41,778 bases of DNA from a virus (Duplodnaviria; Caudoviricetes): IMG/VR virus record IMGVR_UViG_3300049051_000014, positions 1 to 41,778 of that record; one strand, written 5' to 3'. Shown piece after piece: positions 1 to 41,778 of this stretch (positions within the stretch are counted from its first letter, which is position 1; every line of letters begins with the position of its first letter). The notes below the pieces were generated by a model. The model saw only the letters and a list, made by a program, of their open reading frames with translations, did no database searches and was not told the origin of the DNA. Both the position numbers and the translations under genes were made by a program.

Positions 1-308
1 CGTTTGGCGATCGTGAGCGGGTGGCGCGCATCCTGGCGGCGGCCGGCTTCACCGATATCGCGTTCGCGCCCTTCGATACTACCGTCCCGTTGGGCGAAGG
101 CGCGACGCGGGACGCTGCGCTCGACGACGCGGTGAAGATGGCGCTCGAGGTCGGCCCACTGTCGCGCGCGCTTGCTGATCAGTCCGGCGACATCCGCGCC
201 CAAGCCGCGGCTGCGGTTCGTGCCGTTTTCTCGGGCTGTGCCGTGAAACGGTCGGTGATGATCGGCGGGGCGGCGTGGATCGTTACGGCGCGTAATCCGG
301 CGAGCTGA
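1..308 (+). CDS. C-terminal part of class I SAM-dependent methyltransferase (host gene, 5' truncated by window)
   Basis: Frame open from window start: FGDRERVARILAAAGFTDI...GAAWIVTARNP, typical C-terminus of UbiE-like methyltransferases. Confidence 0.6.
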   Translation, partial: FGDRERVARILAAAGFTDIAFAPFDTTVPLGEGATRDAALDDAVKMALEVGPLSRALADQSGDIRAQAAAAVRAVFSGCAVKRSVMIGGAAWIVTARNPAS

Positions 309-394
309 CACGAATTAGCCAGACGTCTCCGTTCGGTGGAGCGAGGGCGTCTTTGGCCGGCCAGATTGATGTGCCTTCCGCTTCTGAGCCATCA

Positions 395-952
395 TCACCG
401 CGCTGGCACCAGCCGGATCGCACCGAGCAGGAAAATGCCGGCCAACATCATCAGATACGTTTGGGCCTCTGGAACCGGGGAAATGGAGAACTTCGTTTCG
501 GGCGTGAACATCCAGTCGCGCTCTTCGTACCACTGTTGCGCGCGCGTAATCATTGCGTAATACCCGCCTGCCGTGTCCAAAGCAATCTCGTTCCAACTCC
601 AGTCCGTGCCGCCGTTATCGTCCCAGTAGTTGACGTGATTTGCTTGAATGTGAAGTGTGCCACCTGGCGAGTACGAAAACCCGGATACACCGCAAGTCAC
701 GGGAGGTTGCGACACGCACCCCAAAACGTCACGCCCTTCAAGATTCAAGCCAGTCAGCTCATTGACATCGATAACGCCATTGCCGTCAAAGTCCTCAGCA
801 TCGAATGATCCCTTGACGGTGGCATCAATATACCGGGAAGTCGTTGTATCGAAGAAGCCAGTCCAGGAAAATTCCCAATGGCTCGTTGGTGCCGCACATG
901 CGAGATCGCAGATCGCCGCCATCGCGCCGGCGCAGATAGCTTTTTTCAGCAT
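395..952 (-). CDS. PEP-CTERM sorting domain exported protein
   Basis: N-terminal signal peptide (MLKKAICAGAMAAICDLACA); C-terminal VPEAQTYLMMLAGIFLLGAIR sorting motif (VPE + TM helix + basic residue). Confidence 0.85.
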   Translation of the reverse strand: MLKKAICAGAMAAICDLACAAPTSHWEFSWTGFFDTTTSRYIDATVKGSFDAEDFDGNGVIDVNELTGLNLEGRDVLGCVSQPPVTCGVSGFSYSPGGTLHIQANHVNYWDDNGGTDWSWNEIALDTAGGYYAMITRAQQWYEERDWMFTPETKFSISPVPEAQTYLMMLAGIFLLGAIRLVPAR

Positions 953-1242
953 AGTGACTTCCCTCCTCGTGAACGTCGCCGCGCTATAGCTTACGCAAGC
1001 AGAATCATCCCAAGCGCACGTTTTGCCAGAACCCGCGTGACCGTTTCAAGCGATGTCAGTGACCAGCCGGCCCCTGACACATCACCCGGCATGCGAGTGT
1101 CGCCAGCGACTTGTCCAGGTGGGGAGCTGTCGCCGCTACAGGCAAACGTAATGATCGATGAAGTTTTGCGGCGTGTCCTCGTGCCTTGACTGCACCACGC
1201 TCGAGGTGGCGATTGAAGCGCGCCCATGCTGGGGCGCAAATG

Positions 1243-1269
1243 AAAAAGGCCAACCGTAGTGGTTGGCCT
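1243..1269 (-). terminator. Rho-independent terminator downstream of the displaced tRNA 3' end
   Basis: AGGCCAACC/GGTTGGCCT stem with 5-nt loop followed by T-run on minus strand. Confidence 0.65.
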
Positions 1270-1285
1270 AAGTCATTGATTTTGT

Positions 1286-1330
1286 TGGTCGGGGCGAGAA
1301 GATTCGAACTTCCGACCCCCTGCACCCCAT
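1286..1330 (-). repeat. Left att site: 45-bp duplication of tRNA-Pro 3' end
   Basis: TGGTCGGGGCGAGAAGATTCGAACTTCCGACCCCCTGCACCCCAT identical to 40889-40933. Confidence 0.95.
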
Positions 1331-1450
1331 TCGGGAACGCAGAAGACGTTATAGCCCTTAGGTACAGTCCATTTGCTTCTGAGGCGATAATATACAGTAT
1401 CTTGGAACTGCTGAGTTTAGCCCGGGAAACCGGCCGCTTTCCGCCGAATA

Positions 1451-2566
1451 TTATCGCGTCGACCAGGGCAGTTTGACGTCAATTTCCGACACAACCGGCA
1501 CCGCTTCCTTGATGTAGATCTCGGTTGTGCTCCCCTCCGTATGCACCAAGCGGTTCTGGATCGCCTGTTTGCTCTGGCCGGCCTTTGCCGCGTCCGTGGC
1601 GCCCAGGGCGCGCAAGTCCTTGAACTGCACGTCGTCAGTGATGCCGGCGCGTTCCCTGGCCCTATCCCACATCGAGAACAAGCCGGTCTTGCTGTACGCC
1701 TCTCCCTTGTGCTTGCCGGCCAGCTTCGGGAACAGGTAGCCGCACACCATGCCATGCTCGCGCTTGATGGCGCGCGCGCGGTCGATCACTTCCTGGATAG
1801 CCGGCGTGATCACGATGTCTACCGCCAGGCCGCTGCTGCGCTCCGTCTTCGTCGGTTTGAAGCGGATGCGGCCGGCCTCGATCTGGGATTCCTTCAGCAG
1901 TCGGAAGTCCTTGCCGCGCTGCCAGCACAGGTACGAAATGTCGATGATGCAGGCCAGCGTTGGGCCGCTGAGCGTCTTCCGGCCGTCCTTGCCGATGAAC
2001 GCTGCCGCCCGGATCGCTGCGACCTGGTCGTGCGTCGGAATGACCTCGCGGCGCTTCGTCTCGTAGTCGTCCAGATCGATCTGATCCAGCGGGTTGTCCT
2101 CCCGCAGCCCGAACTCCGAAATGGCGAAGCGGAACAGCTTGCGCGCCACGGCCGTGATCTTGCGGGCGGTGTTCGGCTTGCCGGCATAGTTGTTGCGCAG
2201 GAATTCGGACCAGTGCTTCGTCATCACGTCGCGCACCTGGAAGTCCTCGAAGTCGTCGGCGATCAGCGCCAGGTAGGCGGCGTACTGCTTGCGCACCTCC
2301 TCGCTGTACTTGGCCAGCTTGCGCGCGCGGAACTCCTGGCACAGGTGGACCATACCGGCCTTGTCGGTCTGGCGCTCACCGAGCAGCTTGCCCAGGGCTG
2401 TCAACATGGCGGCTTCGCCCTCGGCTACGCTGGCCAGCTTGATCCAGTGCTTCTCCTGGCCGTCGGCCGGGTCGCGCATCTTCTCGACGGCGTAGAACTT
2501 GTACGCGCCGTTCTTCACGTACACCCGGGCCGGCAGGCCCCGGTTGCTTTTGCGTTTCCGGTTCAT
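1451..2566 (-). CDS. int: Tyrosine recombinase / phage integrase
   Basis: Start MNRKRKSNRGLPARVY in ATGA overlap with upstream gene; catalytic residues R(GKD), K, KDLR, LVH, TTEIY; adjacent to att. Confidence 0.92.
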   Translation of the reverse strand: MNRKRKSNRGLPARVYVKNGAYKFYAVEKMRDPADGQEKHWIKLASVAEGEAAMLTALGKLLGERQTDKAGMVHLCQEFRARKLAKYSEEVRKQYAAYLALIADDFEDFQVRDVMTKHWSEFLRNNYAGKPNTARKITAVARKLFRFAISEFGLREDNPLDQIDLDDYETKRREVIPTHDQVAAIRAAAFIGKDGRKTLSGPTLACIIDISYLCWQRGKDFRLLKESQIEAGRIRFKPTKTERSSGLAVDIVITPAIQEVIDRARAIKREHGMVCGYLFPKLAGKHKGEAYSKTGLFSMWDRARERAGITDDVQFKDLRALGATDAAKAGQSKQAIQNRLVHTEGSTTEIYIKEAVPVVSEIDVKLPWSTR

Positions 2567-2781
2567 CGGCGGGATGATTTCAAGGTTGGGCCCGAGCCGG
2601 CGGCCTGGTTGGCGGCCGGCGCCATGGTATGCATGCGCAGCACGCACACGGTGCCGTCGTGCCGGCGGCGCGCCGGGATGCCGAGGGCCTGCAGCTCGCG
2701 CAGCTGCTCCTTGGCGCGCCGGTAGTGCGTGATGTCGTAGATTTCGTCCGGCGTGAGCTCCGGCTTCAGTACCGCATTCAT
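2563..2781 (-). CDS. Excisionase-like small DNA-binding protein (DUF4224-like)
   Basis: 72 aa LTPDEIYDITHYRR...GIPARRRHDG directly upstream of and coupled to int. Confidence 0.75.
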   Translation of the reverse strand: MNAVLKPELTPDEIYDITHYRRAKEQLRELQALGIPARRRHDGTVCVLRMHTMAPAANQAAGSGPTLKSSRR

Positions 2782-2927
2782 GGTGCCCTACCCTTGCAAG
2801 ATTTGCACACGACCTGGGCGCCGTCAAACTGCATGATCGAGCGCTTCATGCGACAGACCGCGCAAACGCGCTGCGGAGAGATGTAGCGGGTGCAGCTGGC
2901 CCGGTTCTTTGCTCCTTGTGGTGCCAT
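2778..2927 (-). CDS. Small Zn-ribbon protein (49 aa, not in ORF track)
   Basis: MAPQGAKNRASCTRYISPQRVCAVCRMKRSIMQFDGAQVVCKSCKGRAP; two CxxC; fills the gap exactly, ATGA overlap downstream. Confidence 0.65.
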   Translation of the reverse strand: MAPQGAKNRASCTRYISPQRVCAVCRMKRSIMQFDGAQVVCKSCKGRAP

Positions 2928-2928
2928 G

Positions 2929-4101
2929 CTATTCGCCGCCTTTCTGGGATGCTCGGTATAGCTTTTCCCCCACTTTCAGCGGCCCGGCCAGCAGCCGGAA
3001 CAGTGGCCGGCCGCCGTCTTCGTAGCCCTCGAACTCGGCCACCGGCTCCTGCTGGGGCGGTGCTGCGCGGTACAGAACTTCCGCATCAAGGCCGTTTGCT
3101 TTTGCTTCGTCGTAGCCTTCCTTATTCGTTTCGGTCCAAGGCCACGCGTCCGGTGACCTAATGCGGTAAACCGGCTCTGCCGCCTGCTGGCTGGACGCAA
3201 GGGCGGCGCGGGCGTAGGCCCGGAAGGCGGCTCCCATGTCCTTCGTTTCCCGATACCAATTTCCATAGTCCGGCACGCCGTCTTTCACCCAAGGCAGCGG
3301 CGGCAGGTCTTGCCCGCCCTCTGGCGTGGCTTGCGCTGGGGTGGCAGGCAAAATTCCTTGGCTTCGCACCTGTTCCGCCACGTCTTCATCAACGTGATAG
3401 ACGATTGCGCAATACGCTTCTTCCAACTGCTCCTGAGTGGCGCAGTGATAGGCATCAACTAGCTTGCGGAATTCCTCGGTGTCGATGCTTTGCAGTTTGA
3501 TCCTTGTCGCCTGCTGCCCTGCATCGGTGGCGCTGGCCGCTTCCTTGGCGTCCTGTCCTTCTTGACACCAGTGCGCAGAAACCCTCACCAGGCAGGTGCC
3601 GCAGTACTGGCATTTTAGTTCCGATGCCTTGGCAGGCTCTGCCTGTGCAGTGCTGGCCTGTTGCAGCTTGTCGGATGGCTGCGAAAGCAACCCGTCCACC
3701 CTGCGGCGAATCATGCCGAGCACAGAAAACGCACAGCCCCAGAGATCTTCGTCGGATTCAGGAATGGCCGAGCCTAGCCCAAGTTTCGTCGCGATGAGGC
3801 GCAGGCGCTTTGCTGCGTCGGTGTCTACTTCCTTCCCGCCCTCCTGTTGCAAGGGCTGGGCGAGAAGGGCTTGCCGGGCAGCGCGGCGGTTCCACATGGA
3901 GATAACCGCTTCGCGGGTGTCGGCAATCTGTCCGGTGTTGCAGCTGGCACCCATGCACTCGATGGTGAAGCTCCCAGGGTGATCTGGCAGCCCCGGCAGC
4001 ATTGACTTGAGGATCACGCTGTGCGCGTGCGGCTCGTGTTCTTGGATGGCCGCCTCGGCGCCGCAGAATGGGCATGGCAGCAGCTCGTTCTTCTCGTTCA
4101 T
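2929..4101 (-). CDS. Lar (restriction alleviation)-like Zn-finger N-terminus on a mosaic phage early protein
   Basis: LLPCPFCG...IECMGASC...EAVISMWNRRA Lar-family pattern; second CxxC later; ATGA overlap at start. Confidence 0.7.
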   Translation of the reverse strand: MNEKNELLPCPFCGAEAAIQEHEPHAHSVILKSMLPGLPDHPGSFTIECMGASCNTGQIADTREAVISMWNRRAARQALLAQPLQQEGGKEVDTDAAKRLRLIATKLGLGSAIPESDEDLWGCAFSVLGMIRRRVDGLLSQPSDKLQQASTAQAEPAKASELKCQYCGTCLVRVSAHWCQEGQDAKEAASATDAGQQATRIKLQSIDTEEFRKLVDAYHCATQEQLEEAYCAIVYHVDEDVAEQVRSQGILPATPAQATPEGGQDLPPLPWVKDGVPDYGNWYRETKDMGAAFRAYARAALASSQQAAEPVYRIRSPDAWPWTETNKEGYDEAKANGLDAEVLYRAAPPQQEPVAEFEGYEDGGRPLFRLLAGPLKVGEKLYRASQKGGE

Positions 4102-4529
4102 TCGTTGCACTCCTTGCAAACCTTGCTGTCCCCGTCGAACTTGTCGACGTCCCGGCGCTGATGGCACACCTGGCATTTGCGGCGCGGCCGGCCGGAATCG
4201 GCCTTCGGCGTCATCAAGCCCAGGAACTGCTCCAGCTTCTCGCGCTGCTTCGAGGTCAGATGCATGACCTCGTCGCCGACGTAGATCGTCAGCTCGCCCG
4301 TGGTGAACAGCGCGGCGACCAGCTCAGGTTCCTGCTCTTCCGGTTTTTCCACCGGCAGTGAGGGCCCGGGCTTGGGCGGCGTGCGGCGCGTGTACTTGCG
4401 CTTCGGCTTCGGTTCATCGGTCGGCTTCGGCTCGGCGCCGGCAGTGGGCGCTGGTTCCGAAGTCCTGGCTTCATCTGCGCCGCCAGGCTTCTTGTCCAGG
4501 CGGCCGAATGGGTCATGCGGGTTGATCAT
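4098..4529 (-). CDS. Hypothetical protein, Pro/Lys-rich with C-terminal Zn ribbon
   Basis: ATG 4529 with GGAG RBS; KRKYTRR motif; CQVC...CKEC. Confidence 0.65.
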   Translation of the reverse strand: MINPHDPFGRLDKKPGGADEARTSEPAPTAGAEPKPTDEPKPKRKYTRRTPPKPGPSLPVEKPEEQEPELVAALFTTGELTIYVGDEVMHLTSKQREKLEQFLGLMTPKADSGRPRRKCQVCHQRRDVDKFDGDSKVCKECNE

Positions 4530-5820
4530 GTACGCTCCGTGAAATAGTCGATCCAGTGTGTGAAAGAATTCCGGCATATGACGTGAGGGATTCCGTCCTG
4601 TCATAGCCCTCCTGCTCATGCTCGCGCAGCCGGCGGATATAGCGGTTACGGACATACCGGCCGGCGGCGATGTGGTTCGGGTAGACCACGTAGCCGAGGA
4701 ATGGGATGCCGGCGCGCGCCGGCGCCAGGCGGACCTTGCGCGGATTGACGACCAGCCCGTCGGCGCCCAGCTTCTCCATTACCGCATCGCGCACGACGCG
4801 CAGCTGGTCCGCTGACTGGCCGACGAACACCAGGTCATCGACGTATCGGATATAGCGCTGCACGCGCAGCTGTTGCTTCACCCAGTGGTCGAAGTCGCAC
4901 AGGAAGATGTTGGCGAAAAGCTGCGACGACAGATTCCCGATCGGCATGCCCTTGTCACGGGTGCGGCGGTAGACGCTGTCAGGGGCGAAGAGGTCGTCGT
5001 ACAGGGGGCCGGTCCGGTAGGAGTCGATCAGGTTCACCAGCAGCCCGCGAAGCGCCTGATCGCCGATGTAGCGCAGCGCCCGGGCCTTCAGCAGGCTGTG
5101 GCTGACCGAGTAGAAGTACTTCGAAATGTCCATGTGCAAGGCCCAGCCGGCGCCGGCGGCGCGACAGAACTGCGCCAGGCGCTGCACGGCAGCATGGGTG
5201 CCACGGCCCGGCAGGTTGCCGTAGGTGTCATGGATCATGCGCGGCTGCCAGATCGGCAGCAGGTGCCGGTAGATCATCCAGTGCACGACGCGGTCCTTCA
5301 TCGGTGCATCGACCACGTTGCGGAATTTCTTGTCCTGCACCAGGAATTCTTTGTAGGGACCGAACGAATAGACGCCAGCGCGCAGGCGCTGCTGGATCGC
5401 GACCAGGTGGCGCAGCGGGTCCTGGTCGAACCGCTGCACGCGCCGGCTTGCCCCCTTGTTCTGGCGCGCGCGCTGCCAGCAGGTGAAGAGATTGGGCAGC
5501 GACGTCAGGCGCTGGAAAAGGCTTTCGCCTCGTTCCGCGCAGGCACCAGCTGCGGGCCCCTGCGCGGTTCTCGGTTTGGCTACTCGCCCTGCTTTCGGGG
5601 ATTCCCCAGGAGGATTTCGACCAAGAATTGACCTCCCGCCGGCGCGCGGCGCGGCGTCCAGGTGCATGATTTTTGGGTCAGCGGAACCCGACGTTGTCGT
5701 TCTCGTTGTCGGGCCAGTCGTTGTTGAGATTGAAGACCCCGGCATTCGACTCGGAGTTCCAGTTGCTGCTGCGGATGAGCGCATTGCTCGACTATCCAGA
5801 AATCCCCCCATGTCGATCAT
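4513..5820 (-). CDS. DGR reverse transcriptase (alternative start ATG 5667)
   Basis: Motifs KDRVVH, GRGTHAA, MDISKYFYSV, GMPIGNLSSQLFANIFL (DGR-type SQ), RYVDD, FLGY; adjacent to TR and avd. Confidence 0.95.
   Translation of the reverse strand: MIDMGGFLDSRAMRSSAAATGTPSRMPGSSISTTTGPTTRTTTSGSADPKIMHLDAAPRAGGRSILGRNPPGESPKAGRVAKPRTAQGPAAGACAERGESLFQRLTSLPNLFTCWQRARQNKGASRRVQRFDQDPLRHLVAIQQRLRAGVYSFGPYKEFLVQDKKFRNVVDAPMKDRVVHWMIYRHLLPIWQPRMIHDTYGNLPGRGTHAAVQRLAQFCRAAGAGWALHMDISKYFYSVSHSLLKARALRYIGDQALRGLLVNLIDSYRTGPLYDDLFAPDSVYRRTRDKGMPIGNLSSQLFANIFLCDFDHWVKQQLRVQRYIRYVDDLVFVGQSADQLRVVRDAVMEKLGADGLVVNPRKVRLAPARAGIPFLGYVVYPNHIAAGRYVRNRYIRRLREHEQEGYDRTESLTSYAGILSHTGSTISRSVHDQPA
5679..5794 (-). repeat. 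DGR template repeat (TR), 116 bp, part of the DGR template RNA
   Basis: AAC/AAT-rich repeat aligning without gaps to 6743-6858 and 11371-11486, mismatches only at TR adenines; diverged IMH*-like end (TGACCCAAA vs TGCACCAAG). Confidence 0.95.
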
Positions 5821-6662
5821 GGCGTCACCTTTGTGGACGAACGGATCAAACCGCCCACCAGGCGGCCAAGCTCGACGGCTAAGGAAGCTCGGTGTTCGAA
5901 GGCGAACTTGAGCTTGCTTAGACGCGGCGCCTGGGCGAGGTAGTGCTTCAGCAGGTCGACCTCGGCAGAAATGCGCTGCAGCAGCTCGGCCTTATGGCTG
6001 TCTAGGCCATAGCCGAAGACCGCCGGCATCAGCCGGGCCATGCAGCTGCGCAGGTTCTCGCCGTAGGTGGCGCGCAGGTCGCGCGGCATTTTGATGATGT
6101 CCTGCAGCAGCTGCGTGTCCAGCGCCTGGGCCTGGGATTTCATCTTGAAGCCGACGCTGTCCGGCTCGGCCAGCATCTTCTTCGCGGCAGCCTGGTTCAG
6201 CGCGCCACGCTGGCGCAGGTCCGCGATCACCTGGTGCACGATCTCATCGCTGACGCTGGCCATCAGGTCGCTGCCCGTGCCCTGGTCGGAAACGTAGACG
6301 GTGTAGCCCGAGCTTTGCGTGCCGAGGGCGACGGCGTATGGAATGCCGAACTCCTGCACCACGCTCCACAGCCGGCGCTTGAAATTCATGGCCGGGAAGC
6401 CCACGCGCAGATGCGGGTCTTCGCTGCTGCCGATCAGCTTGAGCTGGTAGCCCTTCAGCGTGGACAGAACGTGCGCTGACTTGTCGAAGGCATGGAGAAA
6501 CTTCCCAGCCTGCATCATGACCAGATGCTGCGGATATTGCTCGGCCAGCTTCGCCGCGGCGGTTGCCAGCGGATCGGCTTTGCCCAGTCCAACCTCGATG
6601 CCCTTGAAGGCCGAGATCGACAATTCGTTCATTTCCTCTTTGGTTGGTGTGATCTGTTGCAT
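5817..6662 (-). CDS. avd: DGR accessory protein: MutS-domain-I-like N-terminus fused to Avd four-helix bundle
   Basis: N-term YPQHLVMMQAGKFLHAFDKSA...VGFP resembles MutS_I; C-term KMPRDLRATYGENL...ELGRLVGGLIRS resembles bAvd; canonical position between VR and TR. Confidence 0.8.
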   Translation of the reverse strand: MQQITPTKEEMNELSISAFKGIEVGLGKADPLATAAAKLAEQYPQHLVMMQAGKFLHAFDKSAHVLSTLKGYQLKLIGSSEDPHLRVGFPAMNFKRRLWSVVQEFGIPYAVALGTQSSGYTVYVSDQGTGSDLMASVSDEIVHQVIADLRQRGALNQAAAKKMLAEPDSVGFKMKSQAQALDTQLLQDIIKMPRDLRATYGENLRSCMARLMPAVFGYGLDSHKAELLQRISAEVDLLKHYLAQAPRLSKLKFAFEHRASLAVELGRLVGGLIRSSTKVTP

Positions 6663-6690
6663 TTTTCTTGCTCTTACTGAATGTTGAAGC

Positions 6691-6712
6691 GGTCACCGCT
6701 TACGCGGCGACC
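6691..6712 (-). promoter_or_regulatory. Hairpin/cruciform downstream of VR1 (DGR target-recognition element)
   Basis: GGTCGCCGC-GTAA-GCGGTGACC on minus strand; same stem follows VR2. Confidence 0.8.
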
Positions 6713-6732
6713 CGTGACCCGAAACCAGACGC

Positions 6733-7629
6733 CTACTTGGTGCAGCGGAACCCGACGACGTCGTACCCGCCGTCGGGCCAGCCGCGGTTGAGACGGAAGA
6801 CCCCGGCATTCGACCCGGAGCTCCAGAGGCTGCCGCGGATGAGCGCATCGCCCGACCAGTTCAGCGTGGTGCTGTCGTAGACATAGCCGCCACCTTTTGC
6901 ATAGCAGTCTTCAGGAAGGGTGGAGCGGCTCAGGGAATCCTTGCCGATCGGTTTGCTGACGATTCCCTCTTCGTTGCCCTGCACGTTGTCGAACACCCAC
7001 GTCCAGACGTTGCCCGAGAAGTCGTAGATACGCTCACCGTTGGCCAGCTCGTGCCAGCGGCGCTCCTCGGCGTGCGGCGACTCGTAATTGCCGTCCTGTG
7101 GGCCGTCGACAGTGCCCTTGTGCAACCCCTGATAGAGCTTCCCGGCGCCAACCTTGCCACCGGACCAGTTCACGTCCTGGTGCCAGATCTGGTGCGCGAT
7201 GGCCAGGCATTGCAGCTCGGTGATCAGCGCGAAGCCGGCGGCAGCGCATGCCTCTTTGGCGGCTGCGAAATTGATGTTCACCCAGGGCGTGCCGTCCTTC
7301 GACACAGCCGCTTTCCCGTCCGCCCCTTTGCTACAGGCATAGCGGCCAACCTGGAACGCCGGGACCTCGGTGCCGTCCGGCAGCACGGTCTTCGGCACGG
7401 TGACGAAGTCGTCCTGGCCCGTGGTCAGGTGCAGGTCATGCAGCAGGCCGTCGGTGCCCTTCAGCACTGTGCCGTCGCGATCGACAATCAGGCTGCGGCC
7501 GCGGCCATCGACCACCTTGCGCAAGCCCTCCCATTCGTCGACCACCGAAAGGCCGCGCACGATCTGGTCGCCGGCGCGGGCGAAAAACGATTGTTCGGGG
7601 ACCAGTTCGATTTTCATTGCGATATTCAT
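6733..7629 (-). CDS. DGR target protein 1, FGE-sulfatase/CLec-fold with C-terminal variable region
   Basis: PWVNINFAAAKEAC, IYDFSGNVWTWV, LIRGSLW...VGFRC motifs; VR1 at 3' end. Confidence 0.9.
   Translation of the reverse strand: MNIAMKIELVPEQSFFARAGDQIVRGLSVVDEWEGLRKVVDGRGRSLIVDRDGTVLKGTDGLLHDLHLTTGQDDFVTVPKTVLPDGTEVPAFQVGRYACSKGADGKAAVSKDGTPWVNINFAAAKEACAAAGFALITELQCLAIAHQIWHQDVNWSGGKVGAGKLYQGLHKGTVDGPQDGNYESPHAEERRWHELANGERIYDFSGNVWTWVFDNVQGNEEGIVSKPIGKDSLSRSTLPEDCYAKGGGYVYDSTTLNWSGDALIRGSLWSSGSNAGVFRLNRGWPDGGYDVVGFRCTK
6743..6858 (-). repeat. DGR variable repeat VR1
   Basis: 19 mismatches vs TR, all at TR adenines. Confidence 0.95.
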
Positions 7630-7641
7630 CTGGTAGGTTCC

Positions 7642-8160
7642 TTATGCGGCTTGGGGAAAGAGGTCTTCGGCCTTGGCCGGCGCCGGCGGCGTCAGCTTCA
7701 GCTCGATATCGCGCTGGATGAATTCGGACAGCTTGCCGATGTCGTCCGGGTCGGGGTGGGCGATGATGCGGAAGCAGATGCCGACCGAGCCGCCGTTCAA
7801 TGGTTCGATGACGAAGTGATCCAGCTTCAAGTCTTCGCCCAGGTCGATGTTGCTGTCACCGCCCAGGCCGTAGTCGATCTGTGCCTGGTAGCCGGCAGCT
7901 TCCCAGTCCCATTTGATGGCCCCCATCTTCGGATAGCGCAGCAGCGTCAGGCCGTCGCCGTCGACCACCTGGTCAACCAAATCCGGGTTCTCATCCTTCT
8001 TGAACAGGTGCTGGCGCAGCTCGGGGTGGAAGTGGATCAGGGTAGTGCTCGGGCATGTGGCCTCGATCTTCAGGTCCAGCGCGGCGCGCGTGTCCTCACC
8101 GTGCTTCTCGGCGCGCAGGTTGACGTGGGCGAGTTTGACGGTCTGGTCAAGTTCGAACAT
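7642..8160 (-). CDS. Phage hypothetical protein
   Basis: ATG 8160 with AGGAG RBS; 172 aa, phage-like codon usage. Confidence 0.75.
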   Translation of the reverse strand: MFELDQTVKLAHVNLRAEKHGEDTRAALDLKIEATCPSTTLIHFHPELRQHLFKKDENPDLVDQVVDGDGLTLLRYPKMGAIKWDWEAAGYQAQIDYGLGGDSNIDLGEDLKLDHFVIEPLNGGSVGICFRIIAHPDPDDIGKLSEFIQRDIELKLTPPAPAKAEDLFPQAA

Positions 8161-8180
8161 GGGGTTACTCCTTGGTTGGA

Positions 8181-8792
8181 TTAAACAGGGATATGCAGGT
8201 CGTGAACGTCGCGCATGGCCAGCCACTCGCCGTTCTTGGGGCTGTACAGGCCTTCGGCGCCCATGATGCGGTCGACCAGCAGCTTCGTGCGGTGGACGTC
8301 GGTCAGGCAGTAGTCGATCACCTTGCCAATCTGGCCGCGCTGCCAGAGCACTGGCGCCAACGCTCCGTTGCCGGTCTTGCCTGGCATGCTATTGGCCTTG
8401 CAGGTGTCGTCCAGGCCGTAGCCGGCGTGCGATGGATAGCTGAATGCCGGGCCCAGGCCTGCAGCGGCCCAGAGTTCGCGCAGCACGTCATAGCAGCGCG
8501 CCTCATTCGGCGTGGCCCAACCAGTGGCGGAGAGGACCGCATTGTCGAACGGGATGCTGTTGAAGCCAATCGCCACGGGATCGCGCTCTTTCAGCAGCTG
8601 CGCCCACTCGTCGCGATTATCTTCGGTGAAGACGCGATAACGGTTTTCGTGATAGTCGTAGACACCGTTGACTGAGATACCCATGTTGGCGTGGTCATGC
8701 CAGCCGCCGCAGTATTCGATGCCCTCTTCCTTGCTGCCGTCCCGGTTCGGGATGCCGCGGATGATCTCTAGGTCGTAGATGATGATGTTCAT
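8181..8792 (-). CDS. RNase H-fold / DEDD-like 3'-5' exonuclease
   Basis: IIYDLE (ExoI), IGFNSIPFD (ExoII), YCLTDV (ExoIII); ATGA overlap. Confidence 0.75.
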   Translation of the reverse strand: MNIIIYDLEIIRGIPNRDGSKEEGIEYCGGWHDHANMGISVNGVYDYHENRYRVFTEDNRDEWAQLLKERDPVAIGFNSIPFDNAVLSATGWATPNEARCYDVLRELWAAAGLGPAFSYPSHAGYGLDDTCKANSMPGKTGNGALAPVLWQRGQIGKVIDYCLTDVHRTKLLVDRIMGAEGLYSPKNGEWLAMRDVHDLHIPV

Positions 8793-9031
8793 GCAGGGTT
8801 CCTCGTTTTGGTTTGTTGGTCGTACTGGTACTGAAGGTATGGCTTGCGGATGAAGTCGTGGAAGCGCTTCTGCGCCCGCTCGTCGCGGTCGATCTCGCCT
8901 CGGGACTTCACCTCGCAGATGGCGCGCACGCTGCTCACGGCCGTGGCCTCGTCCGGCACGCGCAGGAAGCGCTGGAAAGCTGCCTCCTTGCACCGGAGCG
9001 CGAGCCATTGGCTGATGCGCTGTGCGGCCAT
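8789..9031 (-). CDS. Phage hypothetical protein
   Basis: 80 aa ORF tightly packed between recT and exonuclease gene. Confidence 0.7.
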   Translation of the reverse strand: MAAQRISQWLALRCKEAAFQRFLRVPDEATAVSSVRAICEVKSRGEIDRDERAQKRFHDFIRKPYLQYQYDQQTKTRNPA

Positions 9032-9034
9032 CTA

Positions 9035-10075
9035 TTACTCTCCCGTCAGCGCGGCGCGGCGCTCCTGGTACAGCGCATTCAGCTTGGTCTGCTCGGCGCT
9101 GTCGAATACCTCACGGATCTCGTCGGCGATCACATCCAGCACGTCGAGGTCGCTGGCGTTGTTCAGGCGGTTGAACAAGGTCTGGTAGAGGGAGCCGCCA
9201 GCCTGGGGGGCTTCTTCCATCGCCGGCGCCGCCTCTGCCAGTTGCTCGGCCTGCTCCAGCTCGGCCATCGGCTCCACTTCGGTGAAGGCGCCGTCGATGA
9301 TCGCGCCGTTTTGCTGGCTGATGCCGGCGTCGGCCATTTCATCGATGCCGACTGCTTGCTGGATCTCGATCGAGACCGGCAGGAATTTGAACAGGCGGCG
9401 CACGACTGTCTTAAGAGCCATGGCGCTGTAGTCGGTCACCCATGGGCCGCTTTCAGCCGCCTTGCTGCGGGCGCGGACGCCCTCCACTTCGGCGCGCGAC
9501 ATGACGTCGAACTGGATGCCGCCGTCCTTCAGTTTGGCCACGGCGTAGACGAAGCGCAGCTTGTCGGGAACCGCCCGGTTCGGGTTCTGCCAGTCTGGTT
9601 CGTGCTCCAGCTTTGCATCCAGGCCCAGCTTGCAGTCGAACTTGTCGCCCTCGTAGACGGCCCGGGCGTCGATGCTCACAATCTGGCCGCTGCGACGGGC
9701 CAAGTCGATCATGCCGCGATAGCCGATGATCACCTGCGCCTCGGTCCGTTTTTGCCATTGGCTTCCGACCTTGATGTTGCGGTCGAAGGGCAGAAGGTAT
9801 GCGTGGCCCAGTGCATTGCCCGGCTCCAGGCCGAGCTGCGCGCACTGGATCACGGCGCCCAAGAATGACATCGGGTCGCACTGTGCCAACTTTGGCACTT
9901 TCCGCATTTCTGTGGTGGCGATCCGAGCCATGCGCTCGGCGGTCATGTGGCGCGGCAGCGCGGCCTTGATCTGCGCTTGCACCTTGGGATTGGCCATCAG
10001 GTGGGCCAGATCTTTCGGCTCGTCGGCCTTGGCCGGCGTGCCGGTGACAACGGATTTCAGCGCGGAGGTACTCAT
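9035..10075 (-). CDS. recT: RecT single-strand annealing protein
   Basis: ALPRHMTAERMARIATTEMRKVPKL...QLGLEPGNALGHAYLLPF...IIGYRGMIDLARRSGQI, strongly RecT-like. Confidence 0.95.
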   Translation of the reverse strand: MSTSALKSVVTGTPAKADEPKDLAHLMANPKVQAQIKAALPRHMTAERMARIATTEMRKVPKLAQCDPMSFLGAVIQCAQLGLEPGNALGHAYLLPFDRNIKVGSQWQKRTEAQVIIGYRGMIDLARRSGQIVSIDARAVYEGDKFDCKLGLDAKLEHEPDWQNPNRAVPDKLRFVYAVAKLKDGGIQFDVMSRAEVEGVRARSKAAESGPWVTDYSAMALKTVVRRLFKFLPVSIEIQQAVGIDEMADAGISQQNGAIIDGAFTEVEPMAELEQAEQLAEAAPAMEEAPQAGGSLYQTLFNRLNNASDLDVLDVIADEIREVFDSAEQTKLNALYQERRAALTGE

Positions 10076-10984
10076 TTATGCTTGCTCCTTCAGTTTGGAC
10101 AGTCGGAAGTCCACGTAACGCTGTGCGTCGTAGTGAACCGAATAGGGTTTCTTGCTGATGATCTTGCGGGTGAAGGCCATGCCATCGTTGAATTTGATGG
10201 CGCTGGCGTTGCCCATCTCAGCCAGCAGGTGAGCCTTGGAACCATCGAGGATCGCCTGGTAGTGGTCACGCATTTCAGCGGCCGTGGCCATTACCGCCCT
10301 CCAGTGCTCGTGCATGGCCGTGGCATCGATGACGGTTCCATCCGTCCCTGGATACAGACGCTTGAGGGTTTCGATCACATCCTTGTGCTCGTAATCGAGC
10401 GGCGGCTGCACCTTCGGCTGCACATATTTGGTCCAGAACTCGACGGCGCGCGCACGCATGGCGGTGATCAGTTCGTCATCTCGCTCCACGACATACGGTT
10501 TCAGGTCATCGCCGATCAGCGCGAAGGCCCTGCAGCGGCGCGCGCCCTTTATTCCCATGCCGTGCTGCACCTGGGCCACGTAGTGCAATGGCAGCTGGTC
10601 GGTATCGGTCTCGCCCCATTCCTTGGCCTTGAACGGATGGACCGTCTTGATCTCGCCGTTCTCGATCTGACCGGTTTCCTCGTCGAGATATTCGAAGTCG
10701 ATTTCGGCGGCCATGTATCCGAACTCCGGATCGATGTAGCGCTGATTACAGGCCACGATATTCAGGCCGTGCTCCTGACGGATCATATCGAGGATGTAGG
10801 GCTCCATGCGCGAGCCGCGGCGCTTGGCGTTGGCGTTTTGGCCGTTCTCGGCGCGCGGCCGGATCTTGTCCATCCAGAGGTCGACAATGTTGCGCCACGG
10901 GCTCACGCCCAAAATGGCGGCGATGTCGCTGCCACCGATGTATTTGGTACGGTCAAGCACCAGGGTTTCTTTGGATGCGTTCAT
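10076..10984 (-). CDS. YqaJ-like viral recombinase exonuclease
   Basis: IGGSDIAAILGVSPW, EIKT, HYVAQVQHGM motifs; upstream of recT. Confidence 0.9.
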   Translation of the reverse strand: MNASKETLVLDRTKYIGGSDIAAILGVSPWRNIVDLWMDKIRPRAENGQNANAKRRGSRMEPYILDMIRQEHGLNIVACNQRYIDPEFGYMAAEIDFEYLDEETGQIENGEIKTVHPFKAKEWGETDTDQLPLHYVAQVQHGMGIKGARRCRAFALIGDDLKPYVVERDDELITAMRARAVEFWTKYVQPKVQPPLDYEHKDVIETLKRLYPGTDGTVIDATAMHEHWRAVMATAAEMRDHYQAILDGSKAHLLAEMGNASAIKFNDGMAFTRKIISKKPYSVHYDAQRYVDFRLSKLKEQA

Positions 10985-11130
10985 AGGGCACCAAAATTTT
11001 GTGGGTTGAGGACTGGCGAATCGATCAGCTCGGCCAGGGCCAGCAGCACCAGCACCACGGCCATCGGCAGCCACGCGTAGGTGTCGAGCAGGTACACCAG
11101 GCCGGCGGCCAGCTGGCGCAGGCGTTTCAC
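10981..11130 (-). CDS. Small membrane protein (49 aa, not in ORF track)
   Basis: GTG start, MKRLRQLAAGLVYLLDTYAWLPMAVVLVLLALAELID...; 4-bp overlaps at both ends. Confidence 0.6.
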   Translation of the reverse strand: MKRLRQLAAGLVYLLDTYAWLPMAVVLVLLALAELIDSPVLNPQNFGAL

Positions 11131-11297
11131 GCTGGCGCTCCTTCGCGCGCGGCCTCGATCGCGCGCTGCGCTTCCTCACGGTCGACCAGCTCGCGCACCT
11201 GATACCCGCGCGCCTGCATGCCGCTGACCATGTGCGCGGGGACATTCAACCAGTGGCCGTCTTCTGGCAGCTTCACCTGGTGCAAGATCGTTTCCAT
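11127..11297 (-). CDS. Small hypothetical protein
   Basis: METILHQVKLP..., strong AGGAGGAG RBS. Confidence 0.7.
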   Translation of the reverse strand: METILHQVKLPEDGHWLNVPAHMVSGMQARGYQVRELVDREEAQRAIEAAREGAPA

Positions 11298-11321
11298 TAC
11301 TCCTCCTGTTTGCGAAAGGCT

Positions 11322-11342
11322 GGTCACCGCGTTGCGGCGACC
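11322..11342 (-). promoter_or_regulatory. Hairpin/cruciform downstream of VR2
   Basis: GGTCGCCGC-AAC-GCGGTGACC, stem identical to that after VR1. Confidence 0.8.
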
Positions 11343-11354
11343 CGGGACCAGTGT

Positions 11355-12083
11355 TCAGAGACCCTTGGTGCAGCGGAACCCGACGTAGCCGCGCCCGACG
11401 TCGGGCCAGCCGTAGTCGAGACGGAAGACCCCGGCATTCGACCCGGAGCCCCAGTAGCCGCCGCGGACGAGCGCATAGCCCGACCAATCGGCGCCGGCAC
11501 GCGGCCGCCAGCCCATGCCCTTCTCCATCGACGGATAGGGCGCGGTGGCGATCGACGGCGAATCGGCAGTGAAGGCCTTGGCGACCAGGCCGTCCGCATC
11601 GCCCTGCACGTCATCGAAGACCCAGCTGTAGACGCAGCCGGCCACGTCGAACACGGTCTCGCCGTTGGAGAGCAGGAAGGCGCGCTTCTGCTGCTCGTAG
11701 GTGCCGGTCGGCGCTTCGTCCAGGTCGTAGTCGTCGTGCAGGCCCATGTTCAGGGTGCCCTCGCCGACCGCGCGGCCGGACCAGTTGGCAGCCACGTTGA
11801 AGACGTTCCAAGCCAGGGCCAGCGCCTGCGACTCGCGGATCAGTTGGCCGCCCATGGCCTCGCACTGCAGCTTGGCGTCAGCGAAGTCGATTTCCACCCA
11901 TGGCGGCAGATCGGCGTTCACCACCGGCTGGCGCTCATCACCCTTCGCGATGTGGAACTGGCTGACCAGGAAGGCCGGCACGACCAGGCCGTTCGGCAGC
12001 GTGGTTTCAGGGACGGTGACGAAGCCTGATGCGCTGACCACGGCTGCAGGTGCTGCTTGTTCGATGACGCTTTCATTGCTCAT
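11355..12083 (-). CDS. DGR target protein 2 (remote), FGE-sulfatase/CLec-fold paralogue of target 1
   Basis: ATG 12083 with GGAG RBS; FVTVPETTLPNG, PWVEIDFADAK, VFDVAGCVYSWVFDDVQG, LVRGGYW...VGFRC; VR2 at 3' end. Confidence 0.9.
   Translation of the reverse strand: MSNESVIEQAAPAAVVSASGFVTVPETTLPNGLVVPAFLVSQFHIAKGDERQPVVNADLPPWVEIDFADAKLQCEAMGGQLIRESQALALAWNVFNVAANWSGRAVGEGTLNMGLHDDYDLDEAPTGTYEQQKRAFLLSNGETVFDVAGCVYSWVFDDVQGDADGLVAKAFTADSPSIATAPYPSMEKGMGWRPRAGADWSGYALVRGGYWGSGSNAGVFRLDYGWPDVGRGYVGFRCTKGL
11371..11486 (-). repeat. DGR variable repeat VR2
   Basis: 22 mismatches vs TR, all at TR adenines. Confidence 0.95.
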
Positions 12084-12274
12084 TTGCGACTCCAATATGT
12101 TGTTGGTGGGTGGGAGGGGCTTTGACCATGTCCCCCATGGGCCTGTGCGCGTTCAGGCTCGCGGCCCCTCACGTAGGGCGAACGGGGCATTCCAGATCCC
12201 ACTGCATCAATTTCCTGAGCCGAAAGCAGGCCAACCGGGGGATTTGACGAAGGCCACCCGGGCCAACGTGGTGC

Positions 12275-12571
12275 TCAGTACGCCACGGCCATTTCCCGGG
12301 CCCAGGTGAAGTTGTCGATGCGCTGCTCGTCGCGGCTCGCGGCCTTCCAGGTCGGCGCCATGAACTCCGCCCAGCCCACGATCGACTGGTCCAGCTCGTC
12401 GCTGATCAGGTTGCTGATGTCGACCGTGGTGCCGGCCAGGCCAATCGCCTCGGGGATAAAGCTGCCGTCGCCGTCGAACTGGCCGTACACGTCCAGCAGC
12501 AGGCCCTCGTGGACGAAGGTGCCGATGAAGCGCTTGCTCTTGATCTGCGGCTGGTTGGTGAGGGAAGACAT
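12275..12571 (-). CDS. Hypothetical protein, first gene of leftward early operon
   Basis: ATG 12571 with GGAG RBS, just downstream of PL. Confidence 0.65.
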   Translation of the reverse strand: MSSLTNQPQIKSKRFIGTFVHEGLLLDVYGQFDGDGSFIPEAIGLAGTTVDISNLISDELDQSIVGWAEFMAPTWKAASRDEQRIDNFTWAREMAVAY

Positions 12572-12599
12572 GGTGTGCTCCGTGTTTGTCGTTGGAGTC

Positions 12600-12639
12600 A
12601 TTAAACACCATGTTTAAACACGAGTCAAACATTTTGTTT
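12600..12639 (-). promoter_or_regulatory. PL promoter with OL operators
   Basis: TTGACT-17bp-TTTAAT on minus strand overlapped by palindromes AAACA-N3-TGTTT at 12603-12615 and 12627-12639. Confidence 0.85.
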
Positions 12640-12650
12640 AAACACGTGCG

Positions 12651-12673
12651 AAAAAAAACCCGCCGAAGCGGGT
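12651..12673 (-). terminator. Rho-independent terminator of the cI operon
   Basis: ACCCGC-TTCG-GCGGGT followed by a long T-run. Confidence 0.85.
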
Positions 12674-12701
12674 CATTGGACTATTTGATGGGCCGCGGCA
12701 A

Positions 12702-12932
12702 CTACTTAGCCGACGGATTAAAGAACCCAGACAAGATCCATCGGGTTATGCCATGGGTGATCTTGTAGAAGGCCGCAGAAAGCACGAGGCCCAAGATGAC
12801 TGCGACGAGAATATGCCAAATGTTGCGATCACTCCTATCGAGGCTGACGACCAGCACCCCGAGAAAGATAAGGATGGAAAAAAATCCCCAAATGACTGCG
12901 CTTAATCGTGTCAGTCCAAGATAAAAGTTCAT
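12702..12932 (-). CDS. Two-TM membrane protein in immunity region
   Basis: 76 aa, two hydrophobic helices, AT-richer than phage core. Confidence 0.65.
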   Translation of the reverse strand: MNFYLGLTRLSAVIWGFFSILIFLGVLVVSLDRSDRNIWHILVAVILGLVLSAAFYKITHGITRWILSGFFNPSAK

Positions 12933-12966
12933 CGCTGTCCTCTGTTCGCCCCTTGCTAACCGCGCC

Positions 12967-13251
12967 TCATTGGCAGCTGAAAAGCACTTCACTTTCAGGC
13001 CACCGCCCGAATGCACCTGCCGGTATTTCCTTGCTGTGTACTACCTTCACCTTCTTTCCGGTGTTGGCGCAAAATTTGTCCGCCTCCTGGATGGCGGCAA
13101 CTTTCAGCGATTCAGTGGTTACCCAGAACCCATTACCTTGGCGCGTTACCGTGTACATGCCCTCATTCCGAGGCACGATACCGGTCGTGGGTGTGGAACA
13201 TGCGCAAAGCAAAGCCAATACAGTGAAGATGACTCCAATTTTCATCATCAA
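12967..13251 (-). CDS. Small lipoprotein co-transcribed with cI
   Basis: Signal peptide with lipobox LCAC; start overlaps cI stop. Confidence 0.75.
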   Translation of the reverse strand: MMMKIGVIFTVLALLCACSTPTTGIVPRNEGMYTVTRQGNGFWVTTESLKVAAIQEADKFCANTGKKVKVVHSKEIPAGAFGRWPESEVLFSCQ

Positions 13252-13937
13252 ATCCTCTCACTTTCCTTTCTGACTACCCTGCCGACAATAATGCACATGT
13301 CTCCCTCGCAGCGCTTGCGCGAGTACTTGCGTTGGTCCGGGTGATCGGACGACAGCCACCACATGCCGCCGTCGCGCACCAGGCGCTTGATGACTGCCTC
13401 ACCCTCATAGTTCACGGCGTAGACCGCGCCGTCGACAGGCCGAGTGTCCGCGGTGTTGATGATGACCGTGTCGCCAGCATACAGGGCTGGTTCCATGCTC
13501 TCGCCTTTTACCTCCACCGCCAGCAGGCGCTCGGGGATGTAATCGTTCTTTTCCACCCAGCGGCGCGGCACGGTGGTCATGCCATGCTCCCGACGATCCG
13601 GCTCGGTCTGGAAGCCCATAATCCCTGCTGACAGCTTTAACTTCACCTTTTGAATCCCAATCAAGTCCGGATCACTCGGGTCCGCGATTATCACCGGCCG
13701 ACCTTCCGTAGCCCAACCAGGTGTAACTGTCATCTCGCCTTCGCCGGTGTCCAACCAGCTTACCGAGCAGCCTATCGCGGCCTGGGCGTTGATCATGCCC
13801 GCCTTTGAAATGCCCCTCACCTCCCAGTTGTTCAGTGTCTGCGGGGAGGAGTTCAGTGCGCGGGCGAGATCCGATTGACCCCGGATCCCTTTGAGGGTCT
13901 CGGCCGCGAAGTAGAGGCGTTTCATCTGTTCATGCAT
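13248..13937 (-). CDS. cI: CI-like repressor (HTH + S24 peptidase)
   Basis: HTH QSDLARALNSSPQTLNNWEVRG; VKGESMEP (catalytic Ser) and VIKRL (Lys); divergent from cro. Confidence 0.92.
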   Translation of the reverse strand: MHEQMKRLYFAAETLKGIRGQSDLARALNSSPQTLNNWEVRGISKAGMINAQAAIGCSVSWLDTGEGEMTVTPGWATEGRPVIIADPSDPDLIGIQKVKLKLSAGIMGFQTEPDRREHGMTTVPRRWVEKNDYIPERLLAVEVKGESMEPALYAGDTVIINTADTRPVDGAVYAVNYEGEAVIKRLVRDGGMWWLSSDHPDQRKYSRKRCEGDMCIIVGRVVRKESERI

Positions 13938-13959
13938 AGGCGGCATTGTCGAGGCAACT

Positions 13960-14013
13960 AAACAAGCTGTGTTACACATTTTGTTTGACTCTGTTTTAAA
14001 CATGGTGTTTAAT
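13960..14013 (+). promoter_or_regulatory. PR promoter with OR1-OR3 operators
   Basis: TTGACT(13985)-17bp-TTTAAT(14008); operators AAACATGGTGTTT 13998-14010, ACACATTTTGTTT 13974-13986, AAACAAGCTGTGT 13960-13972. Confidence 0.85.
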
Positions 14014-14045
14014 CCGAACAGTAACCCCACATTTCCGGCGACATC

Positions 14046-14240
14046 ATGACCAACGACAAACAACTGATCGAAGACCTCGGCGGCCCGGCGAAGGTCGCCG
14101 AACTCCTGGGCTACAAGAAGCACGGCGGCGTTCAGCGCGTCCACAACTGGACTCTGCGAGGCATCCCTGCCGCAGTGAAGCTCGCTCACCCCGAAATCTT
14201 CCTCAAGAAAACCGCAGACACCACCGCCCAGGCGGCGTGA
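14046..14240 (+). CDS. cro: Cro-like repressor
   Basis: 64 aa HTH (LGGPAKVAELLG...VHNWTLRGIP), divergent from cI. Confidence 0.85.
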   Translation: MTNDKQLIEDLGGPAKVAELLGYKKHGGVQRVHNWTLRGIPAAVKLAHPEIFLKKTADTTAQAA

Positions 14241-14310
14241 AGTACAGGGTCGCGCTATGCGGCCCATTTTTCCGCCTACCACTGATAACTACTGATAGAG
14301 AAAAATATCA

Positions 14311-14676
14311 ATGAAGATCACTTCCCCCACCGCCCAGCTGGTGCTGGACTTCGAGCCGGGGCTGGTTGAGCGCTTCCGCAGCCTGCGGGAATGCGTCGCG
14401 TCCGGCGTCTACCAGCGCGGCCTCAAGCGGGTCGCCGCCGATATGGACCAGGCCCCGGGCAATCTCTCCGTGCAGCTGGCCGACGACTCCCAGCGCCACT
14501 TCAGCGTCGACAGCCTGGAACGCTACGTCCAGGTCACCGGCGACCTCACGCCGATTTACTACCTGGCCGAGCGCTACCTGGCTGACCGCAACGCCGCGCG
14601 CGAAGCCGCGCATGCCGAAGTGCTGGTGGAGCTGCAGAAGCTCCAACGTGTCATGAAGAAGGCGGGCTTGGCATGA
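14311..14676 (+). CDS. CII-like transcriptional regulator
   Basis: Position after cro; HTH-like LKRVAADMDQAPGNLSVQL. Confidence 0.65.
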   Translation: MKITSPTAQLVLDFEPGLVERFRSLRECVASGVYQRGLKRVAADMDQAPGNLSVQLADDSQRHFSVDSLERYVQVTGDLTPIYYLAERYLADRNAAREAAHAEVLVELQKLQRVMKKAGLA

Positions 14677-14843
14677 GCGAATTCATCGTATCCATCGACC
14701 ACATCCGCGAGAAGGCCCGTGCTGCGCACGCCGCCGGCGCCGGGCGCGACGATCACCACATGAACTGGCACGCTCCCGCCCTGGTCACCTGGCAGGACGA
14801 ATGGGACCGCTGCGAGGCCGCGCAACAGGAGCAAGCAGCATGA
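14673..14843 (+). CDS. Small hypothetical protein (56 aa, not in ORF track)
   Basis: MSEFIVSIDHIREKARAAHAAG...; ATGA overlaps at both ends. Confidence 0.6.
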   Translation: MSEFIVSIDHIREKARAAHAAGAGRDDHHMNWHAPALVTWQDEWDRCEAAQQEQAA

Positions 14844-15247
14844 AGGGACGCACCTACACCGGCGCCCGAATCGGCATCCTACGCATGAACCGGGTTATCG
14901 AAATGGCACGCGCCGAGGGCGTGCTGACCATCAAGGCCGTGGCGGCCGAATTCGACTGCTACGAGCAGTCCGCGAAGAAATACCTGCAGCGCCTGGTCGA
15001 CCTGGGCCTGATGACCGAGCGCCCAATGCTGCAGAAAAACTCGGTCCGGCTGTTCGACCTGGTGCCCAGCGCCCAGCTGCTGGAGGTACCAGTGCCGAAG
15101 CAACATCGCCCGAGCGTCAAGAAGCCGCGGCGCCCCATCGTGGTCGATGATTGCTGCCGCCGCGTGTTCACCGTGCCGGCGGCCCAGGTCGGCATGCGGC
15201 GCGATCCGCTCGTACAGGCCTTGTTTGGTGACCGGAGGGCCGCGTGA
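14840..15247 (+). CDS. Winged-helix DNA-binding protein
   Basis: LTIKAVAAEFDCYEQSAKKYLQRLVDLGLM. Confidence 0.6.
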   Translation: MKGRTYTGARIGILRMNRVIEMARAEGVLTIKAVAAEFDCYEQSAKKYLQRLVDLGLMTERPMLQKNSVRLFDLVPSAQLLEVPVPKQHRPSVKKPRRPIVVDDCCRRVFTVPAAQVGMRRDPLVQALFGDRRAA

Positions 15248-16161
15248 GGGTAATCGACCTGTTCGCCGGCGCCGGAGGCTTCAGCGAAGGCGCACGCCTA
15301 GCTGGCCACGAAGTGGTGTGGGCCGCCAACCACTGGCAGGCAGCTGTCGATACGCATGCAGCAAACCACCCGGGCGCCATCCACGTGTGCCAGGATCTCC
15401 ATCAAGCCAACTGGGCGCTCGTGCCGCGGTTCGACCTGATGCTGGCGTCCCCCTGCTGCCAGCGCCATAGCCGCGCCTCAGGGGTGAAGTCCGACGAAAT
15501 CCCGCTCTATGACCCGAGCAGGTCGACGGCCTGGGCGGCTGTTTCCTGCGCGGAGGCACACAAGCCGGCGGCGTTCGTGATCGAGAACGTCCCCGAATTC
15601 CTCAAGTGGAAGCTGTATTCGGCCTGGTGCGCGGCGATGGAAGCATTGGGATACCGGCTCACCCCGATGATCCTTGACGCAGCCGACAGCGGCGTGCCGC
15701 AGAACCGCAAACGCCTGTTCATCTTAGGTGTGCGCGCCAGCCGCCCCATCCTGTTGAAACTGCCTCAGCGCCAGCAGCTGCCAGCGAGCAGCTTCATTGA
15801 CTTCGATGCTGGTGATTGGAAGCCGATAATTGAAAAGGTCCCGGCCACACAGGCGCGCGCCGCGCGTGGACGCGCCAGCTTTGGTGACCGTTTCGTAATG
15901 CCCTACTACGGCAAAGGCTCCGGGCTCACTGGGCGTTCAATTCACCGCCCGATCGGCGCGATCACCACGAAGGACCGCTGGGGTGTCGTCAGCGGCGACC
16001 GCATGCGCATGCTCTCAAAAGACGAGTGTCGCGCTGCGATGAGCTTTTCGAAAGACTACATCCTGCCGCACCAGCACCAGTTGGCCGTGCACATGCTCGG
16101 CAACGCTGTGGCGCCTCTGCAGGCCCGGGATGTAATCCTAGCACTGGAGGCCGCCCTGTGA
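15244..16161 (+). CDS. DNA (cytosine-5) methyltransferase, orphan
   Basis: DLFAGAGG (motif I), SPCCQ (IV), IENV (VI), QNRKR (VIII), LGNAV (X). Confidence 0.92.
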   Translation: MRVIDLFAGAGGFSEGARLAGHEVVWAANHWQAAVDTHAANHPGAIHVCQDLHQANWALVPRFDLMLASPCCQRHSRASGVKSDEIPLYDPSRSTAWAAVSCAEAHKPAAFVIENVPEFLKWKLYSAWCAAMEALGYRLTPMILDAADSGVPQNRKRLFILGVRASRPILLKLPQRQQLPASSFIDFDAGDWKPIIEKVPATQARAARGRASFGDRFVMPYYGKGSGLTGRSIHRPIGAITTKDRWGVVSGDRMRMLSKDECRAAMSFSKDYILPHQHQLAVHMLGNAVAPLQARDVILALEAAL

Positions 16162-17255
16162 GCGATCTGCCCCAACCACTCACACCGTCCGACTGCAACC
16201 TGCGCGGCCTGCCCTTCATGCCGCTGATGGTCACCCAGATCCTGCAGTCGGAAACCTTCGGCCTGTCCACCGGCGACGAGTTCAAGGCCGCCTTCGCGCT
16301 CTGGTGCTCGAGCTGGATGGAAGTGCCGGCCGCGAGCTTGCCAAACGACGAGCGCATGCTCGAATTCCTGTCCCGTTCGAGGACATGGAAGCGCGTCCGG
16401 GCCGTCGCGCTGCGCGGCTGGATCCTGTGCTCCGATGGCCGCCTGTACCACCCAGTCATCGCCGCCAACGCGATGGACGCCTGGGAAAAGCGCACCGAGT
16501 TCCGCGTGAAGGAGGACAGCAAGAACACCCGCCAGCAGCGGTGGCGCGAGCAGTGCAAGCAGCTTGCGGCGCAGCTCCGTGACATCGGGGTCACCCCGCC
16601 GAAAGGTGCTTCGCTGGAAAAGTTGAAGACGCTCCTGCAAGAAAACGGTGTAGACGTTGTAGACGAAAAAGCGTCTACGTCGGTAGACGGAGAGACGTCT
16701 ACCGTAGACGCGGGAGAGATTGGTAAGACAGAGACAGTAAAGAGACAGTTAAGTAAACCCTTACACAGCGCGTCTACTCCACCGGAGTTAACGCGCGCGC
16801 CGGACCAACCTCAGGACGAGGGCGGAAAAGCGGAAATCACGCCCACTCCGGCCGCCCTGCTCAGCCAGGTCATGCGCAAGCACGGCGTGATGTCGAACCC
16901 CGGCGACCCGCGCCTGATCGCCATGGCCGACCAGGGCGTCACGGTCGAAACCATCGAAGCCGCCTGCCTGGAGGCCCGCCAGGCGAAGCCCAACGAGCGC
17001 ATCAGCCCCGCCTACATCGCCGCGATCATCGAACGCTGGTCCAAGGAGGCCAAGGCCATCGACGTCGCCGGCGCCAAGGTGCCCGATGCCAAAGCGAACG
17101 GCAACGGCCAGGCCGCCGACCGCTGGTGGCTGACGGACCAGGGCATCGTCCGCAAGGGCAAGGAGCTCGGCATGTACGCCCGGGGGACCGAGAGCTATGC
17201 CGACTTCAAGGACCGCATCTTCACGAAACTGCGTGAGCAAGGAGCCACAGCATGA
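16158..17255 (+). CDS. Replication initiator (YdaU/DUF1376-like)
   Basis: GLPFMPL...LWCSSW..PAASLPNDERML...GRLYHPVIA N-terminal domain; internal iteron array. Confidence 0.75.
   Translation: MSDLPQPLTPSDCNLRGLPFMPLMVTQILQSETFGLSTGDEFKAAFALWCSSWMEVPAASLPNDERMLEFLSRSRTWKRVRAVALRGWILCSDGRLYHPVIAANAMDAWEKRTEFRVKEDSKNTRQQRWREQCKQLAAQLRDIGVTPPKGASLEKLKTLLQENGVDVVDEKASTSVDGETSTVDAGEIGKTETVKRQLSKPLHSASTPPELTRAPDQPQDEGGKAEITPTPAALLSQVMRKHGVMSNPGDPRLIAMADQGVTVETIEAACLEARQAKPNERISPAYIAAIIERWSKEAKAIDVAGAKVPDAKANGNGQAADRWWLTDQGIVRKGKELGMYARGTESYADFKDRIFTKLREQGATA
16650..16777. repeat. Putative replication-origin iterons
   Basis: GTAGACG at 16650, 16659, 16683, 16704 and inverted CGTCTAC at 16672, 16696, 16771, inside initiator gene. 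Confidence 0.7.
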
Positions 17256-17722
17256 CCCACACCCACGACGACCGAGTTGCTAGCCACCAACCCGGCATGT
17301 GCGCCGCCTACGGCTGCCCGCTGCACGGCACGATGTCCAACGCCACCGGCGGCTCCGACGACTGGTGGTGCAGCTACCACTTCGGCAAGGAGGCTGGCGA
17401 CCTGCAGGCCGTGACCTCGGCCCTGAACCGCCACCGCTGGCTGGCCGACGTCCGCAGCGCCGTGCTCGAGCTGCACCCTGCGCGCGGCGAAGACTTCCGC
17501 CACAAGACCTTCGACTGGATACGCAAGACCCTGGCCGCCCAGGGCCGCGACGACCTGCAGTGGGCCGGCTTCCCCGAGAACACCCGGCAGTGGTCCAACC
17601 GCATCACCGCGGCGCTCGACAAGCTGATCGCAGTCGAATTCACGAAGCCGGTGCAGAGGCCGCTCAACGACAGCGTCGAGACCTGGACGAAGGCTTCGTC
17701 GATGTTCCCGTCCTGGGCCTGA
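17252..17722 (+). CDS. Hypothetical protein (Cys/His motif)
   Basis: CAAYGCPLHG...WWCSYH; ATGA overlap. Confidence 0.7.
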   Translation: MTHTHDDRVASHQPGMCAAYGCPLHGTMSNATGGSDDWWCSYHFGKEAGDLQAVTSALNRHRWLADVRSAVLELHPARGEDFRHKTFDWIRKTLAAQGRDDLQWAGFPENTRQWSNRITAALDKLIAVEFTKPVQRPLNDSVETWTKASSMFPSWA

Positions 17723-17749
17723 AGTAGGCGAACTTAGGCAATTTTCGCA

Positions 17750-18217
17750 ATGGAGAACGACTTGAAAACCATCCAGCTCACCCTGCCCTACCCGATTTCT
17801 GCGAACCGCTACTGGCGCTCGTTCAGCGCCGGCAAGCGCGTGGTCACCGTGCCATCGGCCGAGGCCAAGGACTACAAGCAGAGCGTGCAGCTGATCGCCC
17901 AGGCTGCGGGTGTGCGCGCGCCCATCACCGGACGCGTGCACATCCACCTGCAGCTGTTCCCGAACCGCCCGCAGGACTGGCAGAAGCGCATGCGCCAGCA
18001 CGGCGCCAGCTGGGACGACACGGTGCAGTGCATCGACTTGGACAACGCCCGCAAGGTGCTTTACGACTCGCTCAAGGGCGTAGCCATCGAGGACGACAAG
18101 TGGGTGCGCAGCGACAGCGGCGAGCGCATGGAGCCGGACGGCGAGGCGCGCGTGGTCGTCACCATCACCGCGCTGCAGGTCGAGCAACCCCAGGTGGCGC
18201 TCTTCGAGGAGGCATGA
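17750..18217 (+). CDS. rusA: RusA-like Holliday junction resolvase
   Basis: LPYPISANRYWR and DLDNARKVLYDSLKGVAIEDDKWV motifs. Confidence 0.88.
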   Translation: MENDLKTIQLTLPYPISANRYWRSFSAGKRVVTVPSAEAKDYKQSVQLIAQAAGVRAPITGRVHIHLQLFPNRPQDWQKRMRQHGASWDDTVQCIDLDNARKVLYDSLKGVAIEDDKWVRSDSGERMEPDGEARVVVTITALQVEQPQVALFEEA

Positions 18218-18336
18218 CCATGATCGAAGCAATTCTGGAAATTCTGCTGTACGCCGGCGTGGCCGGCATGGGGCTACTCGGCGTCCTGAGCCTGTGCGCC
18301 CTGCTGTCGGACGCCAACGACCGGAGGCGGATGTGA
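18214..18336 (+). CDS. Small single-TM protein
   Basis: MTMIEAILEILLYAGVAGMGLLGVLSLCALLS; 4-bp overlaps at both ends. Confidence 0.5.
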   Translation: MTMIEAILEILLYAGVAGMGLLGVLSLCALLSDANDRRRM

Positions 18337-18515
18337 ACGTGCTGCCGCAGGACACCTACCGCGACCCGCTGGAGCAGCTGCTGCGCGCCGAGGCCGCAAC
18401 CTGCAAGGGCTGCTGCTTCCGCCGCGTGATCGAGGGCGAGCTGCAGTGCACGCACCCGCGCACGGCCGACCCGCTGACCGACGTGCGCTGCGCCGAGTAT
18501 GAGGAGCGTGTGTGA
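18333..18515 (+). CDS. Small Cys-rich protein
   Basis: GTG start; YRDPLEQL...TCKGC...C...C. Confidence 0.55.
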   Translation: MNVLPQDTYRDPLEQLLRAEAATCKGCCFRRVIEGELQCTHPRTADPLTDVRCAEYEERV

Positions 18516-18925
18516 TTCGACGCAGGGAAATTGGCGAACGTCTGGAGAACTGGGCGCGTTGGGCGACGGCAACCAGGTCAGGCGGCGCGGACTCCATGAC
18601 CGGGGCCGTGTGCGAGCGCATGCGCAAGGCCGCCCTGGGCAATGTCTGGTCGGGCCACGAAGTGCAGGACCAGCTGGACGACCGTGACGCCTGGGCGATC
18701 CAGACCGCCATGGCCGACATCACCCTGCAGCAGCGCATGATCCTGCACTGGTGCTACATCGAGCAGGCCCGGCCGGAGGTCGTCTGCCGCATGGTCAAGC
18801 TGCCGGTGCGGCCGATCAGCATCTTCGTCGCCGCCTTCCATGACGCCCAGTATGCGATCGAGGAGGCAGTTGACAGCCGGAACCAGCCGGCGTACAGTTC
18901 CGTCCAACAACTTATCTCCGTCTGA
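18512..18925 (+). CDS. Late antiterminator Q-like protein
   Basis: ERLENWARW N-terminus, C-terminal helical DNA-binding-like region, last gene before terminators and packaging genes. Confidence 0.7.
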   Translation: MIRRREIGERLENWARWATATRSGGADSMTGAVCERMRKAALGNVWSGHEVQDQLDDRDAWAIQTAMADITLQQRMILHWCYIEQARPEVVCRMVKLPVRPISIFVAAFHDAQYAIEEAVDSRNQPAYSSVQQLISV

Positions 18926-18982
18926 AGTGCGACGCGTCCGGGTTCCCAGTGGGAGCCCGCGGCGTCCCCGGAAGGAAAATCG

Positions 18983-19014
18983 AAGCCCTGGTGCAGCAAT
19001 GCTCCGGGGCTTTT
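18983..19014 (+). terminator. Terminator in late leader
   Basis: AAGCCCTGG...CCGGGGCTTTT imperfect stem plus T-run. Confidence 0.55.
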
Positions 19015-19074
19015 GCTTTTGGGCCTCTCGCCCGACCGATCGTCTCCTAGACCACCAATTCTGCGGTGGGACTC

Positions 19075-19111
19075 GCCGCCGTGGCACTGGCTGTCGCGGC
19101 GGCTTTTTTTT
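19075..19111 (+). terminator. Second late-leader terminator
   Basis: GCCGCCG...CGGCGGC stem followed by T8. Confidence 0.75.
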
Positions 19112-19150
19112 GCTTGGACAGGACAATCCGACAAGGAATCCTGCGACCGC

Positions 19151-19447
19151 ATGGAAACTGAAACCGAAAACAAACCGAAACGCGCCCGCGGCCGCCTGGA
19201 TGGCGTGGGCCGTGCGAAAGGAACCCCGAACAAGAACACGAAGGCGATCAAAGACATGATCGTCAAAGCGCTGCACGAAGCCGGCGGCGTGGCTTACCTG
19301 GTCGACCAGGCGAAGAAGAACCCGAAAGCGTTCCTGATGCTGGTGGGCCGTGTGCTGCCGCTGGACGTGCGCGGGCCCGGCGAAGACGGGGCGCTGCTGA
19401 TCCAGCGTGTGACCCGCACCATCGTTGACCCGGCCGCCAATGAGTAG
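19151..19447 (+). CDS. Terminase small subunit (putative)
   Basis: GRAKGTPNK motif; directly upstream of large terminase. Confidence 0.7.
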   Translation: METETENKPKRARGRLDGVGRAKGTPNKNTKAIKDMIVKALHEAGGVAYLVDQAKKNPKAFLMLVGRVLPLDVRGPGEDGALLIQRVTRTIVDPAANE

Positions 19448-20750
19448 TCTGGACCTGCCCACGGCGCGCGTTTTCGTGCCGCTGCTGGAGCCGGCGCGCT
19501 ACAAGGGCGTGAAGGGTGGCCGCGGCTCGGGGAAATCCCACTTCCTGGCCGACCTGCTGCTGGAAGACTGCATGGCGGAGCCAGGCAACCAGGGCGGCGC
19601 CGGCATGCGGGCAGTTTGCATCCGCGAGGTGCAGAAGGACCTGGCGCAGTCGTCCAAGCTTCTGCTGGAAAGCAAGATGCTGGGCCATGGCCTGAACGAG
19701 GCGCAGGGCTTCAAGGTGTACCGGGATGTGATCGAAACCCCGGGCGACGGTCTGATCGCCTTCAAGGGCATGAACGACTACACCGCCGAATCGATCAAAT
19801 CGCTGGAGGGCTTCAAGCGCGCCTGGTGGGAAGAGGCGCAGAGCGCAACGCTGCACTCGCTGAACCTGCTGCGGCCGACCATCCGCGCACCTGGCTCGGA
19901 ACTCTGGTTCAGCTGGAACCCACGCCGGCGGACGGATCCCATCGAGGCCATGCTGAGCGGACCCGAGCTGCCGACCGGCGCCAGGGTGGTGACAGCGAAC
20001 TGGCGGGACAACCCATGGTTCACTCGGGAGCTGGAGCAGGAACGCCTGGACTGCCTGCGCATGCAGCCGGACCAGTACGACCACATCTGGGAAGGCGGCT
20101 ACGTCACCCTGATGGAGGGCGCCTACTACGCGCGCAGCCTGACCCAGGCCAAGGCCGAGGGCCGCATTACCCGCGTGCCGGTCGACCCGCTGATGACGAT
20201 CCGCCTGTTTTGCGACATCGGCGGCACCGGCGCCAAGGCGGATGCATTCGCCATGTGGGCGGCGCAGTTCGTCGGGCGTGAAGTGCGCGTCATCGACTAC
20301 TACGAGGCCGTCGGCCAGCCGCTTGCGGCGCATGTTGCATGGATGCGCGAGCGCGGCTACGACCCGAAGAAGGCGCAGATCTGGCTGCCGCACGACGGCA
20401 GCACGCAAGACAAGGTGTACGACGTGTCATACGAATCGGCGCTGCAGGCAGCCGGCTACTCCGTGACCGTCGTGCCGAACCAGGGCAAAGGGGCGGCAGC
20501 AGCGCGCATCGAAGCGGCGCGCCGGCTGTTCCCCGCGATCTGGTTCAACAAGGACACCACCGAGCCGGGCCGCGAGGCGCTGGGCTGGTACCACGAGAAA
20601 CGAGACGAGGCGCGCGGCATCGGCCTGGGCCCCGATCACGACTGGTCCAGCCATGGCGCCGACGCATTCGGCCTGATGGCCGTGGCCTATGAGCCGCCCA
20701 GCAGCACCTGGGGCAGCTCGCTGAACTACCCGCAGATGCACAACGCTTAA
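19440..20750 (+). CDS. Terminase large subunit (PBSX/P22-like)
   Basis: Walker A GGRGSGKS, Walker B WWEEA, FSWNP, C-terminal SHGADAF. Confidence 0.93.
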   Translation: MSSLDLPTARVFVPLLEPARYKGVKGGRGSGKSHFLADLLLEDCMAEPGNQGGAGMRAVCIREVQKDLAQSSKLLLESKMLGHGLNEAQGFKVYRDVIETPGDGLIAFKGMNDYTAESIKSLEGFKRAWWEEAQSATLHSLNLLRPTIRAPGSELWFSWNPRRRTDPIEAMLSGPELPTGARVVTANWRDNPWFTRELEQERLDCLRMQPDQYDHIWEGGYVTLMEGAYYARSLTQAKAEGRITRVPVDPLMTIRLFCDIGGTGAKADAFAMWAAQFVGREVRVIDYYEAVGQPLAAHVAWMRERGYDPKKAQIWLPHDGSTQDKVYDVSYESALQAAGYSVTVVPNQGKGAAAARIEAARRLFPAIWFNKDTTEPGREALGWYHEKRDEARGIGLGPDHDWSSHGADAFGLMAVAYEPPSSTWGSSLNYPQMHNA

Positions 20751-20806
20751 ACCGAATTGTTATCGAGGCATCGTCGTGAGACGCCCCGCAGGCCAGTGAA
20801 AAGCCC

Positions 20807-23143
20807 ATGACACAGAAAATGACCCAAGACGAGTTGGTAGCGCTGATCGACCGCGAGGCCGAGCAAGCCTACGGATATGGCGATGGCCAGCTCGAGGCCG
20901 AACGCGCGCGCAACGAAAACTACTTCTTCGCGCGCCCGATCGGCGACCTGGCGCCGCCAGCCATCGATGGCCGCTCGCGAGTGGTCGACACCACCGTGCG
21001 CGACACCGTGCTGGGCATGGAAGCGCCGCTGATCAAAACCTTCTTCGGCACCGAGAACGTGTTCCAGTTCGAGGAAACGAAGCCCGAGGATGCCGAGCAG
21101 GCCCCGCTGGTGTCCGATTACGTCAACTACATCCTCCGTAAGAAGAACCCGGGCTACCAGATCGGCACCACCTGGATCCGCGACGCCCTGCAGGTCAAAA
21201 AGGGCATCCTGAAGGTCTGGTGGGACGATTCCGCTATCGAATCGAAGGAGGAATATCGGGGCCAGACCGAAGTGCAACTGGCAATGCTGCTGGAAGACCC
21301 AGAGATCGAACTGATCGGCCAGAAGGCCTATCCGGACGAAGACGCCGCCGAACAGCTCCAGCAGGCCACCGAACAGCTGACGGCGCAGCTGATGCAAGCC
21401 CAGGCTGCCGCGGCGCAAAATCCGCAGGCCGCGCAGGCTGTGCAGCAGCTGCAGGCCCAGCTGGCGCAGCTCCTGCAGCAGCCCGTCCCAATGCTTTATG
21501 ACGTCGTGTGCAAGCGCGTGAAGGACGGCGGCCGCCTGTGCATCGAGAACGTCCCGCCGTGGGAATTCCTGAACAGCAAGAAGTGCGGCAGTAACCTGAA
21601 CCAGACACCATGGTGCGGCCATCGCTTCAAGCGCACGGTCGGCTACCTGAAATCGCAGGGGTACGACGTTCCCGACGACCTGGCGAGCGGCGACGACACC
21701 AGCGAATTCAACGCTGACCGCATCGACGCCGACCAGTTCCCGAACGACCTGTACAACCAGGAGTCCTACACGGATGGCAACGACCCGTCCCAGCGCGAAA
21801 TCTGGCTTCTGGAGTCCTACCAGCAGGTGGATTGGGACGGCGACGGCATCCCTGAGTGGCGCAAGGTCCTGAAGGCCGGCAAGCATGTCTTCTCCAACGA
21901 GGAATGCGACGGCCATCCGTTCGTGGCGCTGGATTCCGTCCCGCTGCCGCACCAATTCTACGGCACCTGCCCGGCTGACCTGGCCATCGAGGCGCAGCGC
22001 GTGCGCACAAGTCTGATGCGGGCGGCCCTGGACAACGTCTACCTGCAGGTGAATGGCCGCTACTTCGCGCAGGAGGGCCAGGTGAACCTGGATGACCTGC
22101 TCAATTCGCGCCCTGGCGGTGTGGTGCGCGTGAAAAACCCTGGTGCCGTGGGCAGGCTGGATCAGGGTGTCGGGGACATCGGTACCACCCTCCAGATGCT
22201 GGAATGGTACGAGCAGGCTGCCGAGGAGTCTACCGGCTGGTCGCGCCAGAGCATGGGCGGCAATGGCATGCAGCTGCAGCAGACCGCTACTCAGGCCAAT
22301 ATCGTGACCAACCGCGCCGATTCGCGCGTGGAGCTGATCAGCCGCACCATGGCCGAGGGCGGCTTCACCGACCTGGGCAACAAGATCCTGAAGCTGGTCA
22401 CGCAGTATCAGAAGAAGGCCGAGCAGATCAAGCTCAACGGCAAATGGGTCAACATCGATCCGCGCGCCTGGACAAACCAGTTCCAGCTGTCGATCAACGT
22501 GGGGCTGGGGACCGGCAACAAGGACCAGCTGATCAGCCACCTGGCTGTCATGAGCCAGAAGCAGATGGAAGGCCTGCCGCTCGGTATCACGACCCCACAG
22601 AACGTCTACAACGCGGACGTGAAGCTGGCCGAGGCGCTGGGCTTCAAGGACGCCAGCAAGTTCTTCACCGACCCGGAAAGCATGCCGCCACGGCCGCCGG
22701 CGCCTGACCCGAACCTGGCAAAGCTGCAGTTCGATCAGCAGCGGTTCGCGCAGGAGCTGCAGTTCAAGCAGCAGAATGCCGAGCTCGACCGCCAGGCGCA
22801 GCTGGCCGAGGCGCAAATCAAGGCCGAGGCGCAAATGCGCGTCGACCAGAACCGGCAGCAGCTGGAAGCCGAGCAGCAGGAGCTGCGCGCGCAGCGCCAG
22901 GCGCAGCTCGACGCGCAGCAGGCCGAATATGCTCACCAGCAGGAAATGGCCCGCATCGAACTGGAGCGACAGAAGATCGCCAGTGCCGAGTATCAGGCCC
23001 AGCTGCAGGCCGAGGTCGAGCGCTACAAGGCCGACATCAGCGAGCAGGGCAAGATCGTCGCCGCCCAGATCAGCGCCGGCCAGCAGGGCGATCCAACCCT
23101 TACCGCCGCTGAAGATGCGGCCAACCGCGGAGCCGCAACGTGA
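20807..23143 (+). CDS. Portal protein (P22-like, with C-terminal coiled-coil barrel)
   Basis: 778 aa after terminase; DALQVKKGILKVWWD; long Q/A-rich C-terminal helix. Confidence 0.88.
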   Translation: MTQKMTQDELVALIDREAEQAYGYGDGQLEAERARNENYFFARPIGDLAPPAIDGRSRVVDTTVRDTVLGMEAPLIKTFFGTENVFQFEETKPEDAEQAPLVSDYVNYILRKKNPGYQIGTTWIRDALQVKKGILKVWWDDSAIESKEEYRGQTEVQLAMLLEDPEIELIGQKAYPDEDAAEQLQQATEQLTAQLMQAQAAAAQNPQAAQAVQQLQAQLAQLLQQPVPMLYDVVCKRVKDGGRLCIENVPPWEFLNSKKCGSNLNQTPWCGHRFKRTVGYLKSQGYDVPDDLASGDDTSEFNADRIDADQFPNDLYNQESYTDGNDPSQREIWLLESYQQVDWDGDGIPEWRKVLKAGKHVFSNEECDGHPFVALDSVPLPHQFYGTCPADLAIEAQRVRTSLMRAALDNVYLQVNGRYFAQEGQVNLDDLLNSRPGGVVRVKNPGAVGRLDQGVGDIGTTLQMLEWYEQAAEESTGWSRQSMGGNGMQLQQTATQANIVTNRADSRVELISRTMAEGGFTDLGNKILKLVTQYQKKAEQIKLNGKWVNIDPRAWTNQFQLSINVGLGTGNKDQLISHLAVMSQKQMEGLPLGITTPQNVYNADVKLAEALGFKDASKFFTDPESMPPRPPAPDPNLAKLQFDQQRFAQELQFKQQNAELDRQAQLAEAQIKAEAQMRVDQNRQQLEAEQQELRAQRQAQLDAQQAEYAHQQEMARIELERQKIASAEYQAQLQAEVERYKADISEQGKIVAAQISAGQQGDPTLTAAEDAANRGAAT

Positions 23144-23430
23144 GCGACCTCGATAAACGGATTTACGACGCCGACCAGGCGCGACAGGTGCTTGAGAACC
23201 CCGCGTTCCATCAAGCTTTCGAAGACGTGCGAAAGGAGATCATTCAATCATGGCAAGAAAGTCCAGCAAGGGATCAGGAGGGCCGGGAGAAGCTGTTCCA
23301 GCTGCTGAAGCTGGCGGACAAGCTCAAGATGACGCTGCAGCGCAGCCTGGAGTCGGGGCAACTGGCGAAGGAGGAACTGAAGCACCAGCAGACCCTGCTG
23401 GAGCGCGCCAGGGAGGCGATGGGCTGGTGA
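23140..23430 (+). CDS. Conserved phage protein downstream of portal
   Basis: ARQVLENPAF...DQEGREKLF; coupled to portal stop. Confidence 0.7.
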   Translation: MSDLDKRIYDADQARQVLENPAFHQAFEDVRKEIIQSWQESPARDQEGREKLFQLLKLADKLKMTLQRSLESGQLAKEELKHQQTLLERAREAMGW

Positions 23431-23600
23431 GCCTGGAAGCGCTGATCGAGATTGTGCGCAACGAATCCCGCCAGGTCGTCCGCATGTGGCACCCCGACCG
23501 GCAGGACCCTGTGGTCCACGCCCGTAACGGCTCGGGCATCGAAGTCAACACCGGCAAGCCCCGCTACCAGCTGACCACCGGCGAAATCATCGAAGTTTAA
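23427..23600 (+). CDS. Small hypothetical protein
   Basis: GTG start overlapping previous stop; 57 aa. Confidence 0.55.
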   Translation: MSLEALIEIVRNESRQVVRMWHPDRQDPVVHARNGSGIEVNTGKPRYQLTTGEIIEV

Positions 23601-23648
23601 CCAGCAGCAGTGCGGACAATCCCGTGAGGGAACCCGAGAAAGGCAATC

Positions 23649-24698
23649 ATGAACATCAGCAGGCAACTGAAAAAGCTCTTCATCCGTGGTGGCATCTATC
23701 GCGAGCAGGCCGGCGAAGGCGCCGCAACCGGTGGTGCTGGCCCATTGGACCCGGGCACAGGTGCAAACCTGTTTTCCTCTTTCCTTGGCGGTGAAGCCCA
23801 AGCTGAGAGCGAAAGCGAGGAGTCGGAAGAATCCGCAGCGGAGCGCCTGGCAGCCGAAGAGGCAGCCGGCGCCAACCAGAACAACGCGGAAGGCACCGAC
23901 GGCGAACAGCAGGACCAGCAGGGCCAAGACGGCACCACCGACACCGTGACCTTCCAGGTCGACGGCAAGGACGTGACGCTGACCAAGGCCGAGCTGGCGG
24001 AGCTTCACAAGGGTGGCCTGCGCCAGCAGGATTACACCCGCAAGACCATGGAAGCGGCAGAGCAGCGTAAGACTGCCGACGCCGAGATCCAGAAGGCCCG
24101 CGCCGAACGGGACAGCTACCAGCAGAAGCTGCATGCGTTCGCGCTGACCCAGGAAGCAATCATTGCCGATTCGCAGAAGATCCTGACCCAGGAGCTTCTG
24201 GACACGGATCCTGTTGAATACCTGTCTCAGCAACGCATCCTCCATGAGCGACAAGCGAACCTGAGCGCAGCACAGCAGGAGCTGCAACGCATCGGCGCCG
24301 AACAGCAGCAGGAGCGCCAGCGCGCCGACCAGGACTTCCTGAAAGCGCAGTTCCAGACCCTTATCGACAAGCTTCCGGAATGGAAAGACCCGGTAAAGCA
24401 GAAGGCAAGCTGGAATGCAATCGAAGGGTTCATGGAAGAGCGCGGCTTCAAGCCCGAGGATGGACGCGTGGTCCTCGATGCCCGCGTAATTCTCCTGGCC
24501 AACGACGCGATGAAATACCGCGACCTGATGAAGCGCGCCGCCGAGGCCGGCAAAAAGGTCGCAAAGGTGCCACCGAAGGTCGAGCGTCCCGGCGTCACGC
24601 CGGTGAACCCGACCGACGGACGCACCCAAGCAATGAAGCGCCTGGCGCAGACCGGCAGCGTGCGCGATGCCGCAGCCCTGTTCTCAGCCTTCACCTGA
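23649..24698 (+). CDS. Capsid scaffolding protein
   Basis: Acidic N-terminus, VDGKDVTLTKAEL...QQDYTRKT, coiled coil; precedes capsid gene. Confidence 0.85.
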   Translation: MNISRQLKKLFIRGGIYREQAGEGAATGGAGPLDPGTGANLFSSFLGGEAQAESESEESEESAAERLAAEEAAGANQNNAEGTDGEQQDQQGQDGTTDTVTFQVDGKDVTLTKAELAELHKGGLRQQDYTRKTMEAAEQRKTADAEIQKARAERDSYQQKLHAFALTQEAIIADSQKILTQELLDTDPVEYLSQQRILHERQANLSAAQQELQRIGAEQQQERQRADQDFLKAQFQTLIDKLPEWKDPVKQKASWNAIEGFMEERGFKPEDGRVVLDARVILLANDAMKYRDLMKRAAEAGKKVAKVPPKVERPGVTPVNPTDGRTQAMKRLAQTGSVRDAAALFSAFT

Positions 24699-24740
24699 AC
24701 CGAAACCCCCTTTTACGCCGCGAGGCGATAGGAGCAAGTA

Positions 24741-25667
24741 ATGACTGCACCAACCAATACCCAGCTGACGACTGCGACCGTCGGCAACCGCGAAGACCTG
24801 TCGGACATCATCTACCGCATCAGCCCGACAGAAACCCCGCTGCTGTCCATGGCGCGTCGTGGCAAGGCCACCAACACCCTGCACGAATGGCAAACCCAGG
24901 ACCTGGCGACCGCCGCGAACAACGAGGCGGCCGAAGGCGACGACGCAACCGCGAACGCCGTCACCCCAACCGTGCGCCTGAACAACCGGACGCAAATCTC
25001 CACCAAGACCGTCTCGGTATCGGGCTCGCAAGAAGCAGCCGTGTCCGCCGGCCGTTCCTCCGAAATGGCCTACCAGATGTCGCTGAAGTCCCTCGAGCTG
25101 AAGCGCGACATGGAAGTCGGCCTGACCCAGAACAATGTTCTGGCCACCTCTCCGCGCCGCAGCCGCGGCCTGGTCGGCTGGGTCGATTCCGCCAACGTGA
25201 ACGGTGGCACCGGCTACGTGGCCCCGAACTACACCACCAACGTCGCGCAGACCGATGGCACGCAGCGCGCCTTCACCGAGGCCCTGCTGAAGGACGTAGC
25301 GCAGAAATGCTACACCTCTGGCGGCAATCCGAACGTGATCATGATGGGCCCGCTGGCCAAACAAACCTTCTCCACCTTCACCGGCAATGCGACCCGCATG
25401 GACGAAGCCGAAGACAAGAAGGTCACCGCAGCCGTGGACGTCTACATCAGCGACTTCGGCACCCTGAAAGCTGTTCCGAACCGCTTCCAGCGCGCACGCG
25501 ACGTCTTCCTGCTCGAAATGGATAAATGGGCCGTGGCCTACTATCGCGCCATGCAGCAATTCGACCTGGCGAAGACCGGCGACAGTATCCGCAAGCAGCT
25601 CCTGGCCGAATACTGCCTGGAGGCCTGCAATCCGAAGGCCAACGGCGCCATCGTGGACATCCTGTAA
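24741..25667 (+). CDS. Major capsid protein (DUF5309/SU10-like)
   Basis: GNREDLSDIIYRISPTETP...HEWQTQDL...NRTQISTK...ELKRDME...LAKTGDS. Confidence 0.9.
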   Translation: MTAPTNTQLTTATVGNREDLSDIIYRISPTETPLLSMARRGKATNTLHEWQTQDLATAANNEAAEGDDATANAVTPTVRLNNRTQISTKTVSVSGSQEAAVSAGRSSEMAYQMSLKSLELKRDMEVGLTQNNVLATSPRRSRGLVGWVDSANVNGGTGYVAPNYTTNVAQTDGTQRAFTEALLKDVAQKCYTSGGNPNVIMMGPLAKQTFSTFTGNATRMDEAEDKKVTAAVDVYISDFGTLKAVPNRFQRARDVFLLEMDKWAVAYYRAMQQFDLAKTGDSIRKQLLAEYCLEACNPKANGAIVDIL

Positions 25668-25676
25668 TCAACCTGC

Positions 25677-25700
25677 ACGGGGTTTCGGCCCCGTTTTTTC
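25677..25700 (+). terminator. Terminator after capsid gene
   Basis: ACGGGG-TTTCGG-CCCCGT plus T-run. Confidence 0.75.
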
Positions 25701-25713
25701 ATAGGAGCAAATT

Positions 25714-26178
25714 ATGGGAACCAATGCAGTCCAGCGCGCCGATGGCGGCGTGGCCTTCGTGGACGATGCCAGCGCTTCCGAGGTTCACCGCTTCGGCGGC
25801 GCTTACCGTGGCTTGAAAATCGCCAAGGTCGCTCTGCTCGGCGTGGCGGCAACCACCGGCGGCGCCCTCTTCGCCTGGCAGAACCCTGAAAACGTCCCAA
25901 TCGTCGTCGACCGGCTGGAAATCGACATCACCACGAAATCGACGGGTGCTGCGAACGGCAATTTCGGCGTGGCCGCCAATGGCACGACATCGAGTGCCAA
26001 CCTGATCGACACCTACGCCCTGGGCGGTACCGAAAAGGTTGTCAACAACATCGATGACAAGGGCACCAACGGCAAGTCCGTGCAAAAGATGACGACCAGC
26101 CAGTTCATCACTGGCACCGGTTCGGCATCCACTGTTGGCCTGGTCGGCTCTGTCTACATCCACTACTACCTGACCTGA
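25714..26178 (+). CDS. Putative capsid decoration/cement protein
   Basis: 154 aa, beta/Gly/Thr-rich, immediately after capsid gene, AGGAG RBS. Confidence 0.55.
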   Translation: MGTNAVQRADGGVAFVDDASASEVHRFGGAYRGLKIAKVALLGVAATTGGALFAWQNPENVPIVVDRLEIDITTKSTGAANGNFGVAANGTTSSANLIDTYALGGTEKVVNNIDDKGTNGKSVQKMTTSQFITGTGSASTVGLVGSVYIHYYLT

Positions 26179-26197
26179 TCACCACCAGCTCAGGAAA

Positions 26198-26223
26198 GCG
26201 GCCCTACGGGGCCGTTTTTTTTT
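26198..26223 (+). terminator. Terminator
   Basis: CGGCCC-TACG-GGGCCG plus T8. Confidence 0.75.
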
Positions 26224-26243
26224 GCATACCGCAGGGAGCAACC

Positions 26244-26552
26244 ATGTACCGAAACCGCAACAGCATGACGGTCACCGCGACCGGCAACAACATCACGACC
26301 GGGGCAGCATCCGCGAATGCGGCACTGCCCCCGGCATCGAGCGGCGAAATTGCGCGCTACTACCGCTTTGCCTGCACCGCCGCCGCACATATCCGCCTGG
26401 GTACTTCCGGCGTGACCGCCGTCGCCACCGACCTGATGCTGGTTCCAGGTGCCGAATTGATCCTCGATCGTCCCCAAGGCCTGACCCATTGGGCAGCCAT
26501 CCAGGACACCGCCGCCGGCACCGTGAATTGCACGCCGCTGGAAGACTGCTAA
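26244..26552 (+). CDS. Small putative structural protein
   Basis: 102 aa, GGGAG RBS, beta-rich. Confidence 0.65.
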
Positions 26553-26562
26553 GGAGACACCA

Positions 26563-27456
26563 ATGAAGAAGATCTTTGCCGCCGTGCTGTTGGCCGGACT
26601 GTCCTGCCTCGCGCTGGCGCAATCCCCATATGCCCTGCGCGTCGATCAGCGCAATTCATCCAACACCGCCTACGTCAGCCGCTTCATCGCGCCCGACACT
26701 TCGATGGACTGCCTGGTTTCGCTGCCATCCACCGCCGCAGGTTCCGTGCCGACTTGCCTGAAGCTGGGCGCCTCGTTCACGGTGGCGTCGGGCATCATCA
26801 ATGTACCGGTGACGACCGGGCCGCAGGGTGCGCCAGGCGAGCCAGGCTTGCAAGGGCCCCAAGGCATCCAAGGCATTCAGGGCATCCAGGGTGAGCAGGG
26901 TATTCAAGGCATCCAGGGGCCGGCCGGCGCCGCTGGGACCACCGACTTCAACGGCCTGACCAATGTTCCCGCCACCTTCGCCCCGAGCGCACACACGCAC
27001 CCGGCCAACCAGGTCAGCGACAGTACCAGCACTGGCCAAGCCCTGATGACGGCAGCCGATGCGGCCGCGGCACGGGCGATCCTGGGCATCCCGGCGCGCA
27101 GCTTCAATTACACCACCCGCAGCCTGAACACCTGCTTCCAGGCTTCAGCGAGCAGGGATGCGCTGGTCACGTATGGCGTGGACATTGCAACTTCCATCAC
27201 CCTGACGGCGGGCCAGCAGGGCACCGTGTACCTGGAGACGTTCTCCGACGTCGATTGCACTGCCGGCGCGCAGGAGATCAGCCGCTTCGTCAACGGCAAT
27301 ACCGGCACGCTGACCGTTGGGCTCGCCCTGTCGCAAAACGTGACAGGCACGCTTACCGGGGTGGTGCCGGCGGGCCGATACATCAAGCTGCGCACCGAAA
27401 ACAACGTCGGCACGCCCACCTTCACTGCGCGCCCAGGCCAGGAGATACTGCTGTGA
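26563..27456 (+). CDS. Collagen-like repeat protein with N-terminal signal peptide
   Basis: [20 protein letters not shown] signal; 14 Gly-X-Y triplets at 26818-26943; FAPSAHTHP fibre motif. Confidence 0.8.
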
Positions 27457-27779
27457 ATCCGGTATTGCAAGCCCGCTTGGCGAAGCGCGCCAGGGATGCG
27501 GTGCATACCCGCATCCATGTGCATGGCGAGACGACCACCTTCGAACGCATCCAGGACTGCACGCCGATCGTGGAGCATGCCCAGGCACTGCACAAAGAGG
27601 GCTTCCACGGCAGCACAGAAATGCGCCATGCGGCCAGCCTGCCGCTGGTTATCATCGAGAAGTATTGCAACGAGCAGAACATCGATCTCCGCGAGTTCAT
27701 GTGTAACCCGGACCATATCCGGCGCGTGGTGAACAATCCGGACAACTCGATGTTCCGCATCTGGCCGGGGAGAATTTGA
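27453..27779 (+). CDS. Conserved podophage hypothetical protein
   Basis: GTG start; QDCTPIVEH...[14 protein letters not shown]...[15 protein letters not shown]. Confidence 0.7.
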
Positions 27780-28390
27780 TGGCCCTGACCAACTACACGG
27801 AGCTGCAGGCCGCCGTCGCGAACTGGATGCACCGATCGAACCTGACGGGCGATGTTCCCGACTTCATCACCCTGGCCGAAAACCGCATTCGCGCCCTGCT
27901 TGACTCGCGCCTGCAAAAGGCAGTCGTAGCGATCGACACCACGGCCGGCGTGGAATACATGAGCCTGCCGAGCGACCTGCTCCATGTCAAATCGCTGTCC
28001 ATCCCGACCGTCAACCCGCGCTTGGACTATATGGCGCCGGATGTCTTCAACCAGAATTTCGGGATGGGCGTGGCCGGCGCGCCGCGCTGCTACACCATCA
28101 TCGGCGACCTACTTTACCTGGGGCCGACCCCGGACGCGGTGTACACCATCATGGCTACCCTGTCGTCCGAATTCGCTCCGCTCAGCGCCTCCTCGACCAC
28201 CAACACGCTGCTGGCGAAGTGGCCGAATGTGTACCTGTGGGGCGCGCTGGTCGAGGCAGCCAAGTTCTGCAAGGACATGGAAATGCGGGCGCAGTTCGAC
28301 GCCGACTTCCTCACCGCCATGGATGGCGTCAACCGTGTCGACTGGAACGCTCCCGGCGCGATGACGGTCCGCACTGACCTGCTGGTGTAG
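27779..28390 (+). CDS. Head-tail adaptor / tail tubular protein A-like
   Basis: YTELQAAVANWMHRSNL...DFITLAE...LGPTPD...YLWGALVEA. Confidence 0.78.
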   Translation: MALTNYTELQAAVANWMHRSNLTGDVPDFITLAENRIRALLDSRLQKAVVAIDTTAGVEYMSLPSDLLHVKSLSIPTVNPRLDYMAPDVFNQNFGMGVAGAPRCYTIIGDLLYLGPTPDAVYTIMATLSSEFAPLSASSTTNTLLAKWPNVYLWGALVEAAKFCKDMEMRAQFDADFLTAMDGVNRVDWNAPGAMTVRTDLLV

Positions 28391-28392
28391 CC

Positions 28393-28602
28393 ATGATCGC
28401 CTTCGAAACCATGCAGGTCGGCGACGTGCATGACCTCCCCGCACGCTGGATTCCTGACGCGCGCGCGGAATTCAACCGCGCTTTGGCCTATGCCAACGAG
28501 ACGGGCGGCAAGGTGCAATTCGTGATCGACAACATCCCGCTGGCGCCCGAGCAGATCACGGGTCCCGATAAACACCGCTACACCATCACGAGGGTCCAAT
28601 AA
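28393..28602 (+). CDS. Small hypothetical protein
   Basis: 69 aa ORF packed between adaptor and fibre genes. Confidence 0.55.
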   Translation: MIAFETMQVGDVHDLPARWIPDARAEFNRALAYANETGGKVQFVIDNIPLAPEQITGPDKHRYTITRVQ

Positions 28603-30500
28603 TGGCACTGGAAACCGCAATCTACGTCAACCAGCTGGTGCCGGCCAACCCGCCCGGATCCGACCCCAAGAGCCAGGGCGACGACCATATCCGGCTGCTG
28701 AAATCGGTGATGCAAAACACCTGGCCCGCGCTGACCGGCGCCGTCACGGTCGGCCAGGGCGTCATCAACTTCCTGTCGGGCGCCACCAGCAATATCCAGA
28801 CCCAGCTGAACGACAAGGCCTCGCTGACGGGCACGAACGTCTGGTCCGGTACCAACACCTTCAACGGCCAGACGAACCTGCCGACCCTGACGCAGATCGG
28901 GTCCACCGGCTACCTGCAGATCAGCTACATCAACACGCTGACCAGCAATGTGCAGGACCAGATCAACAATATGACGGCAACGCTGCAGGACATGGTGGAC
29001 GACGCGATCGCCGCGCTGGCCGGCCAGGTGTTCGAAAACGCCCCATGGACCACCCTGATCGCCGGCGAGCCGATCCAGATCGGGGACGCTGTGAGCCAGG
29101 CGATCGACGGCCGCATGTACTGGGCCGCACCGCCGGCAGTCGATCAGACGCGCCCGCTGAACCTGACCGGCGCCACCGCGCTGTCGACGCAGCTGTGGGC
29201 CTTCGCCGCGAATGCATCGAGCTCCGCGCACCGGATTTGCCAGCTCCCGACCGGCAATATCGTCATCGGCTACACGGTGAGCGGCGCCGTGCCCAAATGG
29301 GTACAGATCAACTCCAGCGGCGCGCAGACCATCGCGGAAACCAATCTCCCGAGCGCGCCGGTGAGCGACCCGGTGCAATCTATTGTCCCGCTCGGGACGG
29401 ATGGCAAATTCGTCGTGCTGTATGGCTCGCTGGCCGGCCCAGGGAACGTCTGGGCGCAGTCTTACACCGCTGCTGGCGCCACGCTGACCTCGGTGAACTT
29501 CGGCAATGCAAATTCCATCTGCATGTGCCGTCTATCGGATGGTTCGGTGGCGGTGATGCGTGCGGTCCGAAATTCCAACACCCAGGTTAGCCTGTTCAAT
29601 GCTTCGACCGGCGCAGTGACCACAATCACGGTGCTGACCCATGCCAGCGATGCCAACCCGGTTGCGCGCCTGACGCCCATTGCGGCTGGTGGCTTCAATG
29701 TGTTCAGCAAGAACACCGCCACCTTGAACATGGAGATGCGAACTTTCAATAACGCTGGCGTTTTGCAGGCGACGGTCACGGTTGGCACCAATCTCAACCA
29801 TAATCAACTGTATGGCTTGCGCGATGGCCGTTGCATGACCACTGACAATGCAACAACGATGCGCATGGTGACGAATGCCGGCGCGGTCTTGTGGACGGCC
29901 ACGGCGCCATTCTCCGGCCCGAATGGCTTCACCGACAGCGCCAATGGGACCTTCGGCTACAACCGCACCGGCACCCCGGCGCGCATCTTCCATGTGTCGT
30001 CGGATGGCCTGACGGTTACCTCTGCACTCTCGACCAACGCAGGCGCGGCGATGATGGCTCCGGCGGTGATCGACAACGGGTATCTGGCCGTGGTGCAGGG
30101 CAACCCGACCTTCCGCTACCTGATCGATACCGCCTGCAATGTCATCACTTCGGACGCTACCGGCACGATTGACGATGATCTGTCCGCCGGCCTCGGCTTC
30201 AACGACATTCTGGACTTCTCGGTGTCGAGCAACGACCGGCAGCCGATGCTGGGCTTCTACCAGGTTACCTCGGGCGACTCGGTCCGCCTGACCCATGCCA
30301 TCGGCAACCGCTCGCCGGAAGGCTGCGCCACCACAGCGGCGTTCCAGCGCGGCGACAACTTCAACGTGCAGATCGGCGGCTACTTCAACCCGACCCGCAT
30401 CACCACCTGGAACACCACCTTCGACGCCCGGGCGAACGCGATTCCGGGCCAAAAAGGCTCGATTCTCGGCACCACAGCAACCTTCCAAGGACTCAGCTAA
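28602..30500 (+). CDS. Tail fibre / receptor-binding protein
   Basis: N-terminal anchor MALETAIYVNQLVPANP..DPKSQGDDHIRLLKS, coiled coil, long beta-rich C-terminus. Confidence 0.75.
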   Translation: MALETAIYVNQLVPANPPGSDPKSQGDDHIRLLKSVMQNTWPALTGAVTVGQGVINFLSGATSNIQTQLNDKASLTGTNVWSGTNTFNGQTNLPTLTQIGSTGYLQISYINTLTSNVQDQINNMTATLQDMVDDAIAALAGQVFENAPWTTLIAGEPIQIGDAVSQAIDGRMYWAAPPAVDQTRPLNLTGATALSTQLWAFAANASSSAHRICQLPTGNIVIGYTVSGAVPKWVQINSSGAQTIAETNLPSAPVSDPVQSIVPLGTDGKFVVLYGSLAGPGNVWAQSYTAAGATLTSVNFGNANSICMCRLSDGSVAVMRAVRNSNTQVSLFNASTGAVTTITVLTHASDANPVARLTPIAAGGFNVFSKNTATLNMEMRTFNNAGVLQATVTVGTNLNHNQLYGLRDGRCMTTDNATTMRMVTNAGAVLWTATAPFSGPNGFTDSANGTFGYNRTGTPARIFHVSSDGLTVTSALSTNAGAAMMAPAVIDNGYLAVVQGNPTFRYLIDTACNVITSDATGTIDDDLSAGLGFNDILDFSVSSNDRQPMLGFYQVTSGDSVRLTHAIGNRSPEGCATTAAFQRGDNFNVQIGGYFNPTRITTWNTTFDARANAIPGQKGSILGTTATFQGLS

Positions 30501-31028
30501 ATGAACTACTACCTCATCCCTGCCGCCGTGGGCAATTACGTCGCCTGCGGCACCACCCCGCCTTCCTACGACAACACCACCCACCTGTGGACGCTGGCCA
30601 ATGGCAACCGCATCGCGGCAATGCCTGGCGACTATACGCTGGTGGACGACAGTTCCAACAATCCCGAGCTGCTCGCTGCCGTGAAGGACGAAAAGAAGGG
30701 CGCGGTCACTGCGCTGCGCTACGAGAAGGAGACGCAGGGCATCGTGGTCAACGGCGCGCACATCGCAACCACCCTGCACGACCAGTCGCGCATCACCGGC
30801 GCGAAGGCCTATGTCGACCTGCGCCCCGACGCAACCATCCAGTGGAAGACGGACACCGGCGTGTGGGTCACGAGAACCGCTGCCGAGATTCTGGCTCTGG
30901 CCGGCGCAGTAGGTGACCATGTGCAGGCGCTCTTCACCGCCGAGTGCACCCACCATGCAGCCATCGAGGCGCTGAACACCCTGGCCGGCCTGGCCGCATA
31001 TGACATCACCACCGGCTGGCCGGCATGA
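30501..31028 (+). CDS. Tail-fibre-associated protein (DUF4376-like)
   Basis: ALRYEKETQGIVVNG...IQWKT...HVQALFTAE...GWP pattern. Confidence 0.7.
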   Translation: MNYYLIPAAVGNYVACGTTPPSYDNTTHLWTLANGNRIAAMPGDYTLVDDSSNNPELLAAVKDEKKGAVTALRYEKETQGIVVNGAHIATTLHDQSRITGAKAYVDLRPDATIQWKTDTGVWVTRTAAEILALAGAVGDHVQALFTAECTHHAAIEALNTLAGLAAYDITTGWPA

Positions 31029-31273
31029 AGCAGTTCCTGATCGCGGTCGACCAGCTGTTCAACGTGACGCTGTTCTTCCTGCCTGGCGGCATCTGGGCGG
31101 ATGAAACGCTGTCGGCGCGGTCGTGGCGGATGCGCCAGGCGAAGCCGTTCACCTGGTTGCAGCCGCTGATCGACCGCCTGTTCTTCTGGGACACCAACCA
31201 CTGCCAGTCCAGCTATGAATCGGAGCGGAAGCGGCTGCAGCTGCCGCCGGAGGAACGGCAATGCCATATGTGA
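31025..31273 (+). CDS. Conserved small phage protein
   Basis: LIAVDQLFN...ADETLSARSWR...IDRLFFWDTNHC. Confidence 0.7.
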   Translation: MKQFLIAVDQLFNVTLFFLPGGIWADETLSARSWRMRQAKPFTWLQPLIDRLFFWDTNHCQSSYESERKRLQLPPEERQCHM

Positions 31274-32829
31274 AGTTCCCGAACTGCGGCGCCGTGGGCG
31301 TGGTCAAAGACCTGTCGAAGCACGAGTTGCCGATCAATGCCTGGACGGACGCGAACAACGTGCGCTTCCTGGATGGCTATGCGCACTGGTTTTACGGCCA
31401 TGGCGCGGTTTATGGCGCGCCACCGGTGATTCCGTACCACCTGCTGCCCATAAACGTCGGAGCGGCCCGCTATTGGCTCTACGCGGGTGCCCAGAAAATC
31501 TACGCTGTCACCGTCAGCGGCGGCGCGGCGGTGCACACCAACCTGACGCGCCAGAGCGCCGGCGTGGACGTGAACTACACCGGCACGCCGAATGCCTGGA
31601 CCAGCACCAGCCTGTCCGGCATCCCGATTTTCAATGCCGGCAACACCGTCGACCCGCCGCAGATGTGGGATCTGAACCCGGCCAACCGCATGACGACCCT
31701 GACCGCCTGGCCGGCGAATACGTTCTGCAAGTCCCTACGCACCTACAAGGGCTTCCTGGTGGCGCTGAACGTGACCGCCGCTGGCGTGAACAAGCCGTTC
31801 ATGGTGAAGTGGTCCGATGTGGCAGCGCCTGGCGCCGTGCCGGCCAGCTGGGACCCCGCCGACGCGACGCGGATGGCCGGCGAGAATGACCTGGCCGAGG
31901 GCGGCGACCCCGTGCAGGACGGTCTGCAGCTGCGCGACTACTTCATGATCTACAAGGAGGCCAGTGTCTGGCGCATGTCGTTCATCGGCGGCCAGAACGT
32001 GATGTCGTTCCAGAAGGTGCTGGGCATCAGCGGCGCCCTGAACCGCAACTGCATCGTGGAGGTTGACGGCTTCCACTTCGTCCTGACCTCGTCGGACGTG
32101 ATCGTGCACGACGGCGAGACTGCGCGCTCGGTGCTGGACAAGGAGGCGCGCCGCGCGCTGTTCGATGACTTCGATGCGGCCGCCAAGGACCGCGCTTTCG
32201 TGTTCAAGAATCCGTACCGCAACGAGGTCTTCGTCTGCTACGCCAGCATCAACAACAGCATCCCGAACAAGGCGCTGGTCTGGAACTACCGCGATAACAC
32301 GGTGTCCTACCGCGAGATCCCGGCGCTGCACCATGCCAACTACGGCGCGGTGGACGACAGCCTGGCCGACAGCTGGGATTCCGATTCGGACAGCTGGGAC
32401 TCCGACCTGTCCGCCTGGAACGGCCCGGGGTCGACGCCGAACACCGCCCGCGTGCTGATGGCGCCGAACCAAACGAAGCTCTACCTGCTGGACTCGGCAG
32501 CCACGTTCGATGGCGTCAAGCCATCCTGCTACCTGGAGCGCGTCGGGCTCGACTTCGGCGAAGCGGACAAGATCAAGCTGGTGCGCGGCGTGCGGCCGCG
32601 CATCACCGGCAACGTCGGCAGTACGGTGCTGGTCAAGATCGGATCCCAGAACGATCCGTATGAAGACCCCGTCTACACGACCATGACCCATACCATCGGC
32701 CAGACCGTGCACAACGACTGCTTTGTGTCGGGGCGCTACATCGCCGTGCGCCTGGAGAGCGGCACGGCCTACACCGCGAGGATCGATTCCTTCGACCTCG
32801 ATATCGTCCTTGCAGGGGAATACCCATGA
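31261..32829 (+). CDS. Tail nozzle / DNA-stabilisation protein (tubular protein B, P22 gp10-like)
   Basis: 522 aa beta-propeller-like; position in podovirus tail cluster. Confidence 0.7.
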   Translation: MPYVKFPNCGAVGVVKDLSKHELPINAWTDANNVRFLDGYAHWFYGHGAVYGAPPVIPYHLLPINVGAARYWLYAGAQKIYAVTVSGGAAVHTNLTRQSAGVDVNYTGTPNAWTSTSLSGIPIFNAGNTVDPPQMWDLNPANRMTTLTAWPANTFCKSLRTYKGFLVALNVTAAGVNKPFMVKWSDVAAPGAVPASWDPADATRMAGENDLAEGGDPVQDGLQLRDYFMIYKEASVWRMSFIGGQNVMSFQKVLGISGALNRNCIVEVDGFHFVLTSSDVIVHDGETARSVLDKEARRALFDDFDAAAKDRAFVFKNPYRNEVFVCYASINNSIPNKALVWNYRDNTVSYREIPALHHANYGAVDDSLADSWDSDSDSWDSDLSAWNGPGSTPNTARVLMAPNQTKLYLLDSAATFDGVKPSCYLERVGLDFGEADKIKLVRGVRPRITGNVGSTVLVKIGSQNDPYEDPVYTTMTHTIGQTVHNDCFVSGRYIAVRLESGTAYTARIDSFDLDIVLAGEYP

Positions 32830-33098
32830 CCGTTATCAACCGCAACAGCCCAAAGTACGCGCCCGGACCGGTTCCGACCGATCCGAAAGACCTGCCACGC
32901 TACCTGTCCGAGGAATTCAACAAGATTTCGGCGTCGATTGGCCTGCTGGCCGACGGGCAGATGGAAGTTACATACAAGGCGCCGACAAGGCTCGGCCCGG
33001 GCATGCTCCGGCTCGCCGATGGGACCAGCTGGAACCCGGGCGGCGGCGAGGGGCTTTACCGGCGCACGCTGGCCGGCGCATGGGTGCTGGTCGGATGA
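32826..33098 (+). CDS. Small tail-region protein
   Basis: YLSEEFNKIS...ADGTSWNPGGGEGLY; ATGA overlap. Confidence 0.65.
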   Translation: MTVINRNSPKYAPGPVPTDPKDLPRYLSEEFNKISASIGLLADGQMEVTYKAPTRLGPGMLRLADGTSWNPGGGEGLYRRTLAGAWVLVG

Positions 33099-33688
33099 TG
33101 AACATCAAGCTCAAATACAGCGGCGCGCTGGCGCATCCCGTGCTGGATGAAGCACAAAAGATGTGCGCGTGGCTGCGGCACTTCGCCGCCAATCTGCCGG
33201 CCGAAACTGCCAACGGCGAGCGCATCCCCTGCGCCGTGCCGCCCGAGCAGGTCCGCGCCCTGATTTGCGGGCTGGAGCAGCACATGCGAGCGGAGCAGGA
33301 ATCCGGGAATTCGCCGGCGTTCGATGTGCAGGAAGGAATGCCGCTGAAACACCTGTTCGCACCTGGTGCCTATGGACGCCAGATCACCGTGCCAAAAGAT
33401 CACTGGGTGATCGGCAAGATCCACAAGCACGCGCACTTGAATTTCCTGATGCAGGGCCGCGTGGCGGTGCTGACGGAGGACGGCCTGATGGTCATGCAAG
33501 CGCCGTTTTCGTTCGTCTCTCGGCCGGGTGCCAAGCGGCTAGTACTGGCGCTGGAGGAAACGGTGTGGGCCACGGTACACCTGACCAGCGAAACCGACCT
33601 GTCCCGCATCGAGGATGAAGTGATCGCCAAGGACTACAGCGAAGTGCCGCAAATTGAATTGCAGAACGTGAAGGAGTTGATGCTATGA
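33095..33688 (+). CDS. Cupin-fold phage protein
   Basis: HLFAPGAYGRQITVP...GKIHKHAHLNFLMQG...PGAKR...WATVH. Confidence 0.65.
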   Translation: MMNIKLKYSGALAHPVLDEAQKMCAWLRHFAANLPAETANGERIPCAVPPEQVRALICGLEQHMRAEQESGNSPAFDVQEGMPLKHLFAPGAYGRQITVPKDHWVIGKIHKHAHLNFLMQGRVAVLTEDGLMVMQAPFSFVSRPGAKRLVLALEETVWATVHLTSETDLSRIEDEVIAKDYSEVPQIELQNVKELML

Positions 33689-34980
33689 GCTGGGGAGCAA
33701 TTGGGGGCGCCGCCATTGGCGCAGCGGGCAGCTATCTGTCGAGCAGGAATGCGGGGAAAGGCCAGCAATCGACGCAGCAAGAGCAACTGGACCCGCGCAT
33801 CGCATCGATGCTGTTCGGGGATAGCAATAACGGCCTGCTTGGCCAGTTCCAAGGCTTCCTGAACCAGCCGGAAGGCGTGACTAGTTCAGCGCTCGGCAAT
33901 CTCGCGCGCCAGTACCTGCTGAATGGCTCTGCCGGCTCCGATCTGGACGCTATCCGCCAGAACAGCCTGAACCTGATGCGCGGCAACCAGGCGCCGGTGG
34001 CCACGGCGGTCACGGCCAGCAATCCCATGTGGGTGACGACGCCCAAGGCGCAGGCAGCCCAGATCACGGCGCCGGGCCAGAACAACATCGACCTGACCGG
34101 GGCGTTCCAGAACTTCCTGGCAGGCGGCATGGGCGCGGCGGAAAACCCGTACCTGACGAAATCCTTGCAGGCCGGCGCCGACCTGGCGAATGCGAACTTC
34201 CGCACCAACCTGGGTGACCTGACCGATACCCTGCAGCGCCGGATTCTGCCAGGCCTGCGCGACAGCGCCATCGGCGCCGGCCAGTATGGCGGCTCCCGCC
34301 AGGGTATCGCCGAGGGCAACGCGCTGTCTGACTTCACCCGCCAGGCGACCGACGCGGCGGGCAAGCTGGGCCTGGCCAACAGCGCCAACATGATCGGCGC
34401 CCAGGCCGGGCAGTTCGACGCCGGGCAGAATCGTGCGCTCTCTGCGCTGACCAACCTGTCGGGCCAGCAGTACGGCGTGGCCGGCCAGAACGCAGCGTTC
34501 CGGCAGCAGGCCAACCTGGGCAACGCGGACACCGACCTCCGCGCGCAGCTGGCCAACCAGAACGCCGGCAACACTTTCACCCTGTCCAACCGCGACGCGC
34601 TGAATCAGTTTGGCCTGGCCAACCAGGGTGCGCAGCTGCAAACGAACGCGCAGAACAATGCCGCCGGCATCGCAGGCGCCGGCTCGCTGCAAAGCCTGCT
34701 TTCGCAGCTTGGCGCCTTCGGCAACGCGTCGGACAACTACGGCATCACTCGCGCTGGCCAGGTGGCCGGCCTGCTGTCGCCGTTCATCACCGCCAATTCG
34801 TCAAGGACGACCACGGAGCCGCTGTACCAGAACACGGCTGCGAACGTGCTGGGCGGCGCCGGCGCAGGCCTGAGCCTTTATAACCAATTCAAAAATCTGT
34901 TCGGCAGCGGCACAACCGCACCTGCGAATAGCGGAAACGGAATTGCTAGCGCATTCAATTACTTAGGCTATCAGGGTTAA
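33685..34980 (+). CDS. DNA ejection / internal virion protein 1
   Basis: Gly/Ala-rich N-terminus, GQYGGSRQGIAEG motif, N/Q/A-rich. Confidence 0.7.
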   Translation: MSWGAIGGAAIGAAGSYLSSRNAGKGQQSTQQEQLDPRIASMLFGDSNNGLLGQFQGFLNQPEGVTSSALGNLARQYLLNGSAGSDLDAIRQNSLNLMRGNQAPVATAVTASNPMWVTTPKAQAAQITAPGQNNIDLTGAFQNFLAGGMGAAENPYLTKSLQAGADLANANFRTNLGDLTDTLQRRILPGLRDSAIGAGQYGGSRQGIAEGNALSDFTRQATDAAGKLGLANSANMIGAQAGQFDAGQNRALSALTNLSGQQYGVAGQNAAFRQQANLGNADTDLRAQLANQNAGNTFTLSNRDALNQFGLANQGAQLQTNAQNNAAGIAGAGSLQSLLSQLGAFGNASDNYGITRAGQVAGLLSPFITANSSRTTTEPLYQNTAANVLGGAGAGLSLYNQFKNLFGSGTTAPANSGNGIASAFNYLGYQG

Positions 34981-34983
34981 ACC

Positions 34984-36228
34984 ATGGGACTTCTCGACCA
35001 ACTGAGCAATCTTTCCCCAGACCAGAGCCAGGGCCTGCTGGGCATGGCCGCCGCGCTGCTGCAGGCCGGCGGCCCTTCGCGCACGCCCGTCGGCTTCGGC
35101 CAGGCTCTCGGAGCTGGCCTGCAGGGCTTCCAGCAGGGCGTGAACGATTCGGAGCAGCGCCGGTACCTGCGCGAGCAGCAGGCGCTGCAATCCCGTCTGC
35201 TTGGATTCAAGGTGAAGGATGCGGAATCCGACCTGGCCAACCAGCAAGCGCTGCGTGATCGCGCAGCCCGGCTGCAGCAGTTCTACATGGGCGACTCGGC
35301 CGCTTCGCCGACGATGCCAAGCATGGCGCCGACCGTGGAGAATGCGGAAAAGCTGGCGGCGCAGCAGCAATCGGGTGGCGGCAGCTCTGGCCTCTACTCG
35401 CGGCGCCTGGCGCAAGCCGAGCGCCTGCGCGCCGCAGGCTTCGTCCCAGAGGCTGATGCAGCCGAGGCGTCGGCACTGAAATTCCAGCCGAAGGTCAAGG
35501 GCTGGGAGAAAGTGCAGCAGGATGGCCGCGTGCTGCTGGCGCCGTACTTTGAAGATGGCAGCGTGGGCAAGCCGGTCCCGATGGAGGTGGCAGAGAAGCT
35601 CATGGAAGTGAACAGCGGTGGCCGCACTGACCTCGTAAATTCGTTCACCGGCGCACCAGTACGGTCGCTGGCACGCACCGCAACGCCGGATGCCCTGCTC
35701 TCGGCGGCCACCGCGCGGCGCGGCCAGGACATGACTTTCCAGACCGCCGGGCTCGATCGTGCGCAGCGCGCCCTGGCGGAAAAGGCTCCCACGGAATTCC
35801 AGGGCAAGTCCGCGGCGTTCGGCCTGCGTGCGGAGGAAGCGGACAAAATCCTGAACAGCCTGCAGGGGCAATACCGTCCGGCTGCGATCAACTCCAAGCT
35901 GGCAGTGCAGCAAACCCCATTGATCGGGGGCGCGCTCGGCGCGGCGACGAACTTCGGGCTGACGGACGCTGACCAGCAGGCAGAGCAGGCGCAACGCGAT
36001 TTCGTCAACGCCATCCTGCGCCAGGAGTCCGGCGCTGCAATCGGGGCGCAGGAATTCGACAACGCGCGCAAGCAGTACTTCCCGCAGCCAGGTGATTCCC
36101 AGGCCGTGATTGCGCAGAAGGCACGCAATCGCCAGCTGGCCATCCAAGGCCTGAACACCAACGCCGGGAAGGCGCGCATGACGGCGCCGGCAGCGGGCGG
36201 CTGGTCGATCCAACGCGTGGGGGAATGA
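34984..36228 (+). CDS. DNA ejection / internal virion protein 2
   Basis: MGLLD start, AILRQESGAAI...YFPQPGD motif. Confidence 0.65.
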   Translation: MGLLDQLSNLSPDQSQGLLGMAAALLQAGGPSRTPVGFGQALGAGLQGFQQGVNDSEQRRYLREQQALQSRLLGFKVKDAESDLANQQALRDRAARLQQFYMGDSAASPTMPSMAPTVENAEKLAAQQQSGGGSSGLYSRRLAQAERLRAAGFVPEADAAEASALKFQPKVKGWEKVQQDGRVLLAPYFEDGSVGKPVPMEVAEKLMEVNSGGRTDLVNSFTGAPVRSLARTATPDALLSAATARRGQDMTFQTAGLDRAQRALAEKAPTEFQGKSAAFGLRAEEADKILNSLQGQYRPAAINSKLAVQQTPLIGGALGAATNFGLTDADQQAEQAQRDFVNAILRQESGAAIGAQEFDNARKQYFPQPGDSQAVIAQKARNRQLAIQGLNTNAGKARMTAPAAGGWSIQRVGE

Positions 36229-38351
36229 TGCCTACCTATCGAATCACCGCCCCGGATGGGAAGAGCTACGACGTCACCGCTCCTGAAGGTGCTAGCGAGC
36301 AGGATGTGCTGGCCTACGCGCAACGTAGCTTCAAGATGGCAGCCGCTCCCAAGACCGAGACGCCGAAGCCGCCAAAGCCGTTCGGCCAGCAGCTGAACGA
36401 AGCCATTGCCGACGCGCCGCGCCAGCTCGGGCTGACAGGTCGCTATGCACTGGAAGGCATCGGCGGCGCATTCGATGCCCTGATCGGCAATCCGTTGCGC
36501 ACGCTGACGGCCCCGGTGCTGGGGAACAAGCCGACCGCTGACACTGGAGGAGCCCTCGCCGATCTGGTCCGGCTGCCGAAGCCGCAGACGGCCGGTGAGC
36601 GGGTGGTGGGCGACGCAGCGCGACTGCTGGCCGGTGGTGCGGTTCCGATTGCCGCCGGCGCCAAACTTGCGCAGCTCCCAGGGCTGGCCGGCGCGGTCGG
36701 CGCGCAGATGGCAGCGAATCCTGGCACCCAGTTGGCTTCCGCCGCCGCTGCTGGTGCCGCTGGTAGCTACACCCGTGAGACGGGCGGCAATTCCGGGTCG
36801 CAGCTGGCCGCCTCGCTGGCGGCAGGCCTCGCCACGCCATTCGCCATGAACGGCGCGCAGCGGGCGGCAGCGGCCGTGCGCCAGGCCATCACCCCGCGTC
36901 AGGTAGCCGCTCCGCAGATCGACGTCACGATCAACAACGCGATCAAGGACAGCGGTCTGCAGCTGGGTGATCTGCCGGCGGACGTGGCGCGAAGTATCCG
37001 CGCCGACGTGGCCCAGGCCCTGCAGACCGGCGGCAACCTGTCCGAGGACGCCGTGCGCCGCCTGGCAGACTACCGCCTGACCGGGCTGACGCCGACTCGG
37101 GCCAGCCTGACATTGAACCCCGGCGACGTGACACGCCAGAAGAACCTGGCCAAGCTGGGGGCAAACAGCAGCGATCCAGCGGCCCAGCAGCTGGCCGAAG
37201 TCCAGAATACCAACAACCGCGCCCTGACCCAAGGCCTGAACGACCTGGGCGCCGCGGCCGCCGGCGATCCGATCAGCGGCGCCCAGCGCATCATGGGCGC
37301 GCTGTCGGCTCGCAATGACCGCGCCAAGGCGATCATCGACAGCGCCTACCAGAATGCACGGGACACCGAGGGCCGGGCCGCCATGCTCGACCCGGCTGCT
37401 TTCACACGCCAGGCCGACGACCTGCTGAAGAAGGCGCTCCTGCAGGGCAAACTGCCCACCGATGTGCGCCAGCTGCTGAACGGGACGGCCACCGGCGAAA
37501 TCCCGTTCACGGTCGACGTGGCGGAGCAGTTCAAGACCCGCCTGGCCGAGGCGGCGCGCGACGCATCCCGAGCCGGCGACGGCTCCACGGCCAAGGCGGT
37601 CGGTCTGGTGCGCCAGGCGCTGGAGGACACGCCGCTGCAACCTGGTCAGAACATCGGCCAGCAGTCCATCGACGCCTTCAACAAGGCCCGGGCGCTGAAC
37701 CGAAGCTGGATGAGCATCGTGGAGCGCACGCCGGCGCTGCAGGCGGTGCGCGACGGCATCGAGCCGGACAAGTTCGTGCAGCAGTACATCATCGGCAGCG
37801 GCAACGGTGCTTCCACCATGGGGGTGGCCCAGCTGAAGAACTCGATCAAGGGCAACGCCGATGCCATGCAGGCAGTGAAGGAGCAGATTGCCGCCTACCT
37901 CAAAAACAAGGCCCTTGGCGGCGCAGCGGACGAGGTAGGGAACTTCAGCCAGTCGGCCTACAACAAAGCGCTCGATGCCGTGGGAGACCGCAAGCTGAGG
38001 CTGTTCTTCTCGCCGGAGGAAGTGAACCAGATGGAGGCCATCGGCCGCGTGGCCAGCTATGAGCAGGTGCAACCTGCCGGCGCCGCGGTGAACAATTCGA
38101 ACACGGCAGGCGCAATGGGTGGGCTGCTGGAGCGCCTGGCCGGCTCCGCATTGCTCGGGAAATTGCCGCTGGGCCGCGCCGCGATCGGCGATCCACTGCA
38201 GAACATCGTGATCGGCCAGCAGGCCGGCAATGCCCTAAACGCGCCGCGCGCGCTGCTCGGTGCACCTGGCCCGGCACCGGTCACCCCGCGCGGCGCCGCA
38301 CCGCTGATTCCGCCGTCGCTTTTGTTCACTTTGCCGATGCAGAAGGAATAG
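36225..38351 (+). CDS. Large DNA ejection / internal virion protein 3
   Basis: YRITAPDGKSYDVTAPEGA start; 708 aa Ala-rich helical; last structural gene. Confidence 0.65.
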   Translation: MMPTYRITAPDGKSYDVTAPEGASEQDVLAYAQRSFKMAAAPKTETPKPPKPFGQQLNEAIADAPRQLGLTGRYALEGIGGAFDALIGNPLRTLTAPVLGNKPTADTGGALADLVRLPKPQTAGERVVGDAARLLAGGAVPIAAGAKLAQLPGLAGAVGAQMAANPGTQLASAAAAGAAGSYTRETGGNSGSQLAASLAAGLATPFAMNGAQRAAAAVRQAITPRQVAAPQIDVTINNAIKDSGLQLGDLPADVARSIRADVAQALQTGGNLSEDAVRRLADYRLTGLTPTRASLTLNPGDVTRQKNLAKLGANSSDPAAQQLAEVQNTNNRALTQGLNDLGAAAAGDPISGAQRIMGALSARNDRAKAIIDSAYQNARDTEGRAAMLDPAAFTRQADDLLKKALLQGKLPTDVRQLLNGTATGEIPFTVDVAEQFKTRLAEAARDASRAGDGSTAKAVGLVRQALEDTPLQPGQNIGQQSIDAFNKARALNRSWMSIVERTPALQAVRDGIEPDKFVQQYIIGSGNGASTMGVAQLKNSIKGNADAMQAVKEQIAAYLKNKALGGAADEVGNFSQSAYNKALDAVGDRKLRLFFSPEEVNQMEAIGRVASYEQVQPAGAAVNNSNTAGAMGGLLERLAGSALLGKLPLGRAAIGDPLQNIVIGQQAGNALNAPRALLGAPGPAPVTPRGAAPLIPPSLLFTLPMQKE

Positions 38352-38354
38352 CGA

Positions 38355-38450
38355 CTACTTCTTGCGGCCGTAGAGCCACGCATTGATGACGAAGGCGAGC
38401 ATTGCCCCCAGCTGGATCGGGTCGAACCCGTAGAAGGTGTCGGCATTCAT
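38355..38450 (-). CDS. 31-aa single-TM peptide antisense to late operon (not in ORF track)
   Basis: MNADTFYGFDPIQLGAMLAFVINAWLYGRKK; upstream extended -10 TGCTAAACT. Confidence 0.5.
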   Translation of the reverse strand: MNADTFYGFDPIQLGAMLAFVINAWLYGRKK

Positions 38451-38497
38451 GGCTATTCCGGTGGTAGTGGTACCGACCAGTTTAGCACCCTCTCAAC

Positions 38498-38522
38498 AGC
38501 CGCCAACCGGCGGCTTTTTTTT
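38498..38522 (+). terminator. Terminator before lysis cassette
   Basis: AGCCGCC-AACC-GGCGGCT plus T-run. Confidence 0.75.
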
Positions 38523-38549
38523 CACTTCGCAAAGAAAGGCAGGGCCGCA

Positions 38550-38912
38550 ATGGCTGAACCTACGAGCTCGACCGCCGGCATCGCAATTGCCGCGGGCACC
38601 ATCACGCTTTCCGGGTCGATCCTGGGCGTGCACTACGACGCCTTGCTGGCCGGATTCTTCGGCGGCCTGGTCTCGCTTTCCTACCTGCCGTCCATGAGCA
38701 TTCCGCGCATCGCCGGCACCGTGATCGCATCGGCGCTGACCGCAGGCTTCTTCGCCCCAGTGCTGAGCGTCGCGGCCGTCAACTACTTCTCCTGGCTGGC
38801 CGGCACCGGCGACAACGCCCGCATCGCGGCCGCAGCTGCGATCGGGCTGTGCGCACAAGTCGCCATCCCGGCCATTTTCAACCTGATCCGCAAGAAAGGG
38901 GGCCTCGCATGA
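38550..38912 (+). CDS. Putative holin
   Basis: Multiple TM helices, basic C-terminus, upstream of endolysin. Confidence 0.7.
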   Translation: MAEPTSSTAGIAIAAGTITLSGSILGVHYDALLAGFFGGLVSLSYLPSMSIPRIAGTVIASALTAGFFAPVLSVAAVNYFSWLAGTGDNARIAAAAAIGLCAQVAIPAIFNLIRKKGGLA

Positions 38913-39181
38913 GCACCGCCCTGGCATTCCTCAACACGATGGCCGCCGCCATCATCCTCCTGCATGGCCTGTTCCACGTTATCAACGCGATGGGCCATGC
39001 CACCCGCCACGGCATGCGCTGCGCCTGGATCGTGCTCACCACCGGCGCCCTGGGCGTGCTGCTCGGCCCGCTGTTCGATAAGCCAGTTCCGAGCCCCTAC
39101 TGGACCGGCGTGCTGGTGGGTATCGCTCTGTACATCCTGTTCGACCGCCGCCGCGACAGCACCAGGAGGATCTTCGGATGA
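38909..39181 (+). CDS. Second lysis membrane protein (holin/antiholin)
   Basis: Three hydrophobic segments, basic tail, ATGA overlaps. Confidence 0.6.
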   Translation: MSTALAFLNTMAAAIILLHGLFHVINAMGHATRHGMRCAWIVLTTGALGVLLGPLFDKPVPSPYWTGVLVGIALYILFDRRRDSTRRIFG

Positions 39182-39636
39182 GCCCCAACCTGAAAGCCTT
39201 TCTCGACATGATCGCCTGGAGCGAGATCGGGCCGGCGCTGCTGGCCAAGAGCGACAACGGCTACAACGTGTGCGTCGGCTCGACGCCGGAGAAGCCCATC
39301 CTGTTCAACAGCTATGCCGCGCACCCGCAGCGGCGCAACGCCGCGATGAACAGCGACGCCGCCGGCCGGTACCAGTTCATGGGCCGCTACTGGCACTTCT
39401 ACAAGGACAAGCTGCAGCTGCCCGACTTCGGCCCTGCGTCGCAGGACAAGTGGGCGGTGCACCTGATCCAGGAATGCCGCGCGCTGAACGACGTCGAGGC
39501 CGGCCAGTTCGAAGCCGCGGTGGCTAAGTGCCGTAGCCGCTGGGCCAGCCTACCGGGCGCCGGCTACGGCCAGCACGAGAACAAGCTGGCCGACCTGCGC
39601 AACGCCTATACGAGCGCTGGGGGGACTTTGGCATGA
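39178..39636 (+). CDS. Endolysin, lambda R-like lytic transglycosylase
   Basis: AFLDMIAWSE, AAGRYQF, DFGPASQD, WASLPGAGYGQHE. Confidence 0.93.
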   Translation: MSPNLKAFLDMIAWSEIGPALLAKSDNGYNVCVGSTPEKPILFNSYAAHPQRRNAAMNSDAAGRYQFMGRYWHFYKDKLQLPDFGPASQDKWAVHLIQECRALNDVEAGQFEAAVAKCRSRWASLPGAGYGQHENKLADLRNAYTSAGGTLA

Positions 39637-40127
39637 ACCTGACTGCCCTGGTACCAGCCCCCTACAGAATCGCGCTCCTGGGCGCGCTGTGCGCGGCCCT
39701 GATGGGCTATGGATGGGTGAAGGGAGCTTCCCACGTCCAGGCCAAATGGGACGCCGAGAACGCCGGCCGCGCCCAGGCCGTCACCGACGCGCTGCTCGCG
39801 CGCGTCGACGCCAACAAGGCCGTGGCCAAGCGCCAGGCCGCCATCAATGCAGCAATCCAGAAAGGAAAAGATGATGAAATCGCTCAGCTCTATGCTCGGC
39901 TCGCTTCTGCTGGCCGCCTGCGCGTCGGCGCCGCCCTCTGTGGTGGAGCTGCCGCCCCCGCCCATGCCGAGGGCCCCCGAGGCGGCGATGAGCCCGATTC
40001 ACCCGGCCGGCTGGTTCGAGAAGACGTTGACCGAGATCTTAAAGCGCTGATCCTGGCGGTCGAAACCGATCTGGCCACCGGCCGCGCCTGCCAGGCATTC
40101 GTCAAGGATCATGGTTTTGCGCCGTAA
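39633..40127 (+). CDS. Rz: Rz-like inner-membrane spanin
   Basis: N-terminal TM, coiled coil, C-terminal ACQAFV; after endolysin. Confidence 0.8.
   Translation: MNLTALVPAPYRIALLGALCAALMGYGWVKGASHVQAKWDAENAGRAQAVTDALLARVDANKAVAKRQAAINAAIQKGKDDEIAQLYARLASAGRLRVGAALCGGAAAPAHAEGPRGGDEPDSPGRLVREDVDRDLKALILAVETDLATGRACQAFVKDHGFAP
39871..40050 (+). CDS. Rz1: Rz1-like outer-membrane lipoprotein spanin embedded in Rz
   Basis: Alternate frame inside Rz; lipobox LAAC; Pro-rich mature region; AGGA RBS. Confidence 0.8.
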   Translation: MMKSLSSMLGSLLLAACASAPPSVVELPPPPMPRAPEAAMSPIHPAGWFEKTLTEILKR

Positions 40128-40490
40128 TGTAGCGGCAAAGCAACATTGCGAAATTCTGCAAAACCTAACTCCGTATATCACAGAATGCGAATTTGTCTGT
40201 TCAAAATATGTTTTCTTGCAGATCAAATTGCATTTTGTCGACGTATCGTCGCCCGGAAATATCCGAGATTTACTTTTGCAATCAGAAACTTAAGCGAGTT
40301 CAGCATTCGTAATTCAGAAAAACAGAATTCCCATATGCCGGCCGCTTTTTCTATGGTTGCGAAACTCAACAGGGTGTTGATATTCTATTTTCATGCGATG
40401 ACCAATCGCGAAAAGAAAAGCCCCGCAACGACTTTCTCAGGGCACGTTGCGGGGCTGATTTCCCAACCTGTTAAAAGCAAGGAAACTCTG

Positions 40491-40793
40491 ATGGATATTA
40501 CGTCCGCCTCTACAGACGGTCAACTTGAAGCACACGATTCGTCAACTTCGAACGACATCGTGCTGCTCTGCGAGCTGGTGCAATTCCTCCGCGCCTGGTT
40601 CGACGCGTTCCAGTCTACGATCCAGCAGCTGGACAAGGCCGCGTCCTCCAAAGCGCATGATGCCTTTGCCGAGGCCGTCATCTTGGCGCGCCGCATCGCT
40701 CGGCAGCTGGGCGTCACCCTCCCCGACTTCTCGACCGTCGAATGGTCGCCATCCGTACCGCCGGCTGAGCATGCCGCCGCGTTCGATCTGTAG
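40491..40793 (+). CDS. Hypothetical protein (moron near right att)
   Basis: ATG with AAGGA RBS; 100 aa helical. Confidence 0.5.
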   Translation: MDITSASTDGQLEAHDSSTSNDIVLLCELVQFLRAWFDAFQSTIQQLDKAASSKAHDAFAEAVILARRIARQLGVTLPDFSTVEWSPSVPPAEHAAAFDL

Positions 40794-40888
40794 GCCGAAA
40801 TGAAAAAACGCAGCGTGGATATTATCGCTGACGATAATATACAGTGCTGCGTTTCTATACAGTGCCACTCGTAAGTGGTTGATTCTAA

Positions 40889-40965
40889 TGGTCGGGGCGA
40901 GAAGATTCGAACTTCCGACCCCCTGCACCCCATGCAGGTACGCTACCAGGCTGCGCTACGCCCCG
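40889..40965 (-). tRNA. tRNA-Pro(GGG), 77 nt with encoded CCA; 3' 45 bp form the right att site
   Basis: CGGGGCGTAGCGCAGCCTGGTAGCG...CCTGC-ATGGGGT-GCAGG...GTTCGAATC...CGCCCCGACCA cloverleaf. Confidence 0.96.
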
Positions 40966-41029
40966 ACTCGAGCCATGAATTATATCAGAGCAATTTGAGG
41001 TTTTGTCAAAGTTGCTTCAAACTCCAGGG

Positions 41030-41778
41030 ATGACGATCGAACGACACCTGGCCGAGCGTGCGGCCGAACTCATTGCGCAAGCCGACGGACTGGTAATCGC
41101 GGCCGGCGCCGGCATGGGCGTGGACTCCGGTTTGCCGGACTTTCGCGGCAACGAAGGGTTCTGGAATGCCTACCCTGCCCTGGGCCGGGCCCGGATGGAG
41201 TTCGCCAGCATTGCCTCTCCGCGCAGCTTCCACGAGGACCCTGCTTTGGCCTGGGGCTTCTATGGGCACCGGCTGGCGCTGTATCGCGCAACCGTGCCGC
41301 ATGAAGGCTTCGCGCTACTGAAGGCCTGGGGCGAGGCGATGGATCATGGCTGCTTTGTCTTCACCAGCAATGTCGATGGGCAGTTCCAGAAGGCGGGCTT
41401 TGATCCGCGCGCCATTTATGAGTGCCATGGGTCGATTCATCACTTGCAGTGCCTGGCGCCGTGCGGCGGCAAGATCTGGGCGGCTGACGATTTTGTTCCG
41501 GATGTCGATGCTGACGCTTGCCGACTGGGTAATGAGCCGCCGCGCTGCCCCGATTGCGGTGGGCTGGCGCGGCCGAATATCCTGATGTTTGGCGATTGGG
41601 ATTGGGTCGAGCGGCGCAGTGCAATGCAGGCGGCAAGGCTGGATGAGTGGTTGGCGCATGTGCGTCGTCCACTGGTGATTGAGCTGGGGGCGGGGACGGC
41701 GATTCCTTCGGTGCGCCATTTCGGGCACGGCGTGGTGCAGCGCGGGGGAAGGATGGTGCGGATTAATCCGCACCATCC
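41030..41778 (+). CDS. Sir2-family NAD-dependent deacylase (host gene, 3' truncated by window)
   Basis: AGAGMGVDSGLPDFRG, TSNVDGQFQKAG, ECHGSIH, CPDCGGLARPNILMFGD, ELGAG; missing from ORF track because it runs off the window. Confidence 0.92.
   Translation, partial: MTIERHLAERAAELIAQADGLVIAAGAGMGVDSGLPDFRGNEGFWNAYPALGRARMEFASIASPRSFHEDPALAWGFYGHRLALYRATVPHEGFALLKAWGEAMDHGCFVFTSNVDGQFQKAGFDPRAIYECHGSIHHLQCLAPCGGKIWAADDFVPDVDADACRLGNEPPRCPDCGGLARPNILMFGDWDWVERRSAMQAARLDEWLAHVRRPLVIELGAGTAIPSVRHFGHGVVQRGGRMVRINPHH

Follow-up and report, generated by a model that had tools for sequence, protein, structure and literature searches.

Two early lectin-fold proteins, diversified by a retroelement of a lambdoid soil prophage, may serve as tunable cytoplasmic binders

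The window, by which we mean the whole stretch of 41,778 nucleotides analysed, holds a lambdoid soil prophage in which a template repeat (TR), two variable repeats (VR1 and VR2), a reverse transcriptase (RT), an accessory gene and two target genes (T1 and T2) lie between 4513 and 12083 (table 1). VR1 differed from the TR at 19 positions and VR2 at 22, and all of them were TR adenines (19/19, hypergeometric p 2e-14, and 22/22, p 2e-17, respectively). The TR could theoretically give rise to 4^30 = 1.2e18 DNA variants, or about 4.5e17 protein variants over 20 codons. When 30-nt pieces of the TR were scanned on both strands of the window, with A left free and at most three other mismatches, the TR, VR1 and VR2 were the sole places matching all pieces; one piece gave three isolated single matches (9672, 11791 and 14621), and self-BLAST of the window found no further A-biased repeat beyond the TR-VR1 and TR-VR2 pairs. 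The hairpin motif occurred in two places only, behind VR1 and VR2. The 3' bases common to VR1 and VR2 differ from those of the TR, and the same stem-loop lies 3' of each, as in an IMH/IMH* arrangement. By these sequence criteria (TR/VR, RT, Avd, IMH and hairpin, and the A-specific alleles described below), the element was classified as a diversity-generating retroelement (DGR).

Table 1. Features of the prophage and its retroelement, with positions in the window
Feature	Position	Strand	Remarks
Left attachment site	1269..1340		tRNA-Pro 3' copy
Integrase	1451-2566
DGR reverse transcriptase	4513..5820	(-)	RVT_1 E 5e-21; phrog_1423 E 5e-101; GNLSSQ and YVDD motifs
TR	5679..5794	(-)	116 nt, 30 adenines, AAC/AAT-rich; 20 variable codons
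Accessory protein, 281 aa	5817..6662	(-)	MutS_I-like N-terminal domain fused to C-terminal Avd; pI 9.3
GC-rich hairpin, 22 nt	6691-6712	(-)	Putative homing element; downstream of VR1
Target T1, 298 aa	6733..7629	(-)	~70-aa beta-rich N-terminal module ('domain A') and FGE-type CLec; pI 5.4
VR1	6743..6858	(-)	3' end of T1; in frame, C-terminus
RecT and YqaJ recombination genes	9035..10984	(-)	Between T2 and T1
GC-rich hairpin	11322..11342	(-)	Downstream of VR2; same stem as hairpin behind VR1
Target T2, 242 aa	11355..12083	(-)	Bare FGE-type CLec domain; pI 4.4; second gene after PL
VR2	11371..11486	(-)	3' end of T2; in frame, C-terminus
PL-like promoter TTGACT-17-TTTAAT	12596..12641	(-)	Under two 17-bp palindromic operators (OL); read by eye
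Terminator	12657-12674		Precedes PL-like promoter
PR-like promoter and three operators (OR)	13958..14018	(+)	Inverted copy of OL; between cI and cro
Tail fibre, 632 aa	28602..30500	(+)	phrog_6465 at N-terminus; no VR, no CLec match
Right attachment site	40872..40965	(-)	With intact tRNA-Pro(ggg)

The ATG of the RT shares bases with the avd stop (ATGA), and from there the reading frame continues across the TR and a spacer into the RT core. This overlap was found in 61/61 distinct loci, and the frame was open into the RT in 48 of the 61. An RT start at 5667 was considered and rejected, as the ATG there is not conserved and that at 5820 is. The RNA of the RT spacer folded no better than its shuffles (z -1.0). 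In the accessory protein, the MutS_I match (E 9e-5, residues 37-117) reached 23.2 bits, above the Pfam cut-off of 20.6. The Avd part matched phrog_3206 over residues 177-276 and NF033474 at E 4e-7, with 30.5 bits below the NCBIfam cut-off of 80; this C-terminal match goes together with a basic pI and the canonical position of Avd. A MutS_I-like domain encoded with avd, as in the MSL-containing DGRs (Wu architecture D), is here fused to it, and the fusion was full-length in 75 of the 78 loci with a match. MutS has been reported to restrict retrohoming in Bacteroides (PMC11601372).

The AlphaFold model of T2 (pLDDT 92.9) comprised a CLec core and 20 disordered residues, with no other domain. Its best PDB matches in Foldseek were TaqVP (5vf4; E 1e-7, TM 0.53), FGE and Mtd (E 5e-5), and the T2 sequence itself had no match among PDB chains at E<=1. 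For T1, folding of the sequence alone gave no usable model (pLDDT 38.9); T1 matched phrog_2889 and, below the cut-off, Pfam FGE-sulfatase (E 3e-4). The latter family was detected in 81 of 116 target-family members at E<=0.01, and the scaffold residues were invariant across the 116 aligned proteins. On the family alignment, and for T2 on the predicted structure, both targets are assigned to the FGE-subtype CLec variable proteins (Wu category b1). The formylglycine-generating enzyme has a fixed catalytic Ser-Cys-Cys triad (PMC6328139), whereas no Cys pair was conserved in 117 VRs and Cys was depleted at AAY sites. Tyr, Arg and Leu were enriched and Cys, His and Ile depleted at the AAY codons. 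This pattern does not prove selection alone, since the RT of BPP-1 has its own preference for Tyr from AAC (PMC12875486).

The T1 N-terminal module matched no named family among Pfam and PHROG-type profiles, and the leads of an Atlas search were all below 0.9; T2, this module and the MutS_I-Avd fusion had no match among cultured phage records. One target-family protein (L077) is fused to a DUF4406/nucleoside deoxyribosyltransferase-like domain, and another N-terminal partner domain also occurs among small or DNA-metabolism genes of the lytic phages JWF, BcepF1 and PBb001. Judged from such gene content, the N-terminal partners of the target CLec are early-region modules. BcepF1.044 ('sulfatase-modifying factor') was rejected as a family member, as only the N-terminal module is common and it has no CLec. 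A word-index search for longer forms of the family, covering lengths of 698-2000 aa only, returned one weak match; a profile search found distant long relatives of the CLec domain in large Ig-repeat surface proteins, and distant relatives also occur in tail fibres. Recomputation thus reproduced what the original prediction had said of the repeats and their 19 and 22 adenine-only differences, of a DGR-type RT with SQ and YVDD motifs, and of targets that are FGE/CLec paralogues of 242-298 aa. Its claim that they have no signal peptide agrees with a hydropathy scan, in which we saw none, and with N-termini that are not conserved.

A-specific variation, which had been asked of reads or related prophages, was present both among contigs of soil sequencing runs and among relatives. 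Three VR1 alleles were found in the soil-run contigs, with the flanks unchanged and the reading frame kept. In run X1, the minor allele had 15 differences, 14 of them at TR adenines, which changed 13 residues; the VR1 bubble, at a depth of about 17 against 7.8, lay between a 2351-nt piece and a 4599-nt contig with 0 differences. Run X2 supplied the third allele on an 838-nt contig (16/16 differences at TR adenines). Run X4 is not independent of X1, because its VR1 allele is identical to the X1 minor allele, and runs X3 and X5-X20, with small or partial shares, were left out of the allele comparison, X5 contributing no piece. These alleles were read from contigs only, in which ongoing mutagenesis is not separable from co-existing clones. 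Among the relatives (117 distinct TR-VR pairs, 52 TRs), 2017 of 3105 A sites were changed compared with 43 of 10233 non-A sites, and most TRs of the lineage serve 2-4 targets.

The OL operators and PL lie directly upstream of T2, and five operator matches were found where 0.2 were expected. A sigma-70 consensus scan reported neither PL nor PR, because the -10 box has no A at position 2. Taken together, this anatomy suggests that the leftward early operon carrying the targets is likely to be repressor-controlled. The MutS_I-Avd fusion (5817-6662), the hairpin common to the VRs, the PL/PR operators and the att sites had been absent from the original prediction.

We found that the family keeps apart from virion genes. 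T2 lies 16.5 kb from the tail fibre gene and on the opposite strand. In 17 whole related records of myo-, sipho- and podo-type, all 36 VRs of the T1/T2-type DGR were in the small CLec family and none in virion genes. None of the 38 called target-family genes of 20 records lay closer than 6.3 kb to a labelled virion gene, and 35 of the 38 were opposite to the virion genes in strand; the three exceptions were two genes in a Mu-like record (G003) and one in G014. The carriers included tail-sheath, tape-measure and short-tail phages and one Mu-like record. The closest prophage, G023, shared 84% identity in T1, 81% in T2, 91% in Avd and 87% in the RT, and gave no tblastn match to any window gene from terminase to endolysin. 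Two phages, G016 and G022, had a second, unrelated fibre-avd-TR-RT DGR beside the early one, with RTs about 30% identical. In four genomes (the window, G023, G010 and G015), a family gene directly followed cI or was the second called gene from it; G010 and G017 had members without a DGR, and a few RT or target genes were broken (L076, L094). Among the matches listed from the cultured-phage collection, the best RT identities were at most 34%. So the claims that the targets lie in the early operon, more than 16 kb from the tail genes and on the other strand, and are not tail or virion proteins are well supported by promoter anatomy and comparison. A VR in a tail gene, which had been set as the observation to count against them, was found neither in the window nor, for this DGR, in the 17 relatives, and the cassette showed no tie to one virion type. 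With the A-specific variation, these outcomes speak in favour of the claims.

A related, frozen copy is present in the Massilia chromosome. Twelve Massilia/Telluria/Duganella rows formed a clade, which a quick tree without bootstrap placed within the phage targets (SH-aLRT 99). They have no TR, their VR-equivalent is conserved, and no homing hairpin was found in the rows shown. In at least nine loci, the copies lie behind a carbamoyltransferase gene, and a chromosomal Massilia copy lies in an operon with GDSL-hydrolase/carbamoyltransferase genes. The latter context points more towards small-molecule or glycan chemistry than protein inhibition.

Considering that all 36 VRs are in the small-protein family, that G023 has no common virion genes and that tail-fibre DGRs are separate, a non-virion early role of the targets is likely. 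CI would silence the whole cassette in the lysogen, and on induction PL would drive T2, RecET, T1, avd, TR and RT, as far as the promoter anatomy goes. In DGRs, RT-Avd reverse-transcribes the TR RNA, making errors at A, and the resulting cDNA takes the place of the VR; here such copying would rewrite VR1 and VR2. The MutS_I-like domain would protect the heteroduplex against mismatch repair, with RecT perhaps aiding homing. Comparative genomics suggests that T1 and T2 would stay in the cytoplasm. The weakest step is the last, in which the ligands would be host proteins blocking phage growth and selection would act on progeny genomes infecting new hosts. Like the original prediction, we infer that the targets may bind or inhibit defence or regulatory proteins within the host cell, where they are likely produced upon infection or induction, and we give roughly an even chance to the proposal that they are cytoplasmic tunable binders inhibiting host proteins, for example defence factors, and not virion adhesins. 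A wider hypothesis is more tentative, and we regard it as possible rather than probable: betaproteobacterial temperate phages would have an antibody-like counter-defence, in which a repressor-controlled DGR would, with every lytic cycle, diversify small intracellular binders into a library (1-4 paralogues whose N-terminal modules can be swapped), and selection would favour the variants that neutralise defence or regulatory proteins of a new host. This system would be separate from, and sometimes beside, a tail-fibre DGR, with MutS_I-Avd as a mismatch-repair shield, an RT translated through its own template, and a frozen binder donated to the Massilia chromosome.

The same anatomy would also suit early cytoplasmic binders directed not at host defence but at the repressors, anti-repressors or replication proteins of other mobile elements (co-resident prophages, satellites or co-infecting phages). 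The gene position next to cI in four genomes agrees with this, and the fast evolution of competing elements would reward hypermutation; nevertheless, the lysogen would not express genes under PL control, which makes a lasting defence against superinfection unlikely, and we consider this explanation unlikely. Alternatively, the variable pocket may bind small molecules such as glycans, metabolites or nucleotide signals and act as a sponge or sensor tuning early infection or the lysis-lysogeny choice. The L077 fusion and the frozen chromosomal clade favour such a pocket, but a broad surface with 20 variable codons suits a large ligand, the receptor bound by Mtd is a protein (PMC10743442) and the fusion was seen in 1 of 116 aligned proteins; we consider a small-molecule ligand unlikely.

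That T1 and T2 serve on the virion as accessory adhesins or receptor-binding proteins, attached non-covalently though encoded far from the tail genes, is quite improbable. Their fold is common to Mtd, TaqVP and fibre tips, and similar small second targets have been proposed to bind host cells (PMC10743442); however, T2 has no domain outside the CLec core, the genes follow an early promoter, the same family accompanies unrelated virion types (81-84% identical targets beside a non-homologous virion module), and phages with a diversified fibre have a separate DGR in the tail module. Release at lysis as soluble decoys, masking receptors on debris or neighbouring cells, seems very unlikely. In its favour, no export signal was seen and distant relatives are surface adhesins, but the early-operon position is a poor fit for a lysis product and the benefit would be weakly tied to the encoding genome. 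Members without a DGR and broken genes would be expected of a near-neutral passenger of the early operon whose targets have little function, a reading which the invariant scaffold, the 2-4 targets of most TRs, the in-frame alleles and the spread over unrelated phages make highly improbable.

To our knowledge, host-range switching is the only role of phage DGRs demonstrated by experiment. Surveys had already flagged non-structural targets. The present lineage separates early and tail roles cleanly, as its targets stay with the early module on virions of unrelated types and an early and a tail DGR occur side by side in two phages. If the preferred reading is true, the family provides a compact scaffold of 225 aa for cytoplasmic binders, together with its own diversifier, and binders that neutralise defence proteins would amount to adaptive counter-immunity in phages. 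The cassette is present in named environmental strains (among them Undibacterium arcticum, Thauera butanivorans, Solimicrobium silvestre, Pseudoduganella rivuli and Duganella sp. BJB476), which makes the question directly testable.

The original prediction implied more novelty than there is, since phage DGRs with non-structural targets have already been published (PMC8144416, PMC8008677, PMC7883833). Roux et al. (2021) described the non-structural viral targets PC_00007 and PC_00009, with a warning that such targets could be unrecognised structural proteins (PMC8144416), and a role in phage-host conflict was proposed for the distal target of Quimbyvirus (Benler et al. 2021, PMC8008677). Both resemble the present targets in lying away from structural genes, but Quimbyvirus also diversifies a tail-module gene, and here no target of the element is structural. 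In the open literature searched, we found no published account of the FGE-type, MutS_I-Avd lineage as an early-operon system.

Compared with BPP-1 (mtd-avd-TR-brt), the likeness covers A-only TR/VR differences, Avd, RT, a hairpin after the VR and an FGE-type CLec fold, but the RTs are only 31% identical. As described, Mtd is a tail protein with beta-prism and beta-sandwich trimer/attachment domains (PMC6328139), whereas here two anchor-less targets lie in an early operon, Avd is fused to a MutS_I-like domain, and no virion gene of the window or the 17 relatives holds a VR of this DGR. TaqVP of a Thermus aquaticus prophage (5VF4, PMC6328139) is a monomeric FGE-type CLec protein of 381 aa, with 16% identity to T2; others have read it as a tail receptor-binding component (PMC11601372).

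Short stand-alone targets also occur in Burkholderia phage Magia (PMC7883833) and in betaproteobacterial multi-target DGRs of (pro)phages in Wu 2018 Table S1 (PMC5758913), where 2-3 are listed, some several kb away; those entries differ in having CLec2/DUF1566 targets and an Avd of about 125 aa. The MSL proteins of Wu 2018 (PMC5758913) and Bacteroides Msl (PMC11601372) have a MutS_I-like domain encoded directly before Avd, in the rows examined as separate genes and here as one conserved chain. A close counterpart is the DGR of Sideroxydans lithotrophicus ES-1 (Table S1 entry 60, PMC5758913). Its entry is listed as chromosomal, with no phage homologs, MSL or functional reading. It has the same TG-AVD-TR-RT order, a strong hairpin, a 114-nt TR about 25 nt after an 846-nt avd, which is the length of the fusion gene here, and two CLec1/FGE-sulfatase targets, one adjacent and one 6.7 kb off. 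Likened by this table row and not by sequence, the ES-1 DGR probably belongs to the same lineage as the phage cassette.

The window carries a DGR that is real and recently active. Its template repeat (TR) and two variable repeats (VR1 and VR2), which end the CLec targets T1 and T2, were present in the sequence as originally predicted, with differences at TR adenines only, and its reverse transcriptase (RT) has the expected DGR motifs. A both-strand scan with TR pieces and a self-BLAST found no further VR within the window, so the tail fibre gene has none, as had been said. Each VR terminates its own gene in frame, and on the 3' side of both stand identical bases that differ from the TR, followed by an identical GC-rich stem-loop with no other copy in the window. 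Over 117 distinct pairs of TR and VR, A sites were altered in 2017 of 3105 cases and other sites in 43 of 10233. At AAY codons, Tyr, Arg, and Leu were above and Cys, His, Ile, and Pro below the position-independent expectation; part of this skew is explicable by RT bias (PMC12875486). In a three-target DGR at a related locus (L003 7626-10548), avd-TR is tandemly duplicated, with two Avd and two TR-like copies.

Features of the DGR and its surroundings in the window
Feature	Position	Strand	Description
RT	4513-5820	-	DGR reverse transcriptase
TR	5679-5794	-	116 nt, 30 A
MutS_I-Avd fusion	5817-6662	-	281 aa; MutS_I-like domain and Avd in one chain, between T1 and TR
T1	6733-7629	-	CLec target, 298 aa
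VR1	6743-6858	-	19 differences from TR, 19/19 at TR adenines, p about 1e-14
T2	11355-12083	-	CLec target, 242 aa
VR2	11371-11486	-	22 differences from TR, 22/22 at TR adenines, p about 1e-17
Terminator	12657-12674		between leftward promoter and cI transcript
Tail fibre	28602-30500	+

The A-specific variation expected in the population was seen in soil sequencing runs, where alleles were read from assembled contigs only. In run X1, possibly the one from which the window comes, the assembly graph forked at VR1 into alleles at depths of about 17 and 7.8. Of the 15 positions at which these differed over 98 nt, 14 were TR adenines; the pieces on either side (2351 and 4599 nt) showed 0 differences. 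An 838-nt contig of run X2 held a third VR1 allele, whose 16 differences all fell at TR adenines. The X1 and X2 alleles altered 13 and 15 residues, respectively, and introduced no stops. The allele of run X4 was identical to the minor allele of X1 and was therefore left out as an independent case. These contigs show recent DGR output, short of proof for ongoing mutagenesis.

The window is a complete prophage, bounded by tRNA-Pro attachment repeats (1269-1340 and 40872-40943), with an integrase, cI, a cro-like gene, cII, RecT/YqaJ, and an SU10-type short-tail virion module. Since a Pseudoduganella MAG contains its closest relative, the host is likely a member of the Oxalobacteraceae. Palindromic operators of 17 bp occur five times (chance expectation 0.2), in clusters at 12601-12641 and 13958-14012, and each cluster overlaps the same promoter-like TTGACT-17-TTTAAT, identified by eye. 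From the PL-like site, T2 is the second gene, followed by YqaJ, RecT, T1, avd, TR, RT, and integrase. Because this anatomy is lambda-like, the cassette would be under CI control. Between cI and the terminator, two small genes (12702-13251, -) were read from the sequence as a 94-aa lipoprotein-like ORF, which had no NCBIfam match, and a hydrophobic ORF; they are possibly lysogen-expressed exclusion genes. A Lar-like restriction-alleviation domain, a known counter-defence type, is encoded directly downstream of RT in the same leftward operon (2929-4176, -). In a DGR-carrying Thauera prophage (G002), a BstA-like abortive-infection gene lies beside an anti-repressor (L137 13914-14783).

The original prediction had placed the diversified proteins outside the virion, and related phages bear on this directly. 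A whole-record search from 43 of 133 related loci gave 22 virus records, of which 18 were used together with the prophage region of G023, the closest prophage (19 in all); genes were called with a custom script and labeled from PHROG matches of cluster representatives. This DGR was carried by 17 of the 19. A VR of this DGR in a virion gene was looked for across these carriers and found in 0 of 36 cases; all 36 VRs fell inside the small CLec family, that is, FGE-type CLec proteins homologous to T1 and T2 (34 in called genes, 2 confirmed by whole-record search). Every one of the 38 called family genes, counting those of the window, was at least 6.3 kb from the nearest labeled virion gene, and 35 were on the strand opposite to the virion genes; of the other three, a Mu-like record accounts for two, and one belongs to a rightward set of early genes.

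Moreover, phages with contractile, long, and short tails are all represented among the carriers. G023 shares T1, T2, Avd, and RT with the window at 81-91% identity and had no match to any window gene from terminase through endolysin. The related record G004 has its virion module in common with the window, but its fibre is alike only over the first 45 residues. Two further records, G016 (L173 11845-15773) and G022 (L185 1553-4823), hold an additional complete BPP-1-like fibre-avd-TR-RT DGR in the tail module, whose RT is only about 30% identical to the early-operon RT, so that each phage has two unrelated DGRs; being closely related, they count as about one case. As counter-evidence, distant relatives of the CLec domain are also part of fibre tips and of surface proteins with Ig repeats. 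Nevertheless, since an anchor-less domain tracks the early module across unrelated virions, the targets are unlikely to be a virion part, and a non-virion location, taken alone, appears highly probable. In the head-tail region, a collagen-repeat protein (26563-27456, +) without a VR may be a further fibre or may decorate the particle.

Clustering of the CLec family at 90% identity gives 702 or more clusters. Members turned up in 10 of the 301 genomes sampled from the taxonomic family of G023 (with the centre genome counted), as well as in records from Burkholderiales, Rhodocyclales, and Nitrosomonadales. T2 was predicted from a 116-sequence alignment as a single domain (pLDDT 92.9), with TaqVP, FGE, and Mtd as best structural matches (TM about 0.45-0.55); it has no FGE catalytic triad. 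Four N-terminal arrangements occur. Some members have a bare N-terminus, and others start with the ~70-aa module typical of T1, with a module of 80 aa, or with a DUF4406/nucleoside deoxyribosyltransferase-like domain. In lytic phages, the 80-aa module is also found by itself or otherwise fused, in the company of small genes or of genes for DNA metabolism. Two complete phage records, G010 (L154-L156) and G017 (L166-L168), the latter with its own DNA polymerase gene, have one family member each without TR or RT; we regard these as orphan targets whose DGR was lost or never possessed. Two Janthinobacterium lividum megaplasmids (H44, H45) encode T2 homologues of 40% identity.

The family has also been domesticated. 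In a quick tree, 12 rows from Massilia, Telluria, and Duganella formed one clade nested among phage targets; they lack a TR, the homing hairpin is absent in the rows shown, and their VR-equivalent is fixed and non-variable. At no fewer than nine loci (L108 6798-10681, L096, L099, L103, L105-L107, L109, L118), the family copy ends an operon of a GDSL hydrolase, a carbamoyltransferase, and a 118-aa gene, adjoined by spoT at eight (Massilia/Telluria). The carbamoyltransferase is also found at L112; gene names come from L108 and L112, the remaining loci being assigned by synteny. This gene set presumably resembles sxtL/sxtI/sxtK-like operons. A non-variable copy in a host operon means that the CLec scaffold can take on a constant role for the host while lacking export signals.

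That the targets act early, in the cytoplasm, by binding host proteins, with defence factors as the most likely ligands, has about an even chance of being right. The main alternatives, binding of rival elements and binding of small molecules, are each unlikely. Mutagenesis itself follows from established DGR chemistry, and the cassette would be expressed only on infection or induction. The MutS_I-like domain may act as a shield, since MutS makes retrohoming 5- to 10-fold lower in Bacteroides (PMC11601372), and the neighbouring RecT could assist, by analogy with DGR-coupled recombineering (10.1101/2025.03.24.644984). The RT start overlaps the avd stop (ATGA) in all 61 distinct loci, and a stop-free frame runs from this ATG through TR and spacer into RT in 48 of them, including five with 410-540 nt spacers (in the window, 5820-5530, -). 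Therefore, ribosomes making RT probably read through its own template, in which case translation and templating could compete; TRs overlapping annotated RT ORFs are a known class (PMC3521204).

Several elements of this system have precedents. Roux 2021 classed two viral target clusters as non-structural (PMC8144416), Benler 2021 proposed that a distal target of Quimbyvirus acts in phage-host conflict (PMC8008677), and phage Magia has two short targets (PMC7883833). The openly accessible literature searched held no treatment of the FGE-type MutS_I-Avd lineage as an early-operon system and no test of such a target. The present DGR offers a clean argument, by comparison among phages, for a role outside the virion, which cultured lysogens make testable. 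Multi-target DGRs, FGE-only targets, and MutS-like accessory (MSL) genes were described by Wu 2018 (PMC5758913), whose entry 60, from Sideroxydans ES-1, is listed without interpretation; since it has the same layout and the same 846-nt avd as the window, it is probably a member of the same DGR lineage.
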